A stretch of DNA of 64,000 nt from an uncultured Gammaproteobacteria bacterium. Its GTDB lineage: Bacteria; Patescibacteriota; Patescibacteriia; UBA9934; GWF2-40-263. The stretch covers positions 163,442-227,441 of the forward strand of contig CAYOCD010000001.1 of assembly GCA_964402425.1 (NCBI GenBank), written 5' to 3'. The notes under the pieces were generated by a model. That model was not told the origin of the DNA and did not search any database. It saw only the letters and a list, made by a program, of their open reading frames with translations. Both the position numbers and the translations under genes were made by a program. This document shows positions 1 through 64,000 of the stretch, in pieces (positions within the stretch are counted from its first letter, which is position 1; every line of letters starts with the position of its first letter).

Positions 1-1215
1 CTTTGTGATAGAAATAGGCGCCACCGCAACAGACATAGACCCCGCATCATTACGTGCCACCTGAAGCAAATCGCTCACCAAATGATTCAAGTGTTCACTT
101 GCCTGATTGATCGCATCCAAATTATCTCGCATGGATTTTGGAACTTTTTTGACATCGTCTTGAACAAGCTCAAGAAATCCACGAATAGCAAACACAGGAG
201 CTTTCAATTCATGAGCTGCCAAAAAAACAAACTCATCTTTCAATTTGGCGACATCTCGTGCTTTTTCAAGCTCACGCGCTTGCGACTCCTTTAATTGTTG
301 GTTCTTTTGCTTTAGTTTTTTTGTTTCTGTTGAAAGAGCCTTGTTCAACATTTCAATTTTCTCACGTTTATTCACTTCACCATGCACACTCCGAAGAAGC
401 ATGAACACAAAGAACACAACCAAAACGACAGCAAGAAGCCTTAACAACATTTCCGCCAACGAGTTTGAAAGAAAAAATTCAAACAAGAAAAGAATCGTAA
501 CGAGTGTGGAAAAAACCTCCACACTCAAGATTTTTACATTCAACGCATGGTACTTTACCATCGCATACGCAACAAGAAGAGCAAATGGAATAGCAGAAAG
601 AAAAACAATCGGATAGATAGAAATTCCGTAAGCAGGTAAAAATGCCAAAGGACCTATTGAATCCAAAATGAAAAACCCGATAAGAAGAAATTTGATTTGT
701 TGTTTCTTCACCCCTTCTGCCTGTCGATAAAATCGATACAAATTTATAAAATACAAAACGAAATACGAGAGAAAATAGACAAGAAAAAGTGCGTGTAGTG
801 GTTGTGCACGTGTATGAACCCCCCATGCATATTTAAACAAATCCTTTACAAGATAATCCGTTTGCGTGAGAGGAAAAAAACAAAAGGCAAGCACATATCC
901 TATGCGCAAAAGGAGTTTTTGTTTTGTATTTTCAGAATAAACAAGACCGAAATGATAAAGAAAAATAGGGATAAGTACGACACCCCCATAAATAAATCGA
1001 TCCCAAAAAATAGCAGATTGATCATTCGTTGCGTTGAAAAGCTCAAAGGTACCAAACAACCAAACCGTAAGCGCAAGCGAATAGAGAAAAAAGAGAATGG
1101 AAAGTGAAGAAGATGGTTTTTTAATCCAAACAAAAAAACCAAGCGTGATTGTAAATATCGCTCCTAGTAACGGAAGCATTGAATATGCAGATGTAATCAA
1201 CAAAAGATTCATCAT
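1..1215 (-). CDS. Sensor histidine kinase with multi-pass (7TM-type) N-terminal membrane domain; C-terminal ATPase part runs off the window 5' edge
   Basis: Manual minus-strand translation from ATG (top about 1213-1215) gives MMNLLLITSAYSM..., about seven hydrophobic helices, then QQLKESQARELEKARDVAKLKDEFVFLAAHELKAPVFAIRGFLELV (classic HisKA H-box) reading through position 1. It is absent from the ORF track because no stop lies inside the window. The plus-strand ORFs 82..294 and 245..616 and minus 479..826 are out-of-frame artefacts. Confidence 0.75.
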   Translation of the reverse strand, partial: MMNLLLITSAYSMLPLLGAIFTITLGFFVWIKKPSSSLSILFFLYSLALTVWLFGTFELFNATNDQSAIFWDRFIYGGVVLIPIFLYHFGLVYSENTKQKLLLRIGYVLAFCFFPLTQTDYLVKDLFKYAWGVHTRAQPLHALFLVYFLSYFVLYFINLYRFYRQAEGVKKQQIKFLLIGFFILDSIGPLAFLPAYGISIYPIVFLSAIPFALLVAYAMVKYHALNVKILSVEVFSTLVTILFLFEFFLSNSLAEMLLRLLAVVLVVFFVFMLLRSVHGEVNKREKIEMLNKALSTETKKLKQKNQQLKESQARELEKARDVAKLKDEFVFLAAHELKAPVFAIRGFLELVQDDVKKVPKSMRDNLDAINQASEHLNHLVSDLLQVARNDAGSMSVAVAPISITK

Positions 1216-1265
1216 GTATTTTAAGTATAACAAAAAAAGAAAGTTGTGAGAACAACTTTCTGAGT

Positions 1266-2357
1266 TCAGATCTTTTTTAAGTGTGACGACCGCGGCGCAA
1301 GCTTGAGACCCATCTGTTCACAATCGTGTCCAATGGACTCTAATGCATTCATTTGAACATTTCCTACTTCAGAATTTGCCCAACCTTGATGCGCATGCGC
1401 CATTGTTCCGCCAGAACATGCGTATGTCACAAACGGTTTGAGACGCATCATGTAAGACATGTCACATGTATCAGGTATGAGCACAAGCCCACCGTCCACA
1501 TGACACAAATCTTTACGTGAGCGCAGAACTCCTTCCGAAAGAGGATCTGGCACGGAAAAATTCAAGACAGCAGCCCCGTGTGGAATGAACGAGATCAACC
1601 CATTCGCTCTCGGCTTGTTTTTTCCCGTTACCCACACACGACAATCTTGCATGTCATGCAACTGCGTCACGTGAATCACGTTCGCCTGAAATTCAAACGG
1701 AAGTTCTTTTTGAATTTCCACAAATCGCTCGCGCGAATTCGTGTAAGCCTTAAAGACAAATCCTTTCTTGGCGAGGTGTAAGATCACCGCACGCCCAATT
1801 TTTGAGGTTGGACCGATCATGGCAATAGGCTTTCGTGCCCCATGCTCCAAATACAGCTCTTCAAGCCGCTTGATCACAAACCAAGCTGTGCATGTATCGC
1901 CATGGATGATGGGAATGTTAACCCCCGATTGCATGTACAGCCACTTCCCTCCCTGCGTAAGGGATTCATCTTTTGTCAAAGCGCCAAGACCGACCACATC
2001 TACACCCAATTCATTTTGGGCAAATAGCGTTGCGGCCAAGATCCGCTGTCGAATTTGCTCATGGCGGTTTTTCAAAAGAAAGTGCCACCCGAAATTATTG
2101 ATGAGAATTGTGTATCCATAGACACGATCATTCACTCGAAACGAGTCAACAACCTTGAACGATTCTTTGCGAAACAAGAAAAAAATACTCACCAGAAGAC
2201 AGATCGGGTAAAGCGGAAACAGAAAGAACGGGAATCCCGACTGCTTATGCAAAAAAGCAAACGCCTTGTGGTTCAATAACCAATTCCAAGGCTCTACGTA
2301 ATGCGCAATAAAGGCATATTTTTTGGTTTGCAACATGAGTCTTTTCCTCCACAACAA
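1266..2357 (-). CDS. NAD(P)-binding oxidoreductase resembling the cyanobacterial acyl-ACP reductase (AAR) / semialdehyde dehydrogenase-like family, with an N-terminal hydrophobic insertion
   Basis: 363-aa ORF. HGDTCTAWFV and IAMIGPTSKIGRAVILHLAKKG (GxxGxIG Rossmann) parallel AAR TGNTHTAYVI / VAVVGATGDIGSAV. An N-terminal TM-like segment FPFFLFPLYPICLLVSIFFLF is present. The family call is by recalled similarity only. Confidence 0.5.
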   Translation of the reverse strand: MLWRKRLMLQTKKYAFIAHYVEPWNWLLNHKAFAFLHKQSGFPFFLFPLYPICLLVSIFFLFRKESFKVVDSFRVNDRVYGYTILINNFGWHFLLKNRHEQIRQRILAATLFAQNELGVDVVGLGALTKDESLTQGGKWLYMQSGVNIPIIHGDTCTAWFVIKRLEELYLEHGARKPIAMIGPTSKIGRAVILHLAKKGFVFKAYTNSRERFVEIQKELPFEFQANVIHVTQLHDMQDCRVWVTGKNKPRANGLISFIPHGAAVLNFSVPDPLSEGVLRSRKDLCHVDGGLVLIPDTCDMSYMMRLKPFVTYACSGGTMAHAHQGWANSEVGNVQMNALESIGHDCEQMGLKLAPRSSHLKKI

Positions 2358-2369
2358 CTGTACTCCCTC

Positions 2370-2409
2370 AGTACAGAGAGCTGTCTCTTCAGAAACAGCT
2401 CTCTGTACT
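2370..2409 (-). other. 15-bp perfect inverted repeat hairpin (agtacagagagctgt / acagctctctgtact, 10-nt loop) between the response-regulator stop and the oxidoreductase start; no T-run
   Basis: Seen directly in sequence. Lies within the 51-nt spacer of the HK-oxidoreductase-RR operon, so it may be an intra-operon attenuator or processing hairpin. Confidence 0.35.
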
Positions 2410-2801
2410 CACGAAACAGTAAGCCCAAGCAAAACCTGAATCTTTTCAATAAAATCCTTTTCCTCTATTCCTTTATGCATGTACTCAATCTTATACGCTT
2501 GTTTTAATGTACGCTCAACATCTAGAGACAAATCTTCTGCCGTCAGCATGGAGATAGGTGTTTCCCCCAACTCACCTTCTTGTCGTAATCGAATCGCTGT
2601 TTTCATGCCATCTTCATCACCCGGCATATGCATATCCATCAAAATCAAATCAGGTTTCATGCGACGAGCCATTTCTCTTCCTTCTACACCATTATGGGCA
2701 TAAAGCGTGTTATATCCCAACTTTGATAAACGCCCACCAAAAAGACGCTGAATGAGCGGATCATCATCAATGAGGAGTATGCATTTGAGTTTTTCAGCCA
2801 T
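2409..2801 (-). CDS. Single-domain response regulator (CheY-like receiver, no output domain)
   Basis: 130 aa: ILLIDDD...LILMDMHMPGDEDG...K motifs of the REC domain (Asp pocket, phospho-acceptor D, conserved K). Confidence 0.8.
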   Translation of the reverse strand: MAEKLKCILLIDDDPLIQRLFGGRLSKLGYNTLYAHNGVEGREMARRMKPDLILMDMHMPGDEDGMKTAIRLRQEGELGETPISMLTAEDLSLDVERTLKQAYKIEYMHKGIEEKDFIEKIQVLLGLTVS

Positions 2802-2833
2802 ACGAAGAAGAGTTTGAACTTTTTACAAACCAA

Positions 2834-3604
2834 TTATACCTGGAGCAATGCAAAATACCAATGAAACAAAGAGGAACCTGTCAATAGAACAATAACGGTT
2901 CCCGTAACAAGAAAAGTTCCAAATGGCATTCGTGTTTTACGGTTTACTCTCTTAAGAAGAAGCAAACCACCTCCAACAATCGCCCCAATGAAATACGAAA
3001 GAAAAAGAGCAACAAGTCCATTTGTAACCCCAAGTAAACATCCCATCAACACCCCCATACGGATATCTCCCCCACCAACCCATGCACCTTGAGACAAAAG
3101 AAACTGTACCAGAAAAAAACCACCAACAACAACCATGCCAAGCAACATGGATGATAAGGAAATTATCTGGAAACCCGTATTCATCACAAATACAAACACA
3201 ATTGCAGGGATAGTGAATTTGTCTGGAATTAACATGTAACGGAGATCGTACACAAATAAAAGCACGAGTATCGATCCGATCACACAATCCCGAAACAAGA
3301 CAGGAGAGGAAGTTGCACCCTGCAGAAATCGAGTCAGAAAAAGAACAAAAAGAAAACCAATCGCCGTCTCTAAAAGAAGGTACTGCCAATCGATCTTATG
3401 TTTACAATTCCGACACCTTCCACCAAGAAACAAGAAGCTCAAAACAGGAATAAGATCAAACGCACGAATTGTTGTATGACAATGCATACATTTAGATCGT
3501 CCGTACACAACTGTTTCGTGTTCAGGTGCTCGAAAAATAATCACATTTAAAAAACTTCCAACACAGGCCCCAAGAAGAAAACCCAAGAGAAGCAACATAA
3601 GCAC
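2834..3604 (-). CDS. pilD: Type IV prepilin leader peptidase (A24 family, PilD-like)
   Basis: 256 aa, polytopic. An N-terminal CxxC...CxxC zinc pair (CMHCHTT...CRNCKHKI) is followed by the peptidase A24 membrane core with conserved Asp-containing loops (GGGDIRMG). Confidence 0.85.
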   Translation of the reverse strand: MLMLLLLGFLLGACVGSFLNVIIFRAPEHETVVYGRSKCMHCHTTIRAFDLIPVLSFLFLGGRCRNCKHKIDWQYLLLETAIGFLFVLFLTRFLQGATSSPVLFRDCVIGSILVLLFVYDLRYMLIPDKFTIPAIVFVFVMNTGFQIISLSSMLLGMVVVGGFFLVQFLLSQGAWVGGGDIRMGVLMGCLLGVTNGLVALFLSYFIGAIVGGGLLLLKRVNRKTRMPFGTFLVTGTVIVLLTGSSLFHWYFALLQV

Positions 3605-5023
3605 CTATTCCTTTGCGACCGGCAATTGATGCACAACGGCCTTCACTTCTTTTTCTGAACTCAATTTCTTTTTGACCACCGAAACAATCTTGTTAATATC
3701 AACAATTTCTTGTGCGCCGGATTCCATATCACGAATGATAATTGTTCCGTCCAACACTTCTTTTTGTCCAAGAATGATGGTGTATTGAACCGCGAGTTTA
3801 TTCGCCGCTTCAAGTTGAGCTTTCAAAGCATTCTTTCCAAAAGCTTCCGCAACTGGAATTTGTGCCATACGGAAATCTTCATACAATTTGAGACCAACAC
3901 GACGCGCAGCATCTCCAAGTTGTGCAAAAAAGACTTGTGGTTCAGGACGTTGCGGTGGATTGATTCCCATTTCTCCAAGCGCCTTTGCCACACGATCCAT
4001 TCCGATTGCAAATCCACATGCGGGCGTTGGACGACCGCCGATCAGTTCAACAAGTCCGTTGTAACGTCCGCCGCCACCGAGCGCATTTTGTGCGCGCTCA
4101 CCGTCATCCGTATCAAGAACGAATTCAAATACAGTGTGCGTATAATAATCGAGTCCGCGTACAAGATGTGGATTCAATACGTATGGAACTTGAATTTCCT
4201 CAAGGAACTCGAGCACTTTTGTGAAGTGTTCTTTTGATGCATCATCAAGCCAATCCAAAATCTGAGGCGCTTCTGCAAGCAACTCTTTCATTCCTTCTTC
4301 TTTACTATCAAGTAAACGAAGAGGGCTCTTTTGCAAACGGCGCTTATCATCTTCTGATAATTTGTTGCGATGTGGGCGGAAATAACTTGTGAGCTCTGCC
4401 AAGTATGCCTGGCGAGATTCTGGTGTGCCAATAGAGTTCACCTGAACTTTTACATTGAGTCCAAGATCTTTAAAAATTTGATATCCAAGCACAATGAGTT
4501 GAGCATCCATGATGGGCTCATGTGTTCCAAACACTTCAAATCCCGCTTGATAAAACTGGCGATATCGCCCAGCTTGTGGACGATCGTGACGGAACATTGG
4601 TCCTTCATACCAGAGCTTTACGGGTTGGGGACGATCTAACATTCCATGATTGATATATGCACGGGCAGCTGAAGCGGTTGCTTCAGGACGAAGCGCAACC
4701 ATGCGCTCTGACGGATCCACGAATGCATACATTTCTTTTTCAATAATATCTGTTTGTTTTCCAACAGTACGTTGAAATAAATCTGCACGCTCCAAAACAG
4801 GAAGATCAATACGATCAAACGTATATGCCTCTGCCAAGTTACGAACCGTGTCACGCACAAAATTCCACTTCCCTTGTTCTTCAGGCAAAATATCACGGAA
4901 TCCACGCAAAAGTTCTGGCGGAGCTTTTGCTCCACTTTTCTTTTCTTTTTCTTCTCCTCCTTCTGCTTTCTTTGGAGCAGGTGCCGGCTTTGGAGCTTCT
5001 TTCTTTTTATTGAATGGGGACAT
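3605..5023 (-). CDS. hisS: Histidyl-tRNA synthetase with a Lys/Ala/Pro-rich N-terminal extension
   Basis: Class II motifs: LRPEATASAARAY, GGGGRYNGLV (GGRYD-type), GFAIGMDRV. Start chosen at MSPFNKKKEAP (ATG); the ORF track allows 5050 via an upstream in-frame start. Confidence 0.9.
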   Translation of the reverse strand: MSPFNKKKEAPKPAPAPKKAEGGEEKEKKSGAKAPPELLRGFRDILPEEQGKWNFVRDTVRNLAEAYTFDRIDLPVLERADLFQRTVGKQTDIIEKEMYAFVDPSERMVALRPEATASAARAYINHGMLDRPQPVKLWYEGPMFRHDRPQAGRYRQFYQAGFEVFGTHEPIMDAQLIVLGYQIFKDLGLNVKVQVNSIGTPESRQAYLAELTSYFRPHRNKLSEDDKRRLQKSPLRLLDSKEEGMKELLAEAPQILDWLDDASKEHFTKVLEFLEEIQVPYVLNPHLVRGLDYYTHTVFEFVLDTDDGERAQNALGGGGRYNGLVELIGGRPTPACGFAIGMDRVAKALGEMGINPPQRPEPQVFFAQLGDAARRVGLKLYEDFRMAQIPVAEAFGKNALKAQLEAANKLAVQYTIILGQKEVLDGTIIIRDMESGAQEIVDINKIVSVVKKKLSSEKEVKAVVHQLPVAKE

Positions 5024-5089
5024 ACAAAAAATAATGATGACGAGAAACAAGTAATAAGAATAAACGTGTAATGCTACAAAAAAACTTTT

Positions 5090-5698
5090 CTACAAATTAA
5101 ACGTTGGATCTGGAAATGTTGAGGCGCGATTAAGAGGCAATCCTCTTACCCAGACACGTCCAATAAACTGCTCTCGTTTTACCGGTCCGAAACTGCGAGA
5201 ATCCATACTTTCTGGACGATTATCACCCATGACCCAATACTCATCCGCCCCGAGCGTAGACTTTTTCATGCCATCTGTCGAGACATCTCCCAAATACGCT
5301 TCTGTCAATAACACTCCGTTTGGATGATCTTCATTATAGATAGTGACGTGTCCCCCACTTACCTCTACAGTCTCTCCGGGGAGTCCGATCACGCGTTTGA
5401 TAAAAAACTCGCTTGGATTACGCGGGTAACGAAATACCACGATCTCTCCACGCTCCGGTGTGCGCAAACGATAGGAAAGTTCATCAATAATCAGATATTC
5501 AGAATCGTAAAAATTTGGTTCCATGCTCGCCCCTTTCACATAAAACGGCTGAATGAGAAAGTAACGAATTGGAATAATAATAGCGCTTGAGATGAGAATA
5601 ATCTGAATCACTTCAACGAAAAATAAAGCAACAGACGATCCAACAGGTCCGAGTTTTTTTAAAAAGATCGGTTCCAATTTTTGAAAGGTTTTTGACAT
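5090..5698 (-). CDS. lepB: Signal peptidase I (S26 family)
   Basis: 202 aa, N-terminal TM anchor, catalytic GASMEPN (Ser) box, KRVIGLPGE, and GDNR box. Confidence 0.9.
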   Translation of the reverse strand: MSKTFQKLEPIFLKKLGPVGSSVALFFVEVIQIILISSAIIIPIRYFLIQPFYVKGASMEPNFYDSEYLIIDELSYRLRTPERGEIVVFRYPRNPSEFFIKRVIGLPGETVEVSGGHVTIYNEDHPNGVLLTEAYLGDVSTDGMKKSTLGADEYWVMGDNRPESMDSRSFGPVKREQFIGRVWVRGLPLNRASTFPDPTFNL

Positions 5699-5811
5699 AG
5701 GAAAAGCAGAAAGGGGTGAGTAGAAAGTAGAAAGGGAGAGACAAGGAGGCGGAAAAATAAAAAGGGAATTCCTAAACCCTTTCTATTCTCTACTTTTTCT
5801 CCAGGATATCA

Positions 5812-5842
5812 AAAAAAAAGACCCTGGACAAGGGTCTCACGT
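5812..5842 (-). terminator. Rho-independent terminator downstream of the transglutaminase-like gene
   Basis: On the minus strand: gagacccttgtccagggtctc hairpin followed by a T9 run. On plus it reads aaaaaaaaagaccctggacaagggtctc. Confidence 0.65.
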
Positions 5843-5861
5843 TCTTAATCGCATACTTGTT

Positions 5862-6710
5862 TTACTCAGCAGAAAGAAACTTCGCGAGCTCGTGATCATA
5901 GACGAATTTCCCCATTTCTCCCCCATTTTCAAGGGTACCAAAGAAATTTTGTGCAGGATCCAAGATGATCGGTCCTGTTCCCTCTTGTTCAAATCGTGCC
6001 CAGGCATGGCTAAAAAAGTTCGGAATATAGCAACGACACACAGACATGCTCCCGTGTGTCAAGTCAATTTGAGAAAGAAGCTCAAACATTCCAACAAGGA
6101 AAAGAACCATGTGCCGACACACCCCTGTTTGTGCGATCAAATATGCATCGAGCGAGAGTTCGGCATCTGGTTCAATCTTTGCTTGCCGGAACACATCTGA
6201 TGTTTTGTGTTCGTTGTATGGCAAACATTTTTTTGTGTACTGAAACAAAGCTTCTGGCAACCCAGATTGAAATGTCTGAACCAATCCTTCACGTGTGATG
6301 TCGAGTTGGATATCCCCATTTATAAACCGTGTTCTTATGACACTAAATCGATTTTCAATAAAGGATCCACACAACGCACGCAAAACACGACTTGAAGAAT
6401 CAACAAAAATCGCTTCCCGTGCTCTATGTCCCAAATACACCCCATCAAGAACCCGTGTTCCTGTTCCAATAATATGTCGTCCACGGAATCGACCAAACGG
6501 AGCAAAAGGATCGGATCTGTTTGGAGATTGATAATCCGGATGACCAAGCAATCGTTCAATCGCAATCGCCGTATTTGAAAACCGCGAACGATCAATCCCG
6601 TCACTTGATCGACCCAATCCCGCAAGGGTGTCTGTTATTTCTTGATCAGATTGACGTTGAAAAAGCTCGTCAACCCGTCTTGCGTTGAATAGGCTTTCGA
6701 TTTCCATCTC
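5862..6710 (-). CDS. Transglutaminase-like superfamily protein (putative Cys-His-Asp cysteine protease fold)
   Basis: TGVCRHMVLFLVGMF (G-x-C core), FSHAWARFE (H-A-W-x-E), ILDPAQN (Asp). Start taken at MEIESLF, ATG preceded by gtgaggt. The track's longer start at 6797 overlaps the divergent LCP gene. Confidence 0.6.
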   Translation of the reverse strand, partial: EMEIESLFNARRVDELFQRQSDQEITDTLAGLGRSSDGIDRSRFSNTAIAIERLLGHPDYQSPNRSDPFAPFGRFRGRHIIGTGTRVLDGVYLGHRAREAIFVDSSSRVLRALCGSFIENRFSVIRTRFINGDIQLDITREGLVQTFQSGLPEALFQYTKKCLPYNEHKTSDVFRQAKIEPDAELSLDAYLIAQTGVCRHMVLFLVGMFELLSQIDLTHGSMSVCRCYIPNFFSHAWARFEQEGTGPIILDPAQNFFGTLENGGEMGKFVYDHELAKFLSAE

Positions 6711-6821
6711 ATACCTCACACAAAGAACTAAACGCAATCTATGGGAAGAACCTGTTTGCGTCAAATAAAACAATTCAAGCGCTTGTTTTATGAACACAAA
6801 ATTGATACAATCGCCCTACCT

Positions 6822-8408
6822 ATGGAGCATCCAAAAATCGATTTCCTGAAAGAAAAATACGATCTTAAAAAACCAGACGAAAAACCGTTTCTTTTTTTTC
6901 GCAAGCGCCTGATCGCCTTTTTTTTCGTTTTAGCAACCATTGGGGCTGTATTCTCTTTTCAGGTCCATACAACATCTGATACCAGCGGAAGTCCTACAGA
7001 ACTTTCCCTTTTTTCGATTATCAAAAATTTTATTTTACCGAGCGATGATTTACTCATGGGAGAACAAGAAGATCGGGTCAATTTTTTGTTAACAGGAATC
7101 GGTGGAGAAGGTCATGCGGGTCCACAACTCACAGATACTATTTTATTTGCGAGCTATCGTCCTTCCACAAAAAAACTCGCGTTTCTTTCTCTTCCTCGCG
7201 ACATGACTGTTCAGATCCCCGATCGCGGATATCAAAAAGTCAATCACGTAAACGCTTATGCTGAAACCGAAAAACCTGGCACGGGAGGTGAGGTAACAGC
7301 ACAATTTATCGGCAACACACTCAAACAACCTGTTCATTATTATTTACGCGTTGACTTTAATGGATTTGCTGAATTTATTGACGCCATTGGCGGGGTGGAT
7401 GTCTATGTCGATCACCCATTTACAGATCCAGCCTATCCTATTATCGGAAAAGAAAAAGACACGTGCGGAAACTCCAAAGCATCCATGAATGCCACAGCAG
7501 AAGAACTTTCAAATTCCACATCAGGACCATCTATTCTTCCTCCAGATTACAGTTGTCGATTTACAAATCTTACATTCAAAGAAGGGCTCACACACATGAA
7601 CGGTACAACAGCCCTTGCCTTTGTCCGCTCTCGTCACGGAAACAACGGAGAAGGTTCAGACTTTGCACGTTCACGCAGACAACAAAAAATTATGCTTGCG
7701 GTAAAAGACAAAATCTTTTCCGCTTCTACTTTTTTAAATCCAGTTCGCATCACAGGAATTTTTGACACGCTTCAAAAAAACATCTCCACGAATCTTTCTG
7801 TTTCTCAGCTCATGCGTCTTGGAAAAGAGTTTCGTGATTTACAATCAGAAGAAGTTATTAGTCATGTCATTGACGATTCTCCCAACTCCCCTCTTTACGC
7901 CACAAACTTGAATGGAGCGTATGTCCTTCTTCCAAAGAATGATGACTGGACCACTCTTCAACAAATGGCTCTCTATATTTACACTCCAGAACCAACAACA
8001 ACCCCCAAACCAAAAATCGCAGAAACACCAGCAGCAAAAACAGAACCGGTTGTTCGTGTAGAAATTCAAAATGGCACAGATGTAACAGGTCTTGGTGTTC
8101 GAGCCTCACAGTTACTCACGGCAAATGAAGAGTTTCACGTTGTCAAAGTTGGCAATGCTGTCACGCGCGACTACAACCACACCGTCATTTATGACCTCAC
8201 AAATGGCACAAAAACAGATGAATTAAAGGCTCTTCAAACGTTTTTTCAAGCAGACATCGCCAAAGCTTCCGGATGGATGCAAAACAATGAGGTCGTCCAA
8301 AAACAAGTTGCCGTCACCCCAGATGAAACAAAGCCCCTCACAACGGGTTCAAAGGTTGACTTTTTGGTCATTCTCGGGCAGAGTGCGCGAGATATCGTCA
8401 TGAAATAA
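6822..8408 (+). CDS. LytR-CpsA-Psr (LCP) family cell-envelope phosphotransferase with N-terminal TM anchor and C-terminal LytR_C-like domain
   Basis: LLTGIGGEGHAGPQLTDTILFASY, LSLPRDM, VNHVNAY, VRSRHG...DFARSRRQQ are LCP signatures. Start at MEHPKIDFL; the track's 6741 is an alternative. Confidence 0.8.
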   Translation: MEHPKIDFLKEKYDLKKPDEKPFLFFRKRLIAFFFVLATIGAVFSFQVHTTSDTSGSPTELSLFSIIKNFILPSDDLLMGEQEDRVNFLLTGIGGEGHAGPQLTDTILFASYRPSTKKLAFLSLPRDMTVQIPDRGYQKVNHVNAYAETEKPGTGGEVTAQFIGNTLKQPVHYYLRVDFNGFAEFIDAIGGVDVYVDHPFTDPAYPIIGKEKDTCGNSKASMNATAEELSNSTSGPSILPPDYSCRFTNLTFKEGLTHMNGTTALAFVRSRHGNNGEGSDFARSRRQQKIMLAVKDKIFSASTFLNPVRITGIFDTLQKNISTNLSVSQLMRLGKEFRDLQSEEVISHVIDDSPNSPLYATNLNGAYVLLPKNDDWTTLQQMALYIYTPEPTTTPKPKIAETPAAKTEPVVRVEIQNGTDVTGLGVRASQLLTANEEFHVVKVGNAVTRDYNHTVIYDLTNGTKTDELKALQTFFQADIAKASGWMQNNEVVQKQVAVTPDETKPLTTGSKVDFLVILGQSARDIVMK

Positions 8409-8441
8409 AAGAATGGTAATTCGACTTTTTCACGTTCCCCT

Positions 8442-9809
8442 ATGACCTCCAACAATCTCCCAACCGTCGCGCTCATTGGTCGCACGAACGTTGGAAAATC
8501 CACTCTGTTCAATCGCATGATCGAACAATCAAAAGCCCTGGTCTCTGCAACGGCAGGTACCACACGCGATCGAAACGATGGCGAGTGTTTGTGGCGCGGA
8601 AGAACGATTCGAGTTGTGGATACCGGAGGATTAGATGTCAACAAACAAGACGAAATCGAAAAAAACATTTTGATCCAATCAGAGCTTGCCATGAAAGAGG
8701 CGGACATTATTTTATTTGTTGTCGATCTAAAAAATCCCCCACTCCCTACAGACCTTGAACTCGCAAGCAAACTCTGGAAAACAAAAACACCTATTATCGT
8801 TGTTGGAAACAAAGCAGAAAAAGCCGCGGAACGCCGACGCGCCCACCAACCCGATTGGCGCCTTCGTGGGCTCCCAGCCCCTATCGCCGTCTCTGCAACA
8901 CAAGGCTCTGGTGTTGGAGATCTCCTTGATCTTGTTTATGAAAAACTGACAGAGATCGGCAAACATCCCGTTGACTATAAAGAATTAAACGCAACACGTG
9001 TTGCGGTCATTGGAAAACCAAACGTCGGAAAATCCACTCTGTTAAACGCCCTCGTTGGAACAGATCGATTTATCACGAGCTCCATCGCACACACAACACG
9101 CGAACCAAATGACGTTCTGTTACACATCGGAGACAAAAACTATTTGATTTACGACACGGCCGGAATGCGTAAGCATGCAAAAATCAGCAAAGGTGGTGGA
9201 CTTGAAAAAATGGCCGTTGATAAAAACGAGTGGGTCATTCGTCAATCAGATGTTTCTCTCCTTGTCCTAGACGCAACAGAACCCATCGGTACACAAGAAA
9301 AACACCTCGCAGGAATTTTGGGGGACTCAGGAGCGGGTGTAATTATCATCGTGAACAAATGGGACTTAGTAAAAGACAAAGACACAACCACCATCAATGA
9401 TTACAAAAAATATCTTGCTGGTGAACTCCCATTCATCACATGGGCTCCGGTTATGTTCGTGAGTGCTCTCACAAAACAACGCACAAGCACCATCTTTAAA
9501 ATGATCGATGAAGTAAACCATAACAGAAGCATCGAAATCGACATGAAAGAATTGGACGGTTTCTTACGAGAAGCTCTTCGCACTCACCTTCCCTCTCTTG
9601 GAAAAGGAAAGAATCCTCCAAAAGTTATGGGGCTTAAACAAGTCTCCACAAAACCCCCAAAATTTGATCTCACCTTAAAAGCACAGCGTACAGACGCCCT
9701 TCACCCAAGCTATCTCCGTTTTATTGAGAACCGCTTGCGTGTCTTGCATGATTTTCGTGGAACACCAATCAATATAAAAGTAAGAATTGCAACAGCTGTA
9801 TCAAAATAA
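8442..9809 (+). CDS. der: Ribosome-biogenesis GTPase Der/EngA (tandem GTPase domains plus KH-like C-terminus)
   Basis: Two G1 boxes GRTNVGKST and GKPNVGKST, DTGG/DTAG, NKAE/NKWD. Confidence 0.95.
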   Translation: MTSNNLPTVALIGRTNVGKSTLFNRMIEQSKALVSATAGTTRDRNDGECLWRGRTIRVVDTGGLDVNKQDEIEKNILIQSELAMKEADIILFVVDLKNPPLPTDLELASKLWKTKTPIIVVGNKAEKAAERRRAHQPDWRLRGLPAPIAVSATQGSGVGDLLDLVYEKLTEIGKHPVDYKELNATRVAVIGKPNVGKSTLLNALVGTDRFITSSIAHTTREPNDVLLHIGDKNYLIYDTAGMRKHAKISKGGGLEKMAVDKNEWVIRQSDVSLLVLDATEPIGTQEKHLAGILGDSGAGVIIIVNKWDLVKDKDTTTINDYKKYLAGELPFITWAPVMFVSALTKQRTSTIFKMIDEVNHNRSIEIDMKELDGFLREALRTHLPSLGKGKNPPKVMGLKQVSTKPPKFDLTLKAQRTDALHPSYLRFIENRLRVLHDFRGTPINIKVRIATAVSK

Positions 9810-9811
9810 TC

Positions 9812-9849
9812 AAAAAACTCGACGCATTCACGTCGAGTTTTTTGTTTTC
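9812..9849 (+). terminator. Rho-independent terminator after der
   Basis: aaaaaa-ctcgacg-cattca-cgtcgag-ttttttgttttc: 7-bp GC-rich stem plus T-run. It is followed by a cataat -10-like box ahead of pth. Confidence 0.8.
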
Positions 9850-9875
9850 TTTGGAATATGGCATAATCTTCGTAT

Positions 9876-10400
9876 ATGAAATTGATTGTTGGACTTGGAA
9901 ATCCTGGAAAGAAATATGAACGAACACGTCACAATGTGGGGTTTTTGGTTGTAGAAGAACTTGCAAAACAATTAAACGTCCCCTTTAAAAACAAAACGTC
10001 GTTTGTGGCAGAAGTAGCAGAAGGAGATGGAATAACCCTCATGAAACCACAGACCTTCATGAATGTAAGTGGTCGCGCCGTAAAATCATATCTCACAAAA
10101 CACAAATGCACATCTGAAGATGTTTTAGTTATTTATGACGATGCAGACATACCATTTGGAGAGATCAAATTCAAACAAGGCGGATCTTCTGCGGGACACA
10201 ACGGCATGCAGTCCATTATTGATCAATTTGAAAAAGGAACATCCGTCGCACGCATTCGCATTGGAATTGGTCGTCCAACACACATAGACACACCCCTTGA
10301 TGTGTTCGTCTTACAAAAATGGACAAATGAAGAGGAAAAGAACATCCCCAACATGATCAAAACAACGATTGAAAAAATACATGCCCACATCGGATCTTAA
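9876..10400 (+). CDS. pth: Peptidyl-tRNA hydrolase
   Basis: MKLIVGLGNPG...HNG motifs; 174 aa. Confidence 0.95.
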   Translation: MKLIVGLGNPGKKYERTRHNVGFLVVEELAKQLNVPFKNKTSFVAEVAEGDGITLMKPQTFMNVSGRAVKSYLTKHKCTSEDVLVIYDDADIPFGEIKFKQGGSSAGHNGMQSIIDQFEKGTSVARIRIGIGRPTHIDTPLDVFVLQKWTNEEEKNIPNMIKTTIEKIHAHIGS

Positions 10401-11490
10401 ATACTGGCTCGCCCTTACCCGCATTCCAAATTTTGGTGCGGTACGGATCGGAAAATTATTTCGCGCGTTCCCAACCATGGAACGCGCGTTTTCGGCATCT
10501 GTTATGGATTTACTCGAGGCGGGTTTTGATGCAAATCTCGCAAACCATTTTTTACAAACACGCATTCACATAAGTCCAGAGCAAGAATTAGAAAAATTAC
10601 ACAACGCAAATGTACAAGCGGTCACAAGACGTGATCCTGAATATCCACCTCTTCTTTCTAAAATTTATGATCCGCCAGCTGTTCTTTTTTTTCGCGGAAC
10701 TCTTCCTGACCCATCTCTAAAACACATCGCTGTTGTCGGCACACGCCAACCATCCAAATACGGAACATACGCGGCAGAAAAAATTGTTGGAACCCTTGCC
10801 GAATCCGGTGTTGTTATTGTAAGTGGACTTGCCTATGGCGTTGATTCCCTTGCGCACGAATCAACAATTCAACACAACGGAAAAACAATTGCCGTTTTAG
10901 GTTCGGGGGTTGATGCCCCTTCTATTTACCCGGCTGGTAATCGCACCATCGCGTCTCATATTCTTGCACACGGCGGCGCGATTGTTTCAGAATATCCTGT
11001 TGGGACTCTTCCCCTTCCGTTTCATTATCCACTTCGCAATCGCATTATTGCTGGACTCGCACACGGAACTCTTGTCATTGAAGCTGCACAAAAATCCGGC
11101 TCTCTTATCACTGCACGTGCGGCACTAGAAGGTGGAAGAGATGTTTATGCCGTTCCAGGAAACATTGATTCAGAAAAGAGCGAAGGGCCGAATAATCTTT
11201 TAAAGATGGGGGCGGTCCCTGTTACGTGTGCAGAAGATATTCTTGGAATTGCAAACACATCCATTCCCTCAAAAGAAAAATCACGCACAGCCCCTGTTTA
11301 CACATATGAACCACGCTCAGAAACAGAGCGTGTCATTCTTGCGCAACTTGCAAAAGATCCTGTACACGCAGATGAAGTTGCACGTGCAACCCTTCTCCCA
11401 ATTGAAGCCCTCGGAAGCGTTCTCACACTCCTTGAAATGAAAGGAATTATAAAACATGAAGGCGGTCGTTATTATACGCGTCAAAAATAG
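10381..11490 (+). CDS. dprA: DNA processing protein DprA (Smf)
   Basis: Rossmann-like core VSGLAYGVDSLAHE, GSGVD, IDSE..GPNNLL, plus a C-terminal winged-helix. Start at MPTSDLKYW overlaps the pth end by about 20 nt. Confidence 0.9.
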   Translation: MPTSDLKYWLALTRIPNFGAVRIGKLFRAFPTMERAFSASVMDLLEAGFDANLANHFLQTRIHISPEQELEKLHNANVQAVTRRDPEYPPLLSKIYDPPAVLFFRGTLPDPSLKHIAVVGTRQPSKYGTYAAEKIVGTLAESGVVIVSGLAYGVDSLAHESTIQHNGKTIAVLGSGVDAPSIYPAGNRTIASHILAHGGAIVSEYPVGTLPLPFHYPLRNRIIAGLAHGTLVIEAAQKSGSLITARAALEGGRDVYAVPGNIDSEKSEGPNNLLKMGAVPVTCAEDILGIANTSIPSKEKSRTAPVYTYEPRSETERVILAQLAKDPVHADEVARATLLPIEALGSVLTLLEMKGIIKHEGGRYYTRQK

Positions 11491-11521
11491 CGACAAGTTG
11501 ACGAAACAGTTTTGATAAAGC

Positions 11522-13849
11522 ATGATGCCTCTGAATATGTCACACAAACTCATCATTGTTGAGTCTCCAACGAAAGCAAAAACGATCACAAAATTTTTAG
11601 GACGCGACTATCGCGTCTTATCTTCGTTTGGACACATTCGTGATTTGCCGACAAAAGAAATTGGCGTCGATGTTGAGAATGGGTTTGTGCCAACATACAT
11701 TGTCCCCCCAAACAGCAAATCACATGTTACGGAATTAAAAAAAGCAGCAAAGGATGCAGATGAAATCTTATTCGCGTCCGATGAAGACCGCGAAGGAGAA
11801 GCGATTTCTTGGCATGTCGCGGAAGTTCTTGGAATCAATCCTGCAAAAGCAAAACGCATCACCTTTCACGAAATCACCAAGTCCGCAATCGAACACGCGC
11901 TTGCAAACCCAAGATCGATTGATCAAAACCTTGTAGACGCTCAACAGGCTCGTCGCATTCTCGATCGTTTAGTGGGTTATGAACTTTCACCGTTTCTTTG
12001 GAATAAAGTTCGTCGCGGACTCTCTGCTGGTCGTGTGCAATCTGTTGCGATGCGGTTAGTTGTTGAGCGCGAACGTGAACGCATAGCGTTTAAAATAGAA
12101 GAATACTGGTCCATTGAAGTTGTGTGTGAAAAACTCGGCATGGACTTTCCAGCAAAGCTTGTAGAAGTTGATGGGAAGAAAATCGCTGTTGGTGGATCCG
12201 AAGGTGCGGGCGAAAAGCTCGAAATCAAAACAGAAAAAGAAGCACGCGCGATCGTTGACGCTGTCACAGGCAAACCGCTGAACGTCATTGATGTTGTAAA
12301 AAAAGAAGTTTCAAAAGCACCCCCACAACCATTCACCACATCAAGTTTACAGATCGATGCCAACAACAAACTCGGCATGAGCGCAAAACAGACCATGACG
12401 CTCGCACAACAACTTTACGAAACGGGACGTATTACTTATATGCGTACAGACTCCGTAAACTTGGCCGATAAATTTCTTGATGAAGCACAAACATTCCTCG
12501 CATCTGAATTCGGAAAAGAATATGCGACGGGATCAAAAAAATATAAAACAAACAAAAAAGGCGCACAGGAAGCCCATGAAGCGATCCGTCCAACAGATCC
12601 AGCAACAACTCCAGAATCCATTCGTGCAGATCTTGAGCCACGTCTCTGGAAGCTCTATGACTTGATCTGGCGCAGAACGATCGCATCGCAAATGCCAAAC
12701 GCTCGTGTAAACCAAGTGCGTGTGGATATGGACGTTGAAAAACACACCTTCCGTGCAAATGGTTCGAGTATTCTCTTTGATGGCTACACAAAAATCTATC
12801 AAGCCACAAAAGAAAAATTCTTGCCTGACATGAAACAAGGTGATGTTGTAAACACAAAGTCCATCGAACCCATTCAACATTTTACAGAACCTCCCGCAAG
12901 ATATTCGGATGCAACACTCGTCAAAGTCCTTGAGGAATACGGAATCGGTCGTCCTTCCACCTACGCCCCAACCATCAGCACCATTATTGATCGCGGGTAC
13001 GTGGAACGTGATGACAACAAAAAACTCGGTCCTACAGACATTGCCATGATCGTATCCGATCTTCTCGTGGCACACTTCCCACAAATCGTGGATTACACAT
13101 TCACCGCAAAACTGGAAAAAGAACTTGATGATGTCGCGGAAGGTGAACTCGAGTACGGCCCCATGCTCGAACAATTCTACAAACCATTTCACCAAAATCT
13201 CATCGATAAAAACAAAGCCCTGACGCGCGATGACGTGATGCCAGACCGCATTCTCGGAAAAGATCCAGAGTCCGGACTCGATATTATTGCAAAGACAGGA
13301 CGTTACGGAGCGTTCGTTCAAATTGGCCCTTGGAGCAAGGAAGACCAAAAGGCCAAAGTAAACAAGCCAAAGAGTGCATCCATCCTCAAGGGAATGAATA
13401 TTGAATCGATCACCCTCGAGGAAGCGCTCAAATGTCTTGAACTCCCTCGAACACTCGGCACAACAAAAGAAGGCAAAACCCTCAAGGCGGCCGTTGGACG
13501 ATTTGGTCCGTATGTCACAGACGGAAAACTCTACGCCTCACTCAAAGAACCGTTTGATCCTTTATCTATCACGTTCGATCAAGCAGAAGAATTGATTGCC
13601 CTCAAAGAAATCTCTTCACGTCCACTTGCAGAACTCGGCGAGGATCCAACTACAAAAGGCGCGATCGTCGTGCGCACAGGAAGATTCGGTGCGTACGTCA
13701 CAGACGGAAAAACAAATGCATCCCTTGGAAAAACCATCGATCCTCTCACCCTCACACATGAGGAAGCGGTCGAGATCCTTATAAAAAAACGTGCGGCGCC
13801 TGTCAAAAAATTTGGCAAACGCGCATCAAAAAAAACTCAGGCTGAATAA
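11522..13849 (+). CDS. topA: DNA topoisomerase I
   Basis: N-terminal TOPRIM (LIIVESPTKAKTI, DEDREGE), an active-site Tyr region, and C-terminal repeats (GRFGPYVTDGK / GRFGAYVTDGK). Confidence 0.95.
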   Translation: MMPLNMSHKLIIVESPTKAKTITKFLGRDYRVLSSFGHIRDLPTKEIGVDVENGFVPTYIVPPNSKSHVTELKKAAKDADEILFASDEDREGEAISWHVAEVLGINPAKAKRITFHEITKSAIEHALANPRSIDQNLVDAQQARRILDRLVGYELSPFLWNKVRRGLSAGRVQSVAMRLVVERERERIAFKIEEYWSIEVVCEKLGMDFPAKLVEVDGKKIAVGGSEGAGEKLEIKTEKEARAIVDAVTGKPLNVIDVVKKEVSKAPPQPFTTSSLQIDANNKLGMSAKQTMTLAQQLYETGRITYMRTDSVNLADKFLDEAQTFLASEFGKEYATGSKKYKTNKKGAQEAHEAIRPTDPATTPESIRADLEPRLWKLYDLIWRRTIASQMPNARVNQVRVDMDVEKHTFRANGSSILFDGYTKIYQATKEKFLPDMKQGDVVNTKSIEPIQHFTEPPARYSDATLVKVLEEYGIGRPSTYAPTISTIIDRGYVERDDNKKLGPTDIAMIVSDLLVAHFPQIVDYTFTAKLEKELDDVAEGELEYGPMLEQFYKPFHQNLIDKNKALTRDDVMPDRILGKDPESGLDIIAKTGRYGAFVQIGPWSKEDQKAKVNKPKSASILKGMNIESITLEEALKCLELPRTLGTTKEGKTLKAAVGRFGPYVTDGKLYASLKEPFDPLSITFDQAEELIALKEISSRPLAELGEDPTTKGAIVVRTGRFGAYVTDGKTNASLGKTIDPLTLTHEEAVEILIKKRAAPVKKFGKRASKKTQAE

Positions 13850-13863
13850 GCCTGAGTTTTTTC
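13836..13863 (+). terminator. Bidirectional rho-independent terminator overlapping the topA stop codon
   Basis: aaaaaaa-ctcaggc-tgaataa-gcctgag-tttttt. The loop contains the TAA stop. A-run upstream and T-run downstream would serve the convergent minus-strand gene too. Confidence 0.8.
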
Positions 13864-13899
13864 TTACGTCATCCTGAACACAATCAAAGAGTCTCACGT

Positions 13900-14916
13900 T
13901 TATGATCGTCCACGACCCTTTCCTTTTCCACCGCCGCCACCCTTCCCTTTCTTTTTATTCCCTTGCTTTGACTCCGCGATCGCCGTGCGTGCAGATAATT
14001 CTTTTTTAACTCTTTCTCGAAATTCTGCCTTTGCGGCAAGTTTTACATCCCTCTCAGGATCATCATCACGAATAACTTCCTTATAAAGCGTCTCTTCCTC
14101 CGTTGTCATGTGTCGAATAAGCAAAGATTCTTCCTCACTCGCTTTTCGTTTTTCTTGTCGTTTGGACAAATCATCTTCGACTGTTTTCAAAATCTCCTTC
14201 TTTTTCTCTTCGTCCCCATTTTTATAATTGTATTCTTCAAGGGGGGTCATGAATGACTGAAGTATTTTTTCCTGATTTCTTTTTTCTGTTTCTATTTTTT
14301 TATTTTCCGTTGTTTCCGCTTTCTTCAAATCTGACTCATCTTTTTTTGCTTTTGTCTCTAGATCTTTTTTTGCTTTTTCCAAAGCGGCTTTTTCTGCTTT
14401 CAAAATCGGCTCTGCTTTTTTTGCAGCTTCTTTATCAAGCTCTTCCCACGTTTTCTTTGGTTCGCTCAAAAGCCATGTGCCAACAAGCGGAATCTTTGCG
14501 ACCCCTGGCATATTTTTTTTTATCATGTTTTTTCCCCAGTTATCAATTCCAACCAAAAGAGCACTGCCTTTGTATCCAAACCATTTTGGCAATGAAACAG
14601 CCTTATCTTCTGTTTTAAGCGCAACGTATGTTCCTGCAGGCCAAATCAACTTTGATTTATTTGGATTTTCTGCCAATCCTTTTAATGCATCTGGAATTTC
14701 CTCTGCCGGTTCCCACTCTTTCAAAATTTGAGCAATCTTATCACGGGATTCTACAGTATCTTCTTTTAAGAGTTGTTCAATGTATCTTTGACGTTCCTTA
14801 TGCGCCTGTTCAGCTTCTTCTTTTCTCTTCTTTTGTTCTTCTTCACTTTCTTCTCGTTCAACAACAACTTCCGACGCATCTGGTGGTGGTATGGTTTCAG
14901 GAGATCGCTCTGTCAT
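13900..14916 (-). CDS. Hypothetical Lys/Glu-rich coiled-coil protein with a central globular segment and a Gly/Lys/Arg C-terminal tail
   Basis: ORF 13900..15063. Start taken at internal MTERSPET to avoid a 44-nt overlap with divergent rel. KKGKGGGGGKGKGRGRS tail; no recognisable catalytic motifs. Confidence 0.5.
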   Translation of the reverse strand: MTERSPETIPPPDASEVVVEREESEEEQKKRKEEAEQAHKERQRYIEQLLKEDTVESRDKIAQILKEWEPAEEIPDALKGLAENPNKSKLIWPAGTYVALKTEDKAVSLPKWFGYKGSALLVGIDNWGKNMIKKNMPGVAKIPLVGTWLLSEPKKTWEELDKEAAKKAEPILKAEKAALEKAKKDLETKAKKDESDLKKAETTENKKIETEKRNQEKILQSFMTPLEEYNYKNGDEEKKKEILKTVEDDLSKRQEKRKASEEESLLIRHMTTEEETLYKEVIRDDDPERDVKLAAKAEFRERVKKELSARTAIAESKQGNKKKGKGGGGGKGKGRGRS

Positions 14917-15019
14917 AAAAAAAGATGAAAATTGATACTTTATTTTGGCACAGGAAACACGTTTTGTCCAAAAAATCTTTACAGGCAGACGAGCGCAATG
15001 TATCTTAGAATAGCCCTCT

Positions 15020-16522
15020 ATGGATACCATGCGCACATACGATGATCTTGAAAATCTCGTCAAAACACACTATCAAAATCCGGATCTTGCCCTCTTGCGC
15101 AAAGCTTTCGAGCGTGCAGATCTGGCGCATGCAAAAGTCGTGCGTTTAACCGGTCAACCCTACATCACACACCCTCTTGCTGTTGCATATAGACTTGCGG
15201 AAATGGGTTTGCATCTGAATGTTGTGGCAGCCGGGTTGCTTCATGATGTCTTAGAAGATTCTGGAATGACAGGAGATGAAATGCGCGCAGATTTTGGTGA
15301 TGATATCACAACACTCGTCGAAAGTGTCACAAAATTAAAACACGCCGTCCACTACAGAGGAGAAGAACGATACGCAGAAAACATGCGCAAAATGTTTTTG
15401 GCCATGGCTTCTGATGTGCGTGTGGTCTTCATGAAATTTGCAGATCGATTGCATAATTTGCAAACACTTTACGGTCAACCAAAACACAAACAACTACGCA
15501 TTGCACGCGAATCCCTTGAAATTTATGCACCAATTGCCGGACGTCTTGGCATGAGTGAAATCAAAGGAGAACTTGAAGACGGCGCATTTGCTTACATTCT
15601 CCCAAAAGAATTTGAGCGTGTAAAAGAAATCATGGATGTGAAAGTTCGTGAGCGCGGAGCGCAAGTCAGCCGCATCATTGATCAAACAGAAAAACTCATC
15701 TCTGTCAGTCGTATTCTCAATTATCAAGTCTACGGCCGCGTGAAGCGTTTGTATAGCTTGTATAAAAAAATGCTCCGTTACGGCGATGATATTGAAAAAA
15801 TTTATGACCTCATTGCTATTCGCGTAATCGTTTCAAGTGTAGAAGAATGTTATGCCGTCCTTGGGATGATTCACCAACGTTGGCGTCCACTTCCCGGACG
15901 TATTAAAGACTACATCGCCCAACCAAAACCAAACGGGTATCAATCGCTTCACACAACTATTTTCGCAGACGATAAAACGATTGTGGAATTCCAGATTCGT
16001 ACACGGGAAATGCATGAACTCTCCGAGTACGGCGTCGCCGCTCACTGGAGATATAAAGAAGACGGATCGCGCGATGTTCAAAACATGCGCTGGATGGAAG
16101 AGCTCATGCTCATTCAAAAAGAACTGGAGAGTAAAAAAGATTTCATGGAACAGCTTGAGATCATGAAAATCGATGTCTTCAAAGATCGCATTTTCGTCTT
16201 TACTCCAAAGGGCGACGTCATCGATTTGCCAGAAGGCGCCACTCCCGTAGATTTTGCCTACGCCATTCACTCCCAAATCGGGAACAAATGCACATCGGCC
16301 AAAGTAAATGATGTTGTCCGTAACTTGGATATCACCCTCCATTCTGGAGATATTGTAGAAATTATTACAAACAAAAACCGCCGCGGACCAAATCCGGATT
16401 GGAGTAAGTTCGTCAAAACACGCTACGCAAAAAGCAAAATACGTGACGCAACAAAATCAAGTGTGCGCGCATGGCTCTCAGGAATGCTCAAATCAAAAGA
16501 TGATCCTGCAAAGAAAAAATAA
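15020..16522 (+). CDS. rel: Bifunctional (p)ppGpp synthetase/hydrolase Rel/SpoT, short form (HD + synthetase + TGS, no ACT/RRM)
   Basis: HD: HPLAVA...LLHDVLED. Synthetase: RVKRLYSLYKKM, IRVIV, YQSLHTT. TGS: VFTPKGDVIDLPEGATPVDFAYAIHSQIG. The protein ends right after TGS. Confidence 0.9.
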   Translation: MDTMRTYDDLENLVKTHYQNPDLALLRKAFERADLAHAKVVRLTGQPYITHPLAVAYRLAEMGLHLNVVAAGLLHDVLEDSGMTGDEMRADFGDDITTLVESVTKLKHAVHYRGEERYAENMRKMFLAMASDVRVVFMKFADRLHNLQTLYGQPKHKQLRIARESLEIYAPIAGRLGMSEIKGELEDGAFAYILPKEFERVKEIMDVKVRERGAQVSRIIDQTEKLISVSRILNYQVYGRVKRLYSLYKKMLRYGDDIEKIYDLIAIRVIVSSVEECYAVLGMIHQRWRPLPGRIKDYIAQPKPNGYQSLHTTIFADDKTIVEFQIRTREMHELSEYGVAAHWRYKEDGSRDVQNMRWMEELMLIQKELESKKDFMEQLEIMKIDVFKDRIFVFTPKGDVIDLPEGATPVDFAYAIHSQIGNKCTSAKVNDVVRNLDITLHSGDIVEIITNKNRRGPNPDWSKFVKTRYAKSKIRDATKSSVRAWLSGMLKSKDDPAKKK

Positions 16523-16546
16523 TCCCATCATGGGATTATTTTTTTG
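16521..16546 (+). terminator. Rho-independent terminator after rel
   Basis: aatccca-tca-tgggatt hairpin starting at the stop codon, then atttttttg. Confidence 0.75.
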
Positions 16547-16548
16547 AT

Positions 16549-16575
16549 AAAAAACCATCTGTTTTTGACAGATGG
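16549..16575 (-). terminator. Rho-independent terminator for the convergent minus-strand hypothetical gene
   Basis: Minus-strand reading: ccatctgtcaaaaacagatgg followed by tttttt. Confidence 0.7.
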
Positions 16576-16622
16576 GCAAAAGAGTTTACGCGTCGAAACA
16601 TCAATAACTTTCGACGTAAGAA

Positions 16623-17093
16623 TCAAGTGTTTAACTGCGGCACCACAACACGATATCTATAACCTGCAGACCACGCATCGCCGTAGTCGAGACGGTAGAA
16701 AATGGCGTACAGACCATTTGTGAATTCGTTCACACGAGCAACAAAGAACTGGTCATCTTCCTTAAAAAGGAAGAATGTGGAGTAACCGTCCTTACGAAGC
16801 CTAGACCGATGTTTCTCACAAAACTCGATGATCTGATCTTGTGTAAACGCAAGCTTGTCGAAATGTGAATTGAGCGAGCCAAACATTTGCACAAACGTTA
16901 CCCTCTCAATCTGTTCATACACAGAGACATTTGTGGCCAAGGTTGCACTACGACGCTTGTCCAGATCCCATCTCGCGAATTCCTTATCAACACCGATAGA
17001 AAACGTCCTTGTCGCAGTCGAGATGAACCGGGAACCATCACACGCACCAATGGTGATCACCTCACCTTTGAACAACTGATTCATGACTGTCAT
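16623..17093 (-). CDS. Hypothetical protein (about 156 aa), no recognisable domain
   Basis: ORF 16623..17153. Start taken at MTVMNQLF because of a strong SD gaggtgaggtg 7 nt upstream. Slightly GC-richer than flanks by eye. Confidence 0.5.
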   Translation of the reverse strand: MTVMNQLFKGEVITIGACDGSRFISTATRTFSIGVDKEFARWDLDKRRSATLATNVSVYEQIERVTFVQMFGSLNSHFDKLAFTQDQIIEFCEKHRSRLRKDGYSTFFLFKEDDQFFVARVNEFTNGLYAIFYRLDYGDAWSAGYRYRVVVPQLNT

Positions 17094-17211
17094 AACACAC
17101 CTCACCTCTCGATGGTGGGAAAATGTTTCTGCCCTGTGCAGAGCCAAAGACAAACCTTACCGGAGACACTGAAAGTAGATGGAATCGGGATTTTTGTCAA
17201 TGGTTATACAC

Positions 17212-17240
17212 AAAAAAAATAGGCATGAGCCTATTTTTTT
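17212..17240 (-). terminator. Bidirectional terminator overlapping the parB stop
   Basis: aaaaaaaat-aggc-atga-gcct-attttttttc: short stem flanked by A9 and T8 runs. Confidence 0.65.
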
Positions 17241-18091
17241 TCACTTAACAATTCAAGCAAATCCATGAGTTCTGGACGTGAGTAAAACGTAATCTCAATC
17301 TTTCCCTTTCCGTTCGACTCAGTGATATCAACCTTAGTTCCCAAAATCTCACGCAATTTCTTTTCATGTGCTGCAATATTTGGATCTTTGCCGATCGGCA
17401 TGGAACGTTTAGACGTGATACCCGTTACACGCGCTTCCGTTTGTCTGACGGTCACTCCCCCATTCAACATTTGTTCAAAGAGGTCATGTTGTTTTTTTGG
17501 ATCTGTCTCTGCAAGCAATGTTCGAGCATGTGACTTTGAGATGCGCCCTTCTTTAAGGGCATCAAGAATGTCTGACGGAAGATCGAGCAAACGAATAATG
17601 TTTGCCACATTCGATCGAGACTTTCCGACACGCATGGCAACCTCTTCTTGTTTCAAATTGAATTCGTCGATGAGTGCCTTGTACGCAATCGCTTCTTCCA
17701 CAGCATTCAAATCCTGACGTTGAATGTTTTCAATAAGAGCAAGCTCAAGTTTCTGTTGCTCATTTGCTTCTCTGACAATCACAGGCACCGTCTCAAGACC
17801 GAGCGCGCGAGCGGATCGCAAACGACGTTCACCTGCAATCAATTCATATGCACCGTTCGAGCGGGTTACAACGAGCGGTTGGAGGATTCCGTGTTCTTTA
17901 ATGCTCGCAATCAAATCCTCAAGGTCGCTCGGAGAAAAATGATGGCGCGGCTGATGTGGATTCTCTTTAATGTCATTCGGTGGAATCTCTAAAATTTCTT
18001 TCCGTGCGGATGGAATGACGCGCTCAGTAAGTGTATGTTTTTGTGGAATGAGGGACCCAAGACCTTTTCCAAGAGCAGATGGATGATTCAT
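17231..18091 (-). CDS. parB: Chromosome partitioning protein ParB/Spo0J
   Basis: ParB N-terminal box GILQPLVVT, ELIAGERRLRSA, HTH VGKSRSNVANIIRLL, and a C-terminal dimerisation region. Confidence 0.9.
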   Translation of the reverse strand: MNHPSALGKGLGSLIPQKHTLTERVIPSARKEILEIPPNDIKENPHQPRHHFSPSDLEDLIASIKEHGILQPLVVTRSNGAYELIAGERRLRSARALGLETVPVIVREANEQQKLELALIENIQRQDLNAVEEAIAYKALIDEFNLKQEEVAMRVGKSRSNVANIIRLLDLPSDILDALKEGRISKSHARTLLAETDPKKQHDLFEQMLNGGVTVRQTEARVTGITSKRSMPIGKDPNIAAHEKKLREILGTKVDITESNGKGKIEITFYSRPELMDLLELLSEKK

Positions 18092-18100
18092 AACGATCGA

Positions 18101-18874
18101 TTAAAGAGCACCTTCAGCTCGCAAAATAAATTCATGCGCGAGTCGTTCATAAGACTTTGCTGCTTTACTCAGCGGATCATATCCAAGAATCGTCTTTCCA
18201 AATGATGGCGCCTCTGCCAAACGAATACTGCGCGGAATCACTGAGCGAAAAATTTTATCTGGAAAATGGCGATAAAGTTCTTGGAGGACTTCTTTTGAAA
18301 GTTTTGTTCGGGAATCATACATAGTGATCACCGCCCCCATAATCTCCAGATTTGGATGAATGTTTGCACGCACAAGGTTTACTGTATTCATCAGGTCTCG
18401 GAGACCTTCAAGGGCATAAAACTCGGCTTGCACCGGAATAAGAATAGAATCAGACGCAACAAGTCCGTTGAGGGTAAGCATTCCAAGTGATGGTGGATTA
18501 TCGATCAAAATATAATCGTAATCATTTCTCACAGACAACAAGGCTTTACGAAGATAATGCTCGCGCTCTTCAACGTTTACAAGCTCAACAGATGCACCAG
18601 CAAGAGCCTCCGTTGCGGGGAGTACACGAAGACCTTCATGTGCGGTTGGAAGAATCAATGACTTGAGTGAATGAGACCCAACAAGCGCTTCATACACACC
18701 CGCATTCAGTGCCCTGTGATCAATTCCCGCACCGGAAGTTGCGTTTGCTTGCGGATCTAAATCAACAAGCAAAACAAACTTCCCCGCCTCTGCAAGATAC
18801 GCAGCGAGATTCAAAGTAGTTGTTGTTTTTCCAACACCACCTTTTTGATTTACGACGGAAATAATATGTGCCAT
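18101..18874 (-). CDS. parA: Chromosome partitioning ATPase ParA/Soj
   Basis: Deviant Walker A NQKGGVGKTTTT, DLDPQAN, IDNPPSL. Start at MAHIISV; the track's 18901 start adds 9 aa. A TATAAT-like box lies just upstream. Confidence 0.9.
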   Translation of the reverse strand: MAHIISVVNQKGGVGKTTTTLNLAAYLAEAGKFVLLVDLDPQANATSGAGIDHRALNAGVYEALVGSHSLKSLILPTAHEGLRVLPATEALAGASVELVNVEEREHYLRKALLSVRNDYDYILIDNPPSLGMLTLNGLVASDSILIPVQAEFYALEGLRDLMNTVNLVRANIHPNLEIMGAVITMYDSRTKLSKEVLQELYRHFPDKIFRSVIPRSIRLAEAPSFGKTILGYDPLSKAAKSYERLAHEFILRAEGAL

Positions 18875-18922
18875 AGCTGACAGAATTATACAGAAGTTCA
18901 AGAAGAAACGAAAGAACGATCA

Positions 18923-20191
18923 TTAATCACGATCACGATATCCCAAATCTTTTAACGAACGATGAGCAAAATAAGGATCGTCCTTCATCTTGGTTCCATG
19001 GTTGGACACCCGAAGTTGCTCGTTTCCTCCTTGTGTTCGTCTTTTCGCGAAATAATCAGATGCGATCACTTGAACATTCCCATCTTTATTTACGATGGTA
19101 TTCTTTTTTTCCACTCGATCTTGAATAATCCATGTGTCCTTTGAATCACACATAAAACCATCAACAACCGGCAATGTATCCCGATCAAATTCAGCGGCCA
19201 ATGTTCGCAAGATGGGATTCAGGAGATTAAAGAACGTTCCCTCTCTCAAACCTTTCACAAGAACACTTGATTCAGGCAATACAAGTACAGACTCGTATGT
19301 TCCTCCTCTTGTGTTATAGAATCCACCAGACATCGATCCATCACTTCCCGCATCAAATTTATTTAATCCGGCAGGATATCTGGATTGAAATCGTAAAATC
19401 ACTTTTGTGGGCGATGTCGGGTGCGGTATGATTTGCAACTCATTTGGATCCACCATGCTATCGCGTTTTAATTGACATCGTTCTGCGGGAGGAACTTGAT
19501 CGGAAAAATGTTTTAAAAGTTTTTCTGTGTCTTCGCTTTTATCATCAAAAATTTCAAACCCTCTATGATCCCCACTCATTTTCCCTATTTCTTGCGCAGA
19601 AACACCAAACGCTTTTCCTGTTACGATTCCGTAATAACTTACATCTTCAAGACATGACATCACGACCCATGTTATCTGACGCTTTTTAAAAACATCCATT
19701 TTTTCTGTCTCCTGAATAACAAAGGGGTTTTTAAAATCGTAAAAAAAATGGGGTCGCAATGTTTTAAACGTTTCTTTATCTTGTCTTCGTTGATCAAGCA
19801 TAAGACCATCAAAGACTTGTTGAGCGTCTTCAAGAGAAAGAGCTGTTTTGTCCCCTAAAATAAAGGAGGATTTTTTGCCCGCTAAAAAACGATCTAGATT
19901 TGCTCTTACAATACGAAAACTTGGTCGATTATTCTTTCTAAGTTCAATATATCGATCAATAATCACCTTATTTTTTTCTGAAATTTTTTCCCAAAGTTTA
20001 TCAGTTGTCTCCATAGCAACCCGATCTTTTTCTCTCATTTGTTCCAAGCTAAAATCAACAGGAGCTTCTCTGGATGACAAGAGAACAGAGCGGAGATCCG
20101 TTACTTTAAACTGTGAAATCAATTCTTCGCGAGAAGGAGAAATGCGACTTTTGTCTATTGCAGGAGAACCATGACCACCTTCTGAAAACAT
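18923..20191 (-). CDS. Hypothetical 422-aa protein immediately upstream of parAB (the position usually held by rsmG/mnmG), no recognisable motifs
   Basis: Long uninterrupted ORF. Codon usage looks like neighbours. No Walker, HTH or methyltransferase motifs were found. Confidence 0.55.
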   Translation of the reverse strand: MFSEGGHGSPAIDKSRISPSREELISQFKVTDLRSVLLSSREAPVDFSLEQMREKDRVAMETTDKLWEKISEKNKVIIDRYIELRKNNRPSFRIVRANLDRFLAGKKSSFILGDKTALSLEDAQQVFDGLMLDQRRQDKETFKTLRPHFFYDFKNPFVIQETEKMDVFKKRQITWVVMSCLEDVSYYGIVTGKAFGVSAQEIGKMSGDHRGFEIFDDKSEDTEKLLKHFSDQVPPAERCQLKRDSMVDPNELQIIPHPTSPTKVILRFQSRYPAGLNKFDAGSDGSMSGGFYNTRGGTYESVLVLPESSVLVKGLREGTFFNLLNPILRTLAAEFDRDTLPVVDGFMCDSKDTWIIQDRVEKKNTIVNKDGNVQVIASDYFAKRRTQGGNEQLRVSNHGTKMKDDPYFAHRSLKDLGYRDRD

Positions 20192-20256
20192 AAGGTATCG
20201 ATTATTACCAAGCGCTTATCAAAGCAGACTATAGCATAATGTTGTTGATTTAAAAA

Positions 20257-20287
20257 CAAAAAATCACCACGTGCATGATGATTTTTT
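20257..20287 (-). terminator. Imperfect hairpin plus T-run between the tRNA-Met/repeat unit and the downstream ORF promoter region
   Basis: aaaaaatca-ccacgtgcatga-tgaatttttt. A/T stem with a bulge around an internal cacgtg/catg palindrome; runs on both sides. Confidence 0.4.
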
Positions 20288-20290
20288 GTG

Positions 20291-20418
20291 TATAAAACAT
20301 TCAAAGTGAGATGCATCGCGCTGTGCTGGAGGAGAAAAATCTTTGAGTCGTAGACAGACCTACGGCGAAAAGATTTTTCTCCGAAGCGCAAGCGAGGCGC
20401 TCATTTTGAATGTTTTAT
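20291..20418. repeat. Palindromic MITE-like element copy A (about 128 nt): 19/20-bp terminal inverted repeats around a GC-rich core with a nested 14-bp perfect hairpin
   Basis: TIRs tataaaacattcaaagtgag / ctcattttgaatgttttat. Inner ggagaaaaatcttt...aaagatttttctcc with cgtag/ctacg at the centre. Abuts the tRNA-Met 3' end. Confidence 0.6.
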
Positions 20419-20494
20419 GGTAGCTGGAGAGGGGGTCGAACCCTCGACCTCGGGCTTATGAGTCCCGCGCTCTAACCAACTGAGCTACCCAGCC
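20418..20494 (-). tRNA. tRNA-Met (CAU), elongator type, CCA encoded
   Basis: Minus-strand GGCTGGGTAGCTCAGTTGGTTAGAGCGCGGGACTCATAAGCCCGAGGTCGAGGGTTCGACCCCCTCTCCAGCTACCA. Cloverleaf folds with anticodon loop CUCAUAA, T-loop TTCGACC, and 1-72 / 7-66 G-U pairs. Confidence 0.9.
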
Positions 20495-20621
20495 GTAAAA
20501 ACTTTCAAAATTGGCGATCTTTCGGCTTGCGCTCCGCGCGCTCCATCGAAGGGCATTTAAGCCCATCTCCGTCGCATGCTCGCGCTACACCGAAATCTCA
20601 TCCAATTTTGAAAGTTTTTAC
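20495..20621. repeat. Palindromic MITE-like element copy B (about 127 nt): perfect 20-bp terminal inverted repeats around a GC-rich about 87-nt core
   Basis: gtaaaaactttcaaaattgg ... ccaattttgaaagtttttac. The core shares gagcgcaagc and tgagat blocks with the reverse complement of copy A. Abuts the tRNA-Met 5' end. Confidence 0.6.
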
Positions 20622-20652
20622 ACTTACATTCATTGGATGAGCCTTGATTGTA

Positions 20653-20738
20653 TGGTGCCGACAGTGGGACTTGAACCCACATGAGTTTCCCCACACGATT
20701 TTGAGTCGTGCGCGTATACCAGTTCCGCCATGTCGGCC
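20653..20738 (-). tRNA. tRNA-Leu (CAA), long variable arm, CCA encoded
   Basis: GGCCGACATGGCGGAACTGGTATACGCGCACGACTCAAAATCGTG...GGGTTCAAGTCCCACTGTCGGCACCA. Same architecture as E. coli tRNA-Leu; anticodon loop CUCAAAA. Confidence 0.9.
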
Positions 20739-20791
20739 TATTAAGGTAGCGATAAGATATCAAAATCACAAAAAAATGTCCAGCGGCTAAG

Positions 20792-20820
20792 TTGACGCAT
20801 TTATTCAGATCCTGTATAAA
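20792..20820 (+). promoter_or_regulatory. Sigma-70-type promoter for initiator tRNA (TTGACG-17 nt-TATAAA)
   Basis: ttgacg catttattcagatcctg tataaa, with the tRNA 5' end about 19 nt downstream. Confidence 0.7.
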
Positions 20821-20838
20821 TATCACGCTAGGTTTTAC

Positions 20839-20915
20839 CGCGGGGTAGAGCAGCCTGGCAGCTCGTCGGGCTCATAACCCGAAGGTCATTGGTTCAAATC
20901 CAATCCCCGCAACCA
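20839..20915 (+). tRNA. Initiator tRNA-fMet (CAU), CCA encoded
   Basis: CGCGGGGTAGAGCAGCCTGGCAGCTCGTCGGGCTCATAACCCGAAGGTCATTGGTTCAAATCCAATCCCCGCAACCA. C1:A72 mismatch and three G-C pairs in the anticodon stem (GGG/CCC) are bacterial initiator hallmarks. Confidence 0.9.
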
Positions 20916-20917
20916 AA

Positions 20918-20947
20918 AAATCCATCACAAAATGTGGTGGTTTTTTG
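20918..20947 (+). terminator. Terminator after tRNA-fMet
   Basis: ccatcaca-aaa-tgtggtgg (one U-G pair) followed by ttttttgttggttttt. Confidence 0.55.
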
Positions 20948-21018
20948 TTGGTTTTTCGCCATTTCTGCCTTCTTCGCCCCTTTCCGCTCTTTCCTTTCCG
21001 TGCTATACTTCTTTCATT

Positions 21019-21483
21019 ATGACACTGACCACTCACGCAACTTTAGGTGCTGTTCTTGCCGGAGCGGCCGGAAATCCAGTTCTTGCATTCATTTTCGGAT
21101 TTATCTCCCACTTTATTATTGACATGATTCCGCATGGAGATTCCGGATTAGCAGACAACTTTCGTGTGCACAAGCGCCGACGAAAACAAGCTGTCGCTTA
21201 TGTCGCTGTGGACGCAATCATCGCCATCTTCTTTGTCCTCATGCTTGCAAACACAAGAGACATCATCTCCGTTCGCAACTTTACCTGGGGTATTATTGGT
21301 GGAGTTCTTCCAGATCTCCTTGTTGGTCTTTACGATTTAACAAAATCCCCTCTCCTAAAATGGTTCTTCAAGATGCATTTTTACTTCCATGACTTCTTTA
21401 TAAAACGAAGAGGAGAAGTTCCGCTCTATTACGCGCTCATGGCACAAGTTGTCCTCATTGCATACCTACAAACAAAGCTTTAA
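21019..21483 (+). CDS. Small polytopic membrane protein, possibly YdjM/DUF457-like metal-dependent hydrolase
   Basis: ORF from 20932. Start taken at MTLTTHATLGAV (ATG) because the 5' part overlaps the tRNA terminator. His/Asp-containing HFIIDMIPHGD between TM helices. Confidence 0.45.
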   Translation: MTLTTHATLGAVLAGAAGNPVLAFIFGFISHFIIDMIPHGDSGLADNFRVHKRRRKQAVAYVAVDAIIAIFFVLMLANTRDIISVRNFTWGIIGGVLPDLLVGLYDLTKSPLLKWFFKMHFYFHDFFIKRRGEVPLYYALMAQVVLIAYLQTKL

Positions 21484-21485
21484 CC

Positions 21486-21512
21486 AAAAAAACCGGCATA
21501 GCCGGTTTTTTT
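21486..21512 (+). terminator. Bidirectional rho-independent terminator between convergent genes
   Basis: aaaaaaa-ccggc-ata-gccgg-ttttttt. Confidence 0.75.
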
Positions 21513-21534
21513 ATTTCCTCCATTTTTCTTTTTT

Positions 21535-22704
21535 TTAAATCTCCCCAACCTTTCCGACGTCTTCAATCATTTTCAATGTTTCTTTTGCGGTTTTCTCCCA
21601 CGAAAACTGCCTTGCTCTATCAAGCCCATCTTGACGCAACATCTTCACCCCTTCCGGAAGAAGAACACATTGTGCCATTGCAAGCGCAAATGATTCTGCA
21701 TCATCGACACACATCACCGCATCTCCCCCAACTTCCACAACAGCATCTGAACGAGACGCAATCACAGGTGTTCCAACAGCCATCGCTTCAAGAACAGGAA
21801 GCCCGAATCCTTCATCAAAGGATGGAAAAACAAATACGGATGCACGCGCAAGAAGTGTCCACTTTTCTTCTTCTGAAACTGTTCCTAAAAACTGAATGAC
21901 TCCTTCTGGCTCCAAATCCAACCAAACACGATTCACTTCTTCCACCAATCGAAACACCTCTTCTGTTCCCCATCCTTTTTTTCCAGCAATGACAAATCGT
22001 ACCGTAGTTGCACATTCCGGATGTTGGCGTAAAAAAAGGTCAAACGCTTCAATCGCGAGCGTGAGATTTTTGCGCGGTTCGATCGTTCCTAATGACAAAA
22101 TAACATCTCGATCGAATGGAAAACGTTTTGATGTCGCATCAAACGAAAATCCTTTTGGAATCTGAACCCCTTCATAAACAACAGCTGTTTTTGCCGCAAC
22201 CGACGGGAACAATCGCACAACACGTTCAGCTGTTGTGCGTGATACAGCAAGCAAACGGTCTGCTCGGCGAATAGAACGTGGCACAATCACACGTGTAGAA
22301 AAGTCTTGATTTGGAAGCGCAGAAAACCATTCTGGATGTTCATAAATAGCAACATCATGAACGGTGATCACAGATCGTTTGAACCAACCAAATGGAAGTT
22401 GGCCAAACGGACTAAAAAATACATCTGCACGACATAAAAGAAAGCGTAATGGCAACAAAACATGTCGTGAAAAAAATGGTACGTCTGAAATCCATGGTCG
22501 CATCACAACAACCTTGCTTTGTGCCCCCTCAATCAACATACGTAAACGATCAGGAGAAAGCACTTTTGGAGGACATAAAAAAAAGGTATGATCTGTTTTT
22601 TGTTTTACCAAATGCGAAACAACTTCCCACGAATAATGTTCAATCCCCGCCCCCACACCCCCTGATTCATCACAAAGCGTCTCTCCGTCAATAACAATAC
22701 GCAT
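21535..22704 (-). CDS. Glycosyltransferase family 1 (GT4, GT-B fold)
   Basis: C-terminal EGFGLPVLEAMAVGTPVIAS...E motif of GT4 retaining glycosyltransferases; 389 aa. Confidence 0.85.
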   Translation of the reverse strand: MRIVIDGETLCDESGGVGAGIEHYSWEVVSHLVKQKTDHTFFLCPPKVLSPDRLRMLIEGAQSKVVVMRPWISDVPFFSRHVLLPLRFLLCRADVFFSPFGQLPFGWFKRSVITVHDVAIYEHPEWFSALPNQDFSTRVIVPRSIRRADRLLAVSRTTAERVVRLFPSVAAKTAVVYEGVQIPKGFSFDATSKRFPFDRDVILSLGTIEPRKNLTLAIEAFDLFLRQHPECATTVRFVIAGKKGWGTEEVFRLVEEVNRVWLDLEPEGVIQFLGTVSEEEKWTLLARASVFVFPSFDEGFGLPVLEAMAVGTPVIASRSDAVVEVGGDAVMCVDDAESFALAMAQCVLLPEGVKMLRQDGLDRARQFSWEKTAKETLKMIEDVGKVGEI

Positions 22705-22705
22705 A

Positions 22706-23152
22706 CTAAAATAAGTTTATGGAAGCTTCTGTAAGCGAAAGAACGATGAGACCAGATGCAAGCATTCCAAGAATAATGGATGGAATGGCAAATCGTGGAT
22801 TTAAACGAAATAAAATAGCAAGAATGCACGCAGTCCACACACCCGTTCCTGGATAAGGAATAGCAACAAAAATAAAAAGAGAGAATGAACCGAAGCGATT
22901 AAGTGTTTTGCTGTGTTTTTCTGAAAGTCGAAAAAAATACCGTTCAAAAATCTCATGCATCTTTGGTGAATAAATCGAAAGAGCTGTAATGAATTTTGGT
23001 AAATATAAAAAAAGCAACACGAGTGGAATCAGATTTCCAATCGCAGACCACATGTAGGCCGAAAATGCGGAGAGATGAAAAATCCCGATTCCAACAGGTA
23101 TCGCCGCACGCAACTCAACAACAGGCATGGCTGCCAAAAGGACAATGGCCAT
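22706..23152 (-). CDS. Small membrane protein of the COG2426 / putative small multidrug-export (PF06695-like) family
   Basis: AAMPVVELRAAIPVGI motif and four TM helices. Start taken at MAIVLL (ATG 1 nt after the upstream stop); longer track start 23323 would overlap the upstream gene. Confidence 0.55.
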   Translation of the reverse strand: MAIVLLAAMPVVELRAAIPVGIGIFHLSAFSAYMWSAIGNLIPLVLLFLYLPKFITALSIYSPKMHEIFERYFFRLSEKHSKTLNRFGSFSLFIFVAIPYPGTGVWTACILAILFRLNPRFAIPSIILGMLASGLIVLSLTEASINLF

Positions 23153-23153
23153 T

Positions 23154-24167
23154 TCATTGGGTACGAAGCGGATCAAGTTGAGGATTTCTTGGGTCATACG
23201 TGAGTTGTCCATTCCATTTAAATGTTTGATAAGACCAAACCGCAAGCGACTTAATATCCTGAAAACGGTCCTCATTGGTTTCTGAGCCCAGAACAACAAC
23301 GATAATATCCCCTGCCCCTTCATGATTCAAAACCGTTCCAAGGCAATAACCGGCTTCCGGCAAAAAACCCGTCTTCCCCGCAATGATACGATAGGGCGGC
23401 TGATTGATGAAACTCAAAAGAAGCTGATCGGTACTTTTAAGGTCGTAGGTCTTTCCGGAAGCGGTTGTAATCGTGAATTGATCGTGTGCTGTTGCATCAC
23501 GAATGATTTCATTTTGAGCGACAACATCAAGCAACTTTACCAAATCAGAAACAATCGATTCGTTCCGTGGCGACAATCCTGTCGGATCTGCAAAATGCGT
23601 ATGTTCCATTCCCATTGAAACAGCTGTCTTGTTCATTTTTGTAACAAAATCCTGAATACTCATTCCAGACAATCGAGCAAGCGCAGCTGTGGCAGAATTA
23701 TCTGAACTGATTAGACTTGCGTACAAAACATCTTTCACTGTTGCATCATCACCAAACCCAATATGCTGCACTCCTCCCGCACGAAAATCCTCCGCTTGAA
23801 GTTTTGCGGGAGCCCCAAGATCTGGATTTGTGCTCAAAAAAACAAATGCGGTCATGAGTTTTGTGATTGATCCTATTGAACGCGGGGTATCAATATTTTT
23901 TTGAAACAAAATCTGTTTTGTTTTTCGATCAACCACAATCGCACTTTCTGCCGATGTCACAACACCAAGACTATTTGGACGAATCTTTGTTGGGGCTGCA
24001 TTTGTCGATGGTGACAAATGTGCGTTTGGTAAAGTAAAAAAATTATACAATGAGGGCGCTTGTTTCTTTGATTGCGTTGCAAGACGTTCAATATCACTTA
24101 CATCAACCGGAAACACTTGCAGCAAAGTAGATGCGAGAATGATTTGCGTTAAAAATTGTAAGATCAT
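23154..24167 (-). CDS. D-alanyl-D-alanine carboxypeptidase (S11 serine peptidase, low-MW PBP)
   Basis: SITKLMTA (SxxK), SSDNSA (SxN), KTG triad, N-terminal signal/anchor. Confidence 0.85.
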   Translation of the reverse strand: MILQFLTQIILASTLLQVFPVDVSDIERLATQSKKQAPSLYNFFTLPNAHLSPSTNAAPTKIRPNSLGVVTSAESAIVVDRKTKQILFQKNIDTPRSIGSITKLMTAFVFLSTNPDLGAPAKLQAEDFRAGGVQHIGFGDDATVKDVLYASLISSDNSATAALARLSGMSIQDFVTKMNKTAVSMGMEHTHFADPTGLSPRNESIVSDLVKLLDVVAQNEIIRDATAHDQFTITTASGKTYDLKSTDQLLLSFINQPPYRIIAGKTGFLPEAGYCLGTVLNHEGAGDIIVVVLGSETNEDRFQDIKSLAVWSYQTFKWNGQLTYDPRNPQLDPLRTQ

Positions 24168-24715
24168 ACAACTGTTTCGTCCGGAGTGGTTTTCAAGAGT
24201 TCATCAATAGATTCATTGGTGTGAAATGATTCGTATTCTGGTAATTCCTCAAGATGCGTGAGGCCAAGTTTGCGCATGAAATCAATGGAAACTGAATAGA
24301 CAGGCTGTAAGCGTGTACGGTCCTGTGTTTCCTCAATAAATCCGCGAATAAGCAAGTTGCGCAAAATCACTCCGCAGTTTACCCCGCGAATTTGTTCGAG
24401 CTCTGGGCGAGTAACTGGTCCGCGATATGCAATAACCGTTAACGTCTCAAGCGATGGTTTTGTAAGCGGCGAAGTTGCATCCTTCTTTAAAAAACTTGCG
24501 ACATCCTCAGACGCATCCGGGTTTGTGACAAACTGAACTTTCCCTTCTTGTTCAAGCAAGTGGATTCCAGAAGTCTCACGATTATAACGTGTGCGAATAT
24601 CTTCAATCGCTTCCAAAGCAACCTCCGACGAAACATCAAAATATTTTCGAAGTTGCTCGATGGCGATTGGTTTTGCCGCAGCAAAGAGAATGGATTCAAT
24701 GTTGGTTGTAAGCAT
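24164..24715 (-). CDS. scpB: Segregation and condensation protein B
   Basis: Tandem winged-helix ScpB pattern LETLTVIAYRGPVTRPELEQIRGVN; 4-nt overlap with the downstream gene. Confidence 0.85.
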   Translation of the reverse strand: MLTTNIESILFAAAKPIAIEQLRKYFDVSSEVALEAIEDIRTRYNRETSGIHLLEQEGKVQFVTNPDASEDVASFLKKDATSPLTKPSLETLTVIAYRGPVTRPELEQIRGVNCGVILRNLLIRGFIEETQDRTRLQPVYSVSIDFMRKLGLTHLEELPEYESFHTNESIDELLKTTPDETVV

Positions 24716-24717
24716 AT

Positions 24718-25410
24718 TTAATCAATTCTCTTAATCTCAATATCTTCAAACGAATCTCCTTGCACCACATGCACAACGCGTTGTTTCACGAGCTCGAGCA
24801 GGGCAAGAAAACTAATCACTGTTTCTACTTTTGATTTTCCTGTTCCAACAATATCCCGAAACGTGAATCGGGCGCGCTGCATAATTGCGTCGCGAATTTC
24901 ATCAAAACGTTCCTTTACAGATACAACACGCTCAAGGGCAACTTGTTTCAAGTTAAAAAATGGTTCGAGGTTCTTTAGAAGTTTTGCGAATGATTCACGC
25001 ATTGTCTCAATCGCAAGCCCTTCTGGAATGACAAGTTCAAGAACCTTGATGGTCTCCGGCTTCTCACGCGGAAATAATTCAATCTTTGCATTGAATTGCT
25101 TCTCAAGGTGCGCCGAAAGCTCCACAAACTGTTTATACATTTTAAGTTGCGCCGCAAGGTCTGACGTATCTTCTTCTTCCACAACCGGATCCGGAAGGAG
25201 TAATCGTGATTTTATGAGAAGGAGTCGTGTTGCGACAATCAAGAAGTCTGCAAGCTCATCTGGTGGCGGTTCATTTTTCTCAATATGCGCAAGATAGGAC
25301 TCGGTCACATGTGCAAGCGAAACTTCCGAAATCGAAAGAGACTCGGCTTCGATGAGTTCGAGCAAAAGTTCAAGCGGCCCCGTAAATTGTTCCGATTCAA
25401 TCTCAAACAT
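24718..25410 (-). CDS. scpA: Segregation and condensation protein A
   Basis: FTGPLELLLELIE N-terminal ScpA signature. Start at MFEIESEQ; the track's 25500 start adds 30 non-conserved residues. Confidence 0.8.
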   Translation of the reverse strand: MFEIESEQFTGPLELLLELIEAESLSISEVSLAHVTESYLAHIEKNEPPPDELADFLIVATRLLLIKSRLLLPDPVVEEEDTSDLAAQLKMYKQFVELSAHLEKQFNAKIELFPREKPETIKVLELVIPEGLAIETMRESFAKLLKNLEPFFNLKQVALERVVSVKERFDEIRDAIMQRARFTFRDIVGTGKSKVETVISFLALLELVKQRVVHVVQGDSFEDIEIKRID

Positions 25411-25565
25411 GTCTTTTGTGTCATCCTGAGCAAAGCGAAGGATCTCTCCCTGCAAATTATGTGTGTATTTTACCTGATCGAGAGACAACACGCAAAACAA
25501 AAAACCCGAGTTTTCCCCAGGTTTTTTCGCTCTTTCCTCCCTTTATCCTTTCTACTCTCTTCTTT

Positions 25566-26963
25566 TTACTTCAACTGAATATGCACATCATCGAGTGCAC
25601 GCTTTGGCATCTCGCTTGGAGCGCCCATCATAACGTCTCGAGCGTCTCCCGTCTTTGGAATCGCGATGACTTCACGGATGTTTGGCTCGTTTGCAAGGAT
25701 CATGATCAATCGATCAAGTCCTGGTGCAATTCCTCCATGTGGAGGCGCGCCAAAGGAGAATGCTTCGAGCATGTGACCAAATTGTTCGTTGATCTGTTCA
25801 TCCGTAAAGCCCATCACTTCGAAGACTTTGCGAAGCGCGTCCGGTTTATGGTTACGAATACTTCCTCCACCCGCTTCATATCCATTGAGAACGATATCGT
25901 ATTGCGTGGTCAAAATATCGCCGATATTCTTTTTCTCCATCAGCATTTCCATGTGTTCCGGCTTTGGAGATGAGAATGGGTTGTGTGTAAAGGTCCATCC
26001 TCCTTCTTCCGTCTTTTCAAAGAATGGGAAATCGATCACCCATCCGAACGCAAGAAGGTTTGGATCGTCTTTGTCTTCTCGAAGGTCAGGCTTGTCGGAA
26101 CCATATTTTTCCATTGCTTCTGCGTACGACAATCGCGGAAATGGAATTTGTTGAATGCGTTTTTCTGGCGCGCAGACTTTTACCATTTCAATCATCATCG
26201 CTTCGACCAACCGCATCACATCCTCACGATCAACAAACGACATTTCCATGTCGAGTTGTGTGAACTCTGGCTGACGATCTCCGCGTTGATCCTCGTCTCG
26301 GAAACAACGTGCAACTTGAAAATAACGCTCAACACCGCCAACCATCAAAAGCTGTTTGAACTGTTGCGGAGATTGTGGAAGCACATACATTTTTCCTGGG
26401 TGGACACGAGATGGAACAAGAAATTCACGTGCGCCTTCTGGCGTTCCTTTCGTAAGAATCGGCGTCTCAACTTCGACGAAGCGTTGCTCGTGAAGAAACT
26501 TGCGAAAGAATGTTTCGACGTTGTCTCGAAGTACTAAATTGCGATGCATGCGCTCAGATCTAAGATCAAGATAACGATACTTCAAACGAAGCTCTTCGTT
26601 AATGACGCGTGTATCGGAATCAATCTGGAACGGAAGTGTCTCTGATGTATTCAATACGGTAACCGACTTGATGCCGATCTCGATCGTGCCGGTGATCATC
26701 TCAGGATTAATCTGCTTTGCTCCACGTGCCTTAACCTCGCCCTCAATTTCGAGAACATATTCTGGTTTCAAACTATCGACAATGGCCGCGGTTGCTTCAT
26801 CGAGGTCTGGCTTATAGGCCACAACCTGAACGAGTCCGGACGCATCTCGCAAATCGATAAACACAAGCTTATCCCCCATTTTTCGGAGCGTATTGACCCA
26901 TCCGTTCACACGAACGGTTTGGCCGATGGATTGAGGAGTGTCTGAAATAAATGTTCTTTTCAT
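25566..26963 (-). CDS. aspS: Aspartyl-tRNA synthetase, bacterial-type motifs but lacking the GAD insertion domain
   Basis: N-terminal OB anticodon-binding domain, motif 2 FRDEDQRGDRQPEFTQLD, motif 3 GGIAPGLDRL. Sequence passes directly from motif 2 to ...YGSDKPDLR with no GAD. Start at MKRTFISD. Confidence 0.9.
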   Translation of the reverse strand: MKRTFISDTPQSIGQTVRVNGWVNTLRKMGDKLVFIDLRDASGLVQVVAYKPDLDEATAAIVDSLKPEYVLEIEGEVKARGAKQINPEMITGTIEIGIKSVTVLNTSETLPFQIDSDTRVINEELRLKYRYLDLRSERMHRNLVLRDNVETFFRKFLHEQRFVEVETPILTKGTPEGAREFLVPSRVHPGKMYVLPQSPQQFKQLLMVGGVERYFQVARCFRDEDQRGDRQPEFTQLDMEMSFVDREDVMRLVEAMMIEMVKVCAPEKRIQQIPFPRLSYAEAMEKYGSDKPDLREDKDDPNLLAFGWVIDFPFFEKTEEGGWTFTHNPFSSPKPEHMEMLMEKKNIGDILTTQYDIVLNGYEAGGGSIRNHKPDALRKVFEVMGFTDEQINEQFGHMLEAFSFGAPPHGGIAPGLDRLIMILANEPNIREVIAIPKTGDARDVMMGAPSEMPKRALDDVHIQLK

Positions 26964-27206
26964 AAAAAAATCCAGCTCTTTGGCTGGTTTCATTGGCGTT
27001 TTTCGCGGCAACAAAGAGACCAGCTTGATTAGCTGTTATCATCGTTATTATTTGCAAGAGAAACGCAGTGCATAAGTGCAAGTATTGTTGCAAAGGGGGG
27101 AAAGATTGTCAAACAAAAGAACATCGAATTGTTGACAAAACAGCATAACCACCTTAAGGTTGGGCCGTCGATAACGACAAATCTACTTCCGAAAAGAGGC
27201 AAAAAA

Positions 27207-28337
27207 ATGAATTGGAAATGGTGGACAAGTTCTCCTGCGGTACCTGCTGAAAAGCATCGAGACGCGCCACGAGAAAAAAAGCCGAAAAAAAGTACGTCGG
27301 TTTCGCTCGGGATTGCCTTTGATGATTTTCAAAACCTTTATGAACAATCCGTGTTGTGGGCCTTTAAAAAAGGCCAACCAATGGATCGCGACTCCCCAAT
27401 GGCGAGATGGAATTATCGAGAAGGTCCTGTTGTAGATCTTGAAAACACAGACGCTTTGAGACGAGGGTATTATCACCCTAATGGTGATCTCGATCAGATG
27501 CGTCAAATTGCCAGAGCGGATGTCATGAAAAACATCCCTGTTGATCTTCTCCTTGAATTTTTGAAAACCAAGGAAAGCAAAGATCTTCCGAACACACTCT
27601 ATGGTTTGTGCAAAGAAGCGATTGAATGGGCACGTCAACAAGATCTTATCAAGAAAGAACACTACAACCGAACAATGGACGATCAGCAAATCAAATCTCT
27701 CATCGAGACACATCAGGTTTCCTACTCTGTCATCTTGCACTACATCAAGAGCAGAATTGATGAAGAAGCCGATCGATTCCTTGGTTTCAACTCTGAACTT
27801 GAGATCATGATCAGTAAATACAAAAAAGGGCTATGGGAAGCTCAAGATCTTCTTACATCTGTTAAGAAAGATCTTCGAAATCCAACAGCTGCACGGCAGT
27901 TTCCTTACCTTCTTCGCGAACAACAGCAACTCGAAGAAACAATTTCCCGATACAACACAACAATCATCGCCCTTGAACATCACAAAAGATCACTCAGAAC
28001 ATTCTTTGAACTCTGTCGGAAAAAAATACAGATCTTAGAAGAACCTCTTGTACACGCACAACGCAGCCGTCGAATCGCGCGCGTTGTCGAAGAAGCAAAA
28101 CAAGGTGAGCTCGAAGCTCAACAGCTCATTTTGTCCACTCTGACCGATTTGTCCGGACGTCTCTGTTTGTTTCACGAAGAAATGATCGATCTCCTCACAA
28201 ATGTTGGCACAACCGTTGCCCCCATAATCAATAGTGCCGAGGAAAATCCACATGAAATTGTTCGAACCCTTGACTCTGTCGTCGAACGTTTCATGAGCGA
28301 ACTCACTCATGCACTCCCCACTTCTCCAGCCCCATAA
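27207..28337 (+). CDS. Hypothetical helical protein (about 376 aa)
   Basis: Start at MNWKWW with SD aagagg 8 nt upstream. No motifs recognised; the N-terminal basic stretch PREKKPKKSTS was noted. Confidence 0.5.
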   Translation: MNWKWWTSSPAVPAEKHRDAPREKKPKKSTSVSLGIAFDDFQNLYEQSVLWAFKKGQPMDRDSPMARWNYREGPVVDLENTDALRRGYYHPNGDLDQMRQIARADVMKNIPVDLLLEFLKTKESKDLPNTLYGLCKEAIEWARQQDLIKKEHYNRTMDDQQIKSLIETHQVSYSVILHYIKSRIDEEADRFLGFNSELEIMISKYKKGLWEAQDLLTSVKKDLRNPTAARQFPYLLREQQQLEETISRYNTTIIALEHHKRSLRTFFELCRKKIQILEEPLVHAQRSRRIARVVEEAKQGELEAQQLILSTLTDLSGRLCLFHEEMIDLLTNVGTTVAPIINSAEENPHEIVRTLDSVVERFMSELTHALPTSPAP

Positions 28338-28340
28338 CAC

Positions 28341-28366
28341 AAACATCCAAATGGATGTTTTTTTAA
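28341..28366 (+). terminator. Rho-independent terminator
   Basis: acatcca-aa-tggatgt followed by ttttttt just after the stop. Confidence 0.7.
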
Positions 28367-28429
28367 TACAACCACGGCTTTACAGAAAACAAACAAAAAA
28401 CCCATTCAATAGAATGAGTCAGATAACGA

Positions 28430-29263
28430 CTACCAGGTCTCCCGATGCTTCTTTCCATCAAGCAAATTGTCATGCGATCTTGTTTGGTGAGTTGTATTAG
28501 AACTTCCACCCGTTGATTCGCTGTAGTGATCACCAAAGATCCCTTCTCGATCTCGAGATATGGACTTCACTCCACCATCAGTACCGCGCGTCTCTCGATA
28601 GTGACCGCCGATGATGCCCTCACGATCACGTGTGCGCCCAATCACCTGTCCGGAAGCAGATCGATGCTCACGGTAATTGTCACCAGGTAAACCCTCTGCA
28701 TCGCGCGACTCGCTAATAAACTGACCTCGGCTGTTGTATGTTCGCCAAACAACATTACTGAGAAAATCCGTCTCTCTTACTGTCTTAAAGGGCTTGAACT
28801 TAAAGAGTTCTCTACAATCTTTGCACCGATTGGGCGGGTCCCATCCCTGCTTTACACAGTTGATGAGCGTGCCTGTTGGAATCGTAAATGTGCTCCCGCA
28901 ATGCGAGCACGACTTATACTGAGGCGGATGATTTTGCTTACATGTTTTGCAAAACACAGGAGGATGATCCCAGTCACGATTCGCATGAATCGTTCCACCA
29001 CATCCTTCACAAGGCTTATCATACCACTTGGCTTTCTGTGTTTCTTTGCAACCCGCACAATAGCGAGGAGGATTACTCCACTCTCGGTGAACACGTATGG
29101 CCGCACGACAAGACTCACACGGCTTTTCGTACCACATGCTTTGTCGCGTTTCCTTGCAAGATTTACAAATCGACGGAGGATTTGTCCAATCTTCATGAAC
29201 GCGTATTTCGCCTCCACAGTCTCCACAGGAAACGGTGTACCAACCGGCCATGACTCCTCCCAA
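28430..29263 (-). CDS. Cys-rich repeat protein: four tandem CxxC...CxxC zinc-ribbon-like modules then three R/D/E/G-rich C-terminal repeats; function unknown
   Basis: Repeats WYxxxCxxCGGxIxVHxDWxxPPxxCKxCKET x3 plus a degenerate fourth, then SRDREGIxGxHYxE-type units x3. GC-richer than neighbours by eye. The overlapping minus ORF 28852..29322 is rejected. Confidence 0.6.
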   Translation of the reverse strand: MGGVMAGWYTVSCGDCGGEIRVHEDWTNPPSICKSCKETRQSMWYEKPCESCRAAIRVHREWSNPPRYCAGCKETQKAKWYDKPCEGCGGTIHANRDWDHPPVFCKTCKQNHPPQYKSCSHCGSTFTIPTGTLINCVKQGWDPPNRCKDCRELFKFKPFKTVRETDFLSNVVWRTYNSRGQFISESRDAEGLPGDNYREHRSASGQVIGRTRDREGIIGGHYRETRGTDGGVKSISRDREGIFGDHYSESTGGSSNTTHQTRSHDNLLDGKKHRETW

Positions 29264-29326
29264 GAAACGCCTTTTTGGGACATTTCTCTAAAACTCTTAA
29301 CATCAAAACGCATTTTCGTCAATCAT

Positions 29327-29357
29327 AAAACCAAAGGCATTTGAAACCTTTGGTTTT
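29327..29357 (-). terminator. Rho-independent terminator downstream of asnS
   Basis: aaaaccaaagg-catttgaaa-cctttggtttt: 11-bp stem, followed on minus by a T-rich tract. Confidence 0.7.
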
Positions 29358-29372
29358 ATGTCTATTTTCTCT

Positions 29373-30671
29373 TTATGGAGTCAATCGATTGATCAATCGT
29401 GGAAATGGAATGGTTTCGCGAATGTGTTGAAGTCCGCACATCCAGGCTGTAATGCGTTCGAGTCCATAGCCGAAACCAGAGTGAGGAACGGATCCGTATT
29501 TACGCAGATCGAGATACCACTGAAATGGTTCAATCGCGAGATTGTGTTCACGCATTCTCTCGAGAAGCGTTTCGTAATCATCCTCACGTTGTGAACCTCC
29601 GATAATTTCGCCGTACCCTTCTGGTGCGAGCATGTCGTTGTTCAAAACGAATTCTGGATTTGCAGGATCGCGCTTCATGTAAAACGCTTTCACAGCCGCA
29701 GGATATTTTTCAATAAAGATCGGGCGATCAAATTGTTGTGTAAGAATTGTCTCATCGTCCGCACCCAAGTCATCCATATCTCCAATGTCGCTCCCGAGCT
29801 CGCGCAACTTCGCGATCGCTTCTTGGTGCGTCATGTGAACGAACGGCGCTTGGATTGCTTCGAGAGGTTTTGTGTCACGCTCAAGAACTTTAAGTTCGTG
29901 CTGACAGTTTGCAAGAACATCATGAACAATGCGGCAAATGAGTCCTTCCTGAATTTGCATGTTGCCTTGATGCTCAACAAAGGCAGCCTCTGCATCCATC
30001 ATCCAGAATTCTGTGAGGTGACGGCGTGTCTTTGATTTTTCTGCGCGGAACACTGGCCCAAAGTCGAATGCACGACCAAGGGACATGATTCCCGCCTCAA
30101 GATAAAGCTGACCAGATTGGGAGAGATACGCTTTGCCCATGTCGAAATATTCCATTTCGAAAAGCTCTGTTGTTCCCTCGCAAGAGGTTGGTGTAAGAAT
30201 TGGTGTATCAAATTTTACAAAATCATTTTCAGCAAAGTATGCGTACGTAGAGTTGATGATTTGGTTTCGAACGCGTTGAATCGCCCACTGTTTATCGGAA
30301 CGAAGCCACAAATGACGTTCGTCAAGCAAGAAGTCTGGACCATGATCTTTTTTTCCAATCGGAAATTCATCGGTCGCAAGCGCAACAATCTCAAGTCCAA
30401 GTCCATCAAGTTCAAATCCACTTGGTGCACGTGTATCTTCTTTTACACGACCAAGAACGCGAACAGAAGATTCGAGACGCAATGACTCGAGTGCTGTCCA
30501 CGTTTCTTCCGATACATCCGCTTTTGAATACACAATCTGTACACGAGCGGATCCATCACGCAACTGCAAAAAGAAAATTTTTCCGCTGGAACGAAAGTTG
30601 TATGCCCAACCTTGCAGTTGAACTTCTTGACCAACGTATTGGCCGATCGATTTGATGAGAGTTGAGATCAT
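29373..30671 (-). CDS. asnS: Asparaginyl-tRNA synthetase
   Basis: Class IIb core FRAEKSKTRRHLTEFWMMDAE, motif 3 GFGYGLERI, N-terminal OB domain. Start taken at MISTLIK. Confidence 0.9.
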   Translation of the reverse strand: MISTLIKSIGQYVGQEVQLQGWAYNFRSSGKIFFLQLRDGSARVQIVYSKADVSEETWTALESLRLESSVRVLGRVKEDTRAPSGFELDGLGLEIVALATDEFPIGKKDHGPDFLLDERHLWLRSDKQWAIQRVRNQIINSTYAYFAENDFVKFDTPILTPTSCEGTTELFEMEYFDMGKAYLSQSGQLYLEAGIMSLGRAFDFGPVFRAEKSKTRRHLTEFWMMDAEAAFVEHQGNMQIQEGLICRIVHDVLANCQHELKVLERDTKPLEAIQAPFVHMTHQEAIAKLRELGSDIGDMDDLGADDETILTQQFDRPIFIEKYPAAVKAFYMKRDPANPEFVLNNDMLAPEGYGEIIGGSQREDDYETLLERMREHNLAIEPFQWYLDLRKYGSVPHSGFGYGLERITAWMCGLQHIRETIPFPRLINRLTP

Positions 30672-31444
30672 ACATGTTTGCATGCCTCTCGCATGGAGAC
30701 AGCGGGAATAACGGGAAAGTGAGCGATGATAAGAGATTCGATTGTTTCGTGAAAAGAAGCAAGGGTGTTTCCTGATAAATGCGGACGGAGTTGCTCTGGA
30801 AATTCTTGTGTGAGAGCGAAGCGCAAAAGTTTTAGTGTAACGTCATCAATGAGACGTGCGGAAAACCATTGCTCGCGATCTTTTTCAAAACAGATTGAAC
30901 AGATCACTCCCCCTTTAAGGGCATGCCATCGATAATTTCCCTCGCGAATCGCAAGGCGACACACAAGACAATGGCTCAATTCTGGATGATACCCGAGATG
31001 GGATAAAAATTTCAAGGCAAACGTCGCAAGCAGAAATCCGGCGCGTTCGGCCGTAATTTCAGGGATTTTTTCAACAAATTCAAGCCAATTCATCAAAAAA
31101 TCATATAAATCTTCGTCGAGTTCGTGGGTGCGCGTCCCAAGATCCACGAAGGCAAACGCGTTTTGAACGAGTGTTGTCTTTGTTAAATTCTCGTATACAG
31201 ATCTGAATCCACGCAGTCGATCTGTTCCTGCGACAGTAAAATACTGTCGGCCGTCGACAAGTAGCAGTCGAACTTCTGCGTGCGCTTCAAGATGCGGAGT
31301 GAGTTTTGCAAGTGGCTTTGATCCTCCACGCGCCACAAACTCAATCTTTCCATGCTCCCGCGTAAACGCAGAATACGACCGATCATGTTCTCTATAAGGC
31401 CGCCACGAAAGCACGAGCGCCGTTGTCTCGAACAATACAGACAT
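30668..31444 (-). CDS. recO: DNA repair protein RecO
   Basis: N-terminal OB fold, C-terminal zinc finger CLVCRL...CSIC; about 258 aa. Confidence 0.85.
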   Translation of the reverse strand: MSVLFETTALVLSWRPYREHDRSYSAFTREHGKIEFVARGGSKPLAKLTPHLEAHAEVRLLLVDGRQYFTVAGTDRLRGFRSVYENLTKTTLVQNAFAFVDLGTRTHELDEDLYDFLMNWLEFVEKIPEITAERAGFLLATFALKFLSHLGYHPELSHCLVCRLAIREGNYRWHALKGGVICSICFEKDREQWFSARLIDDVTLKLLRFALTQEFPEQLRPHLSGNTLASFHETIESLIIAHFPVIPAVSMREACKHV

Positions 31445-31445
31445 A

Positions 31446-31838
31446 TTAAACGCGATTCAAGTACGATTGAAGAATGATCATGGCCGCAAGCGCATCTTCT
31501 TCTGCTTCCGCCCCTTCCTCATTCATCAACCGACGACTTTCCGCTGTTGTGAACGATTCGTCTTCTTCTTCAATCGGGAGGTCTGTAAACTTTTTTAACT
31601 TGTCGACAAACGCACGAACAATCGCGATTTGTTTTTCGTTCGAATGATTTCCAACCGCACTTGGAATCCCAATGACAACTCCTTCCATATCCTCTTTTTT
31701 GAGAATCGAAACAATATCCCGAATCGCTTCGTCTCCTTGTTTCCAGATCACTTCAAGCGGCACAGCAATTTTTGTTTCTGTGTCACCAAACGCGAGTCCG
31801 ATTTTTCGTTTACCGTAGTCGATTCCAAGGAGGCGCAT
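31446..31838 (-). CDS. ruvX: Putative pre-16S rRNA nuclease / Holliday junction resolvase-like YqgF (RuvX)
   Basis: MRLLGIDYGKRKIGLAFGD (RNase H-like YqgF signature), acidic tail. Confidence 0.85.
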   Translation of the reverse strand: MRLLGIDYGKRKIGLAFGDTETKIAVPLEVIWKQGDEAIRDIVSILKKEDMEGVVIGIPSAVGNHSNEKQIAIVRAFVDKLKKFTDLPIEEEDESFTTAESRRLMNEEGAEAEEDALAAMIILQSYLNRV

Positions 31839-31840
31839 AC

Positions 31841-32161
31841 TTAAAGTTCTTTCGAAGAAATAATCTTCTTTCCCACCGCACCCGCGAACAATCGAATCGC
31901 CGGGCGGTCTTCTTTTTTATATATGATTGGAACTCCGAGAAGTGTTTTACATTTCGGACATTCGAGATTCGACTTCAGCCATTTATGTGTGTCGACATTC
32001 ACCATCCGATCAAGATACATCCGTTTCAGAATTCCCGGTCCGTCTTTTTGATAAATCACAATCGGCGCTATGCACGATTCGCAAAACACCTGAAGCCAAC
32101 GCGAAAATCCTCCGCGTGCTTTTTTGAACTTATCCGATTGGAATTTTGAATTTTTAGACAC
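31841..32161 (-). CDS. Small hypothetical zinc-ribbon protein (CxxC...CPKC)
   Basis: 106 aa; Cys pairs FCESC and ECPKC about 45 aa apart. Confidence 0.45.
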   Translation of the reverse strand: MSKNSKFQSDKFKKARGGFSRWLQVFCESCIAPIVIYQKDGPGILKRMYLDRMVNVDTHKWLKSNLECPKCKTLLGVPIIYKKEDRPAIRLFAGAVGKKIISSKEL

Positions 32162-32163
32162 AG

Positions 32164-32496
32164 TTATTTTAACTTTGCTTTTCTACGCGCTTCATAATTC
32201 CATGGAGTCTCTTTTGAGATACGATCAGGTCCCGCATCAAAAACATACTCCTCGATAAATGGAATAACGATATCTCTGTGAAACTTTTCTCCACGAAACT
32301 TATCTGAATCATTCCAAATATAGACTATTGCTTGAGCTTTCCCGCCCATACGTAAAGCTTTAACAACTTTCCGAAGTGATGTGGACTTTATATCTTCCAG
32401 TTCAAGTCCATTTTCTTTCATGAGAGTCTGCAGCTGATCCGCAACCATATTCCCTTCTGCAATTTCGCGCTCAATTTGTTCGCGTCCTTCAGACAT
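32164..32496 (-). CDS. Hypothetical 110-aa protein in the position usually taken by infA/rpmJ after map
   Basis: No IF-1 OB signature. Charged N-terminal helix; not assignable. Confidence 0.45.
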   Translation of the reverse strand: MSEGREQIEREIAEGNMVADQLQTLMKENGLELEDIKSTSLRKVVKALRMGGKAQAIVYIWNDSDKFRGEKFHRDIVIPFIEEYVFDAGPDRISKETPWNYEARRKAKLK

Positions 32497-32505
32497 ATAA
32501 AAATG

Positions 32506-33288
32506 TTAGATGGGTAATGGTGTCAAAATTTCTGTACCGTTTTTTGTGATCGCAATCGTTACTTCAAAATGCGCACCAATCGACCCATCCGCCATAACAA
32601 CCGCCCAACCGTCATCTGCAGTATCAACGCGATAATCTCCACCCATCCCAAACATCGGCTCAAGGGCAAGACACATTCCTTCTTTCAATTTTACAAATGG
32701 ATATTGTGGCGAAACAAAATTCGGCACGTGTGGTTTCTCATGTACCGCATGACCAACTCCGTGACCAACAAGCGCACGAACATTTCCGTATTTATGTGGT
32801 TTCACAATTTTTTCAATTGCGGTACTAATGTCTTTCACATCACCACCGACATGTGCAGCCGCGACTCCTGCGAGCAGGGCTTCTTTTGTGACCGCAAGAA
32901 GTTTTACAATCTTCTCAGGTGGATTCTCACCGACATAAACTGAAACAGCCATGTCTGTACACAATCCTTTGTACCAGCATCCAATGTCGAGTCCGAGAAC
33001 ATCCCCTTCGATAAGGACACGATCGCGATTTCCGAGTCCATGCACAATCTCTTCATTTACGGAAAGACAAATCGTACTTGGAAATGGTGTATCCAATGGC
33101 GAAGATTTGTAATGCAAAAATGATGGCGTTGCGCCTTCTGCCCGCATGCTCGCCTCACCAATCGCATCAATCTCACGAAGAGTCATTCCTGGACGCACCG
33201 AATCAACCGCGGCTTTAAGCGCACGGGAGAGAATGTGGCCACCTTCGCGCATGGCGTCGATTTCTTGTGGAGTCTTAATGAGGGACAT
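32506..33288 (-). CDS. map: Methionine aminopeptidase type I
   Basis: Metal ligands in D..D...H...E...E context (GHGVGHAVHE, ALEPM). Start at MSLIKTPQEID overlaps the adk end. Confidence 0.9.
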   Translation of the reverse strand: MSLIKTPQEIDAMREGGHILSRALKAAVDSVRPGMTLREIDAIGEASMRAEGATPSFLHYKSSPLDTPFPSTICLSVNEEIVHGLGNRDRVLIEGDVLGLDIGCWYKGLCTDMAVSVYVGENPPEKIVKLLAVTKEALLAGVAAAHVGGDVKDISTAIEKIVKPHKYGNVRALVGHGVGHAVHEKPHVPNFVSPQYPFVKLKEGMCLALEPMFGMGGDYRVDTADDGWAVVMADGSIGAHFEVTIAITKNGTEILTPLPI

Positions 33289-33940
33289 AGCAGAATTGTT
33301 CAATGGCGTCGACGAGTCGTTTTTGGACTTCTTCCACCGTACCAAGACCATCAACGTGATGAATTGGAATTCCTGTTTGGACGTATTCGTCGATCACAGC
33401 AAATGTTTCTGTTTGATAAATTTGTAATCGTTTTTCGATCGCTTCAGGTACATCATCTTTTCTGACAAACAATGTTCCGCCATCCGGTGTTTTTTCTCCG
33501 GCAACATGCCCATCTTTTGTGCTGTAAATTTTTCCCGTCTTGTCATCAGTCAATCGTCCTTTCAAACGTTCAAGCGAAACATCATGTGGAATGTGAATGA
33601 TAATCAGATGCGATGGACGATCAAAATCAAATGCCTTCGCCTGCGCGCGATCACGTGGAAAACCATCAAGAATGTATCCATCCTTCGCATCAGGATTCGC
33701 AAGACGACGCTTTAACAAATCGGCGGCGTCCATGTCTGCAATCAATTTTCCTTCTTCCACAATTGGCGCAAATCGCTTTCCCACATCTGAACCTGTCGAA
33801 ATCTCATCACGAATCAACTGCCCCATGCTGAACGTTGGGATGCCGAATTCTTCCGAAAGTAAGTGAGCTTGAGTTCCCTTTCCGCTTCCTTGAGGTCCAA
33901 ATAAAATGACCTTGTAGGGCTTGTTTTGAAGTTGATGCAT
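33275..33940 (-). CDS. adk: Adenylate kinase
   Basis: P-loop GPQGSGKGTQ and LID region; 221 aa. Confidence 0.95.
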   Translation of the reverse strand: MHQLQNKPYKVILFGPQGSGKGTQAHLLSEEFGIPTFSMGQLIRDEISTGSDVGKRFAPIVEEGKLIADMDAADLLKRRLANPDAKDGYILDGFPRDRAQAKAFDFDRPSHLIIIHIPHDVSLERLKGRLTDDKTGKIYSTKDGHVAGEKTPDGGTLFVRKDDVPEAIEKRLQIYQTETFAVIDEYVQTGIPIHHVDGLGTVEEVQKRLVDAIEQFCYVPH

Positions 33941-34034
33941 ACTGTATTGAATGTGAAGAGTAAGCCCCTCATTCTCATCTCGACGGACAGGAATGAATGC
34001 TTGGGTAGTATAGCAAATATCGGATTTTTGGCGA

Positions 34035-34063
34035 GAAAAAAGCCCCGATGAACCATCAGGGCT
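34035..34063 (-). terminator. Terminator after the inserted secY-adk ORF
   Basis: Minus strand: agccctgatggttcatcggggct followed by tttttt. Followed by a TATACT -10-like box ahead of adk. Confidence 0.6.
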
Positions 34064-34418
34064 TAAGGATCCTAAAAGAGGTACATTTCTTACGTCGATT
34101 CCTTCCGAACTCTTTCACTCCTCCGCGATACTGAACAGAATCTTCATAACGAGACTCAAGTTGAAGTGTCACACCCGGAGTGACAAGGCGGCGACTTGTC
34201 TCTGAAAACCAAGTCCACGGAAACAATTCATCTCCCGACGGATCCTCAGGATCCATTTTTTCCACGACAAATTTCTTTTCCTCACATCTTCGAAACAGAG
34301 TCCGAAAGACAAAACCTTTGTCTGTCACAGAAACGACAGTCCCGATTTGTTGAGACAAGAGCGTTACGGCCGTGGGTTGCTCCTGCCAAAATCTACGAAC
34401 AAGGCCGATTGATGCCAT
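34056..34418 (-). CDS. Hypothetical 120-aa protein inserted between secY and adk, with its own promoter-like sequence, SD and terminator
   Basis: The ORF track starts with TTG at 34454. ATG at MASIGLV has SD ggtgga 6 nt upstream. A TTGACG-17-TAAGTT promoter-like sequence lies just downstream of the secY terminator. Confidence 0.45.
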   Translation of the reverse strand: MASIGLVRRFWQEQPTAVTLLSQQIGTVVSVTDKGFVFRTLFRRCEEKKFVVEKMDPEDPSGDELFPWTWFSETSRRLVTPGVTLQLESRYEDSVQYRGGVKEFGRNRRKKCTSFRILKP

Positions 34419-34496
34419 GAGATATCCACCCATTCTTATGTTAAGAAATGCCAATGAAACTTAGCAAGCAATCATCGCCGCGTCAATGCTGTGCTA

Positions 34497-34523
34497 TCAA
34501 AAAACAGCCCCGAAGAGCTGTTT
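34497..34523 (-). terminator. Terminator after secY
   Basis: Minus strand: aacagctcttcggggctgtt followed by ttttgatagc. Confidence 0.6.
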
Positions 34524-34531
34524 TCTTTCAT

Positions 34532-35794
34532 TTATAGATCGTACTCACGCATGGTGAGTTGTGCCTCAATCTGTTTCACACTATCAATCACAACTGCGAC
34601 GATAATGAGAATGGATGTTCCACCAATGACGAGATTTTGGCTTCCTGTAAAGTGCTGCACGATGAGTGGCAACACGGCAATAACTGCCAGGAATGTTGCT
34701 CCAAGGAGCAACAAACGATTCGTCACAAAGCTGAGATAATCTGCTGTGTGTTTTCCTGGTCTAATTCCAGGGATGAATCCACCTTGCTTTTGAATATTTT
34801 CCGCCACTTGTTCCGGGTGAAAAATCACCGATGTGTAGAAGTAGGCGAACAAGAAGACAAGAGCAAAGAATGAAACTCCGTAGAAGAGTTGATTTTGGAA
34901 GATTTGCAATACCTGCGTTGCCGCATCACGCAAAAATGGTGTTTTTGCATTCAAGAAAAACTGTGCGAGAACGGTTGGAAACAAGATGATAGAAATTGCG
35001 AAAATGATTGGAATAACTCCACCCATATTCAAACGAATTGGAATGTGTGAGCTGACACCACCCGCAAGACGTGACCCTTGAATATGACGAGCATATTGTA
35101 CAGGAACATTTCTTTGAGCTTCATTCATGATAACAATTCCGATAACAGTCACAATAACGACCACAACGAAAAGGATCAATGTTATGAGCTGACTCTTGTC
35201 ATAAACAGCAAGCGATTGGCTCAAAATGGTTGGAAGTCCTGCTACAATTCCAGAAAGAATAATGATTGAAATTCCATTACCGATATTCTTTTCCGTAATC
35301 AATTCTCCAAGCCACATAAGGAAAATCGTTCCTGCGGTCATACTAATGATCGCAAAAAGAATTGATGTGCTTTGAATTCCTGTAAAAAATTGACCTTGTC
35401 GCGAAAGAAGCAAAATCAAGCTGTAGGCTTGAATAAAGCTTAAAGGCACTGCGAGCCAACGTGTCCACATGCTGATTTTCTGTCTTCCTGATTCTTCTTT
35501 TTGCATTTGCTCAAATGCAGGTACAATCATTCCTAACAATTGGAAAATAATCGACGCTGTGATATAAGGCATGACCCCCATAGCTACAACCGAAAAATTT
35601 TGCAATGTCCCACCGGAAAAAATATTCAAAAGTCCTAGAAATTGATTTTTTGAAAACACTTGTGCAAGTGCACTCGCATCAATTCCTGGAGCAGGAATAT
35701 GTGCTGCAATACGAAAAATCACGAGCATAAGGAGAACAAAGAGCAAGCTTGAGCGTAGCTCTCTTGTTTTCCAGATGCGAAGAAGAGTGTTCAT
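34532..35794 (-). CDS. secY: Preprotein translocase subunit SecY
   Basis: 420 aa, 10 TM helices, conserved plug/hinge motifs. Confidence 0.95.
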   Translation of the reverse strand: MNTLLRIWKTRELRSSLLFVLLMLVIFRIAAHIPAPGIDASALAQVFSKNQFLGLLNIFSGGTLQNFSVVAMGVMPYITASIIFQLLGMIVPAFEQMQKEESGRQKISMWTRWLAVPLSFIQAYSLILLLSRQGQFFTGIQSTSILFAIISMTAGTIFLMWLGELITEKNIGNGISIIILSGIVAGLPTILSQSLAVYDKSQLITLILFVVVVIVTVIGIVIMNEAQRNVPVQYARHIQGSRLAGGVSSHIPIRLNMGGVIPIIFAISIILFPTVLAQFFLNAKTPFLRDAATQVLQIFQNQLFYGVSFFALVFLFAYFYTSVIFHPEQVAENIQKQGGFIPGIRPGKHTADYLSFVTNRLLLLGATFLAVIAVLPLIVQHFTGSQNLVIGGTSILIIVAVVIDSVKQIEAQLTMREYDL

Positions 35795-35830
35795 AGAGGG
35801 AGATTTGAAAGACGAGGATGTTCCGAAAAA

Positions 35831-36265
35831 CTACACAACAGATCCACCAGCTTGTTCAATCTTTTCTTTTGCAGAAGCAGATACAAGGCAACCTTGAAGA
35901 ACAATCTTTGAAGCAATTGTTCCTTTTCCAAGAACTTTAATGGTTGCTGTCGCATCTGTAATAAGTTTTTTTGCAAGCAAGTGTTTTGGGGTAATTTTAC
36001 CTCCATCAATAAACATTTTTGCAAGATCTCCAATATTCAAAACTTGAGCTTTTGGATTCTTTGCTTTAAATCCACGTAATTTTGGTGTGGAAAGAATGAT
36101 TTTGCGCATTCCTTTCAACTTCAATCCAGAAACACCAGAACGTGCCCCTTGTCCTTTAACTCCACGACCGGAGTAAGTTCCTTTAGATCCCAAACCACGA
36201 CCGATATATTTTCGATCCTTTTTTGAGTGTGGACTTGGTTTCAGTGTGTGAAGTGAAAGTGACAT
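35831..36265 (-). CDS. rplO: 50S ribosomal protein L15
   Basis: GRGxGSGKGKTSGRG-type Gly-rich N-terminus. Start taken at MSLSLHTL; abuts rpsE with no L30 gene in between. Confidence 0.9.
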   Translation of the reverse strand: MSLSLHTLKPSPHSKKDRKYIGRGLGSKGTYSGRGVKGQGARSGVSGLKLKGMRKIILSTPKLRGFKAKNPKAQVLNIGDLAKMFIDGGKITPKHLLAKKLITDATATIKVLGKGTIASKIVLQGCLVSASAKEKIEQAGGSVV

Positions 36266-36269
36266 ACAA

Positions 36270-36857
36270 TTATTTTTTGGAATCATTCAATGATTGAATG
36301 GCAAGAAACGTTGCGTGAGCGATGTTGATTTTATTATTTGAGTTCAAAATTTTTGAAACAGCATTTGGTACACCCGCGTATTCAAGAATAACACGCATTG
36401 CACCCCCGGCTTTTAATCCAGAACCTTTTGGTGCTGGCTTCAACATAACAATTGCAGAACCTAACTTTACCGTTACGGCATGAGGTAAGGTCTCTTGAAC
36501 CATCGGAACAGTGATCAGGGTCTTTTTTGCTTGTCGGTAAGCTTTATCAACAGCAATTTGTACGTCTGCACCTTTTGCAACACCAAATCCAACACGTCCT
36601 TTTCGATCACCAATAACAAGCGCGCAACGGAAAGACATGCGCTTACCACCAGCTGTCACACGTGTAACACGTGCAAGGTCAAGAATTTTTTGATCAAATT
36701 CTCTTGGTTCTTTTTGCTCGCGACCTGGGCGTTTTCCGCCTTTTCCGCGTGTATCACCTTTTCCACCAAAAGATTTTTCCCCAGAAGCAGAACCTGCTCC
36801 GCTGGGCTTTTGGCCAGATGATGTTTTTGGTCGTGTAGTTGTTTGTGCGTTTGTCAT
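36270..36857 (-). CDS. rpsE: 30S ribosomal protein S5 with a Gly/Lys-rich N-terminal extension
   Basis: dsRBD plus S5 C-terminal domain. Extension is about 50 aa. Confidence 0.95.
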   Translation of the reverse strand: MTNAQTTTRPKTSSGQKPSGAGSASGEKSFGGKGDTRGKGGKRPGREQKEPREFDQKILDLARVTRVTAGGKRMSFRCALVIGDRKGRVGFGVAKGADVQIAVDKAYRQAKKTLITVPMVQETLPHAVTVKLGSAIVMLKPAPKGSGLKAGGAMRVILEYAGVPNAVSKILNSNNKINIAHATFLAIQSLNDSKK

Positions 36858-36864
36858 ACAAAAA

Positions 36865-37215
36865 TTAGAACTTCAAACCACCGGCGCGAGCTCCTTCTGC
36901 CAAAGAAGCAACACGACCATGATAACGAAATGATCCGCGATCAAATACAACCGTTTCCACACCGGCAGCAATCGCTTTTTTCGCGATCATCATACCAACC
37001 TCTTTTGCAACCTCAATAGGTGACGCATCGGATTTCATATCCATATCAGATGAAGAGGCAATTGTAATACCCTTATCATCATTGATGAGCTGAACATAAA
37101 TATGCTTTAAACTGCGCGAAACACTCAAACGAGGTTTGAGTTCAGTTCCATGCATAGCAATACGTGTGCGATGTGCGCGTCGTGCGCGACTAAGTTGTTT
37201 TTTCAATCCGTTCAT
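36865..37215 (-). CDS. rplR: 50S ribosomal protein L18
   Basis: Order and sequence match. Confidence 0.95.
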   Translation of the reverse strand: MNGLKKQLSRARRAHRTRIAMHGTELKPRLSVSRSLKHIYVQLINDDKGITIASSSDMDMKSDASPIEVAKEVGMMIAKKAIAAGVETVVFDRGSFRYHGRVASLAEGARAGGLKF

Positions 37216-37224
37216 ACGTTTGTG

Positions 37225-37782
37225 TTAAGCAGCTGCCTTTTGTGATTTACCAGCCTTGCGACGAACTACTTCATCTGTATACTTAATTCCCTTTCCTTTA
37301 TATGGTTCAGGCTTTCTTACTTTTCTAATACGTGCAGCAATTTCACCGACAGCCTCATTATCAATTCCGATAATTGTAATGATGTTGCCTTCAACCGTAG
37401 CTGAAATTCCTTCCGGAAGAAGGAACGGGACATCATGCGAATAACCAACAATCAAGTTCAACACACGTCCTTGAAGATTTACGCGATATCCAACTCCATT
37501 TACTTCTAATTTTTTTGTAAATCCTACCGTAACACCCGCAATCATATTTGCAATCAATGTACGTGCGGTTCCCCACTGGGAACGGTTAACCTTTTCTGTT
37601 TCATCTTCCACGGAAACAGTGAGATGTTTTCCTTCCGCATCTTCTGTGAGAGCAAGCGAAACAAGCGGATGAACAGTCCGTGACAAAGATCCTTTTGGTC
37701 CTTTCACCGTAATGAACTTGTCATCAACAGTTAATTCGACACCTTGAGGAATAAGAATGGGTTTTTTTCCAACACGTGACAT
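37225..37782 (-). CDS. rplF: 50S ribosomal protein L6
   Basis: Order and sequence match. Confidence 0.95.
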   Translation of the reverse strand: MSRVGKKPILIPQGVELTVDDKFITVKGPKGSLSRTVHPLVSLALTEDAEGKHLTVSVEDETEKVNRSQWGTARTLIANMIAGVTVGFTKKLEVNGVGYRVNLQGRVLNLIVGYSHDVPFLLPEGISATVEGNIITIIGIDNEAVGEIAARIRKVRKPEPYKGKGIKYTDEVVRRKAGKSQKAAA

Positions 37783-37793
37783 ATCGTTTTTTT

Positions 37794-38186
37794 CTAATAA
37801 ACTTCACAAATCACTTCCCCACCAAGATGGCGAGCATGTGCTTCTTTATTGGTCATGAGTCCGTTTGATGTGGATACGATTGAAATACCGAGTCCAGACA
37901 AAATGGAGCGCAAATCTTCCGATTTGGTATAAACACGACGTCCTGGCTTACTTACGCGTTGAATAGATTGAATTGCTGGGAGATGATTTGTATATTTCAA
38001 ATCAATTTGAATCATCGGAAATTTTGATTCCGTTGTCATCACAGCTTTTACAATAAATCCTTCTTTTTCAAGAATTTTTGCAATCGCGAACTTGATGTTC
38101 GAGTACGGCAAAGCAAGCGCAGCTTTTTTAACAGCTTGTGCATTACGAATGCGTGTGAGCATGTCTGAGATTGGGTCTGTGATCAT
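37794..38186 (-). CDS. rpsH: 30S ribosomal protein S8
   Basis: Order and sequence match. Confidence 0.95.
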   Translation of the reverse strand: MITDPISDMLTRIRNAQAVKKAALALPYSNIKFAIAKILEKEGFIVKAVMTTESKFPMIQIDLKYTNHLPAIQSIQRVSKPGRRVYTKSEDLRSILSGLGISIVSTSNGLMTNKEAHARHLGGEVICEVY

Positions 38187-38187
38187 A

Positions 38188-38373
38188 TTACCAACTTGAT
38201 TTTCTTACACCTGGAATTTCTCCCTTGTTAGCCAATTCCCGAAAACAAATACGGCATAACTGAAACGCGCGCATAAAACCACGGTTTCTACCACACTTCC
38301 AACAACGACGATGGATGCGGGTTGAAAACTTTGGTTGCTTTTTGGATTTCGCAATTTGATTTTCTGTTGCCAT
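38188..38373 (-). CDS. rpsZ: 30S ribosomal protein S14 type Z (zinc-binding, 61 aa)
   Basis: CWKCGRNRG...CRICFRE C4 motif. Confidence 0.95.
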
Positions 38374-38375
38374 AT

Positions 38376-38918
38376 TTATGCGTCTTGTTTGAGAGGAAGT
38401 CTCAAGTGTTTGAGCAAAGCTTCTGCTTCTTTATCTGTTTTTGCGGAAGTCGCAATTGTTACTTGGATTCCGTGAGTAATTTCAATTTCTTCAGTTGAAA
38501 TTTCAGGAAAAGCCATGTGCTCTTTAAATCCCATTGAATAGTTTCCATTTCCATCAAAAGATTTTTTTGACAAACCACGGAAATCACGGACACGTGGCAA
38601 AGAAACACTGATCAATTTTTCTAGAAAGTCCCACATGCGCTTTCCGCGAAGTGTGACCATTACACCCACAACACTTCCTTCACGAATTTTGAATCCAGCA
38701 ATGGACTTACGTGCTTTTGTAGTAACCGGCTTTTGACCCGTAATTCTCTTTAAGGTATTTTGTGCTGTTTCAAGGAATTTTGCATCTTTCATGCCAGGCC
38801 CAACTCCAATATTCAGTGTCACTGTATTGATTACAGGCACTGCATTCACATTTTTGTACCCAAACTCTTTCATGAGTTCAGGAACGACAGATGTTTTGTA
38901 TGAATCTTTGAGTGACAT
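38376..38918 (-). CDS. rplE: 50S ribosomal protein L5
   Basis: Order and sequence match. Confidence 0.95.
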
Positions 38919-38923
38919 AATGT

Positions 38924-39247
38924 TTATTCAATATCCTCGACAGTTCCTTTTTTTCGAAGCACACGGATCTTTTTCTTTGTACCTTCAGTTTCGATCATCT
39001 TGTATCCAATTCGACCATGAGCTCCAGACTTTTCTGAAACGAGCTGCACGTTAGATATATGAATAGGTGATGGAAATTGAATTTTTTGCCCCGCATGTTC
39101 TCCGCGCCCTTTCATGTGCTTTGTAAGAATGTTAATTCCATCTACAACCACACGCTCGAGACCTGGAAAAACCTGAAGTACTTTCCCTTCTTTGTTTCTA
39201 TCTTTTCCGGTCAAAACCCGGACTTTGTCGCCTGTTTTGATTTTCAT
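38924..39247 (-). CDS. rplX: 50S ribosomal protein L24
   Basis: KOW motif GDKVRVLTGKDRNKEGKV. Confidence 0.95.
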   Translation of the reverse strand: MKIKTGDKVRVLTGKDRNKEGKVLQVFPGLERVVVDGINILTKHMKGRGEHAGQKIQFPSPIHISNVQLVSEKSGAHGRIGYKMIETEGTKKKIRVLRKKGTVEDIE

Positions 39248-39258
39248 AGAAGGGTGAT

Positions 39259-39630
39259 TTAGAGCACTTCTGGTGCAAGAGAAATAATTTTATTATATCC
39301 ACCAGCACGCAATTCACGAGCAACCGGTCCAAAAATACGTGTACCTTTTGGATCCTTTGTCTTTTTATCAATGATCACAGCTGCGTTTTCATCGAAACGG
39401 ATGTAAGTTCCATCTTTTCGGCGCGTCTCTTTGCGAGTACGCACCATAACAGCGGTGATAACATCACTCTTTTTAACAGCAGCGTGTGGAACAGCTTCCT
39501 TCACAGAGCAAACAACGAGTTCGCCCAAGTGAGCATAGCGCTTTTGGAAGCCTCCGAGTACGCGAATAACCATGAGCTTTTTAGCCCCTGTATTATCTGC
39601 AACTTTGAGCATTGAGAATTCTTGTACCAT
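39259..39630 (-). CDS. rplN: 50S ribosomal protein L14
   Basis: Order and sequence match. Confidence 0.95.
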
Positions 39631-39709
39631 AGATTGAAAATTTGTAGTTGGTCGTTCGAGTCAAGAAATGAATAATCATTCCCTCACATCGAACGACGAA
39701 CTGTTTGTT

Positions 39710-39955
39710 TTACGCAACAACGGTCCAACGTTTCGTCTTCGAAAGAGGACGGCATTCTTTAAATGAGACCATTTGTCCAATTTCATATGTACCCGTTGGT
39801 GCATGCACATGAAACTTTTCACTGCGCACATAACGCTTTCCATATTTTGGATGCACGAGTGTTCGGTCAACACGAACCACAATTGTTTTATCCATTTTGT
39901 TGGATGTAACAACCCCAGTAAATGCGCGTCGAATTGTGCTAATCTTTGTGTTCAT
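39710..39955 (-). CDS. rpsQ: 30S ribosomal protein S17
   Basis: Order and sequence match. Confidence 0.95.
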   Translation of the reverse strand: MNTKISTIRRAFTGVVTSNKMDKTIVVRVDRTLVHPKYGKRYVRSEKFHVHAPTGTYEIGQMVSFKECRPLSKTKRWTVVA

Positions 39956-39958
39956 ACG

Positions 39959-40153
39959 TTATGTGTTCTTTTGAGATTCGTGGACGAGTGTGCGCATGCG
40001 TGCCATTTGCTTTTTAAGCAAACGAATTTCGCGTACGTTCTTAACTTGATTTGAAGACAACTTGAACTCGAGAGCCTTCAGCTTTTCTCCTGCATCATGA
40101 ATATCATGCAAAAGCGCATCTGGAGTTTTTTGTCGGAGAGTTTTTGCATCCAT
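39959..40153 (-). CDS. rpmC: 50S ribosomal protein L29
   Basis: Order and sequence match. Confidence 0.9.
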   Translation of the reverse strand: MDAKTLRQKTPDALLHDIHDAGEKLKALEFKLSSNQVKNVREIRLLKKQMARMRTLVHESQKNT

Positions 40154-40158
40154 ACAGG

Positions 40159-40578
40159 TTAAGCAATTTCACGAGAAATGATCTTGGTCTTGAGCGGAAG
40201 CTTACTTGCTGCGAGCGTAAGCGCATGACGCGCAAGCTCTTCAGAGATTCCCCCCATTTCGAACATGACTGTTCCAGGACGAATAACTGCAACATAGTGA
40301 TCTACCGCACCCTTTCCTTTACCCATAGGCATTTCTGAACCTTTAGAGGTGACTGGTTTGTCTGGGAAAATTCGGATCCAAACTTTTCCACCACGCTTAA
40401 TGGCACGTGTCATTGCGCGACGAGCAGCTTCAATCTGACGTGAGGTTACCCATGCTTCTGATGTTGCTTTGATAGCAAAATCTCCGAACGCAACGGTTGT
40501 CATGCGAGTAGCAAGACGTTTTCCGCGTGCGCGTCCTTTATGGGATTTGCGATGTTTTACCTTCTTCGGCATTAACAT
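40159..40578 (-). CDS. rplP: 50S ribosomal protein L16
   Basis: Order and sequence match. Confidence 0.95.
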
Positions 40579-40589
40579 AAATTTCTATC

Positions 40590-41240
40590 CTATGCTTTTT
40601 TATCGAAAACCTCTCCGCGATTAATCCACACCTTAATTCCGATAGCTCCCCAGATTGTACGAGCTGTAACGGAAGCATAATCAATATCTGAACGAAGGGT
40701 ATGTAATGGAATCTTTCCTTGTGCAAGCATTTCTCGACGCGCAATTTCTGATCCATTCAATCGTCCGCTAATGACCACCTTCACTCCTTTTGCACCAGCT
40801 TTTGTAACGCGCTCAAGAGTTCCTTTCATGACACGACGAAATGGCATGCGTTTTTCAATATCAGCAGCAATTTGTTGTCCAACAACCATTGCAGAAAGAG
40901 ATACATTTTGAACCTCTTTTACATTAATGGACATTTTTACTCTCTTTCCAGGAAAAAACTTTGATTTGATTTTTTTTGAAAGATCCTCGATCCCTGTTCC
41001 GCCACGACCAATGATAATTCCTGGCTTTGCGGAGTAAATCTGAATCTTAATTTCCTGACGAGTACGCTCGATTTCAACTTTTTCAATCAACGCATCCTTT
41101 AATGTCTTCATGAGAAACGCACGAATCATGACATCTTCTTGCAAAAGTTTGACGTAATTTTTTGAATCCGCGAACCAAAGACTGTCCCACCCTTGTGTGA
41201 CTCCGATTCTGAACCCTCTTGGATTTACCTTATTTCCCAT
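40590..41240 (-). CDS. rpsC: 30S ribosomal protein S3
   Basis: KH plus S3-C domains. Confidence 0.95.
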   Translation of the reverse strand: MGNKVNPRGFRIGVTQGWDSLWFADSKNYVKLLQEDVMIRAFLMKTLKDALIEKVEIERTRQEIKIQIYSAKPGIIIGRGGTGIEDLSKKIKSKFFPGKRVKMSINVKEVQNVSLSAMVVGQQIAADIEKRMPFRRVMKGTLERVTKAGAKGVKVVISGRLNGSEIARREMLAQGKIPLHTLRSDIDYASVTARTIWGAIGIKVWINRGEVFDKKA

Positions 41241-41248
41241 AGAAGTGA

Positions 41249-41686
41249 TTATTCAGTCTTAGCGATTACGGTCTTTTTTATAGCCTGTTTCTTTGGAGCC
41301 TTTTTTTCTTTTTTTGTTTCTTCATTTTCTTTTGAAGAAACACTCCCTTTTTGTTCAACCGCTTCAAGAATGATTGAGATGTGCGTACTGCGTTTACGAA
41401 TTGGCATTGCACGACCATGTGCACGTGGTTGCCAACGATCCAAAATCGGACCTTCGTCTGCTGTAATAGATGTAATTTTCAAATCTTCTTTATTCATTTG
41501 AAAATTATTCACTGCATTTGCAATTGCTGAATTCAAAAGTTTCAGCACCGGTTCAGCGGCGAGTTTATTTGCAAAACGAAGTTGTGTTTGCGCTTTTTCC
41601 ACACGAGCACCACGGATAAGGTCAATCACGAGACGAACCTTCCGAGATGACATGCGAATATGGCGAGCGTGAGCTTTCACTTGCAT
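41249..41686 (-). CDS. rplV: 50S ribosomal protein L22 with Lys-rich C-terminal tail
   Basis: Core plus ...ENEETKKEKKAPKKQAIKKT extension. Confidence 0.95.
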   Translation of the reverse strand: MQVKAHARHIRMSSRKVRLVIDLIRGARVEKAQTQLRFANKLAAEPVLKLLNSAIANAVNNFQMNKEDLKITSITADEGPILDRWQPRAHGRAMPIRKRSTHISIILEAVEQKGSVSSKENEETKKEKKAPKKQAIKKTVIAKTE

Positions 41687-41699
41687 ACATGTTCAATCA

Positions 41700-42026
41700 C
41701 TATTTTTTCTTTGCAGCAGGTTTTGCTGCTGGTTTTGGAGCAGCTTTTGCTGCTTCAGATTCTTTTTGAAGCTTACCTCCATGTCGGACAAATTTACGTG
41801 TCGCGGAAAATTCTCCAAGTTTGTGTCCAACCATGTTTTCTACAACACGAACTTTGATAAAGTCTTTTCCGTTATGTACTGCAAATGTGAATCCGAGCAT
41901 TTCTGGCGTAATCGTGGAAGCGCGGGCCCATGTTTTGATTGGTGTTTGATCTCCTGCTTTCAGCTTACCGATCTTTTTGATCAGTTTAGGATGAACGTAG
42001 GGACCTTTTTTCAAACTGCGTGACAT
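41700..42026 (-). CDS. rpsS: 30S ribosomal protein S19 with AAKPAAKKK-type C-terminal tail
   Basis: Order and sequence match. Confidence 0.95.
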
Positions 42027-42030
42027 AGGA

Positions 42031-42876
42031 TTACTTACCGCCGACGAATCGGCCCTTCTTACGACGTTGAATGATGAGTTTATCTGAAGCTTGTTTACGA
42101 CGTGTCTTCACACCCAATGCTGGTTTTCCAGATGGTGTCTTTGGGTGTTTCAAACCAATTGAGTTACGAGCTTCTCCTCCACCGTGTGGGTGATCCACTG
42201 GGTTCATAGCTTTTCCACGAACAGTTGGACGAATTCCACGATGTCGTGTACGACCAGCCTTACCCCAACGAATCAATCGTCGATCTGGATTTGAGGTTTG
42301 ACCAATAGTAGCCATGCACTGCTTAAAGACCATGCGAATTTCTCCAGATGGCAATTTGATTGTGGCATACGAACCTTCTACGGCCATAAGTTGCGCCGTA
42401 GAACCAGCTCCTCGAACCAACTGACCACCTTTTCCAGGTTGAAGTTCTATATCATACACTTGAATTCCGACGGGAATATGTTCTAGTGAAAATCGATTTC
42501 CTGTCTGAATTTCACCTTTTTGTTTTGAAGAAACAACTGTATCACCAACTTTCAAACCAATAGGAGCTACAATATAGCGTTTTTCTCCATCTTTATAAAA
42601 GAGAAGAGCAATACGAGCACCGCGATTTGGATCATATTCAATGGTTGCTACTTTAGCAGGGACATCAAACTTGTCACGCTTTGCATCCACAAGACGAATG
42701 CGTTGTTTTGCACCGCCACCCTGATGTCGAACGGTAATTTTTCCATTCGAACGACCAGCAAATTTCTTTTTGTGAATAGTAAGAGACTTCAACGGCTTAA
42801 AAGCTGTGAGATCTTCAAAAGTATCCACACTTGAATTGCGGCGTCCTGCAGTCGTTGGTTTATAGCGTTTAACTGG
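42031..42876 (-). CDS. rplB: 50S ribosomal protein L2
   Basis: Start taken at [10 protein letters not shown]; conserved H-rich C-terminus. Confidence 0.95.
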
Positions 42877-42910
42877 CATAAGTGTTGTTAGTTCTCGTCG
42901 CAAGATCCAA

Positions 42911-43291
42911 TTAGACCCCTTCGTAAATATTCAAGGTTTTTCCTTCTGGTAATGTAACAATCGCTTTCTTCCAAGCCTTGCGATGTCCATCAACTTTTCC
43001 ACGACGCACGTATTTTCCACGCACATTTTGGATATTCACAGATTCTGGTGTGAGACCGTACATTTTACGTACAGCATTCGCGATTTCAATTTTATTCGCA
43101 GACTTTGCTACAGCAAAGACATATGAATTTTTTGAAGCAAGAATAGCGCTTTTTTCAGTAACGATCGGGCGAATAAGCACAGAAGAAATAAATGGGGCAA
43201 GTTTCTTTGCTTCAGAAACAGAAACCTCTTTCTTTTCTTTTGCCACCTTTGGCGCTTTCGTTGTTAAATTGTTTTTTTTGAAAATTCCCAT
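42911..43291 (-). CDS. rplW: 50S ribosomal protein L23 with N-terminal extension
   Basis: Order and sequence match. Confidence 0.9.
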
Positions 43292-43295
43292 ACCG

Positions 43296-43931
43296 TTACG
43301 CTCGCTTGTAAGTTTGAGTGACCATGTCGATTGCCTCTTTTGAGATCAATACAACATCTGCTTTTAAGAGATCGACAACGTTTAATGTGTTTGCTGGCAT
43401 TGTTACAACCCCTTTCATGTTCTGTGCTGCAATTGCAACATCTTTTTGTGCCGGTGGAAGAACAATGAGTGTTTTCTTTTTTGAAATTGGCAAATTCTTG
43501 AGAATCATTCCTAATTCTTTTGTTTTTCCATCTTTGAGGTTTAACTCATCGATAGCAACAAAACGATCAGACGAAACCTTTTCAGACAAGATCATTGCAA
43601 GCGCTTTTCGTTTTGCGCGCTTGTTAATTTTCAAAGAAAAATTACGGTCATTACGTGGTCCGAAAGTGATTCCACCACCAACCCAAATTGGGGATTTTGT
43701 AGAACCGTGTCGAGCACGTCCTGTTCCTTTTTGCTTCCATGGCTTTTTACTTGAACCAGCAACTTCTCCACGTGTTTTTGTGTGTGCAATTGCTTCACGA
43801 GAGTTTGCTTGTTGAGCAACAACAGCTTCGTGAATAAGTGCAGGATTCATTTTCACATCAAATAAACTCGCTTCGAGCGTGAGCGATCCAACTTTTTCAC
43901 CTTTTGTATTGAGGAGGGATACTACTGCCAT
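43296..43931 (-). CDS. rplD: 50S ribosomal protein L4
   Basis: Order and sequence match. Confidence 0.95.
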   Translation of the reverse strand: MAVVSLLNTKGEKVGSLTLEASLFDVKMNPALIHEAVVAQQANSREAIAHTKTRGEVAGSSKKPWKQKGTGRARHGSTKSPIWVGGGITFGPRNDRNFSLKINKRAKRKALAMILSEKVSSDRFVAIDELNLKDGKTKELGMILKNLPISKKKTLIVLPPAQKDVAIAAQNMKGVVTMPANTLNVVDLLKADVVLISKEAIDMVTQTYKRA

Positions 43932-44554
43932 AATTGTTTTCTTTCATGTGAACGAACCAAGATAAGTCCTCCACGCGCTCCTGGAATTGCACCCTTGACT
44001 GCAAGTAAGTTTTTATCTGCATCAAAGGAAACAATTTCGAGATTTTTAACAGTCACACGCATATCACCCATATGCCCACCCATGCGTTGACCCTTGATAA
44101 CTTTTCCTTGGCGCTGAGAACCAATGGAACCTCCCATACGTTGCTGGTCCTTGTTACCATGAGTTGCCTTACTTCCAGAAAAGTGGTGACGCTTCATAAC
44201 ACCAGCAAATCCGCGTCCTTTAGAAACACCGACAATATCAACTTTTGTACCAGGAATAAAATCACTTACACGGATTTCAGCTCCGCGTACATAATTCTCT
44301 GGAACACGCGCCACACGAAATTCACGCAAGGTTTTCACTTGCGGAAGATCAAGGAGGTGCCCCGCTTCACTCTTAACGAGTAATTTGGTTGTAACCTCAG
44401 ATCCGACTTGAACCGCAACATAACCGTCGCGTGATTCTTCGCGGATTTGGGTAACAATATTTGGCTCAGCTTTAATAAGCGTAACCGGAACGACGGTACC
44501 GTCATCCTTAAATTGTTGTGTCATTTCAACTTTGCGTCCGATGATAAATGGCAT
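43922..44554 (-). CDS. rplC: 50S ribosomal protein L3
   Basis: Start taken at MPFIIGRK; the longer track start adds 4 aa. Confidence 0.95.
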   Translation of the reverse strand: MPFIIGRKVEMTQQFKDDGTVVPVTLIKAEPNIVTQIREESRDGYVAVQVGSEVTTKLLVKSEAGHLLDLPQVKTLREFRVARVPENYVRGAEIRVSDFIPGTKVDIVGVSKGRGFAGVMKRHHFSGSKATHGNKDQQRMGGSIGSQRQGKVIKGQRMGGHMGDMRVTVKNLEIVSFDADKNLLAVKGAIPGARGGLILVRSHERKQLWQ

Positions 44555-44566
44555 ACGTGTTTTCAA

Positions 44567-44858
44567 TGCTTACTAGCACAAAAGCTAGAAGTCGACAGTT
44601 ATTCTACTAAATAACAATCGGCTTCTAGCCCCTAATACAATATCTCCAAAATACTGGAGTAAAACGTTTGTACGAAGGAATTGTTGCTTACAATGTAATA
44701 ATCTCCGAAACAATCTTTCAAAGCTCAGGAAGGTTTTCTTGCAGGTACAAACCAAATGCGTAAGATCTTTCTTCCTTGTTTAATTGATTGGTTGATTTCC
44801 GTCAGGCTTCAGAAGCAAAGAAGACTTCTTTTTCTCTGAAGCCTGACCGAAGTCAGGG
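44567..44858 (-). other. Unusually long (about 290 nt) structured non-coding spacer between rpsJ and rplC
   Basis: Contains a 13-bp inverted repeat gtcaggcttcaga...tctgaagcctgac (about 44800-44850) and an 8-bp IR gctagaag...cttctagc with nested gttatt/aataac (about 44590-44640). No ORF of 60 aa or more. Confidence 0.5.
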
Positions 44859-45194
44859 TTATGTTTTGATTTCGACATCGACACCTGCTGGGAGGTTTAA
44901 ACTCATCAGAGCATCAATGGTTTTGTCTGTTGTTTCTGTGATGTCGATAATGCGTTTATGAACACGCATTTCGAACTGATCACGAGAATCCTTATGAACG
45001 AAGGTGGAGCGGTTAACGGTGTATTTCTTCTTCTCTGTTGGAAGAGGAATTGGACCAATCACTTTTGCTCCCGAACGCTCGATTGTTTTTAAAATTGTTT
45101 CTGTAGCTTGATCAATGATCTTGCTATCATACGCACGAATTTTAATACGCAAGCGAGGTTTGTCTTCTTGTTCTTTTTTTGTTGTATTCGTCAC
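44859..45194 (-). CDS. rpsJ: 30S ribosomal protein S10
   Basis: Order and sequence match. Confidence 0.95.
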
Positions 45195-45250
45195 AATAAT
45201 GAAAGAAAGAACGATGTGTAAGAGGCGAAAAGCGCCCCTTACACGTTAAA

Positions 45251-46444
45251 TTACTTGATAATTTTTACAACGATTCCAGCTCCAACTGTTTTTCCACCTT
45301 CACGAATTGCGAAGTTCATCTTTTCTTCCAAAGCAACAGGGTGAATGAGTTTAACAGTTGCGCTAACAGTATCTCCAGGCATAACCATTTCTGTTCCTTC
45401 TGGAAGAACAACTTCACCTGTTACGTCTGTTGTACGAACGTAGAACTGTGGCTTATACCCCTTAAAGAATGGTTTATGACGTCCACCCTCTTCTTTTGTA
45501 AGAGCGTAAATTTCTGCTTCGAATTCTGTGTGAGGTGTAATGGATCCTGGTTTTGCAAGAACCATTCCGCGCTCTACATCTTCTTTCTTGATTCCACGAA
45601 GCAAGATTCCTGCATTGTCTCCAGCAAGACCTTGTGACAAAGACTTGTTGAACATTTCGATTCCTGTAACGATTGTTTTTTGTGGTTCTTCATGGATTCC
45701 GACCAATTGAACTTCATCGTTCAAATTGATGGTTCCGCGTTCAATACGTCCTGTTACCACTGTTCCACGTCCTTCAATAGAGAAGACGTCTTCAATTGGC
45801 ATGAGGAGTGGCTTGTCTGTTTCACGAACGGGTTCTGGAATATAGGAATCAAGTGCTGCAACGATATCCATGATGCACTTTGATGCTTCTGCATCTGTTG
45901 GGTTGTTGAGTGCCTTAAGAGCTGATCCGCGAATAACAGGCACTTCGTCACCTGGGAATTTGTATTTTTTCAAAAGATCGCGAACTTCTTCCTCAACAAG
46001 ATCAATAAGTTCTGGATCATCCACCATGTCAACTTTGTTTAAGAAGACCACCATGGCAGGGACTCCAACTTGGTGTGCAAGCAAGATGTGCTCACGTGTT
46101 TGTGGCATTGGTCCGTCTGCAGCTGATACAACCAAGATCGCACCATCCATCTGAGCAGCACCCGTAATCATGTTCTTGATGTAGTCCGCGTGTCCTGGAC
46201 AGTCCACGTGAGCGTAGTGACGCTTTTCAGACTCATATTCACAGTGGGCAGTAGCGATGGTAATTCCACGAGCTTTTGACTCTGGAGCTTTATCCAAATC
46301 GTCCATTCCCTTTGTTTGTGCAGCAAGTCCTCTCGCACCCAAAACGGCGAGGAGGGCAGCTGTTGTTGTGGTTTTTCCGTGGTCAACGTGACCAATGGTT
46401 CCAACGTTAACGTGCGGCTTGGTGCGCGCAAATGCTTCTGCCAT
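45251..46444 (-). CDS. tuf: Elongation factor Tu
   Basis: [18 protein letters not shown]. 397 aa. Confidence 0.97.
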
Positions 46445-46556
46445 AGATATGAGAAAGGGCTAAGTGCCCAAAATTAATTTTTGCTTATTTTATCGAAAAG
46501 AGTTGGCCTTTCGAGACAGGCGAAAGTATAGCAAACCCTTTAAAAACATGCAAGTC

Positions 46557-47075
46557 TTACTCGATCGGTTCGAGATAAAACTGTTCTTCCCCAAATTCAT
46601 CCTCATTTTCCTCTAATTTAGGCGAAATTTCTTTATTTACGGCTTCCGAACTTATTTCTGACAAGTGGGGCAACTCTGGCTCCTGTGTATACTTTTTATA
46701 TTGCTCTTCAAGATCTATAACTTCATCTTCTGACATTTTTGTCAGATCCCAGGTTTCACCATCTTCACCAGCTGGTTTCATACTAGCCCAAATGTCTGAT
46801 GATTTTTCCCCATGAGGAATATCCTCTTTCACTGATACTGCAACTTCACCTTCCTCAACCCAACTCACATCATTTGGAAAGCTAGAAGTGGGAGGAAGAT
46901 GGCTCTCAAGATCACTTAGCTCTGTTTCTGGGTCGAAAAACTCAGTATTTCTGAGGTTTTCATACTGATCGAGCCCCATAACCACGTAAACGTCTTCCCC
47001 ATTTGGGTCTGTGACGATCATGGTGTCCCCTGTTTTCTGCACAAGGTTCAAGATGCGTTTGAGCTGATCTTTCAT
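46557..47075 (-). CDS. Acidic hypothetical protein with an N-terminal Phd/YefM-antitoxin-like fold segment and a long Asp/Glu-rich tail
   Basis: MKDQLKRILNLVQKTGDTMIVTDPNGEDVYVVMGLDQYENL resembles Phd/YefM N-domains. The alternative TTG start at 47111 overlaps the upstream kinase stop in a TTGA arrangement. Confidence 0.5.
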   Translation of the reverse strand: MKDQLKRILNLVQKTGDTMIVTDPNGEDVYVVMGLDQYENLRNTEFFDPETELSDLESHLPPTSSFPNDVSWVEEGEVAVSVKEDIPHGEKSSDIWASMKPAGEDGETWDLTKMSEDEVIDLEEQYKKYTQEPELPHLSEISSEAVNKEISPKLEENEDEFGEEQFYLEPIE

Positions 47076-47107
47076 ATGAGCGCATTTTAGTTGATTTCGA
47101 CCTTGTG

Positions 47108-48136
47108 TCAAGCGTCTTTTGTAATGATTTTCTCAATAATTTTGCGCTTTTTCAAATAATCTTTAAACTCCGTAATTTGTCCGTTTGTACGAGCGAGATT
47201 ATGCGCTCGTCGAGATGGGTATCGAGAAGAATCCCAACCAAAATAGGTGTCCTCGAAATAATCTGTCATAAATCGGCAAGCAAGTTCGAGGGTAATCGTG
47301 CCAATAGCTTTACCAATGTATTTTTGCTCTGTTTTCTTTAAAAACGAAGCATTTGATCGATACCCTTTCCAGGCGGCACGAAATAACGGAATCGAAAACC
47401 TATTTTTTGAATCATCTTCCCCACCACCACACCAAGAACGAAATGCATCTCCAAGCTCAACAAGAACAGGTCGATGATTCACCGTATCGAGATCAACAAG
47501 AGCTTTCGCCTTCCCTGCCGCATCAAACAAAATATTTGAAATTTTTGGATCCCCATGAATAACCCGCAAAGGAATTGTTTTTGGCAAAAAAAATTTTGGA
47601 GTCTGCTCGAGAAGAAACACGACATCATCAAGCACATCAAACATAAGTTCTGAATCACGATACATCTCAACCGTTTGTCGAAATGTTTCGAAAATCTTTT
47701 CTGTATCATGCAAAACTTTTTTTGATTGAAATATATACGGCATGTTTACAACCGTTTCATGAAATCGCGCATAGATCTTCCCCGCTTCCATCGCCATCTT
47801 TGCATCCTTTAATAAGGAAATGGTTTTTCCGGGAATATATGTTTGTACACGCCACTTCCATTCCCCATCATCAACGAGTACCTCACCTGTTTTCGAAAGA
47901 ACACATTCAGGTGCAAGAAATTTTTCTTCCTTTAAATACTTCGTCACAGCCAAAAAATCCTTCGCAATTTCCGGTGACGCAAGTACCGGGTGCAAACGTT
48001 GAATGATATACTGTTTGCGATCATTCTTTATGAGAAATGTTTGATGAATAAGTCCGCTTGCGAGTTGTTTTGTTGTGACAACGTGATCAAACCCGAATGC
48101 CTTAAACACTTTTTTTGGAATCATATGTTTTTTCAT
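47108..48136 (-). CDS. Aminoglycoside-phosphotransferase / choline-kinase-like (APH superfamily) kinase
   Basis: Brenner motif HGDPKISNILFD and DLD (VDLDTV); 342 aa. Confidence 0.75.
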   Translation of the reverse strand: MKKHMIPKKVFKAFGFDHVVTTKQLASGLIHQTFLIKNDRKQYIIQRLHPVLASPEIAKDFLAVTKYLKEEKFLAPECVLSKTGEVLVDDGEWKWRVQTYIPGKTISLLKDAKMAMEAGKIYARFHETVVNMPYIFQSKKVLHDTEKIFETFRQTVEMYRDSELMFDVLDDVVFLLEQTPKFFLPKTIPLRVIHGDPKISNILFDAAGKAKALVDLDTVNHRPVLVELGDAFRSWCGGGEDDSKNRFSIPLFRAAWKGYRSNASFLKKTEQKYIGKAIGTITLELACRFMTDYFEDTYFGWDSSRYPSRRAHNLARTNGQITEFKDYLKKRKIIEKIITKDA

Positions 48137-48667
48137 TATTTTATTCTCGGGATCATCGGTATTGGTTCAAGTATTTATCTTATTCATGCAACACGAGAGT
48201 TGATTCGTGTCATGATTCCAACAATTGCAGGCGGTGGAATCTTTGTCGGAACACCCGCTGTGGCAATTGCAACCATGATTGAACTCGCCGAAATAAAACC
48301 AACGGATATCGTCATGGATCTTGGAAGTGGCGATGGTCGATTACTGATCGCGGCTGCAAAAGCTGGTGCAAAAAAATCGATTGGCTATGAGATTCAACAT
48401 TGGCTTGTTAAACAATCTCGGGAGTTGGTCGAGAACGAACATTTAAAAGACAAAATTGAAATACATCCTGATTCATTTTGGCATGTAGATGTATCGAACA
48501 CAAATCTTGTTCTGCTCTATCAAATTTCATACGCCATGAAAGGGATTGAAAAGAAACTACAAAAAGAATTACCAGTCGGCGCAAGAGTGGTTGCGAATGG
48601 ATTTAAATTTCCAAAGTGGAAAGAGGAAAAAACGATTGATAATGTTCGACTCTATATCAAAAAATAA
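48125..48667 (+). CDS. Class I SAM-dependent methyltransferase with N-terminal TM helix
   Basis: Motif I VMDLGSGDGRLLIAAAKAGA. Start at MFFHYF overlaps the divergent kinase start by about 12 nt. Later ATGs at about 48212 or 48275 are alternatives. Confidence 0.6.
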   Translation: MFFHYFILGIIGIGSSIYLIHATRELIRVMIPTIAGGGIFVGTPAVAIATMIELAEIKPTDIVMDLGSGDGRLLIAAAKAGAKKSIGYEIQHWLVKQSRELVENEHLKDKIEIHPDSFWHVDVSNTNLVLLYQISYAMKGIEKKLQKELPVGARVVANGFKFPKWKEEKTIDNVRLYIKK

Positions 48668-48842
48668 ATTCAAATGTTACAGACATCACTCTTGTAAATG
48701 ATCTCAATGAGGTAATTGGAGCAAAAGATATTTATCGCATCACAATCCTTTGAGTCACAAATTCGTAATAGGATCTTTTTCTTTGATCTTGTGATGATTA
48801 TGTACGGAAACAATCGATTGGCACAAAATATTCGCGTAAACA

Positions 48843-48874
48843 AAAACCGAGACTTATGAGTAGTCTCGGTTTTA
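48843..48874 (-). terminator. Rho-independent terminator downstream of the SPFH gene
   Basis: aaaaa-ccgagact-tatgagt-agtctcgg-tttt. Confidence 0.75.
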
Positions 48875-48885
48875 GATATATTCCT

Positions 48886-49638
48886 TTACTTTGCACCATC
48901 TCCCTTCATAAACGAAACGGCCTCTTGTACGGTTGTCATAAACTGTGCAGGAAAAATAATTGTGGAATTTTTCTCTACACTAATCTCTGCCATTGTTTGC
49001 AATGTTCTCAACTGAAGTGCAACTGGATGAGATGCAATGATGTCTGCCGCTTGTCCGAGTTTCACCGCCGCCTGAAACTCACCTTCCGCTGCAACGATTT
49101 TTGCACGGCGCTCACGTTCCGCTTCCGCCTCCTTTGCCATCGCGCGTTGCATGTTCTCCGGTAAGAAAATATCTTTAATTTCTACAACAGTTACCTGAAC
49201 TCCCCATGGTTCTGTATGAGAATCAATAACGTTTTTAATTTGCGAATTGATTGCTGCCGTTTGAGATAACACTTGATCCAATTCAAATTGCCCAATAACA
49301 TTACGAACGGTTGTTTGCGAAATTTGGTTTACCGCTTCATACACATTCTCAATTGCCAAAACGGATTTTGTGGAATCAACCACGTGATAATACGCCACAG
49401 CCGCAATGTCGATCGAAACATTATCTTTCGTGATAATTTTTTGTGACGGAATGTTCATGGTAATTGTTCGCAATGTCACCTTCGTCATTTGCTCAAGGAT
49501 TGGAACAAGAATGATCAAACCAGGACCACGCACACCCGTACATTTTCCAAGAAAAAAGATCACGCCACGATCATACTCTTTTACAACACGCAGTGAGAGA
49601 CTCAGAACAATTAAGGTGGCAAAAATGATGAAATACAT
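48886..49638 (-). CDS. SPFH/Band-7 (stomatin/prohibitin-like) membrane protein
   Basis: N-terminal TM, SPFH core, C-terminal coiled coil [27 protein letters not shown]. Confidence 0.85.
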
Positions 49639-49734
49639 ACAAATTTATTAACGAATAAACAATGAATACATAACTCTTCATATCTTCATCTAAAAACTCC
49701 CGATACGCAAGCATGCTTAAAACCGAATAGGGCC

Positions 49735-49777
49735 TTTTAAAAAAACATCTCGACAATTTCGAGATGTTTTTTCTTTT
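49735..49777 (-). terminator. Bidirectional terminator downstream of fusA
   Basis: aaaaaaa-catctcga-caatt-tcgagatg-ttttttctttt. Confidence 0.75.
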
Positions 49778-49778
49778 C

Positions 49779-51878
49779 CTAGTTTCCAACGCGTCGGTTT
49801 TGACCTCCACGCTTTTCGATAATTTCTTTTGCAACTCCGCCTGGAACAGCGTCGTAGTGATCAAATTCCATGGAGTAACTTGCGCGACCTTGGGTCATGC
49901 TGCGAAGCGTTGTTGCGTAGCCGAACATTTCTGCGAGCGGAATAAACGCGAGGATAACTTTTGCTCCTGAGCGGTCTTCCATACTTTGAATTTGTCCGCG
50001 CTTTGCGTTCATGTCTCCAACAACGGATCCCATGAAGTCTTCCGGGGTAACGGCTTCAACTTTCATGATCGGCTCCATAAGTTCCACACCAGCTTTCTTG
50101 GCCGCGTCTTGGAATGCCATAGATCCCGCGATCTTAAAGGCTGCTTCTGAAGAGTCGACATCGTGGAATGAACCATCGGTTAAGATAACTTTAACATCCA
50201 AAAGTGGGTATCCAGCAAGAACTCCGCGATCTGCAGCTTCATGCGCACCTTTTTCAATTGGGTTAAAGAACTCTCTTGGAACAGATCCACCTTTGATTTC
50301 TTCTTCGAATTCGAATCCGGATCCTGGTGGCAATTTTTCGATACGCACAACCGCGTGTCCGTATTGTCCCTTTCCACCTGTTTGACGAACGTATTTTCCT
50401 TCTCCTTCCGCGTTTCCTTTAATAGTTTCGCGGTAAGAAACTTGTGGAGTTCCAACGTTACAATCAACCGAAAACTCACGCTTCATACGATCCACAATAA
50501 TGTCCAAGTGCAATTCTCCCATTCCGGAAATAATAACTTGGTTTGTCTCCTCGTCCGTACGAACGCGGAAGGTTGGATCTTCTTCAGCCAATTTTTGAAG
50601 AGCAACTCCCATTTTTTCTTGGTCGCCCTTTGTTTTTGGCTCAATAGCGATAGAGATAACTGGTTCTGGGAACACAATTGCCTCAAGCAAAATTGGGTTT
50701 TCAGGATCACAAAGTGTGTGACCAGTAAATGTTTCTTTAAGTCCTACCATAGCCGCAATTTCTCCGGCATAGACTTCTTGAACTTCTTCACGTGTGTTTG
50801 CGTGCAAACGAACGATACGTCCGACACGTTCTTTTGCTCCGTTTGAAGAGTTCAAAATGTAGGTACCTGCTTTTACGGAACCAGAGTACACACGGAAGAA
50901 GGCAAGCTTTCCAACAAATGGATCCGCTGCGATCTTAAACGCAAGTGCTGCAAATGGTTCAGAGTCAGACGAATGACGATCGATAACTTTTTCATGATCA
51001 TCTGGGTCTGTTCCGTGAAAAGACGGAACATCAAGCGGGCTTGGCAAGTAAGCAACGACCGCATCCAACAAAAGTTGAACACCTTTGTTTTTAAGCGCGG
51101 AACCACACATGATTGGAATGAATTCGTTTGAAATGGTTGTACGACGAATAACAGGATTCATTTCTGCTTCTGTAATGAATTCACCTGCCAAATACTTTTC
51201 CATCAACTTTTCATCATTCTCACAAACAGCCTCAACGAGAATAGTTCGGTATTCTTCTGCTTTTGCCTTGTATTCTTCTGGAATGTCTGTTTCCTCTACT
51301 TCACGTCCCGCTTCATCGCGATACATGAATGCACGCATCTTCAACAAATCAATAATTCCGTTGAATCCACCTTCTGTTCCAATTGGAAGTTGGATGCAGT
51401 ATGCACGCTTTGTTAAACGATTGTGAACAGAAGCAACATCTTTATAAAAATCTGCTCCTGTGCGATCGAGTTTATTGATGAACACAATGCGAGGCACTTT
51501 AAAATCATCCGCATAGCGCCAGTTTGTTTCAGATTGTGGCTCCACTCCGGCAACACCATCAAAAACAGCAATTCCTCCGTCCAAAACACGCATGGAACGC
51601 TTCACCTCAACGGTAAAGTCGATGTGTCCTGGAGTATCGATCAAGTTCAATTGATGATCTTTCCAAAAACAGGTTGTTGCAGCGGCTGTAATGGTAATTC
51701 CACGTTCCTTTTCTTGTTCCATCCAGTCCATGGTTGCAGCACCTTCGTGCACTTCACCAATTTTGTGTTTCTTTCCTGTATAAAAAAGCACGCGTTCAGA
51801 AACGGTTGTTTTTCCCGCATCAATGTGGGCAAAAATTCCGAAGTTACGAACGTCTTGCAATGGGTATTCTCTAGGCAT
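49779..51878 (-). CDS. fusA: Elongation factor G
   Basis: [17 protein letters not shown], five-domain length of 699 aa. Confidence 0.97.
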
Positions 51879-51920
51879 AAAGAATGATAGAAAGATTTGA
51901 GGAGGTTAAAAAGTTGGAAT

Positions 51921-52388
51921 CTACTTAGCGAAGTGAGCAAAGGCACGGTTGGCTTCTGCCATACGTTGTACATCCAATTTCTTCTTAACAGCATCCCCTT
52001 CTCCATTTGCAGCTGCAAGCAATTCATCTGCAAGCTTTTCTGCCATACGGCGGCCTTTCTTTGCACGAGCAGCTGTAATAATCCAGCGGAATGTCAAAAG
52101 ATAACGACGATCACCACGAACAGACATTGGAACCTGGTAGTTTGCTCCTCCAACACGTTTACTCTTCACTTCCAAAGAAGGCATAACGTTTTTAAGAGCT
52201 TTTTCAAATGTTTCAATTGGGTCTTCGCTTGTTTTTTTATTCATGAGTTCAAACGCGTCATACACAATTCCTTGTGCAACGGTCTTTTTCCCGTTTTGCA
52301 TGATGGTGTTCACAAGTTTTGCAACAACAACATTTCCAAACTTAGGGTCTGGGGTAATCTCACGTCGGGTCGCTTTTTTTCCGCGCAT
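51921..52388 (-). CDS. rpsG: 30S ribosomal protein S7
   Basis: The track start at 52430 is a TTG. ATG at MRGKKATRREITPDPKF matches the canonical S7 N-terminus. Confidence 0.9.
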   Translation of the reverse strand: MRGKKATRREITPDPKFGNVVVAKLVNTIMQNGKKTVAQGIVYDAFELMNKKTSEDPIETFEKALKNVMPSLEVKSKRVGGANYQVPMSVRGDRRYLLTFRWIITAARAKKGRRMAEKLADELLAAANGEGDAVKKKLDVQRMAEANRAFAHFAK

Positions 52389-52460
52389 AATGTTATGAAA
52401 TAATCGAATGGAATTTATTCCCCGACTCAAGAATCAGGTACTCCATTCATGAATGAAATT

Positions 52461-52889
52461 TTACGCCTTTTTTACTTTTGGACGTTGTGCACCGTATTTT
52501 GAACGGCCTTGCATACGACCCTTTACTCCTTGAGCATCATACACACCACGAACGATGTGATAACGCACACCAGGAAGATCTTTCACGCGACCACCTCGAA
52601 TCATGACGATAGAGTGCTCTTGAAGATTGTGACCTTCACCTGGGATGTAGGCATTTACTTCTGTTCCGTTTGAAAGACGCACACGAGCGATTTTACGGAT
52701 AGCAGAGTTTGGCTTCTTTGGAGTCATGGTTGCAACCTTCACACAAACACCACGCTTAAATGGACTTCCTTTAATAAGGGAGGTTTTTTTGCGGTGCAAG
52801 GAGTCAAAGGTGTACTGCATGGCAGGAGACTTTGACTTGGATCCTTTGCTCGTGCGTCCTTTACGAATAAGTTGATTGACTGTTGGCAT
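52461..52889 (-). CDS. rpsL: 30S ribosomal protein S12
   Basis: [12 protein letters not shown]...PKKPNSA. Confidence 0.97.
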
Positions 52890-53060
52890 AGTGATGAGTT
52901 TAGGCTCGAAGAAAGCCGGATGGCCAAAGGGCCAATAAAGACATTATAAGAAAAATAAAACTCAAATAAATTGAGGTCGACGAATTTCTGAATTTCAGCA
53001 GCGTTTTATGTGGCCAAAAGATATCACGGAGATGGAAAAGCGTCAAGAATATTAAGGAAA

Positions 53061-53094
53061 AGAAAAACCCCAAGTGTTCAGAGAACACTTGGGG
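53061..53094 (-). terminator. Strong rho-independent terminator after the helicase gene
   Basis: Minus strand: ccccaagtgttc-tct-gaacacttgggg (12-bp stem) followed by tttttctttt. Confidence 0.8.
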
Positions 53095-53105
53095 TAAGAA
53101 AACCT

Positions 53106-56100
53106 CTACTGCAGGAGTTGCGTCGGCAATCCAGGGAACATGTTGAGACCGTCTTTGAGAACACGCTCGACATCGACCTTCGTCTTCCCCACCTTGCGAT
53201 AGAGACTGATTTTGGTCGAACCATTCCCGGGAATCACATGACACCACCAGGGTTCGCCTGCATTCGGGTACCGGGACAGATCGTCGCCATAGGGAGCATC
53301 GACAAGCTCGCGCTTGTACTCTGCAACCATGGTTCCGTTGCCGCGATCTCTGAACGTGAGGCAAACAACTTCACCCGATGTCACTTTTCGCTTGAGGTCA
53401 TCAACAAATGCGAGTTCGGCTTCAAGAGCCTTCTTCGCCTCGTCGAGTTCCGCAAGCCAAATTTCAATAAGCTCTTTATCTTCCACAAGTGACCGTGGAA
53501 GCCGGATCACATTTGAACGAACCACAACGCATTCTTCGCGATCAATGCGTTGACGTTCAATACGCGCCGCATTTTCACGCTCCAGCCGTTCAACGATCTC
53601 CGCATATCGCCGCAGTTCATTCGGCGCCGTCGTGAGATCAAACGCGTTCGTGCTATTCACACGCACACACGTAATCTCACGCTGATTACTATCACGGAAT
53701 TCCATCCGCTTTCCGCCCGAGTAATCGAACACGTACCCAAGGGCACGCACACGAGCATCGAGCACGGCGAACTCTTCGCGTAGTGGAGCGAATTCGGCTT
53801 GCGCCTTTTCGCGCGCCTTGCGCGTTTCTTCTTCGCGACGAGCATGCTCTGCGGCCACCTCACGTTCACGCTGCAGTTCTGCCGCGTGTTCCGCTTGGTA
53901 CGCCTTGAGCGCGTCGCCTGTGAGTATATCTTCTGACGTTATGGTGTTCATCGCAGCGACAACGAGTTCAGGTGTGGATTCCGCCACAATCTTTTTCGCA
54001 ATCGCTTTCGTGAACTGATCCACATACGGCTGAATGCGCTTGCGGCGCTCTTCTCCATAAACATACAACGCACTCGTCGGAAAATTCTGCTGCCACAGCT
54101 TTGCGAGCTGCGGTGCATTATTAACGAAAAACCCAAACCCGTCCGAAAGCTGCATTGCAACCAAAGCGGCAATGGACGGAATGAGCGTTTCCGGAATCGT
54201 CTCCAAGGTTTTACGCTCGAGTTCGATTCCGTTCCAGGTGCGACAACAAACGAACATCTCAGCACCGCTCGAGAAAATATTTTCTCGTGCCACACTAACC
54301 ACAGTCTTACACGCTTCCACCGGAACAAGTTCCGACAACCATTTCTCGTCAATCGCATGACATCCGTGCATGTAGGTTTTGGTTCCACGATCGCTCGTGG
54401 TTCCCATTGCCTTCGTGCACACAAGCAATTCCGGCGGATCATCTCCAAACAGCGCAGAGCCGGGAGAGATGAACGTCGTGCGATCGTTCCAGGAATAATT
54501 GAACCGCCCAGACTTCTGAGCGATATTCACAATGAGCCCCGAGGCAACAGCCTTGCGGAGCTTGAGGGAATCTTGCGACGACGAATAGGTAACCCCTTCC
54601 TGCTCGAGCGTGCTCATCAGTTGATCGCGCAAACGATCCACCTGAGTGAGCGCACGAGACGAAAGGAAATTCTCCCTCGCCCACCGATGATCTCCGTCGG
54701 TCCGGTCCCAGTCCCGCCACACCTTGAGAAAAGTGAGCAAGTCCGAGTTCGGATCGTCAAAGCCTTTCTTCGCCCGACGAGCTTCTTCACGCTTGTCCTT
54801 CGGAGCAACGAAGATCGGCCTCGTGCCGGCAAGGCACGCAGCGATCGTGATCACTTCATCGAGACATTCGTGCCGTTCGCCCTCGAGAATCATGCGCCCA
54901 ATCATCGGCTCCACATGGAACCGCTTCATCCGCATGCCATCCTTCGTGACCTCGCCGTCCGCATCGAGCGCACCGAGCAGCTTCAGACGCGTTTCCGCAT
55001 CCTTCCACTGCACAGTCTTCGGTGCATCCATGAGATCTAGGGCGAGAATTTCCGAAAGCGTATACTTCAGGCAGCGCAAATCCAGGAGCACTTGATCGAG
55101 CGACATGCGCAGGATCTCGGGCTTCGTGAACGCCACGCGGCTTTCGAAATCTTCCTGACTGAACAGACGATGGCAGATGCCATCTTGAGTTCGACCCGCC
55201 CGGCCCTTACGCTGATCGCAACCGGCACGAGAGTGCTCGGTGACTTGCAGCGCAGACATCGACGCATCCACGTACACCGTTGCCTTGATCTGTCCAGAGT
55301 CGACCACGTGTCGAACTCCGTCAATCGTGAGCGAGGTTTCCGCGATGTTCGTCGCCACAATGATGCGGCGGCGACCATCCACCTTGAACACTTCTTTCTG
55401 ATCATCCGGCGCCTGCGAGCCGTAAAGCGGCAGGAACCGATAGCGCGACAATTCGCGTTCCTTTTCCTTCTCGAGAGCATTCACGACTTGCGTGATGCTT
55501 GCTTGATCAGGGAGAAACGCAAGAATGTCGCCCGGCTCATTGTTGTGCAAGATCTCGAGAATCTTCTCGATCATTGCCTTGACCATGTCGCCGCTCTCCG
55601 GCGTCTCCTTCGCGTAGCGGACCTCGACCGGGAAAACCCGACCAGGAACCGTGAGCACAGGAGCGTTGCCGAAGTACTTCGAGAACTTCTCCGTATCGAT
55701 CGTGGCCGACATGACCACAACCTTGAGGTCTGCACGCTTCGGGAGCACGCTCTTCACGAGCGCCATGAGAAGGTCTTGATTCACGCCGCGCTCATGCACC
55801 TCGTCGAGGCAGATGACGCTGTAGCGATGAAGAAGCGGATCCGAATGGAGCTGGTTCAGCAGCACACCTTCGGTGATGTACGCGAGTCGCGTTTCATCTC
55901 CGAGCATACGATCCTGTCCAATCTGGTAACCCACCACAGCCCCGAGATCGGTGCCGTAGAGTTCAGACACCCAGTCTGCGAGCATGGTCGCAGCCGGCCG
56001 CCGAGGTTCGGAAACCCCGATTAGCTTGTGGCTACCGAGTCCGGCCCGCAAAAGCGCGAGCGGACCCTTGGTCGACTTTCCCGCGCCGGTTTGGGCGGCG

Positions 56101-56180
56101 AGAATGACAACCTGGTTTTTACGAACAAGGTCGAGAAACTCGGCCTCATATGCATCAAACGGAAGAATGAGTTCAGACAC
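53106..56180 (-). CDS. DEAH/RHA-family ATP-dependent helicase (HrpB/HrpA-like) with an uncharacterised about 440-aa C-terminal extension; visibly GC-rich gene
   Basis: Motif I AQTGAGKST, II LDEVHER, V TNIAETSLTIDGV, VI QRKGRAGR, then HA2/OB-like. The C-terminal half is rich in coiled-coil/charged segments. GC is clearly above flanks by eye. Confidence 0.8.
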   Translation of the reverse strand: MSELILPFDAYEAEFLDLVRKNQVVILAAQTGAGKSTKGPLALLRAGLGSHKLIGVSEPRRPAATMLADWVSELYGTDLGAVVGYQIGQDRMLGDETRLAYITEGVLLNQLHSDPLLHRYSVICLDEVHERGVNQDLLMALVKSVLPKRADLKVVVMSATIDTEKFSKYFGNAPVLTVPGRVFPVEVRYAKETPESGDMVKAMIEKILEILHNNEPGDILAFLPDQASITQVVNALEKEKERELSRYRFLPLYGSQAPDDQKEVFKVDGRRRIIVATNIAETSLTIDGVRHVVDSGQIKATVYVDASMSALQVTEHSRAGCDQRKGRAGRTQDGICHRLFSQEDFESRVAFTKPEILRMSLDQVLLDLRCLKYTLSEILALDLMDAPKTVQWKDAETRLKLLGALDADGEVTKDGMRMKRFHVEPMIGRMILEGERHECLDEVITIAACLAGTRPIFVAPKDKREEARRAKKGFDDPNSDLLTFLKVWRDWDRTDGDHRWARENFLSSRALTQVDRLRDQLMSTLEQEGVTYSSSQDSLKLRKAVASGLIVNIAQKSGRFNYSWNDRTTFISPGSALFGDDPPELLVCTKAMGTTSDRGTKTYMHGCHAIDEKWLSELVPVEACKTVVSVARENIFSSGAEMFVCCRTWNGIELERKTLETIPETLIPSIAALVAMQLSDGFGFFVNNAPQLAKLWQQNFPTSALYVYGEERRKRIQPYVDQFTKAIAKKIVAESTPELVVAAMNTITSEDILTGDALKAYQAEHAAELQREREVAAEHARREEETRKAREKAQAEFAPLREEFAVLDARVRALGYVFDYSGGKRMEFRDSNQREITCVRVNSTNAFDLTTAPNELRRYAEIVERLERENAARIERQRIDREECVVVRSNVIRLPRSLVEDKELIEIWLAELDEAKKALEAELAFVDDLKRKVTSGEVVCLTFRDRGNGTMVAEYKRELVDAPYGDDLSRYPNAGEPWWCHVIPGNGSTKISLYRKVGKTKVDVERVLKDGLNMFPGLPTQLLQ

Positions 56181-56194
56181 GTGTCACCTCTGAT

Positions 56195-56275
56195 TTTGTG
56201 TCATTGCGAGGAGTTCGACGACGAAGCAATCTTAACGAAAAGGTTGCTTCGCTTCGCTCGCAATGACAGTTGCCT
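56195..56275 (-). other. Long (about 75 nt) nested inverted-repeat hairpin in the helicase 5' leader
   Basis: gtcattgcgag...ctcgcaatgac outer 11-bp IR enclosing gaagcaatc...ggttgcttc. Confidence 0.45.
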
Positions 56276-56400
56276 AAAATGGTTCGGTTTTATCGAACAA
56301 TCGTACAAAAACTCAGACGAACTTCGCCTAATTTTTGACGGATAACTATATCACAAAAATGCACTTTTGTCAAGTGTTTACGGGGACTTTTTGTATTTTT

Positions 56401-56430
56401 TCAAACAAAAAACCCGAGAAATTTCTCGAG
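56401..56430 (-). terminator. Terminator downstream of the BtpA-like gene
   Basis: Minus strand: ctcgagaaatttctcggg followed by ttttttg. The stem is a perfect palindrome cgagaaatttctcg. Confidence 0.65.
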
Positions 56431-56435
56431 CAGTA

Positions 56436-57128
56436 TTAATGAGTTTCCCCCATTGCATCCGCAAAAGTGCGAACGCGAGCGGGATTCAGTTCTGTGTGTG
56501 AATCACTGATTCCGGTCGCGACAAGGAAATAGTCGGCGTACGGAAGGAATAAACGAATGTTTTCTGGAGTCATACCGCTTGCAATCGCAAGGGGCTTGTC
56601 CGGAACCGCTTCTTTCATGAGACGAATCTTGTCGACATCCGGAGCCGATCCTGTTCCAGAACCGCTCGTTGTGATGACGTCCACAAATGGTGCGGCGAGC
56701 TTGGCATCCGATGCCGGATCGCCAAACTGTGGTTGATACTTGAATGCGACTCCTCCAAAGAACAATCCTTTCCACCGCTGAGCCGTAGCCTTTTGAATCG
56801 CACGATACCGACGTGCGTTATACGAAGGATCCGCAAGGTCAGCGCGAATATCAACGGAATCAACCCAGATCCCGGAAACATCCGGAGGAACAATCGTAAG
56901 TATTTGTGCCGGTTCAAGACCAAGACAATTCAGTCCGATCCAAGCTCTTGGAAACAACCTGCGTATCTGACAAAAAATAGTCAGAAGTTGCTGTGATGTG
57001 ATTGAGTGATTGATGAGAAAAATTCCATGTGCACCATTCTCAAACGCAACATGCACATTGCGCAAAGCTTGCGCGGAATATTCCACATGGATGACGGGAA
57101 GAAATGCGCGCTTCGGAAGATGAAACAT
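56436..57128 (-). CDS. BtpA/SgcQ-family TIM-barrel protein (tentative)
   Basis: LPVIHVEY...GAHGIFLINH N-terminus and ITTSGSGTGSAPDVDKIRLMKEAV...AIASGMTPENI resemble BtpA family motifs. Start at MFHLPKRAF. Confidence 0.5.
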   Translation of the reverse strand: MFHLPKRAFLPVIHVEYSAQALRNVHVAFENGAHGIFLINHSITSQQLLTIFCQIRRLFPRAWIGLNCLGLEPAQILTIVPPDVSGIWVDSVDIRADLADPSYNARRYRAIQKATAQRWKGLFFGGVAFKYQPQFGDPASDAKLAAPFVDVITTSGSGTGSAPDVDKIRLMKEAVPDKPLAIASGMTPENIRLFLPYADYFLVATGISDSHTELNPARVRTFADAMGETH

Positions 57129-57206
57129 GGAACACCTCAACAAAATGAACTAAAGAAACGTTAGCGAAAAAACATGATTACGTCAACATTTCTTCCCAAT
57201 AAAAAA

Positions 57207-57245
57207 CATCTCCGTTACGTGGAGATGTTTTTATTTTTTGTATCA
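57207..57245 (-). terminator. Bidirectional terminator
   Basis: aaaaaac-atctccg-ttacg-tggagat-gtttttatttttt. Confidence 0.7.
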
Positions 57246-57264
57246 ATAGAACGGACATCTTTTT

Positions 57265-57948
57265 TTACAACGAAGAAAATAACAATCCTTGATACGCCGC
57301 GCAGCTTGCGCCGGATAATGCGTCACAAATGGCGTATGCAGGAGTTGAAATAAAAAAGAACACATTGAAATTTGTGAGGAGCGCAACAAAAACGGCAAAC
57401 ATCAAAATTTGTGGACCACGAACCGCAACAAAACTTCTGAGCTTTTCATGTTTTGGTGCATCAAAAAGGGCAAAAAATAATTTTGAGCCATCAAGTGGAT
57501 GAATTGGAATCACGTTGAAAAGCGCCAAAAATAAATTTAACAGAGTCAGAAAAAACAGAAAAGCTGTGAGTAAGCTGTACGGAGACAACCCGCCATTCAC
57601 AACCAACAATCGAAACGCAATAGAAGAAATAGTTGCGATGGTGAGATTTGAAACAGGCCCCGCAAGCGCAATCATGACAGAATCCCACTTAGGATTTTTT
57701 AAATTGTATGGATTAAACGGAACTGGTTTTGCCCAACCAAATCCAAATAACAAAAGTGGAATAAATCCAAACAGATCCACGTGTGCAAGCGGATTCAATG
57801 TTAATCGCCCTTCACGTTCTGCGGTTTGATCCCCTTTCCATTTTCCGACAAGCGCATGCGAAAATTCATGAACCGTAAGCGAAATTAAAATAGCGATCGT
57901 CCAAGCAAACGCAAGAGGGGGTGAAGAAAAAAGTAAAGTAAGAAACAT
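57265..57948 (-). CDS. Site-2 protease family zinc metalloprotease (M50)
   Basis: HEFSHAL zinc motif in a TM helix, LDGSKL second motif, polytopic. Confidence 0.85.
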   Translation of the reverse strand: MFLTLLFSSPPLAFAWTIAILISLTVHEFSHALVGKWKGDQTAEREGRLTLNPLAHVDLFGFIPLLLFGFGWAKPVPFNPYNLKNPKWDSVMIALAGPVSNLTIATISSIAFRLLVVNGGLSPYSLLTAFLFFLTLLNLFLALFNVIPIHPLDGSKLFFALFDAPKHEKLRSFVAVRGPQILMFAVFVALLTNFNVFFFISTPAYAICDALSGASCAAYQGLLFSSL

Positions 57949-57951
57949 AAT

Positions 57952-59250
57952 CTAAACACGTTTAATTTGAGCACCTACACCACGAAGTTTCTCTTCCAGA
58001 TTTTCATATCCTCGATCAAGATGTTCGATTCCTGTCAGAGTTGATGTTCCGTCCGCAATAAGCGCAGCAACTACGAACGCGAGTCCTGCACGAATATCTG
58101 GAACTTCAACTTCTGCGGCACGCAATTTTGACGGACCATTGATGACAGCCGAATGTTTGTAATTCATCCCTTTAAATCGACAAGTAATTTCTCCGAGGCA
58201 ATTTGAAAACAATGCGATGTCTGCTCCCATTTTTTTAAGAGCTTCTGTGTATCCAAAACGTTCTTCATAAACCGTTTCATGTACGACACTCGTTCCTTCC
58301 GCTTGTGTAAGCACTGTCACAAATGGCTGTTGCCAGTCTGTCATAAATCCCGGATGTGTATCTGTCTCAAGTTCGATTCCTTTGAGTGGTCGTGTTCCGC
58401 GAAACAAAATTCCGTTTTGTTTCACTTCATATTCCCCGCCAATTCTACGCACAGCATTCAGAAACGTCATCATGTGTGCATGCTCCGCACCACGAACAAG
58501 AATCTCCCCACGTGTTCCAATCGCCATCGATGCATAGGACGCCGCTTCCATACGATCCGGCATAATTGTGACCTCTGTGCCACGCAATTTTTCCACACCA
58601 AAAATTTCAATCCATCGTCCAGAATTAATTTGAATGATCGCCCCCATGTTTTGCAGCATCATGATCAATTGTTTCACTTCAGGTTCTCCAGCCGCATTAC
58701 GAATCGTCGTTCGACCTTCTGCAAGCACACTGGCGAGAATAGCTGTTTCTGTTGCCCCGACGGAAGGATAAGCGAGTTCAATCAACGTTCCTTTTAATCG
58801 TTTTGGAACGGTTGCGTGATAACCGTTTTCTGTTTCAACGATTTGCGCCCCCATCTTTGAGAGAATTTCAATGTGAAAATTGACCGGACGTGGTCCAATA
58901 GCATCTCCTCCAACTCGAGGCACAAAGGCTTCTCCCGCACGATGCAAAAGAGGTGCAAGGGCCAAAATACTAATACGATTTTTTCGTGAAAGCGAAGTTG
59001 CGTTTGTAGAGCTGATTGATGATGTTGTCACACAAACTTCGTTTGGACTTCGCCAGTCAACCTTTGCGCCGACCGCTTCAATAATTTCTTGCGTGATTTG
59101 TGTTTCTTGTTGGCGCGGAACATTTTTGAGCACAACAGGTTCATCTGTGAGCAATGATGCGATCAGCATTTTTGATGCAGCATTTTTTGCTCCAGAGACA
59201 GCAATCTCTCCAACAAGTGGCTTCCCGCCCATGATTTGAAAAACAGACAT
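57952..59250 (-). CDS. murA: UDP-N-acetylglucosamine 1-carboxyvinyltransferase
   Basis: 432 aa EPSP-synthase fold; SGAKNAA N-terminal motif, catalytic Cys-region loop. Confidence 0.95.
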   Translation of the reverse strand: MSVFQIMGGKPLVGEIAVSGAKNAASKMLIASLLTDEPVVLKNVPRQQETQITQEIIEAVGAKVDWRSPNEVCVTTSSISSTNATSLSRKNRISILALAPLLHRAGEAFVPRVGGDAIGPRPVNFHIEILSKMGAQIVETENGYHATVPKRLKGTLIELAYPSVGATETAILASVLAEGRTTIRNAAGEPEVKQLIMMLQNMGAIIQINSGRWIEIFGVEKLRGTEVTIMPDRMEAASYASMAIGTRGEILVRGAEHAHMMTFLNAVRRIGGEYEVKQNGILFRGTRPLKGIELETDTHPGFMTDWQQPFVTVLTQAEGTSVVHETVYEERFGYTEALKKMGADIALFSNCLGEITCRFKGMNYKHSAVINGPSKLRAAEVEVPDIRAGLAFVVAALIADGTSTLTGIEHLDRGYENLEEKLRGVGAQIKRV

Positions 59251-59257
59251 AAAAAAA

Positions 59258-59557
59258 TTAATGAAGTGTTAAAGGCCCTCGTTTATTTCCAAAATCTTGT
59301 GCAATCTTTCGGATTATTCGATTCGTTTCTTTGAGCGCTTCACGTGCAGCCGTAAGATCTATTTCCATTTTGTGAACATCTTCCCACCCAGCCTCTGGAT
59401 CCGCCTGTGCAACAACGAGTTCTTTTGTACGTTCATCAATTTGTTTTCCAAGATACTCACGTTGTTCTTCAAGTGTAAGCAATTGACGATCGCCAAACAT
59501 GGCGAGGGCTTCTACACCAGTCATGGGTGGGACATAAGGAAGTTTTTCTCGTTCCAT
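59258..59557 (-). CDS. Hypothetical 99-aa protein
   Basis: No motifs; 1-nt spacing to the upstream gene suggests co-translation. Confidence 0.45.
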   Translation of the reverse strand: MEREKLPYVPPMTGVEALAMFGDRQLLTLEEQREYLGKQIDERTKELVVAQADPEAGWEDVHKMEIDLTAAREALKETNRIIRKIAQDFGNKRGPLTLH

Positions 59558-59558
59558 A

Positions 59559-59972
59559 TTATTTATTTACAAATTCTTCAAACGCTTTTTCATCATCAAA
59601 CGGCAAAAAATCTTTGTGATGTTCTGGTGGTTTAAACCCATCATATTTTTTATTCCTGATGCCACACCAATATTTTTCTGTTTCTCCGGCAATCGCACCT
59701 GCATAACGAAACCATCCGTTTGCATATCCGCAGTAAGCACATCCAATTTTTTCATACCACGTGAGATACGAAAGCTTGTGTCGATCCATGCGAATAAAAT
59801 CTTTTCGTTGAAGACGAGAAATCCCCATCAAGCGAAATCCGATCTGATGATAAAATTCAAGAGAGATATCAAACAGAACAAGTGGAATGAACTGAAAGAA
59901 GACAAGGGGTGTATAGAAAGTAAATCGAAACTTCATTCTTGGTCGATGATTCAAAATCTGACGATATTTCAT
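59559..59972 (-). CDS. Hypothetical membrane-associated protein with CAYCGY...YWCG cysteine motifs
   Basis: Start taken at MKYRQIL; the track's longer start at 60023 runs into the divergent nrtR promoter region. Confidence 0.45.
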   Translation of the reverse strand: MKYRQILNHRPRMKFRFTFYTPLVFFQFIPLVLFDISLEFYHQIGFRLMGISRLQRKDFIRMDRHKLSYLTWYEKIGCAYCGYANGWFRYAGAIAGETEKYWCGIRNKKYDGFKPPEHHKDFLPFDDEKAFEEFVNK

Positions 59973-60074
59973 ACATATACAGTTAACGCACACAGTATAC
60001 GTCTCCTCCCTGCTTTTTTCCACACGTCTATGAGATAGATAAACTTGACGTTACAGATATTCTCTGATACTTTG

Positions 60075-60089
60075 TGTGTAATTTACACA
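60075..60089 (+). promoter_or_regulatory. 15-bp palindrome TGTGTAATTTACACA 8-22 nt upstream of the nrtR start codon (candidate operator)
   Basis: Perfect 7-1-7 palindrome preceded by a TTGACG -35-like hexamer about 30 nt upstream. Confidence 0.4.
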
Positions 60090-60096
60090 AACAGAT

Positions 60097-60756
60097 ATGT
60101 CCCAACAAAAAATCATCGTTGCTGTTGATACGGTCATCTTTACCGTTCATGATGACGAACTCTGCGTACTCCTCATTCAAATGAAAAAAACACCGTACAC
60201 AGGACTCTGGGCCTTCCCTGGCGGTCGAGTCGAAAATACTGAAACGACAGAACAAACCGCAATTCGTATTTTAAAAGAACAAACCGGTGTTTCAAACGTT
60301 TACCTTGAACAACTCAAAACCTTTGATTCTATTGAGCGAGATCAGCTGGAGCGTGTCATCTCCGTTGCCTCCTTTGCCCTTATCTCCTCATCAGATATTC
60401 ATCTCACAACAACCGACAAATACGCAGACGTAAAGTGGTGGCCGATCAAAAAGCTTCCAGAATTAGCCTACGACCACAAATATATCGCCAAAGAAGCGAT
60501 CGTTCGATTAAAAAGCCGGCTTCAGTACACAAACATCGCCTGGAGTCTGCTTACCGACGAGTTTACCCTCACAGACTTACAGCGTATTTACGAAATTATT
60601 CTTGATACCACCATAGATAAACGTAACTTCCGTAAGCGAATCCTCGCCCTCGACCTCATCTCCTCCGTCGGCAAGAAACGTGGCGGCGAAGCAAACCGCC
60701 CAGCAGAGCTTTACAAGTTCAAGCACAAAAAGCTTGAATATGTGGAGATTATGTAG
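60097..60756 (+). CDS. nrtR: NrtR-type regulator: Nudix (ADP-ribose-binding) domain fused to a C-terminal winged-helix DNA-binding domain
   Basis: Nudix box GGRVENTETTEQTAIRILKEQTG (degenerate GX5EX7REUXEEXGU) and a C-terminal NFRKRILALDLISSVGKKRGGEANRPAELYKF typical of NrtR wHTH. Confidence 0.75.
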   Translation: MSQQKIIVAVDTVIFTVHDDELCVLLIQMKKTPYTGLWAFPGGRVENTETTEQTAIRILKEQTGVSNVYLEQLKTFDSIERDQLERVISVASFALISSSDIHLTTTDKYADVKWWPIKKLPELAYDHKYIAKEAIVRLKSRLQYTNIAWSLLTDEFTLTDLQRIYEIILDTTIDKRNFRKRILALDLISSVGKKRGGEANRPAELYKFKHKKLEYVEIM

Positions 60757-60905
60757 GGAAAGGGCGGAAGTGGCAGAGAGGGCAGAAAAGGCGGAAAGGA
60801 ACGAAAGAAACAAGAGCCAATTTGGCTCTTTTTTGTTCACGCTTTCCACCCCATCCCTTTCCGCCCATTCCGCCTTTTCAGCCTTTTCCGCCCTTTTTCA
60901 TTACG
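60757..60905. repeat. About 150-nt imperfect inverted repeat (purine-rich GGCGGAAAGG-type arm / pyrimidine-rich CCTTTCCGCC-type arm) centred on a perfect intrinsic terminator (about 60811-60836)
   Basis: Left arm gggaaagggcggaag...ggcggaaagg. Centre aagagccaa-tttggctct-tttttt. Right arm ctttccacc...ccgccttttcagccttttccgccc. Plus ORF 60680..60910 and minus ORF 60577..60849 here are spurious. Confidence 0.6.
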
Positions 60906-60914
60906 TTTGACATA

Positions 60915-60939
60915 AGTAAGTGTCTATATTACACTTACT
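60915..60939 (+). promoter_or_regulatory. 25-bp palindrome AGTAAGTGT-n7-ACACTTACT overlapping TTGACA / TATAAT-like hexamers upstream of pncA (candidate operator)
   Basis: 9-bp perfect arms. TTGACA at about 60907 and TATAAT at about 60939 are 26 nt apart, so the promoter assignment is uncertain. Confidence 0.4.
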
Positions 60940-61122
60940 ATAATTTAAAGGACATTTCAAACAAAAAACACCTAAGAAAAACCATTGACATTTTGCGCAA
61001 AATTGGATATTCTTCCCCGTCCTAAGGTGGTGTTTTTCAATGAATACATCTGCGGAAAACACAGGGTTTCCCGCAGATGCCGTTCGTTGAACGTCCCCAT
61101 GGTGGGGATTGAGGTGAGAGCC

Positions 61123-61881
61123 ATGTTGAATGATGAAGGTTTGATTCAGATCGGAAAGGGTGATGCGGTCATCGTCGTCGATGCCACGGGAGCATTCGGT
61201 CCGGACGGCGGACTGCCCGTGCCCGGCGCCCTTGAGATCATCAAGGTCATTCGAGAACTCGTCTTGAAGTTCAAGCGCCGTCAGCGCTTCAACGTCTTTG
61301 ATGCGCACCCAAGAGGTCACATCAACTATCGCACCTCCTACGTGAAGCGGGCCCGTGGTCCGCTCAACATCACGGAAGTTCTGGGCAATAAGATCAAGAT
61401 TGCGAGTCATGCACTCTTCACCCGCGAAGATTTGATCGCCTACCTCATGCGTCTGAATCGGCACGAAACACTCCTCTGGGACGAACATGCCGAAATGACC
61501 ACAAGCGAGATTCGTCTCTTCGACGGTCTGCGCGATCTCGAAGACGCATTCGTCCTTCACTTCCCGAAGGGCACGGATCCAAAAATCGACAGCTACAGTG
61601 CGTTTCGCGATACGCTTTGGATGCCGACCGGTCTTGGTCGCATTCTAAAAGAACGTGGCATCAAACGTGTATTCATCGTCGGTCTTGCGTTCGACTTCTG
61701 CGTTGGCTTCACAGCTGAAGACGCCGCGCTCGAAGGTTTCGAGTCCTACATCGTCCGCGACGGTACACGCTCTGTCGGCCTTCCCGCCGAAGGTGACTAC
61801 CCCGGTTCGATTGCCTTCATGGAAGCGCGTCTCATCGCTCGCGGTGTAAAGTGCATCAACTCGAATCAGATCCAAGCCTAA
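61123..61881 (+). CDS. pncA: Nicotinamidase / pyrazinamidase (isochorismatase-like cysteine hydrolase)
   Basis: VIVVDATGAFGPDGGLPVPGA (D...G), IVGLAFDFCVGFTAEDAALEGF (catalytic Cys). Start at MLNDEG with SD gaggtgag 8 nt upstream; the track ORF begins at 60985. GC-rich. Confidence 0.8.
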   Translation: MLNDEGLIQIGKGDAVIVVDATGAFGPDGGLPVPGALEIIKVIRELVLKFKRRQRFNVFDAHPRGHINYRTSYVKRARGPLNITEVLGNKIKIASHALFTREDLIAYLMRLNRHETLLWDEHAEMTTSEIRLFDGLRDLEDAFVLHFPKGTDPKIDSYSAFRDTLWMPTGLGRILKERGIKRVFIVGLAFDFCVGFTAEDAALEGFESYIVRDGTRSVGLPAEGDYPGSIAFMEARLIARGVKCINSNQIQA

Positions 61882-61947
61882 TTCACTCGCTCTTTTAGCC
61901 CCCCTCGCTCTTCATCTCGAAGGGCCCTTTTCTTAAGCACCTCAACC

Positions 61948-61990
61948 AGTGGGATGCTTCAATCAAAGGTTCGGAACAAGCAGGAGGTCG
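61948..61990 (+). promoter_or_regulatory. Conserved 5'-UTR motif copy 1 (TGGGAYGCTTCAATCAAARGYTCRGAACA...AGGAG) immediately upstream of nadD
   Basis: agtgggatgcttcaatcaaaggttcggaacaagcaggaggtcg followed by the TTG start. Contains the gttcggaac palindrome. Confidence 0.55.
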
Positions 61991-61991
61991 T

Positions 61992-62627
61992 TTGAAAGAA
62001 GAATGCAACGAACAAAAACCACGGACAATCCTCTACAGCGGGAGTTTTGATCCTCCGGGATATCACAACACAGCAACAGCAAAAGCTCTCGCAGATTTTG
62101 CATCGGAAAATGACGTCGTTTGGATTCTTCCTTACGGAGGTCGTCCGAAAAAAAACGGAATCTCGAAATGGCAGGATCGCAGAGAGATGATTCTCCGTGC
62201 GCTGTGTGGATCCAAAAAAACCATTCTGGATTTCATGGATCTCAAACACAGAGAAATGACACCGAACATTGATATGGACCGACGCTTTCGAGACAGACAG
62301 CCGAACCGTGAGGTGTGGCATGTAATCGGAGCGAATATGATTGTGGGTGGAGCAAAGAAACAGTCGAAGATTCATCAGAGGTGGAAAGAGGGACCTTGGG
62401 TCTTTGACCACTTGAACTTCATTATTCTTGTAACACCAAATTCACCAATCAACAAAGAAGACCTTCCTCCGCGCCACAATATCCTGAGAGTGAACACTCA
62501 AGGGACAAGTCAGGAAATTCGGAATCGGGTATCGCGCGGCGAACCGATCGATCATCTTGTTCCTTCGAACGTACTTTCGTACATTCAGGAACACAAACTG
62601 TACTTTCCCAACTCTGCAGAGACCTAA
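61992..62627 (+). CDS. nadD: Nicotinate/nicotinamide mononucleotide adenylyltransferase (NadD-like), TTG start
   Basis: ILYSGSFDPPGYHN (nucleotidyltransferase (H/T)xGH-type motif) and C-terminal SQEIRNRVSRGEPIDHLVPSNVLSYIQEHKLY (ISSTxIR-like). SD caggagg 4 nt before TTG. Confidence 0.75.
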   Translation: MKEECNEQKPRTILYSGSFDPPGYHNTATAKALADFASENDVVWILPYGGRPKKNGISKWQDRREMILRALCGSKKTILDFMDLKHREMTPNIDMDRRFRDRQPNREVWHVIGANMIVGGAKKQSKIHQRWKEGPWVFDHLNFIILVTPNSPINKEDLPPRHNILRVNTQGTSQEIRNRVSRGEPIDHLVPSNVLSYIQEHKLYFPNSAET

Positions 62628-62661
62628 AAAAATCTCTGCCTTTTTCTCAAGCGCCCCAAAT

Positions 62662-62704
62662 GCTGGGACGCTTCAATCAAAAGCTCAGAACACAAGGAGA
62701 CTCG
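62662..62704 (+). promoter_or_regulatory. Conserved 5'-UTR motif copy 2 immediately upstream of the first LOG/SLOG-like gene
   Basis: gctgggacgcttcaatcaaaagctcagaacacaaggagactcg followed by ATG. About 75% identical to copy 1 over 43 nt, with an identical 12-nt core GCTTCAATCAAA. A terminator-like hairpin gcagaga...tctctgc overlaps the nadD stop just upstream. Confidence 0.55.
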
Positions 62705-63478
62705 ATGTCTATCATCATTCCTTCCCTGTTCATAAAGAACCAAGGAGATCAGTCAGTGAAGATCGCTCTGAAGCTGACGACCGCTCGGCAACGAGTTGTT
62801 GTACGGATCACGGGTGGATGCGGATATATGTCTGACGAAGACACGCAAGATTTTCTCTCGCTCTTCGCGGAAGCGTTCTCTGGTTTTGCGGGCGCCATGC
62901 TCTTTGGTGGCACACGCATGATCGAGAAAGAAAACGCTTCAAGAATTGTCCCCGGGATCACCGAGATTCCGTCGCACATTCGCGAGCGTTGTCCAGAAAT
63001 GGTTTCGCTTGGAGTCGTTCCAAGAACCTCTGACATTAAAATCACAGAACACGGACTCGTGGTTTCGGAGAGTGATGAGGATGCGTATCGCACCATCATT
63101 CATCCAAGCCAAGACATGTGCCTGCTGGTTCAAGTGTCTCCGGATCAACCGGCCATTTGGGATGCCGAGTTCGAAGAGTGCCTTCAGATCACGCGCGACC
63201 TGCGCGAGTTCGCGGAGTTCAAGTCACTACTCGTTGTTTACAACGGTGGTGGCGTGACCGAACGCGAACTTCTTGCAACAGCAAAACAGGGCTGGCCGAT
63301 TCTGCTCATCAAGGGCAGCGGCCGCATCGCGGATGCGTACGCAGCGAACACGAAGTTCCTTGCCGCACACCCAAATGTTCGCGTCGCAGAAAAAGATTCT
63401 GACGACATCAGGCAACATCTCATTTCATTCGGGATGCTTCCCCCGGAGAAACTGCGTCTCGTGAAATCACGGGCGTAG
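62705..63478 (+). CDS. Rossmann-like protein with LOG/SLOG-like glycine motifs (paralog A), function unknown
   Basis: RITGGCGYM (compare GGGxxGxM) and LFGGTRMIE (compare PGGxGTxEE). Start at MSIIIPS with SD aaggag 6 nt upstream; the track ORF begins at 62660 inside the UTR motif. Confidence 0.55.
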   Translation: MSIIIPSLFIKNQGDQSVKIALKLTTARQRVVVRITGGCGYMSDEDTQDFLSLFAEAFSGFAGAMLFGGTRMIEKENASRIVPGITEIPSHIRERCPEMVSLGVVPRTSDIKITEHGLVVSESDEDAYRTIIHPSQDMCLLVQVSPDQPAIWDAEFEECLQITRDLREFAEFKSLLVVYNGGGVTERELLATAKQGWPILLIKGSGRIADAYAANTKFLAAHPNVRVAEKDSDDIRQHLISFGMLPPEKLRLVKSRA

Positions 63479-63503
63479 AAAATCAGGAAGTACGTTGGTG
63501 ATC

Positions 63504-64000
63504 ATGACAACGACAGCCAGAACCGTAACAGGGGCAGGTGGGAAAACTTACCTGCTTATCCAAGACAAGCGTGATCAAATCCCCACAACGTTCGCCCTCA
63601 TGGCAACGCGTGCGGGAGAGAAAGTATGTTTGCGCATCAGTGGCGGATGCAAAGGAATGGATGGTGATGATAAGCGTGCCATGATCGGCTTTTTCCTGAT
63701 GGCCCTCGAAGGCTTCAAGGGAATGATCTGGTCGGGTGGCACACGTCAGTTCGACAAAGACATCGTTCTTGACCCCATGGTCACGGACATTCCCGGTTTC
63801 ATCGCAGCCTCAAATCCCGAATGTGTTGCACTCGGCTCCGCTCCGCGTACGGACGTCTTGCGCCTCACGGGCGAATCACATCTGATGCTCGACGATTACG
63901 GCACCGCGCCGAATCCGGCCATGAATGCAATTCTGCTTGTGCAGGATGGTGCGGAAGGCAAACTCGACTGGGACGGCGATCTGAATGCCGCCTTCGAACT
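63504..64000 (+). CDS. Paralog B of the LOG/SLOG-like Rossmann protein (3' end beyond window)
   Basis: Manual translation MTTTARTVTGAGGKTYLLIQDK...RISGGCKGMDGDD...IWSGGTRQFDKD...LLVQDGAEGKLDWDGD aligns with paralog A (RITGGCGYMSDED...LFGGTRMIE...LLVQVSPDQPAIWDAE). Confidence 0.55.
   Translation, partial: MTTTARTVTGAGGKTYLLIQDKRDQIPTTFALMATRAGEKVCLRISGGCKGMDGDDKRAMIGFFLMALEGFKGMIWSGGTRQFDKDIVLDPMVTDIPGFIAASNPECVALGSAPRTDVLRLTGESHLMLDDYGTAPNPAMNAILLVQDGAEGKLDWDGDLNAAFE

What the first reader, a model, noticed from the sequence alone, without database searches (positions are those of the whole stretch)
20291..20621. Two related about 127-nt palindromic MITE-like elements precisely flanking elongator tRNA-Met
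Each element has 20-bp terminal inverted repeats around a GC-rich core: tataaaacattcaaagtgag / ctcattttgaatgttttat, and a perfect gtaaaaactttcaaaattgg / ccaattttgaaagtttttac pair. The cores share blocks (gagcgcaagc, tgagat) in mutually inverted orientation. One abuts the tRNA 3' CCA end and the other the tRNA 5' end. They could be miniature mobile elements that target tRNA boundaries. Alternatively they are processing structures: the leader and trailer of the pre-tRNA can also pair with each other. The third possibility is remnants of an integrative element that used tRNA-Met as attachment site.
Basis: seen in the sequence. Interest (0 to 1): 0.65.

Follow-up and report, generated by a model that had tools for sequence, protein, structure and literature searches.

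The report
Structured hairpin repeats flanking tRNA-Met
The two 127-base palindromes around this tRNA gene are real and belong to an apparently undescribed family of folded, probably mobile, non-coding elements of candidate-phyla-radiation bacteria. These elements always sit with the same end touching the edge of a tRNA or protein gene.

Summary
Element A (20291-20418) and element B (20495-20621) are full-length imperfect hairpins, not just terminal repeats. They abut the 3' CCA end and the 5' end of tRNA-Met(CAT), and they are inverted relative to each other.

They are not unique. A covariance model built from pattern hits finds about 35 relatives in Patescibacteria (Uhrbacteria, Paceibacteria/Parcubacteria, Zambryskibacteria), often several per locus. 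Across 20 copies 87% of pair cells stay paired, and 41 of 49 pairs show changes on both sides. Internal loops are conserved and purine-rich on one strand only.

The same end always lies 0-8 nt from a gene boundary: a tRNA 3' end, a tRNA 5' end, or a stop codon, which the element's own TAA often supplies. The A subfamily is found only at tRNA ends. Related Uhrbacteria carry copies at different tRNA-Leu/Met boundaries, and one relative has none, so copies are gained and lost.

Best reading: a new MITE/ERIC/Correia-like family that is co-transcribed with its host genes. How it moves and what it does to the RNA are inferred, not shown. The polarity rule and the strand asymmetry remain unexplained and suggest recognition of a folded single strand. 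No match in Rfam, phage or plasmid collections, or the searched literature.

The parts
20291..20418 (+). Element A, A subfamily: a 128-nt full-length imperfect hairpin. The better-folding 'S' strand is the + strand, so the tRNA transcript carries its complement ('anti-S'). Its LE end (20418) overlaps the terminal A of the tRNA CCA. The invariant A-type core is GTGCTGGAGG (20323-20332) and CCGAAGCGCAAGC (20381-20393). A tandem G.A loop lies at 20345-20347 / 20366-20368.
   Evidence: I4, I3; 101.8 bits
20495..20621 (-). Element B, a different subfamily (GGATGAGAT...ATCGCC type): a 127-nt hairpin with perfect 20-bp terminal arms. The S strand is the minus strand, so S is in the tRNA transcript. 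Its LE end (20495) directly abuts tRNA-Met position +1.
   Evidence: I1; closest relatives L010, L033; 87 bits
20418..20494 (-). tRNA with CAT anticodon (non-initiator), flanked on both sides by the LE ends of A and B.
   Evidence: the same tRNA appears in relatives
20653..20737 (-). tRNA-Leu(CAA), the first gene of the predicted transcription unit Leu-B-Met-A.
20754..20782 (-). Sigma-70-like promoter TGGACA-17-TATCTT (with TG) upstream of tRNA-Leu. The same hexamers stand upstream of the tRNA cluster in relatives L077 and L078.
20246..20289 (-). Ordinary intrinsic terminator (AAAAAATCATCA-loop-TGGTGATTTTTT plus T tail), 1-3 nt after the RE end of A. In relative L078 the homologous terminator follows the tRNA CCA directly, which marks the empty site.
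   Evidence: (I2)
20622..20652 (-). 31-nt spacer between tRNA-Leu and the RE end of B. It contains a 10-nt copy of the element's arm (CTCATCCAAT on the tRNA strand), possibly a remnant or an alternative pairing partner.
   Evidence: (I7)

Best explanation
A and B are two diverged members, from different subfamilies and in mutually inverted orientation, of a family of 125-132-bp non-coding palindromic elements dispersed in Patescibacteria genomes. I found no prior description of this family.

The family behaves like a non-autonomous mobile element of the MITE / ERIC / Correia kind.
- Copies occur at different gene boundaries in different genomes.
- Filled and empty sites exist between close relatives.
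- Several subfamilies coexist in one genome.

Insertion, or survival of an insertion, is confined to the exact edge of a gene. The same end (LE) lies 0-8 nt from a tRNA 3' CCA, a tRNA 5' end or a stop codon, and the element's terminal TAA often serves as the stop.

In this window the elements lie inside one predicted transcription unit on the minus strand:
- promoter 20782-20754
- tRNA-Leu
- B
- tRNA-Met
- A
- terminator 20289-20256

The precursor would therefore carry two hairpins of about 60 bp flush with both tRNA ends. These hairpins must be removed by RNase P at the 5' end and by an endonuclease (RNase III-like or RNase Z-like) at the 3' end.

The hairpin shape and a set of purine-rich internal loops on one strand are conserved. 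I infer that the element is recognised as a folded single strand, most likely as single-stranded DNA during mobilisation, because that strand is the transcription template at most loci.

Shown:
- the anatomy
- family membership
- conserved structure
- strand asymmetry
- the polarity rule
- gain and loss between relatives
- position inside the predicted transcript

Inferred:
- mobility as the cause
- the mobilising enzyme
- any RNA processing
For: Family
- Pattern scans found relatives in CPR genomes and metagenomes.
- Model R1 then found extra diverged copies in the same loci, all on one strand within a locus: L048 with 5 copies in 4 kb, L064 with 3, L071 with 3.

Structure
- 20 copies, 49 pairs: 87.1% of cells paired against 70.0% in shuffles and 35-51% with slid partners.
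- 41 pairs change on both sides; 0 of 500 shuffles reach this.

Strand asymmetry
- 165 purine-purine against 17 pyrimidine-pyrimidine mismatches.
- 91 against 46 wobble pairs.
- The S strand folds better in 25 of 27 copies. This includes 9 of the 10 copies that played no part in defining S.

Gain and loss
- rplF|rplR is filled in L064 but is a 9-nt spacer in L066/L069.
- The tRNA-Leu/Met cluster of related Uhrbacteria carries copies after Met (window, L077, L079), before Met (window, L082) or after Leu (L082, L083). L078 and L080 carry none.

Polarity
- By my count LE lies 0-8 nt from a gene boundary in 27 of 27 independent loci, while the RE end lies 1-500 nt away.
- 23 loci have anti-S in the host transcript and 4 have S (binomial two-sided p about 3e-4, own arithmetic).

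Other points
- Stop codons are supplied by the element's TAA.
- Transcription unit.
- Analogy with ERIC (about 127 bp, TA at both ends, co-transcribed, orientation-dependent effect) and with Correia/NEMIS (RNase III substrates): PMC2229807, PMC3184786.
Against: - No transposase or recombinase with matching ends was found, and none could be searched for genome-wide.
- There is no target-site duplication at the five tRNA-abutting copies whose flanks can be read: the left flank is always ACCA, while the right flanks differ.
- Only two copies occur in this 64-kb window. None lies in its ribosomal-protein operons.
- Copies within a genome are mostly old and diverged, not a recent burst.
- The copies at the tRNA-Met 3' end in the window and in L077 differ at 19 positions. 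Fourteen of these form 7 compensated pairs, and only 1 lies in the 23 unpaired columns. This looks like selection on the spot, that is, a host function, rather than neutral decay of an inserted parasite.
- Compensated changes in a DNA palindrome can also arise by arm-to-arm template switching, so covariation alone does not prove selection.
Confidence: 0.6

Rival explanations
1. The elements are host-retained cis-acting RNA 'punctuation' hairpins. They are kept because they organise polycistronic transcripts. They would act as single-cut RNase III-type sites like those between phage T7 early cistrons, as 3' protective hairpins for the upstream gene, or as couplers of translation between cistrons. 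They would also release tRNAs from the Leu-B-Met-A precursor.
For: - The elements always lie inside predicted transcripts of highly expressed genes: tuf|rpsJ, rpsH|rplF, rpsM|rpsK|rpsD, secY, lysS, nrdA, nifS|nifU and tRNAs.
- Their orientation relative to transcription is fixed in 23 of 27 loci.
- Unpaired loop bases are conserved while stems covary, even between copies at the same tRNA end in two genomes.
- The 19-bp perfect A/U-rich basal helix plus asymmetric internal loops resembles known RNase III substrates (own knowledge).
Against: - The strand with the well-formed purine-rich loops and the lower folding energy is antisense to the host transcript at most loci.
- The polarity rule is mirror-symmetric. 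The same DNA end touches tRNA 3' ends and tRNA 5' ends, so the RNA next to the tRNA is the complementary sequence in the two cases.
- Presence is patchy. The same operon junctions are empty in this window (S8|L6 spacer of 11 nt) and in close relatives.
- No RNase or transcript data are available.
Confidence: 0.2
2. The elements are single-stranded-DNA recombination or transposition substrates. They would work like integron attC sites (folded bottom strand, antisense to the upstream ORF, starting at its stop codon) or like REPIN/RAYT and IS200/IS605 hairpins, handled by a tyrosine recombinase or an HUH enzyme encoded elsewhere in the genome.
For: - Strand-specific conserved imperfections lie on the strand antisense to the upstream gene.
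- One end is flush with the stop codon.
- Length is 125-132 nt, with a conserved fold but variable sequence.
- No target duplication is seen at tRNA sites.
- Gene order and strand of tRNA-Leu and tRNA-Met are shuffled among relatives that carry the elements.
Against: - The termini do not fit the attC consensus RYYYAAC/GTTRRRY and are not conserved in diverged copies.
- Neighbouring genes are essential operons in the canonical order, not cassettes.
- There is no GTAG/CGTC tag of REPs.
- No integrase or Y1 transposase was seen in the loci examined.
Confidence: 0.12
3. The elements are scars of an integrative element (attL/attR-like remnants) that used tRNA-Met as its attachment site.
For: tRNA genes are common integration sites, and the two units flank the tRNA.
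Against: - Both units are complete members of a family mostly found next to protein genes.
- They are inverted, not direct.
- There is no repeated tRNA 3' segment and no integrase nearby.
- Relatives carry single copies at other tRNA ends.
Confidence: 0.02

Closest known systems
ERIC / IRU (RU-1) elements of Enterobacteriaceae and Vibrio
   Same: - Imperfect palindrome of about 127 bp that folds as one long hairpin.
- Intergenic and co-transcribed with flanking genes.
- TA at both termini.
- Copies that overlap or adjoin stop codons are preferentially in one orientation, and orientation decides the effect on mRNA. This point rests on De Gregorio et al. 2005 as summarised in PMC2229807 and PMC3184786. 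The stop-codon orientation bias itself is from my memory of that paper, which could not be read here.
   Different: - No sequence similarity, and a different phylum.
- Here one subfamily sits only at tRNA ends.
- The same end abuts 5' as well as 3' gene boundaries.
- Loop bases are conserved and purine-rich on the antisense strand.
- tRNA-adjacent copies show no TA duplication.
Correia / NEMIS elements of Neisseria
   Same: - MITE-like hairpins of 100-155 bp, co-transcribed.
- The RNA hairpins are RNase III substrates (PMC2229807).
- Filled and empty sites occur between strains.
   Different: - Correia elements have defined 26-bp terminal repeats, an IHF site and hundreds of near-identical copies.
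- Here the copies are few to moderate in number and diverged, with covarying stems.
REPIN / REP-RAYT systems
   Same: - Hairpin-forming doublets of about 100 nt, thought to move as a folded single strand.
- Long-term persistence with maintenance of the structure.
   Different: - No GTAG/CGTC tag.
- Not built from two short REPs.
- The RAYT partner could not be looked for.
Integron attC sites
   Same: - Imperfect palindromes of 57-141 bp that begin at the stop codon of the upstream ORF.
- Conserved fold rather than sequence.
- The functional folded strand is the one antisense to the ORF.
   Different: - The core consensus is not met.
- No integrase and no cassette array; the flanking genes are essential operons and tRNAs.
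- The two sites around tRNA-Met are inverted, not direct.
RNase III processing hairpins between phage T7 early cistrons; hairpin or tRNA 'punctuation' in organelle transcripts
   Same: Long irregular hairpins placed exactly between genes of a polycistronic transcript, with asymmetric internal loops that make orientation matter.
   Different: Those are fixed features of one genome. Here the elements are patchy, belong to several subfamilies, and show a mirror-symmetric polarity at the DNA level.

Membership tests
Bacterial MITE (miniature inverted-repeat transposable element) | Small (about 50-500 bp), non-coding, with terminal inverted repeats | tested here: met
   127-128 bp; 19-20-bp terminal arms. 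Only an implausible ORF overlaps the elements.
Bacterial MITE (miniature inverted-repeat transposable element) | Multiple dispersed copies within a genome | tested here: inconclusive
   Several copies per 4-14 kb in L048, L064 and L071. Only the two copies at one locus in this 64-kb window. Whole genomes could not be scanned.
Bacterial MITE (miniature inverted-repeat transposable element) | Presence/absence polymorphism at orthologous sites | tested here: met
   rplF|rplR is filled in L064 and empty in L066/L069. The tRNA-Met 3' and 5' sites are empty in L078. Positions differ among L077, L079, L082 and L083.
Bacterial MITE (miniature inverted-repeat transposable element) | Target-site duplication | tested here: inconclusive
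   TA lies at both ends of most consensus-type copies, and the rplF site fits a TA duplication at a TAG stop. However, TA is palindromic and pairs within the hairpin. Five tRNA-abutting copies show no duplication.
Bacterial MITE (miniature inverted-repeat transposable element) | Cognate autonomous insertion sequence with the same ends | not testable with these tools
   None was seen in the loci held. Phage and plasmid collections match only the tRNA.
ERIC / IRU | Sequence homology to the ERIC consensus; enterobacterial or vibrio host | tested here: not met
   Compared only by eye with the ERIC consensus recalled from memory; no similarity seen. No formal search against ERIC was run: Rfam returned nothing, but whether it holds an ERIC model was not checked. 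The host is Patescibacteria.
Integron attC site | R''/R' core RYYYAAC ... GTTRRRY | tested here: not met
   The consensus ends are TAAAAAC...GTTTTTA. Diverged copies have unrelated ends.
Integron attC site | Follows promoterless cassette ORFs in an array next to intI | tested here: not met
   The flanking genes are tuf, rps/rpl genes, secY, lysS, nrdA, nifSU and tRNAs, in canonical order.
REP / REPIN-RAYT | 20-40-nt REP units tagged GTAG or CGTC, in inverted pairs; RAYT gene flanked by REPs | tested here: not met
   The alignments show no such tag and no two-unit build. Presence of a RAYT gene is not testable here.
Intrinsic terminator | Short G+C-rich stem directly followed by a U run | tested here: not met
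   The element base is A/U-rich and its stem is about 60 bp. Ordinary terminators of these genomes are 12-15-bp hairpins right after the gene, and one follows element A separately.
Any Rfam 15 RNA family | Score at or above the family's gathering threshold | tested here: not met
   Only the three tRNAs pass. At E <= 10 there are only chance miRNA-type hairpin matches.
Integrative-element attachment-site remnant at a tRNA | Direct repeat of the tRNA 3' segment and an integrase or island | tested here: not met
   No direct repeat. The neighbours are ParA/ParB, a 422-aa orphan ORF and a glycosyltransferase.

The most novel reading that the evidence does not exclude
The elements are a new class of strand-specific, structure-recognised mobile hairpins. 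They home to the exact termini of genes, both ends of tRNAs and stop codons, through a folded single-stranded intermediate. This could be an attC-, REPIN- or IS200-like DNA mechanism with an unknown enzyme, or an RNA-templated route that joins the element to mature tRNA ends. In streamlined CPR genomes they may have been co-opted as punctuation of polycistronic transcripts.
Probability: 0.2. Interest if true: 0.8.

Novelty: new variant of a known kind. Interest (0 to 1): 0.55.

Why it matters
- Candidate-phyla-radiation bacteria have tiny, tightly packed genomes and very few recognised mobile or repeated elements. A structured palindrome family that sits between essential genes (ribosomal-protein cistrons, tuf|rpsJ, both ends of tRNAs) would be one of the few known repeat families in this phylum, and my searches found none described.
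- The family is a handle on how these organisms process polycistronic RNA.
- The strict polarity and the one-strand conservation of loop bases point to a specific protein partner that is still unknown.
- Practically, the elements explain long 'unannotated' intergenic gaps and shuffled tRNA clusters in Patescibacteria assemblies. A covariance model can annotate them.

Tried and rejected
- Rfam at gathering threshold and at E <= 10 gave only the tRNAs.
- Phage and plasmid BLAST matched only the tRNA part.
- Viral contigs hold a different branched palindrome with the same 12-mer. The A-type core is absent from them.
- Palindromes sharing AAAACWTTCAAA in Christensenella, Bacteroidales, Lachnospiraceae and Saccharibacteria are larger repeats with other termini. 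They are probably chance sharers of an A/T-rich 12-mer, so I left them out of the family.
- Homologues of the adjacent 422-aa ORF were useless for synteny: only 3 exist, and their context is not syntenic.
- Uptake-sequence idea: the terminal motif is not enriched outside the elements in the window (2 extra loose matches against 0.67 expected).
- Terminator idea: the short AAAAAC-stem-GTTTTT hits of the model are ordinary terminators, not relics of the element.
- K-turn reading of the conserved GGA/GA loop: the register does not fit the canonical motif (by inspection).
- Outward promoter in one end: both ends carry the same TTGAAA, so this cannot give polarity.
- Replication-strand bias: A and B lie on opposite strands at one locus.
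- The MAFFT alignment of all subfamilies (A1) was poor in the middle stem, so pair counts were made on A3.
- Four literature searches found no description of CPR palindromic repeats. De Gregorio et al. 2005 could not be read.

Full report
**1. What is in the window**

The stretch 20246-20782 reads, on the minus strand, as one compact unit:
- a sigma-70-like promoter, TGGACA-17-TATCTT (20782-20754)
- tRNA-Leu(CAA) (20737-20653)
- a 31-nt spacer
- element B (20621-20495)
- tRNA-Met(CAT) (20494-20418)
- element A (20418-20291)
- an ordinary intrinsic terminator (20289-20256 plus T tail)

A divergent initiator tRNA lies at 20839-20915.

B has perfect 20-nt terminal arms. A has 19-nt arms with one mismatch. 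Both pair along their full length. The 361-nt precursor folds as hairpin-cloverleaf-hairpin at -155.2 kcal/mol, z = -9.6.

B ends at tRNA position -1. A starts on the last A of the CCA.

A and B are related mainly through their termini and a few core blocks, and the relation is stronger in inverted orientation. The only refinement is that these are whole-length hairpins, not terminal repeats around an unstructured core.

**2. They are not unique**

A scan of one genome per prokaryotic species for the paired terminal motif gave 43 loci. Those with the same overall architecture were all Patescibacteria: Uhrbacteria, Paceibacterota/Parcubacteria, Zambryskibacteria and unnamed CPR. The metagenome scan added more.

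From 18 of them I built covariance model R1. R1 finds the seeds at 80-114 bits. It also finds additional diverged copies in the same loci that the strict pattern had missed:
- five copies within 4 kb of L048
- three in L064
- three in L071
- two each in L033, L050 and L059

Within a locus all copies lie on the same strand. Nothing else in the 64-kb window scores above 18 bits. That window holds the str/S10/spc ribosomal-protein operons.

Rfam has no matching family. Phage and plasmid collections match only the tRNA. Four literature searches found no description of such repeats in these phyla.

**3. Conserved fold and one-strand asymmetry**

On a 20-sequence alignment (A3) with a 49-pair hairpin:
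- 87.1% of cells form standard pairs. Column shuffles give 70.0%, and slid partners give 35-51%.
- 41 pairs show changes on both sides, and 0 of 500 shuffles reach this.

The architecture is constant:
- a basal helix of about 19 bp
- a one-base bulge
- short helices separated by small purine-rich loops
- a freely covarying 13-bp helix
- a tandem G.A loop
- a 6-8-bp apical stem

The two strands are not equivalent. On the strand I call S:
- opposed unpaired bases are purine-purine 165 times and pyrimidine-pyrimidine 17 times
- wobble pairs number 91, against 46 on the complement
- S folds 10-20 kcal/mol better in 25 of 27 copies
- this includes 9 of the 10 copies found by the model and not used to define S

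A is S on the + strand and B is S on the - strand.

A caveat applies. In a DNA palindrome, compensated changes can also come from arm-to-arm template switching, so covariation alone is not proof of selection. The conserved mismatches and loop bases are better evidence for selection.

**4. Where the copies sit**

The neighbours are housekeeping, highly expressed genes:
- tuf|rpsJ
- rpsH|rplF and rplF|rplR
- rpsM|rpsK|rpsD|rpoA and rplQ|rplM
- secY, lysS, nrdA, ahpC
- nifS|nifU and pilB|pilC
- murJ, lemA
- tRNAs

In each case one particular end abuts a gene boundary within 0-8 nt. This end is LE, the 3' end of the S strand. The boundaries are:
- a stop codon at about 20 loci, where the TAA of the element's TAAAAC terminus is usually the stop codon itself
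- a tRNA 3' CCA at three independent loci
- a tRNA 5' end at three loci
- a start codon at one locus

The other end (RE) lies 1-500 nt from the next feature.

At 23 loci the host transcript carries the anti-S strand, and at 4 it carries S (two-sided binomial p about 3e-4, own arithmetic). In those 4 loci the abutted boundary flips to the downstream gene. The rule is therefore a property of the DNA end, not of the RNA sequence.

In the window both A and B turn LE towards tRNA-Met. That is why they are inverted relative to each other.

**5. The orthologous locus in relatives**

The 154-aa protein next to the tRNA cluster has hundreds of homologues. Those that carry a source name are called Uhrbacteria, Parcubacteria or Patescibacteria. 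Six syntenic loci were fetched and scanned:

| Locus (protein identity) | Arrangement |
|---|---|
| L077 (92%) | promoter, tRNA-Met, A-type element, tRNA-Leu, fMet |
| L079 (78%) | tRNA-Met, A-type element, tRNA-Leu |
| L083 (75%) | tRNA-Leu, A-type element, tRNA-Met |
| L082 (79%) | tRNA-Leu, element, 42 nt, inverted element, tRNA-Met |
| L078 (83%) | tRNA-Leu, 12 nt, tRNA-Met, terminator directly after CCA; no element |
| L080 (81%) | no element |

Three points follow.
- The sites in the window are filled versions of sites that are empty in L078.
- Copies come and go among relatives.
- LE touches the tRNA end every time.

All eight A-subfamily copies known (window, L077, L079, L082 twice, L083, L011, L026) are tRNA-adjacent. 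They share an invariant core, GTGCTGGAGG ... CCGAAGCNCAAGC. In about 200 kb of Uhrbacteria sequence scanned, no copy lies next to a protein gene. The order and strand of tRNA-Leu and tRNA-Met also differ among these genomes.

**6. Mobile or functional**

For mobility:
- Filled and empty sites exist. The pair rplF|rplR (L064 against L066/L069) fits a TA duplication at a former TAG stop.
- Positions differ between relatives.
- Several subfamilies are shared across distant lineages and coexist within one genome.
- Two nearly identical neighbouring copies occur in L048.

For selection on the spot: the window copy and the L077 copy at the tRNA-Met 3' end differ at 19 positions. Fourteen of these form 7 compensated pairs, and only 1 falls in the 23 unpaired columns.

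Against a classical cut-and-paste MITE: five tRNA-abutting copies show no target duplication, and no transposase was seen.

I therefore favour a MITE/ERIC/Correia-like mobile hairpin whose fold is under selection, with confidence 0.6. The rivals are:
- a host-retained processing hairpin (0.2)
- a single-stranded-DNA recombination substrate of the attC/REPIN kind (0.12)

These readings are not mutually exclusive. Correia elements, for example, are both mobile and RNase III substrates (PMC2229807).

**7. Consequence for this tRNA (inferred)**

The Leu-B-Met-A precursor carries hairpins of about 60 bp flush with both tRNA-Met ends. RNase P must cut at the foot of B, and an endonuclease must free the CCA end from A. 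The leader and trailer could also pair with each other (19 nt, 84%), but the minimum-energy fold keeps the two hairpins apart. None of this was tested.

**8. Comparison with known families**

The closest analogue is ERIC/IRU. It is about 127 bp, has TA at both ends, is co-transcribed, and its orientation matters for RNase E-dependent decay of the upstream mRNA (PMC2229807, PMC3184786). From memory, De Gregorio et al. 2005 also report that stop-codon-adjacent ERICs prefer one orientation. That paper could not be opened.

There is no sequence homology to ERIC, Correia, REP or attC. The defining features of attC (core consensus, cassette arrays) and of REP (GTAG/CGTC tag) were tested and are not met.

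What differs from all of them:
- the mirror-symmetric polarity rule
- the tRNA-end specificity of one subfamily
- conserved purine-rich loops on the strand antisense to host genes

**9. Verdict**

The finding is real and reproducible. It is a new family of a known general kind, with two unexplained regularities worth following up. Interest 0.55.

Noticed in passing
window 44793-44855: A 63-nt near-perfect hairpin starts 3 nt after the rpsJ (S10) stop codon, before rplC. It is not a member of the family by model R1. It is another gene-end hairpin in the same genome.
   Followed up: partly
window about 45216-45244 (minus strand): A G+C-rich hairpin (GUGUAAGGGGCG...CGCCUCUUACAC) lies immediately after the tuf stop, upstream of rpsJ. 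In L064 this junction holds a family copy instead.
   Followed up: no
window 60759-60896: A long inverted repeat with 41-nt arms, purine-rich on one arm (AAAGGGCGGAAG...) and pyrimidine-rich on the other. It lies between a Nudix/NrtR-like gene and a convergent ORF.
   Followed up: no
window 53106-56180: A 1024-aa DEAH/HrpA-like helicase gene lies in a stretch of 0.56 G+C, against about 0.43 elsewhere. This may be foreign DNA.
   Followed up: no
window 18923-20191: A 422-aa ORF with no Pfam match and only 3 homologues in 5.8 billion proteins. It sits between the tRNA cluster and parA, and it is absent from the syntenic loci of six relatives.
   Followed up: partly
window 20916-21018: The ORF listed as 183 aa (20932-21483) is 154 aa in all homologues, so its real start is near 21019. 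The stretch before it is a C/T-rich leader after the initiator-tRNA terminator.
   Followed up: partly
window 20632-20652: The tRNA-Leu/B spacer contains a 10-12-nt copy of the element's own arm (ATTGGATGAGCC on the + strand). It is complementary to part of B, and may be a remnant of an older copy or an alternative pairing partner.
   Followed up: no
L077, L078, L079, L080, L082, L083 against window 20400-20920: The order and strand of tRNA-Leu(CAA), tRNA-Met and initiator tRNA differ among closely related Uhrbacteria: Met then Leu in L077 and L079, Leu then Met elsewhere, and fMet inverted in L082. This is a rearrangement hot spot that coincides with the elements.
   Followed up: partly
window 20418-20494: By my manual parsing, the flanked CAT tRNA appears to have G1.U72 and G7.U66 wobble pairs in the acceptor stem and an A31/G39 mismatch. 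Whether it is elongator Met or a lysidine-type Ile2 tRNA was not resolved.
   Followed up: no
L062 (1.3-kb marine contig), L009/L036/L057 (Saccharibacteria), L006/L015/L019/L037/L046 (Christensenella sp. UBA1685): Other palindromic repeat families share the 12-mer AAAACWTTCAAA. L062 is packed with tandem and inverted copies of it. The Saccharibacteria copies are identical together with more than 40 nt of flank. The Christensenella genome has at least 5 near-identical copies. None was analysed further.
   Followed up: partly
L048 7290-7460: The rpsM|rpsK copy of the element carries a 55-nt insertion inside its LE arm. It shares its whole right half, plus a 15-nt tail (AAATAAATTAATAAA), with the rpsK|rpsD copy. 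This points to local duplication or gene conversion between neighbouring copies.
   Followed up: partly

Follow-up and report, generated by a model that had tools for sequence, protein, structure and literature searches.

A Cys4 finger array joined to a 25-residue repeat domain in a small protein encoded between aspS and asnS

The gene and its neighbours

The window, by which is meant the whole stretch of 64,000 nucleotides of DNA that was analysed, carries on its minus strand an open reading frame that ends at 28430 and lies between aspS and asnS. It encodes a cysteine-rich protein made up of three short Cys4 modules, one long Cys4 module and a C-terminal repeat domain (Table 1). The gene is convergent with a reading frame for a 376-residue protein, and this arrangement between aspS and asnS, reported in the first-pass annotation, is directly seen in the layout of the reading frames.

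Table 1. Positions of the features at the locus, numbered along the window.
Feature	Position	Strand	Description
376-aa all-helical ORFan	27207..28337	+	context only, convergent
Terminator-like hairpin of the 376-aa ORFan	28341-28360		found by hairpin scan
Terminator-like hairpin followed by a T-run	28399..28420	-	10 nt past the stop codon of the Cys4 gene
Coding sequence of the Cys4 gene	28430..29251	-	273 aa plus stop; stop codon 28430-28432; ATG start at 29251
C-terminal domain, residues 157-273	28433..28783	-	about 4.7 units of a 25-aa beta-hairpin repeat (predicted)
Long Cys4 module, residues 112-156	28784..28918	-	C-x2-C-x24-C-x2-C with predicted inserted helix, then RELFKFKPF; zf_Tbcl-like
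Short Cys4 module 3, residues 76-111	28919..29026	-	family alignment, repeat analysis and model
Short Cys4 module 2, residues 40-75	29027..29134	-	protein and DNA repeat analysis and model
Short Cys4 module 1, residues 4-39	29135..29242	-	WYTVSCGDCGGEIRVHEDWTNPPSICKSCKETRQSM; protein and DNA repeat analysis and model
Shine-Dalgarno sequence	29254..29261	-	GGGAGGAG; read from the sequence; overlaps TTG 29261-29263
Perfect 11-bp hairpin	29327..29357	-	AAAACCAAAGG / CCTTTGGTTTT; just past the asnS stop; read from the sequence

Both the program that listed the reading frames and the first-pass annotation began the gene at a TTG at 29263. This start was rejected because the TTG sits within the Shine-Dalgarno sequence that is followed downstream by the ATG at 29251, and the closest orthologues begin with M-A/S-G/K-W-Y at the position of that ATG. 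Hence the strand and the end of the gene stand as first described but its start moves inwards, and the protein has 273 residues, the 277-residue numbering referring to the frame read from the TTG.

Against the orthologues from three Candidatus Uhrbacteria loci (L011, L012 and L013, which are 89, 80 and 78% identical to the window protein, respectively) the overall dN/dS is 0.04-0.09, with similar values in both halves of the protein. The gene is therefore real, as shown by the low dN/dS together with the Shine-Dalgarno sequence and its ATG and the terminator-like hairpin behind the stop codon, and it is under strong purifying selection; the alternative of a spurious reading frame was discarded on the dN/dS values. 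A second hairpin, which the hairpin scan missed because its loop is 9 nt long, lies just past the end of asnS and suggests that the Cys4 gene is not simply read through from asnS, so that the gene may well have a promoter of its own.

Synonymous divergence from the most similar orthologue (L011) is very uneven: dS reaches 2.16 in the finger half but is 0.33 in the tail half, and dN/dS is low in both halves; intragenic recombination between Uhrbacteria lineages may be the cause. Long shadow reading frames also run over the gene on both strands in alternate frames and appear ‘conserved’ across phyla (loci L001-L033). It is the strong conservation of the coding frame that gives rise to this artefact, and such shadow frames could mislead automated gene callers.

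The gene had been described as richer in GC than its flanks. Its GC content of 0.49 does exceed the window mean of 0.44 (standard deviation 0.039 in gene-sized windows), but the difference is marginal, as 8% of such windows are as high and the values for aspS and asnS are 0.47 and 0.46. The content of Cys, Gly, Arg and Pro could be the source of the raised value.

The convergent 376-residue gene had been grouped with the Cys4 gene as a small island, a view that no longer holds. Apart from the window, the helical gene is confined to three close Uhrbacteria loci (L010, L011 and L012). Among 5.8 billion proteins it accounts for just 2 clusters (at 100% and 84% identity), and it has only weak matches of a coiled-coil type (the ZorA tail, LmuB and fibrinogen). 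It is missing from the orthologous locus that encodes the 78%-identical protein (L001/L013), which instead has an unrelated 173-residue gene on the other side, it stands beside none of the distant homologues, and each of the two convergent genes has its own terminator-like hairpin. As a partner it was thus rejected; judged from its sequence distribution, it is taken to be a lineage-specific ORFan with no functional link to the Cys4 gene.

Within Uhrbacteria the Cys4 gene occupies the same site between asnS and aspS, downstream of a block of ribosomal-protein, secY, adk, map, ruvX and recO genes, while the slot next to it varies. Beyond this group no common neighbour emerged. All-against-all clustering of the reading frames from 33 loci and the window region returned no common family, only the shadow frames recurring, and a Pfam scan of 119 neighbouring reading frames from 21 non-Uhrbacteria loci found no shared neighbour. 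Upstream partner candidates of 173 (L001), 203 (L008) and 100 (L005) residues were set aside as unrelated to one another. Individual neighbours outside Uhrbacteria, given as raw occurrences, include Tn7-like TnsD/TniQ, integrases, ParE toxins, AbiEii-like ATPases, UvrD with type I restriction-modification genes, and Cas1. The contexts of four tail-only or finger-only relatives (P0151, P0149, P0043 and P0021) were uninformative.

Two further observations concern the surrounding block. Between map and ruvX are two unannotated minus-strand genes, one at 31841-32161 that encodes 106 residues with a C-x2-C ... C-x2-C pattern and one at 32164-32496 that encodes 110 residues. Reading frames of the same size without a Pfam match are found at the map-ruvX position of one other locus (L009, matched by size and position only), and none is called in L001. 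The position has the look of a further variable slot within the conserved block. Upstream of scpA, at 25420-25446 on the plus strand, is a 27-nt element, GTCATCCTGAGCAAAGCGAAGGATCTC, present as a single copy in the window, which reads VILSKAKDL, HPEQSEGS or LRFAQDD depending on the frame. It falls within a stretch through which the long scpA reading frame is 16 codons (NLQGEILRFAQDDTKD) longer than in L001, and it resembles a short repeat of many bacterial genomes.

The Cys4 modules and their predicted fold

The N-terminal part of the protein had been described as four tandem modules of about 37 residues. Three of them conform to this description, being 36-residue modules in exact register that fit the pattern W-Y-x3-C-x2-C-G-x-I-x-V-H-x-D-W-x2-P-P-x2-C-K-x-C-K; the fourth is a distinct module of 45 residues. 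Pairwise identities among the three short modules are 15-17 of 36 positions, and their summed identity of 47 compares with 6.0 +/- 2.3 for shuffled sequences, none of 20,000 shuffles reaching 47. The repetition is also visible in the underlying DNA, which has a 108-nt period with 66-78% identity. Module 3 is the best conserved of the short modules and is present in all 16 homologues. The long module has a 24-residue spacer between its CxxC pairs, a predicted inserted helix, and within that helix an extra cysteine, C132 (C136 in the 277-residue numbering), that is nearly specific to the family. Among full-length homologues the long module, the RELFK-x-KPF segment and a T-Y-N-S-x-G-Q motif are invariant or nearly so, and the number of short modules varies.

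The whole protein was modelled with AlphaFold2 at a mean pLDDT of 85 from a 17-sequence family alignment, and a second model of module 3 with the long module gave a pLDDT of 83; the structural model is thus built on 16-17 sequences only. Each short module is predicted to start with a strand, W-Y-x-x-x, that leads into a C-x2-C knuckle and a second strand, x-I-R-V-H, followed by a loop, D-W-x2-P-P, and the second C-x2-C, whose first Cys is placed just before a short helix and whose second Cys falls in its first turn. In the predicted long module this order of elements recurs, a 10-residue helix being added after the hairpin, and again the second C-x2-C starts a helix.

It is this position of the second CxxC at the N-terminus of a helix that makes the modules treble-clef-like rather than classical zinc ribbons, as they had been labelled. 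In the long module the knuckle is predicted to lie in a beta-hairpin with the second pair at the helix N-terminus, the hallmarks of a treble clef, whereas the classical ribbon, in which both CxxC knuckles lie in beta-hairpins of a three-stranded sheet, is seen in neither model, and the zinc-ribbon Pfam models DZR, Zn_ribbon_6 and Zn_ribbon_8 score below their cut-offs. At the level of the predicted structure, the four modules are thus shown to be treble-clef fingers.

The earlier proposal that each module binds one zinc ion through four cysteines is well supported, albeit indirectly, by the conservation of the ligands, the fixed spacing and the predicted placement of the ligands in the knuckle and at the helix N-terminus. 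In the family alignment all four ligand cysteines of the long module are invariant, as are three of the four in module 3, where the third ligand (C105 in the 277-residue numbering) is kept in at least 90% of the sequences. Among 299 short modules taken from relatives the spacer is 16 residues in 292, and ligand 3 is a Cys in 237 modules and a His in the other 62 (21%), the extraction pattern having admitted only Cys or His at this position and fixed the other three ligands as Cys. Within the limits of that pattern, the conserved ligands, fixed spacing and replacement by another ligand only are what would be expected of a zinc-binding Cys4 module.

The first-pass annotation could not place the protein in a known family, and this remains the case. 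Searches of Pfam, NCBIfam, PADLOC, PHROGs, PDB sequences and PDB folds gave no family of established function: the whole protein and its isolated modules fall below every Pfam and NCBIfam threshold, and no PADLOC or PHROGs family matches the protein. What the searches did add is a pair of distant Pfam relatives, DUF7571 and zf_Tbcl, neither of which has an assigned function, and a literature search on these two names found nothing.

The 36-residue short modules align to positions 43-72 of DUF7571 (PF24455, function unknown), with scores of 17.9 bits for the window protein and 13.7-16.1 for single modules against a cut-off of 27. One relative (P0024) just passes with 27.6 bits; matches at E <=0.01 were obtained for 27 of 150 relatives, the best of them at 4.6e-10. 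PF23477 (zf_Tbcl_2) and the NCBIfam model TIGR04272, a CxxC-x17-CxxC domain, are matched only weakly. The window protein differs in its tandem array, its W-Y ... D-W-x2-P-P signature and its CxxC-x16-CxxC spacing, and none of these models was built from such proteins.

The long module resembles zf_Tbcl (PF13451, a ‘probable treble clef domain’ of unknown function, formerly zf-trcl), with which it has in common C-x2-C-G-x2-F, a helix and G-W/F-x2-P-x-R/K-C-x2-C-R/K. Its score of 14.6 bits (E 0.034) falls short of the cut-off of 24, and the whole window protein is not listed for this family at E <=1. A relative with three long modules (P0030) exceeds the cut-off at 27.1 bits, in an alignment that covers profile positions 3-42 of 48, and zf_Tbcl matches occur in 5 of 150 relatives, with a best E of 9.5e-10. 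It is plausible, from these sequence matches, that the long module is related to zf_Tbcl, from which it differs in the extra helix cysteine, in the conserved RELFK-x-KPF extension, and in its place at the end of an array of short modules and ahead of a beta-repeat domain. A profile search with 44 residues of the long module gave one match only.

Searches of PDB sequences and with the family profile returned only marginal matches to C2H2 patterns (ZNF568, ZBTB17, SALL4 and BCL11). Like the window protein, eukaryotic C2H2 arrays have tandem zinc modules, and the similarity takes the form C-x2-C-G-K-x-F ... P-x-x-C-x2-C at E 1e-3 to 1e-2. Unlike them, the window protein lacks the His pair and has a different spacing and fold, and no module contains C-x2-4-C-x12-H-x3-5-H. 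The alignment bridges the first knuckles of two consecutive fingers in the wrong register, and kinship was therefore rejected in favour of coincidence.

The repeat domain and the distribution of relatives

The C-terminal repeats, first described as SRDREGIxGxHYxE-like units, are real and can be refined to a period of 25 residues with about 4.7 units of the form S/T-R-D-x-E-G-x-x-G-x-x-Y-x-E .... Autocorrelation of this region has its sole peak at a lag of 25, where identity reaches 29%; at the lags beside it the value is no higher than 10%. For the region from residue 160 onwards AlphaFold predicts ten antiparallel strands that would form a polar beta-meander, and the strands are indeed very polar in sequence, for instance S-E-S-R-D-A-E and Y-R-E-H-R-S. 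Among known folds, the tail comes closest to OspA variants, Rhs or teneurin shells, tubby and porin-like sheets. The central sheet of OspA, MORN arrays and Rhs/YD shells are likewise extended beta-hairpin or single-layer sheets, to which the predicted 25-residue polar meander may be compared. The repeat is without a match among Pfam or NCBIfam models, and neither MORN nor YD (Rhs) models match it in the window protein or the tail-only relatives, even at E <=10; the MORN match in one relative (P0114) is to a separate N-terminal region.

Full-length homologues are rare and scattered, which answers the question of phylogenetic distribution raised by the first-pass annotation. They form 16 clusters in 5.8 billion proteins, all unnamed or ‘hypothetical’, and occur at 23 loci in 185,579 species genomes, with one genome taken per species. 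Three of the 23 loci are in Candidatus Uhrbacteria, to which the window itself evidently belongs. The others, at 43-56% identity, are in Acidobacteriota, Saccharibacteria, Kaiserbacteria, Roizmanbacteria, Actinomycetota, Dehalococcoidia, Synechococcus, Planctomycetota, Myxococcales, Geobacterales, Pseudomonadota and an Aenigmatarchaeota archaeon (DPANN). At phylum level the loci span Patescibacteria, Acidobacteriota, Cyanobacteria, Chloroflexota, Planctomycetota, Myxococcota, Actinomycetota, Pseudomonadota and the DPANN archaeon. Such a scatter across phyla at about 50% identity points to horizontal transfer. The behaviour of the gene is that of an accessory gene spread by such transfer and not that of a housekeeping gene, yet it has a fixed position in Uhrbacteria. 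Against the accessory reading, the Uhrbacteria copy is stable among housekeeping genes.

Searches by tblastn gave no match in 50,697 phage and 72,556 plasmid records and no paralogue in the window. Two IMG/VR contigs carry a copy with 49% identity, placed between two giant unannotated reading frames. On one of these putative viral contigs (L034) the homologue is flanked on the same strand by frames at 1477-5520 (1347 aa) and 6934-11352 (1472 aa), which have no Pfam or PADLOC match, the first having a weak tape-measure-like PHROG match only.

A profile search of 1.84 billion representative sequences collected 704 proteins at E <=1e-3, and since the N-terminal fingers and the C-terminal repeat match largely different sets of these proteins, the two halves are modular. 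Finger copies per relative range from 0-6 for the short and 0-4 for the long type, with up to eight in one protein, and finger-only relatives have up to six short modules. Elsewhere the finger region is joined to SMC-like coiled coils or DUF1771, to a PNP_UDP phosphorylase or to a toxin-like C-terminus. In four relatives (P0057, P0093, P0105 and P0137) the short fingers follow N-terminal SMC-like or DUF1771 coiled coils, and in another (P0118) they lie beside a PNP_UDP phosphorylase, matched by an effector model of PADLOC, and a DnaJ-like CxxCxGxG segment. These are separate architectures.

Tail-only relatives have about five units of R-E/D-x-E-G-x-F-G-x-x-Y-x-E-H-x-D-x-x-G-x-V-x-G, and 24 of 25 such proteins contain membrane segments. 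In 11 of the 25 the repeat starts at residues 6-10, ahead of the first membrane helix and without a signal peptide, and in 13 it comes after the last membrane helix. From this placement the tail domain is, in these proteins, a cytoplasmic end of fixed size. The window protein itself is soluble, having neither a signal peptide nor a membrane segment.

Possible roles of the protein

The protein is tentatively considered to be a non-enzymatic, multivalent binding or adaptor protein, in which the finger array probably binds nucleic acid. The adaptor role is suggested by the lack of a catalytic domain. The finger array would serve as the ligand-binding arm, with an avidity tuned by copy number, and the beta-hairpin tail may provide a surface for protein-protein contacts or self-assembly. 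Variation in the number of fingers argues for a polymeric ligand, and in the cytoplasm this would most likely be nucleic acid, either DNA or RNA, given the cytoplasmic setting, the moderately basic charge of the family (pI 8.6-9.9, net charge +7 to +32) and the fusions of fingers to SMC-like and nucleotide-targeting partners. Against this, the protein is less basic than typical DNA-binding finger arrays, with charges close to neutral in modules 1 and 3 and in the tail.

That moderate charge would fit as well with a pure protein-protein adaptor or regulator, in which the tail pairs onto the cytoplasmic repeats of membrane proteins or self-associates and the fingers recruit another protein, a reading of fairly low probability that nevertheless has several points in its favour. 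Contacts between proteins are a common role of treble-clef fingers, many membrane proteins carry this repeat domain as their cytoplasmic end, and the tail is predicted to be an exposed polar sheet, similar to the single-layer sheets of the OspA type, whose edges can pair. However, tblastn finds no repeat-bearing membrane protein in the window and none adjoins any homologue, and a variable number of fingers is more typical of polymer binding.

The patchy occurrence across phyla at about 50% identity raises a third reading, namely that the protein is a component of a conflict system on mobile elements, in which it could serve defence or anti-defence or work as a sensor or decoy, either by itself or together with unlinked partners. 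The raw occurrences of TnsD/TniQ, integrases, toxin-antitoxin genes, type I restriction-modification genes with UvrD, and Cas1 beside some homologues are consistent with such a role, as are the two IMG/VR contigs and the fusion of short modules to a PNP effector recognised by PADLOC in P0118. It is nonetheless unlikely, since the protein itself has no PADLOC or PHROG match, is absent from the phage and plasmid records searched and has no conserved partner gene, and since the Uhrbacteria copy occupies a stable housekeeping position under strong purifying selection. A zinc or redox buffer or switch, storing or sensing zinc or oxidants in the manner of metallothionein or Hsp33, is suggested by the 17 cysteines among 273 residues and the four predicted zinc sites but is very improbable, as the strong conservation of the non-ligand positions W, D-W, P-P and G-W argues for folded recognition modules over simple metal storage and the large conserved tail, which is not built on cysteine, would be left unexplained.

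The multivalent binding or adaptor protein, with fingers that would contact nucleic acid, remains the reading tentatively adopted here. A broader picture, which has to be regarded as rather doubtful, is that the tail is a widespread undescribed cytoplasmic domain, tethered for the most part to membrane proteins, whose combination with a variable finger array marks out a new class of horizontally mobile, stand-alone proteins. Their task would be the sensing or sequestration of nucleic acid or another polymeric ligand, perhaps in the course of genetic conflicts.

The finding alone opens no long-standing question. It does, though, delineate two building blocks, a tandem treble-clef finger (CxxC-x16-CxxC with W-Y ... 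D-W-x2-P-P) that is linked to DUF7571 and zf_Tbcl, and a domain of 25-residue beta-hairpin repeats, the combination being that of a Cys4 finger array, which is of a known kind, joined to an apparently undescribed repeat domain. Small, soluble and well predicted, the protein is a tractable entry point for biochemistry, and once both blocks are defined, some of the proteins now left as ‘hypothetical’ in CPR and other uncultured genomes could be annotated.

What the first reader, a model, noticed from the sequence alone, without database searches (positions are those of the whole stretch)
44567..44858. 290-nt structured non-coding gap splitting rpsJ from rplC
The r-protein block is otherwise packed with 3-15-nt spacers. 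This gap holds a 13-bp and an 8-bp inverted repeat with nested small hairpins and no T-run directly after the rpsJ-proximal hairpin. It may be an autoregulatory leader (for example L4- or L3-responsive attenuator), an internal promoter for rplC-onwards, or a small ncRNA.
Basis: seen in the sequence. Interest (0 to 1): 0.5.

Follow-up and report, generated by a model that had tools for sequence, protein, structure and literature searches.

The report
Conserved structured leader before rplC
The 300-base gap between the S10 and L3 ribosomal-protein genes of this Uhrbacteria (candidate phyla radiation) genome holds a structured RNA leader, conserved across relatives and absent from Rfam, that ends in a terminator-like hairpin just before the L3 start codon and most likely lets a ribosomal protein throttle the downstream ribosomal-protein operon.

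Summary
On the minus strand, rpsJ (44859-45194) and rplC (43922-44554) are separated by 304 nt (292 nt if the TTG at 44566 is used). The gap folds far better than shuffles (z = -6.2).

The window is from Candidatus Uhrbacteria (Patescibacteria/CPR). All 25 Uhrbacteria loci from the genome scan and 11 of 11 further loci fetched independently have the same gap.

From 5' to 3', the gap holds:
- a hypervariable, very stable hairpin after the rpsJ stop, with no U-run;
- a conserved internal-loop hairpin, D1;
- a conserved sequence block, D2 (GCUUYN...ACGGAGA);
- a stem, P3/P4;
- a 20-bp hairpin, T, with a near-invariant lower stem (GCUAGAAG/CUUCUAGC), followed by UUUU 7-30 nt before the rplC ATG in most relatives.

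D1 and T both show compensatory base changes. No Rfam family matches, there is no coding signal, and a sigma-70-like promoter is not conserved across the family.

Best reading (about 0.55): a new ribosomal-protein leader that works by attenuation and/or translational repression of rplC and the genes after it. It is analogous to, but not homologous with, the E. coli L4/S10 leader and the archaeal L4 leader upstream of rplC. The ligand (L4 or L3) is inferred, not shown. Resemblance to 23S helix 97 was not supported by a covariance-model scan of E. coli rRNA.

The parts
44859..45194 (-). rpsJ (ribosomal protein S10), the upstream gene. It follows tuf after 56 nt.
   Evidence: Pfam Ribosomal_S10, E = 4.8e-35. 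ORF list.
44793..44855 (-). Hairpin A: a very stable long hairpin starting 3 nt after the rpsJ stop, with no U-run after it. Its sequence is hypervariable among relatives, but a hairpin is kept.
   Evidence: Inverted repeat I1. Folding of the region upstream of D1 gives dG -35 kcal/mol here and -29 to -46 kcal/mol for the single-hairpin regions in most relatives, from unrelated sequences. It is absent in L009, L018, L024 and L040.
44842..44857 (-). Mini-hairpin CCUGAC-UUCG-GUCAGG. It competes with the base of hairpin A and occurs only in the window's own clade.
   Evidence: Inverted repeat I6. Present in WIN, L001-L004 and L207.
44727..44777 (-). Domain D1, a conserved internal-loop hairpin. 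P1 is AGGAAG (44776-44771) paired with CUUCCU (44732-44727). The internal loop is AAAGA opposite AAAC. P2 is UCUU (44765-44762) paired with AAGA (44740-44737), and the apex is variable.
   Evidence: Alignment A1 and pair counts: 91.6% of cells paired against 81.7% in shuffles, and 6 of 10 pairs change on both sides. RNAalifold finds the same helices de novo. Covariance model R1 hits 44722-44782 at 69.6 bits (E = 3e-19); the next best hit in 64 kb scores 13.8 bits.
44695..44726 (-). Block D2, the conserved sequence GAGCUUUGAAAGAUUGUUUCGGAGAUUAUUAC. The family consensus is GCUUYN(8-14)ACGGAGA. In the window it is predicted to form a hairpin, CUUUGAAA paired with UUUCGGAG. It overlaps a sigma-70-like match.
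   Evidence: Alignment. MFE. The GGAG is predicted to be mostly paired (mean P(unpaired) 0.27). Covariation is inconclusive. Promoter-like match at 44721-44692.
44630..44678 (-). P3/P4: stem P3 (5' strand CCUU.CGUACAA, 3' strand UUGUAU.AGGG) encloses the small hairpin P4 (44659-44644). The 3' strand of P3 abuts hairpin T.
   Evidence: MFE. Relatives show matched changes: CCUCG/CGAGG, CCUUCA/UGAAGG, CUUACA/UGUAAG, CCUCAAAAC/GUUUGAGG. In a strand-swap test, a sequence's own 3' strand gives -6.55 kcal/mol against -4.87 for foreign strands. The test is not discriminating in the window's own clade.
44584..44629 (-). Hairpin T, the terminator-like hairpin. The lower stem is conserved: GCUAGAAG paired with CUUCUAGC, then a C-A mismatch, then CGAU paired with GUCG. 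The upper stem and loop are variable.
   Evidence: dG -21.5 kcal/mol. Alignment A2: 92.3% of cells paired against 76.5% in shuffles and 35-55% when the partner is slid, and 13 of 21 pairs change on both sides. RNAalifold de novo. Model R2 hits 44574-44636 at 73 bits, the only site in the window (the other match is the same palindrome read on the opposite strand). Frequent G-U pairs fit the gene strand only.
44577..44583 (-). U-run UUUUGUG directly after hairpin T.
   Evidence: Sequence. CUUUU(A/G/C)U is invariant in the family.
44555..44576 (-). Short tail between the U-run and the rplC ATG. There is no Shine-Dalgarno motif. In the window's clade, a small hairpin GUGCU-AGUA-AGCAU (44579-44566) spans the end of the U-run and the start of this tail.
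43922..44554 (-). rplC (ribosomal protein L3), the first gene after the leader. It is followed without gaps by rplD, rplW, rplB and the rest of the cluster.
   Evidence: Pfam Ribosomal_L3 and Ribosomal_L4. 97% identical to L3 of a Candidatus Uhrbacteria MAG.

Best explanation
[quoted passage not shown] It is transcribed as a continuation of the tuf-rpsJ message.

Its conserved parts are the D1 internal-loop hairpin, the D2 block, the P3 stem, and the sequence-conserved lower stem of hairpin T. I propose that these form the binding site for a ribosomal protein made from the downstream genes. L4 is the candidate by precedent, and L3 because its gene comes first.

When that protein exceeds free rRNA, binding would stabilise the D1-P3-T fold. 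Hairpin T followed by UUUU would then stop transcription (attenuation). In read-through transcripts it would also occlude the rplC start codon, which has no Shine-Dalgarno sequence and lies 7-30 nt downstream (translational repression). The downstream genes are packed tightly enough to be translationally coupled, so control at rplC would spread down the operon.

Shown here: the leader exists, it is conserved, D1 and T have covariation-supported helices, it is specific to this junction, and T has the anatomy of a terminator. Inferred: that it is transcribed from upstream, that T terminates conditionally, and which protein is the ligand.

Hairpin A is a separate, fast-evolving accessory. It may be a processing site or stability element at the end of the tuf-rpsJ message.
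For: 1. Conservation. A 198-431-nt rpsJ-rplC gap is present in all 25 Uhrbacteria loci from the genome scan (L3 identity down to 58%). Gaps of 178-542 nt occur in other Patescibacteria, whereas several Paceibacterota and unnamed-bacterium MAG loci (L057, L065, L079, L046, L059) have 13-22 nt.
2. Structure with covariation in D1 and in T. P3 is supported by matched changes and by a swap test.
3. Independent test. Eleven loci fetched through L3 homologues all carry D1 (43.7-70.7 bits) followed by T (34-73 bits) inside the gap. L214 equals L012 and L213 equals L216, which leaves about 9 new sequences. On this set 97% of D1 cells are paired and 5 of 10 pairs change on both sides.
4. Specificity. 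Each model has one site in the 64-kb window and none in about 45 loci from Proteobacteria and other phyla.
5. Terminator anatomy. T is a 20-bp hairpin of -17 to -29 kcal/mol followed by an invariant UUUU, 7-30 nt from the ATG in most relatives. The same genome uses classic hairpin-plus-U-run terminators elsewhere, for example at 9817/9845, 13835/13857, 48846/48870 and 53067.
6. No room for a promoter between T and rplC in most relatives, so expression of rplC requires reading through T.
7. Genes here lack Shine-Dalgarno motifs, so a stable hairpin next to the start codon should matter for initiation.
8. Architecture parallels the E. coli L4-interacting leader: variable 5' helices, a conserved hairpin upstream of a terminator hairpin, a U-run, then the first regulated start codon (PMC3616713). 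A candidate L4 leader sits upstream of rplC in Archaeoglobi (PMC7247131).
Against: - No binding, termination or expression data exist.
- No ligand is identified.
- I found no alternative (antiterminator) pairing that covaries.
- The U-run has only four U, which is weak for an intrinsic terminator.
- The rRNA-mimicry test failed. Model R1 did not recover 23S helix 97 or any other site in the E. coli rrn operon (best E = 0.56). No Uhrbacteria rRNA was available to test.
- The structure of D2 is unresolved.
- The conserved sequence of the T stem is unusual for a plain terminator and might serve another function.
- In some relatives (L009, L010, L013, L027, L030, L212, L215) 60-160 nt follow T, enough for a promoter.
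Confidence: 0.55

Rival explanations
1. Unregulated operon punctuation. Hairpin A and hairpin T are constitutive processing, stability or partial-termination elements that separate the highly expressed tuf-rpsJ message from the rplC operon and set a fixed expression ratio. The conserved blocks D1, D2 and P3 would then serve RNase recognition, or act as a platform for de novo ribosome loading at rplC in an organism without Shine-Dalgarno sequences. No feedback ligand would be involved.
For: - Hairpin A is a 20-25-bp near-perfect duplex with hypervariable sequence. That is typical of a nuclease or stability element rather than a specific operator.
- A similar strong hairpin sits in the only other sizeable gap in the cluster, rpsQ-rplN.
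- Genes lack Shine-Dalgarno motifs, and the 300-nt gap breaks translational coupling, so rplC needs its own initiation device.
- No antiterminator was found.
Against: - The near-invariant loop nucleotides of D1 (A-N-A-G-A opposite A-A-A-C) and the invariant lower stem of T, kept across lineages with only 58-70% L3 identity, point to specific macromolecular recognition beyond a generic hairpin.
- Some related Patescibacteria manage with 13-22-nt rpsJ-rplC spacers, so the element is not needed for basic expression.
Confidence: 0.2
2. An independent small RNA gene, trans-acting or housekeeping, with its own promoter in or near the end of rpsJ or hairpin A and with T as its terminator. rplC would then be expressed by leakage through T.
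For: - The core is compact (about 200 nt), conserved and highly structured, and ends in a hairpin plus U-run.
- No known family matches, as is often the case for sRNAs.
Against: - Its position is fixed between rpsJ and rplC in every genome examined, and it occurs nowhere else.
- No conserved promoter lies upstream of D1.
- T abuts the rplC start, so the RNA is necessarily part of the rplC 5' UTR whenever rplC is expressed.
- It does not match the SRP, 6S, RNase P or tmRNA models.
Confidence: 0.08
3. A riboswitch-like sensor of something other than a ribosomal protein, such as an alarmone, an ion, a tRNA or another factor. D1-D2-P3 would be the aptamer and T the expression platform.
For: - The two-part layout, a conserved multi-helix 5' domain followed by a terminator hairpin, is the standard riboswitch layout.
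- Several loop nucleotides are invariant.
Against: - No Rfam riboswitch class matches, even at E <= 10.
- No mutually exclusive antiterminator supported by covariation was found.
- The gene context is purely ribosomal proteins, where protein feedback is the established precedent (PMC3616713, PMC7247131).
Confidence: 0.07
4. The main conserved function lies in the DNA: an internal promoter for rplC and the genes after it, located in block D2 (TTGAAA-18-TACATT, 44721-44692).
For: The scan finds this 9-of-12 match in the window. An equivalent site occurs in 11 of 33 relatives.
Against: - The region holds no more promoter-like sites than shuffles do (4 found, 4.5 expected).
- 15 of 33 relatives have no site, and the spacing between the two hexamers drifts to 21-22 bp in others.
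- A promoter does not explain the compensatory changes in D1, P3 and T.
- D1 would lie upstream of the transcript start.
Confidence: 0.05

Closest known systems
E. coli / Gammaproteobacteria L4-interacting RNA (S10 operon leader)
   Same: It is a leader within the S10 ribosomal-protein gene cluster. Both have variable 5' helices, a conserved hairpin upstream of a terminator hairpin, a U-run, and then the start codon of the first regulated cistron. In E. coli this arrangement gives both attenuation and translational repression by L4 (PMC3616713).
   Different: The E. coli leader lies upstream of rpsJ, whereas this one lies downstream of rpsJ and upstream of rplC, so S10 is outside the controlled unit. 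There is no detectable sequence or structure homology (no Rfam hit). Here the lower stem of the terminator is itself invariant in sequence, whereas E. coli helix HE is variable. The ligand is untested here.
L4 r-leader candidate of Archaeoglobi (Eckert & Weinberg 2020, PMC7247131)
   Same: A structured element directly upstream of rplC-rplD-rplW-rplB. The S10 gene is not part of the controlled unit. This is the operon boundary typical of archaea, where S10 follows the elongation-factor gene (the last point is from my own knowledge).
   Different: It is an archaeal lineage and a different RNA family (no Rfam match at E <= 10). That motif was rated uncertain ('?') by its authors.
S10 r-leader of Firmicutes/Clostridia (cited in PMC7247131)
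   Same: A candidate ribosomal-protein leader associated with the same gene cluster.
   Different: It lies upstream of rpsJ. It has no match to this sequence in the Rfam scans, although I could not confirm that the motif is in Rfam.
Bacillus subtilis infC-rpmI-rplT leader (L20-dependent transcription attenuation, PMC1865079)
   Same: An r-protein controls a terminator in a roughly 200-nt leader. It shows that protein-dependent attenuation of r-protein operons exists outside E. coli.
   Different: Different operon, ligand and RNA. The L20 leader is described as mimicking L20's rRNA site. For the present leader no such mimicry could be shown.

Membership tests
Ribosomal-protein leader (autogenous cis-regulatory RNA), generic class | Lies in the 5' UTR or intercistronic region immediately upstream of an r-protein gene or operon | tested here: met
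   It lies between rpsJ and rplC in the window and in 36 related loci.
Ribosomal-protein leader (autogenous cis-regulatory RNA), generic class | Conserved secondary structure supported by compensatory changes | tested here: met
   In D1, 6 of 10 pairs change on both sides. In T, 13 of 21 do. Both exceed the shuffle and slide controls.
Ribosomal-protein leader (autogenous cis-regulatory RNA), generic class | Resembles the rRNA binding site of the regulating protein (common but not universal) | tested here: inconclusive
   By eye, D1 resembles E. coli 23S nt 2731-2772 (helix 97). Model R1 does not recover that site or any other in the E. coli rrn operon (best E = 0.56). No Uhrbacteria rRNA was available.
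Ribosomal-protein leader (autogenous cis-regulatory RNA), generic class | Bound by an r-protein encoded in the operon, with repression of expression | not testable with these tools
   This needs binding, in vitro transcription or reporter experiments.
E. coli-type L4-interacting S10 leader | Located upstream of rpsJ, overlapping the S10 start | tested here: not met
   The element is downstream of rpsJ. The tuf-rpsJ spacer is only 56 nt.
E. coli-type L4-interacting S10 leader | Homologous helices HD-HG (sequence and structure similarity) | tested here: inconclusive
   No Rfam family matched the window or 20 related loci. I could not confirm that this leader is represented in Rfam, and no direct alignment with the E. 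coli leader was made.
L4-Archaeoglobi r-leader | Match to the family covariance model | tested here: inconclusive
   There was no hit at E <= 10 in 44400-45300. That the family is in Rfam 15 rests on my recollection, not on a check.
Intrinsic (factor-independent) terminator / attenuator | Stable G+C-containing hairpin immediately followed by a U-run on the transcribed strand | tested here: met
   T has dG -21.5 kcal/mol and is followed by UUUUGUG. The pattern is conserved in the family.
Intrinsic (factor-independent) terminator / attenuator | RNA 3' ends at the U-run, and conditional read-through | not testable with these tools
   No transcript data are available.
Known riboswitch classes (Rfam) | Match to a riboswitch covariance model | tested here: not met
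   No riboswitch family matched at the gathering score or at E <= 10.

The most novel reading that the evidence does not exclude
The conserved D1-D2-P3 domain is an aptamer for a signal other than a ribosomal protein, for example an alarmone, an ion or an uncharged-tRNA-like cue. Hairpin T would be its expression platform. That would make it a CPR-specific riboswitch class gating almost the whole ribosomal-protein super-operon, in organisms with minimal regulatory repertoires.
Probability: 0.07. Interest if true: 0.8.

Novelty: new member of a known kind. Interest (0 to 1): 0.5.

Why it matters
No ribosomal-protein feedback element turned up for the candidate phyla radiation in the literature I searched or in Rfam 15. 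These organisms have tiny genomes, few regulators and, in this genome, no Shine-Dalgarno-guided initiation.

A conserved leader placed after rpsJ rather than before it has two implications. First, S10 (also the transcription factor NusE) is expressed with EF-Tu, outside the controlled unit, as in archaea. Second, control of the L3-L4-L23-L2 block has been reinvented with a new RNA.

The element is well defined: two covariance models, about 35 sequences, and invariant loop and stem nucleotides. This makes the open question of how CPR bacteria balance ribosomal-protein and rRNA synthesis directly testable, using binding and in vitro termination assays with L3 and L4. The models also give annotation pipelines a new marker for Uhrbacteria and related lineages.

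Tried and rejected
1. rRNA mimicry of 23S helix 97. By eye, GGAAGAGAUAAG...GAAACUUGCC (E. coli nt 2731-2772) resembles D1. The internal loops differ (4x4 against 5x4), and model R1 did not find that site. Not supported, though E. coli is a distant proxy.

2. Other by-eye rRNA resemblances were judged too short to mean anything: 23S nt ~213-224 (GGAAAAGAAAUC), the L11/GAR loop (GGCUUAGAAGCAGCC against GGCUAGAAGCC), and the L4 region at 295-343. The mini-hairpin GGCU-AGA-AGCC is not conserved.

3. A BoxA-like element in D2 (GCUUUGAAA) or upstream of D1. Only GCUUY is conserved. Rejected.

4. An antiterminator formed by CUUCCUGAGCUUU pairing with the 5' arm of T. The lineages with a GGUCAG arm do not compensate. 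Not supported.

5. A small ORF or leader peptide. Similarity between relatives appears in all six frames, over 14-52 codons, with no preferred frame. Rejected. GGAG followed 6-11 nt later by AUU/AUC is noted but unexplained.

6. A conserved sigma-70 promoter. Not conserved.

7. The metagenome pattern scan (AGGTTTTC N12-42 GATCTNTCTYC) was too loose. A viral-contig scan gave 5 identical low-scoring chance hits without T.

8. Structure-aware alignment (mafft-xinsi / mafft-qinsi) was not usable because MXSCARNA is missing. The fold of D2 therefore remains unresolved.

Full report
**What is there.** All genes in this part of the window run on the minus strand: tuf (45251-46444), rpsJ (44859-45194), rplC (43922-44554), rplD (43296-43931) and the rest of the S10/spc cluster. 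Their identities were confirmed with Pfam.

Comparison with L3 homologues places the start at the ATG at 44554, so the non-coding stretch is 304 nt, 44555-44858.

The region folds much better than dinucleotide shuffles: z = -6.2 for the whole gap and z = -3.8 for the 206-nt core. The cluster is otherwise tightly packed, except for a 79-nt rpsQ-rplN gap that carries its own strong hairpin.

**Where it comes from and how conserved it is.** L3 is 97% identical to that of a Candidatus Uhrbacteria MAG (Patescibacteria, Parcubacteria group).

- In all 25 Uhrbacteria loci retrieved from the species-representative genome collection (L3 identity 58-97%), rpsJ and rplC are separated by 198-431 nt.
- Other Patescibacteria have 178-542 nt.
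- Several Paceibacterota and unnamed-bacterium MAG loci (L057, L065, L079, L046, L059) have only 13-22 nt.

Alignment of the spacers shows conserved blocks separated by variable, indel-rich stretches.

**Anatomy, 5' to 3' on the RNA (window coordinates).**

1. Hairpin A (44855-44793). The region upstream of D1 folds at -35 kcal/mol here and at -29 to -46 kcal/mol for the single-hairpin regions in 21 of 26 Uhrbacteria-group sequences (25 loci plus the window). The sequences are unrelated between lineages, and no U-run follows.
2. D1 (44777-44727). Helix P1 is GGAAG paired with CUUCC. The internal loop is near-invariant (A-N-A-G-A opposite A-A-A-C). Helix P2 starts with U-A and C-G, and the apex is variable.
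3. D2 (44726-44695). The conserved sequence is GCUUYN...ACGGAGA. It is predicted to form a hairpin, but covariation is inconclusive.
4. P3/P4 (44678-44630). The 3' strand of P3 (..GAGG) abuts the next helix. Matched changes are visible among lineages. A strand-swap test favours each sequence's own 3' strand (-6.55 against -4.87 kcal/mol), though not in the window's own clade.
5. Hairpin T (44629-44584). It has about 20 bp. The lower stem GCUAGAAG/CUUCUAGC is almost invariant, a C-A mismatch is conserved, and the upper stem is variable.
6. UUUU(A/G/C)U (44583-44577).
7. A tail without a Shine-Dalgarno motif, leading to the ATG. The tail is 22 nt here, and the U-run begins 7-30 nt from the ATG in most relatives.

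**Statistical support.**

| Measure | D1 (28 sequences) | T (26 sequences) |
|---|---|---|
| Cells forming standard pairs | 91.6% | 92.3% |
| Same, column shuffles | 81.7 +/- 1.1% | 76.5% |
| Same, partner slid by 1-3 columns | 45-65% | 35-55% |
| Pairs changed on both sides | 6 of 10 | 13 of 21 |

RNAalifold predicts the same helices without guidance. Many G-U pairs in T fit only the gene strand.

Covariance models of D1 (R1) and T (R2) each find a single site in the 64-kb window, at 69.6 and 73 bits. The next best R1 hit scores 13.8 bits. Neither model finds anything in about 45 loci from Proteobacteria and other phyla.

As an independent test, I fetched 11 further loci through L3 homologues that were not used for model building. 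All 11 have tuf-rpsJ-gap-rplC, and all carry D1 followed by T within the gap. After removing one locus identical to a training sequence and one duplicate, about 9 are new, and several share only short stretches with any training spacer. On this set 97% of D1 cells are paired and 5 of 10 pairs change on both sides.

More distant Patescibacteria keep recognisable variants:
- GGAGAAAGAUC...GAAAACCUCC;
- a three-way-junction version, GGAGUAAGUUG...CAUAACCUCC, with a C-G to G-C swap at the closing pair of P2;
- T-like hairpins CCAGAAG...CUUCUGG followed by U5.

**What it is not.**
- No Rfam 15 family matches the window at gathering thresholds.
- None matches the gap at E <= 10.
- None matches 20 related loci.
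- It is not coding. Similarity between relatives appears in all six frames with no preferred frame.
- A sigma-70-like site in D2 (TTGAAA-18-TACATT) has an equivalent in only 11 of 33 relatives, and 15 have none. A promoter therefore cannot be the function conserved across the family.
- In most relatives there is no space for a promoter between T and the rplC start. Any rplC transcript must therefore contain T, which argues against a free-standing sRNA gene.

**How it most likely works.** The layout is a conserved protein-sized recognition domain, then a hairpin plus U-run, then the first cistron of a long, tightly packed ribosomal-protein operon. This is the layout of an autogenous ribosomal-protein leader.

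The genome uses ordinary hairpin-plus-U-run terminators elsewhere, so T is a credible terminator. Its short U4 tract fits a leaky, conditional one.

Genes here lack Shine-Dalgarno motifs. A stable hairpin a few nucleotides from the ATG should therefore also hinder initiation.

I propose that a protein encoded downstream stabilises the D1-P3-T fold when it is in excess. L4 is the candidate by precedent, and L3 because it is the first product. Binding would increase termination at T and mask the rplC start. Coupling would pass the effect down the operon.

This matches the logic of the E. coli L4-interacting leader: variable 5' helices, a conserved hairpin HD, a terminator HE, a U-run and the start codon (PMC3616713). 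It also matches the position of the candidate L4 leader upstream of rplC in Archaeoglobi (PMC7247131). No homology to either is detectable.

The ligand, conditional termination and co-transcription with rpsJ are inferences. I found no covarying antiterminator. That is compatible with a protein-plus-NusA type of attenuation, but it is also compatible with a constitutive element.

**rRNA mimicry.** By eye, D1 and its flanks resemble E. coli 23S nt 2731-2772 (helix 97). The internal loops differ, however, and an unbiased scan of the E. coli rrn operon with R1 did not recover that site.

**Novelty and score.** The literature searches found no described leader for rplC, or for any r-protein operon, in the candidate phyla radiation.

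I therefore class this as a new member of a known kind: a ribosomal-protein leader or attenuator. Its unusual feature is that it sits downstream of rpsJ. That places S10/NusE with EF-Tu and outside the regulated unit, as in archaea (that comparison is from my own knowledge).

Interest is 0.5. The RNA family is solid, well delimited and previously unannotated, and it occurs in an under-studied phylum with a testable mechanism. The mechanism class itself is familiar, and function has not been demonstrated.

Noticed in passing
window 39631-39709 (minus strand), between rpsQ (39710-39955) and rplN (39259-39630): This is a second exception to the tight packing. The 79-nt spacer holds a long hairpin (MFE -32.9 kcal/mol, z = -5.8) with no U-run directly after it. 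It resembles hairpin A and sits at the classical S10/spc operon boundary.
   Followed up: partly
[quoted passage not shown]: No Shine-Dalgarno-like motif lies upstream of the genes: 10 of 63 ORFs of at least 150 aa have one, against a 10% background. T is at position -1 in 32 of 63. The organism appears not to use Shine-Dalgarno-guided initiation, which makes the conserved GGAAG/GGAG/GAGG/AGAAG motifs inside the leader stand out.
   Followed up: partly
window 44695-44726 and equivalent positions in L001-L024, L040 and L207-L217: The conserved GGAG of block D2 is followed 6-11 nt later by AUU or AUC in most relatives. This is Shine-Dalgarno-to-start spacing, but with near-cognate codons and no conserved ORF. 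It is unexplained. It could be a decoy site, a pairing partner or coincidence.
   Followed up: partly
window 45216-45244 (minus strand), tuf-rpsJ spacer: A 12-bp hairpin (GTGTAAGGGGCGCTTTTCGCCTCTTACAC) with a weak U-rich tail lies 20 nt before the rpsJ start. tuf-rpsJ spacers in the nine newly fetched loci where both gene ends were called are 26-165 nt (most 26-59), suggesting co-transcription.
   Followed up: no
window 35831-36857: The S5 gene (36270-36857) is followed directly, with overlap, by the L15 gene (35831-36286). There is no L30 gene, a trait I recall as reported for CPR bacteria (from my own knowledge; not checked here).
   Followed up: partly
window 44842-44857; also L001-L004 and L207: A UUCG-capped mini-hairpin (CCUGAC-UUCG-GUCAGG) starts 1 nt after the rpsJ stop codon. 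It is mutually exclusive with the base of hairpin A. A terminating ribosome would cover it, so it could couple rpsJ translation to the folding of hairpin A. It occurs only in the window's own clade.
   Followed up: no
L212 1231-1373; L009 and L040 between hairpin T and rplC: Hairpin T of L212 carries a ~80-nt apical insertion (the model match spans 143 nt) made of tandem GTCGTTGAGTCGTTAAGTC-like repeats. L009 and L040 carry TTAGCC/ATTAGCC repeats and an extra hairpin between T and rplC. The apex of T and the tail tolerate large insertions.
   Followed up: no
L035, L038, L044, L045, L049, L052, L063, L066-L068, L072, L074-L076 and L080 (mostly Gamma- and Betaproteobacteria MAGs): Several Proteobacteria also have rpsJ-rplC gaps of 100-290 nt. 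The D1 and T models do not match them, and what they contain was not examined.
   Followed up: no
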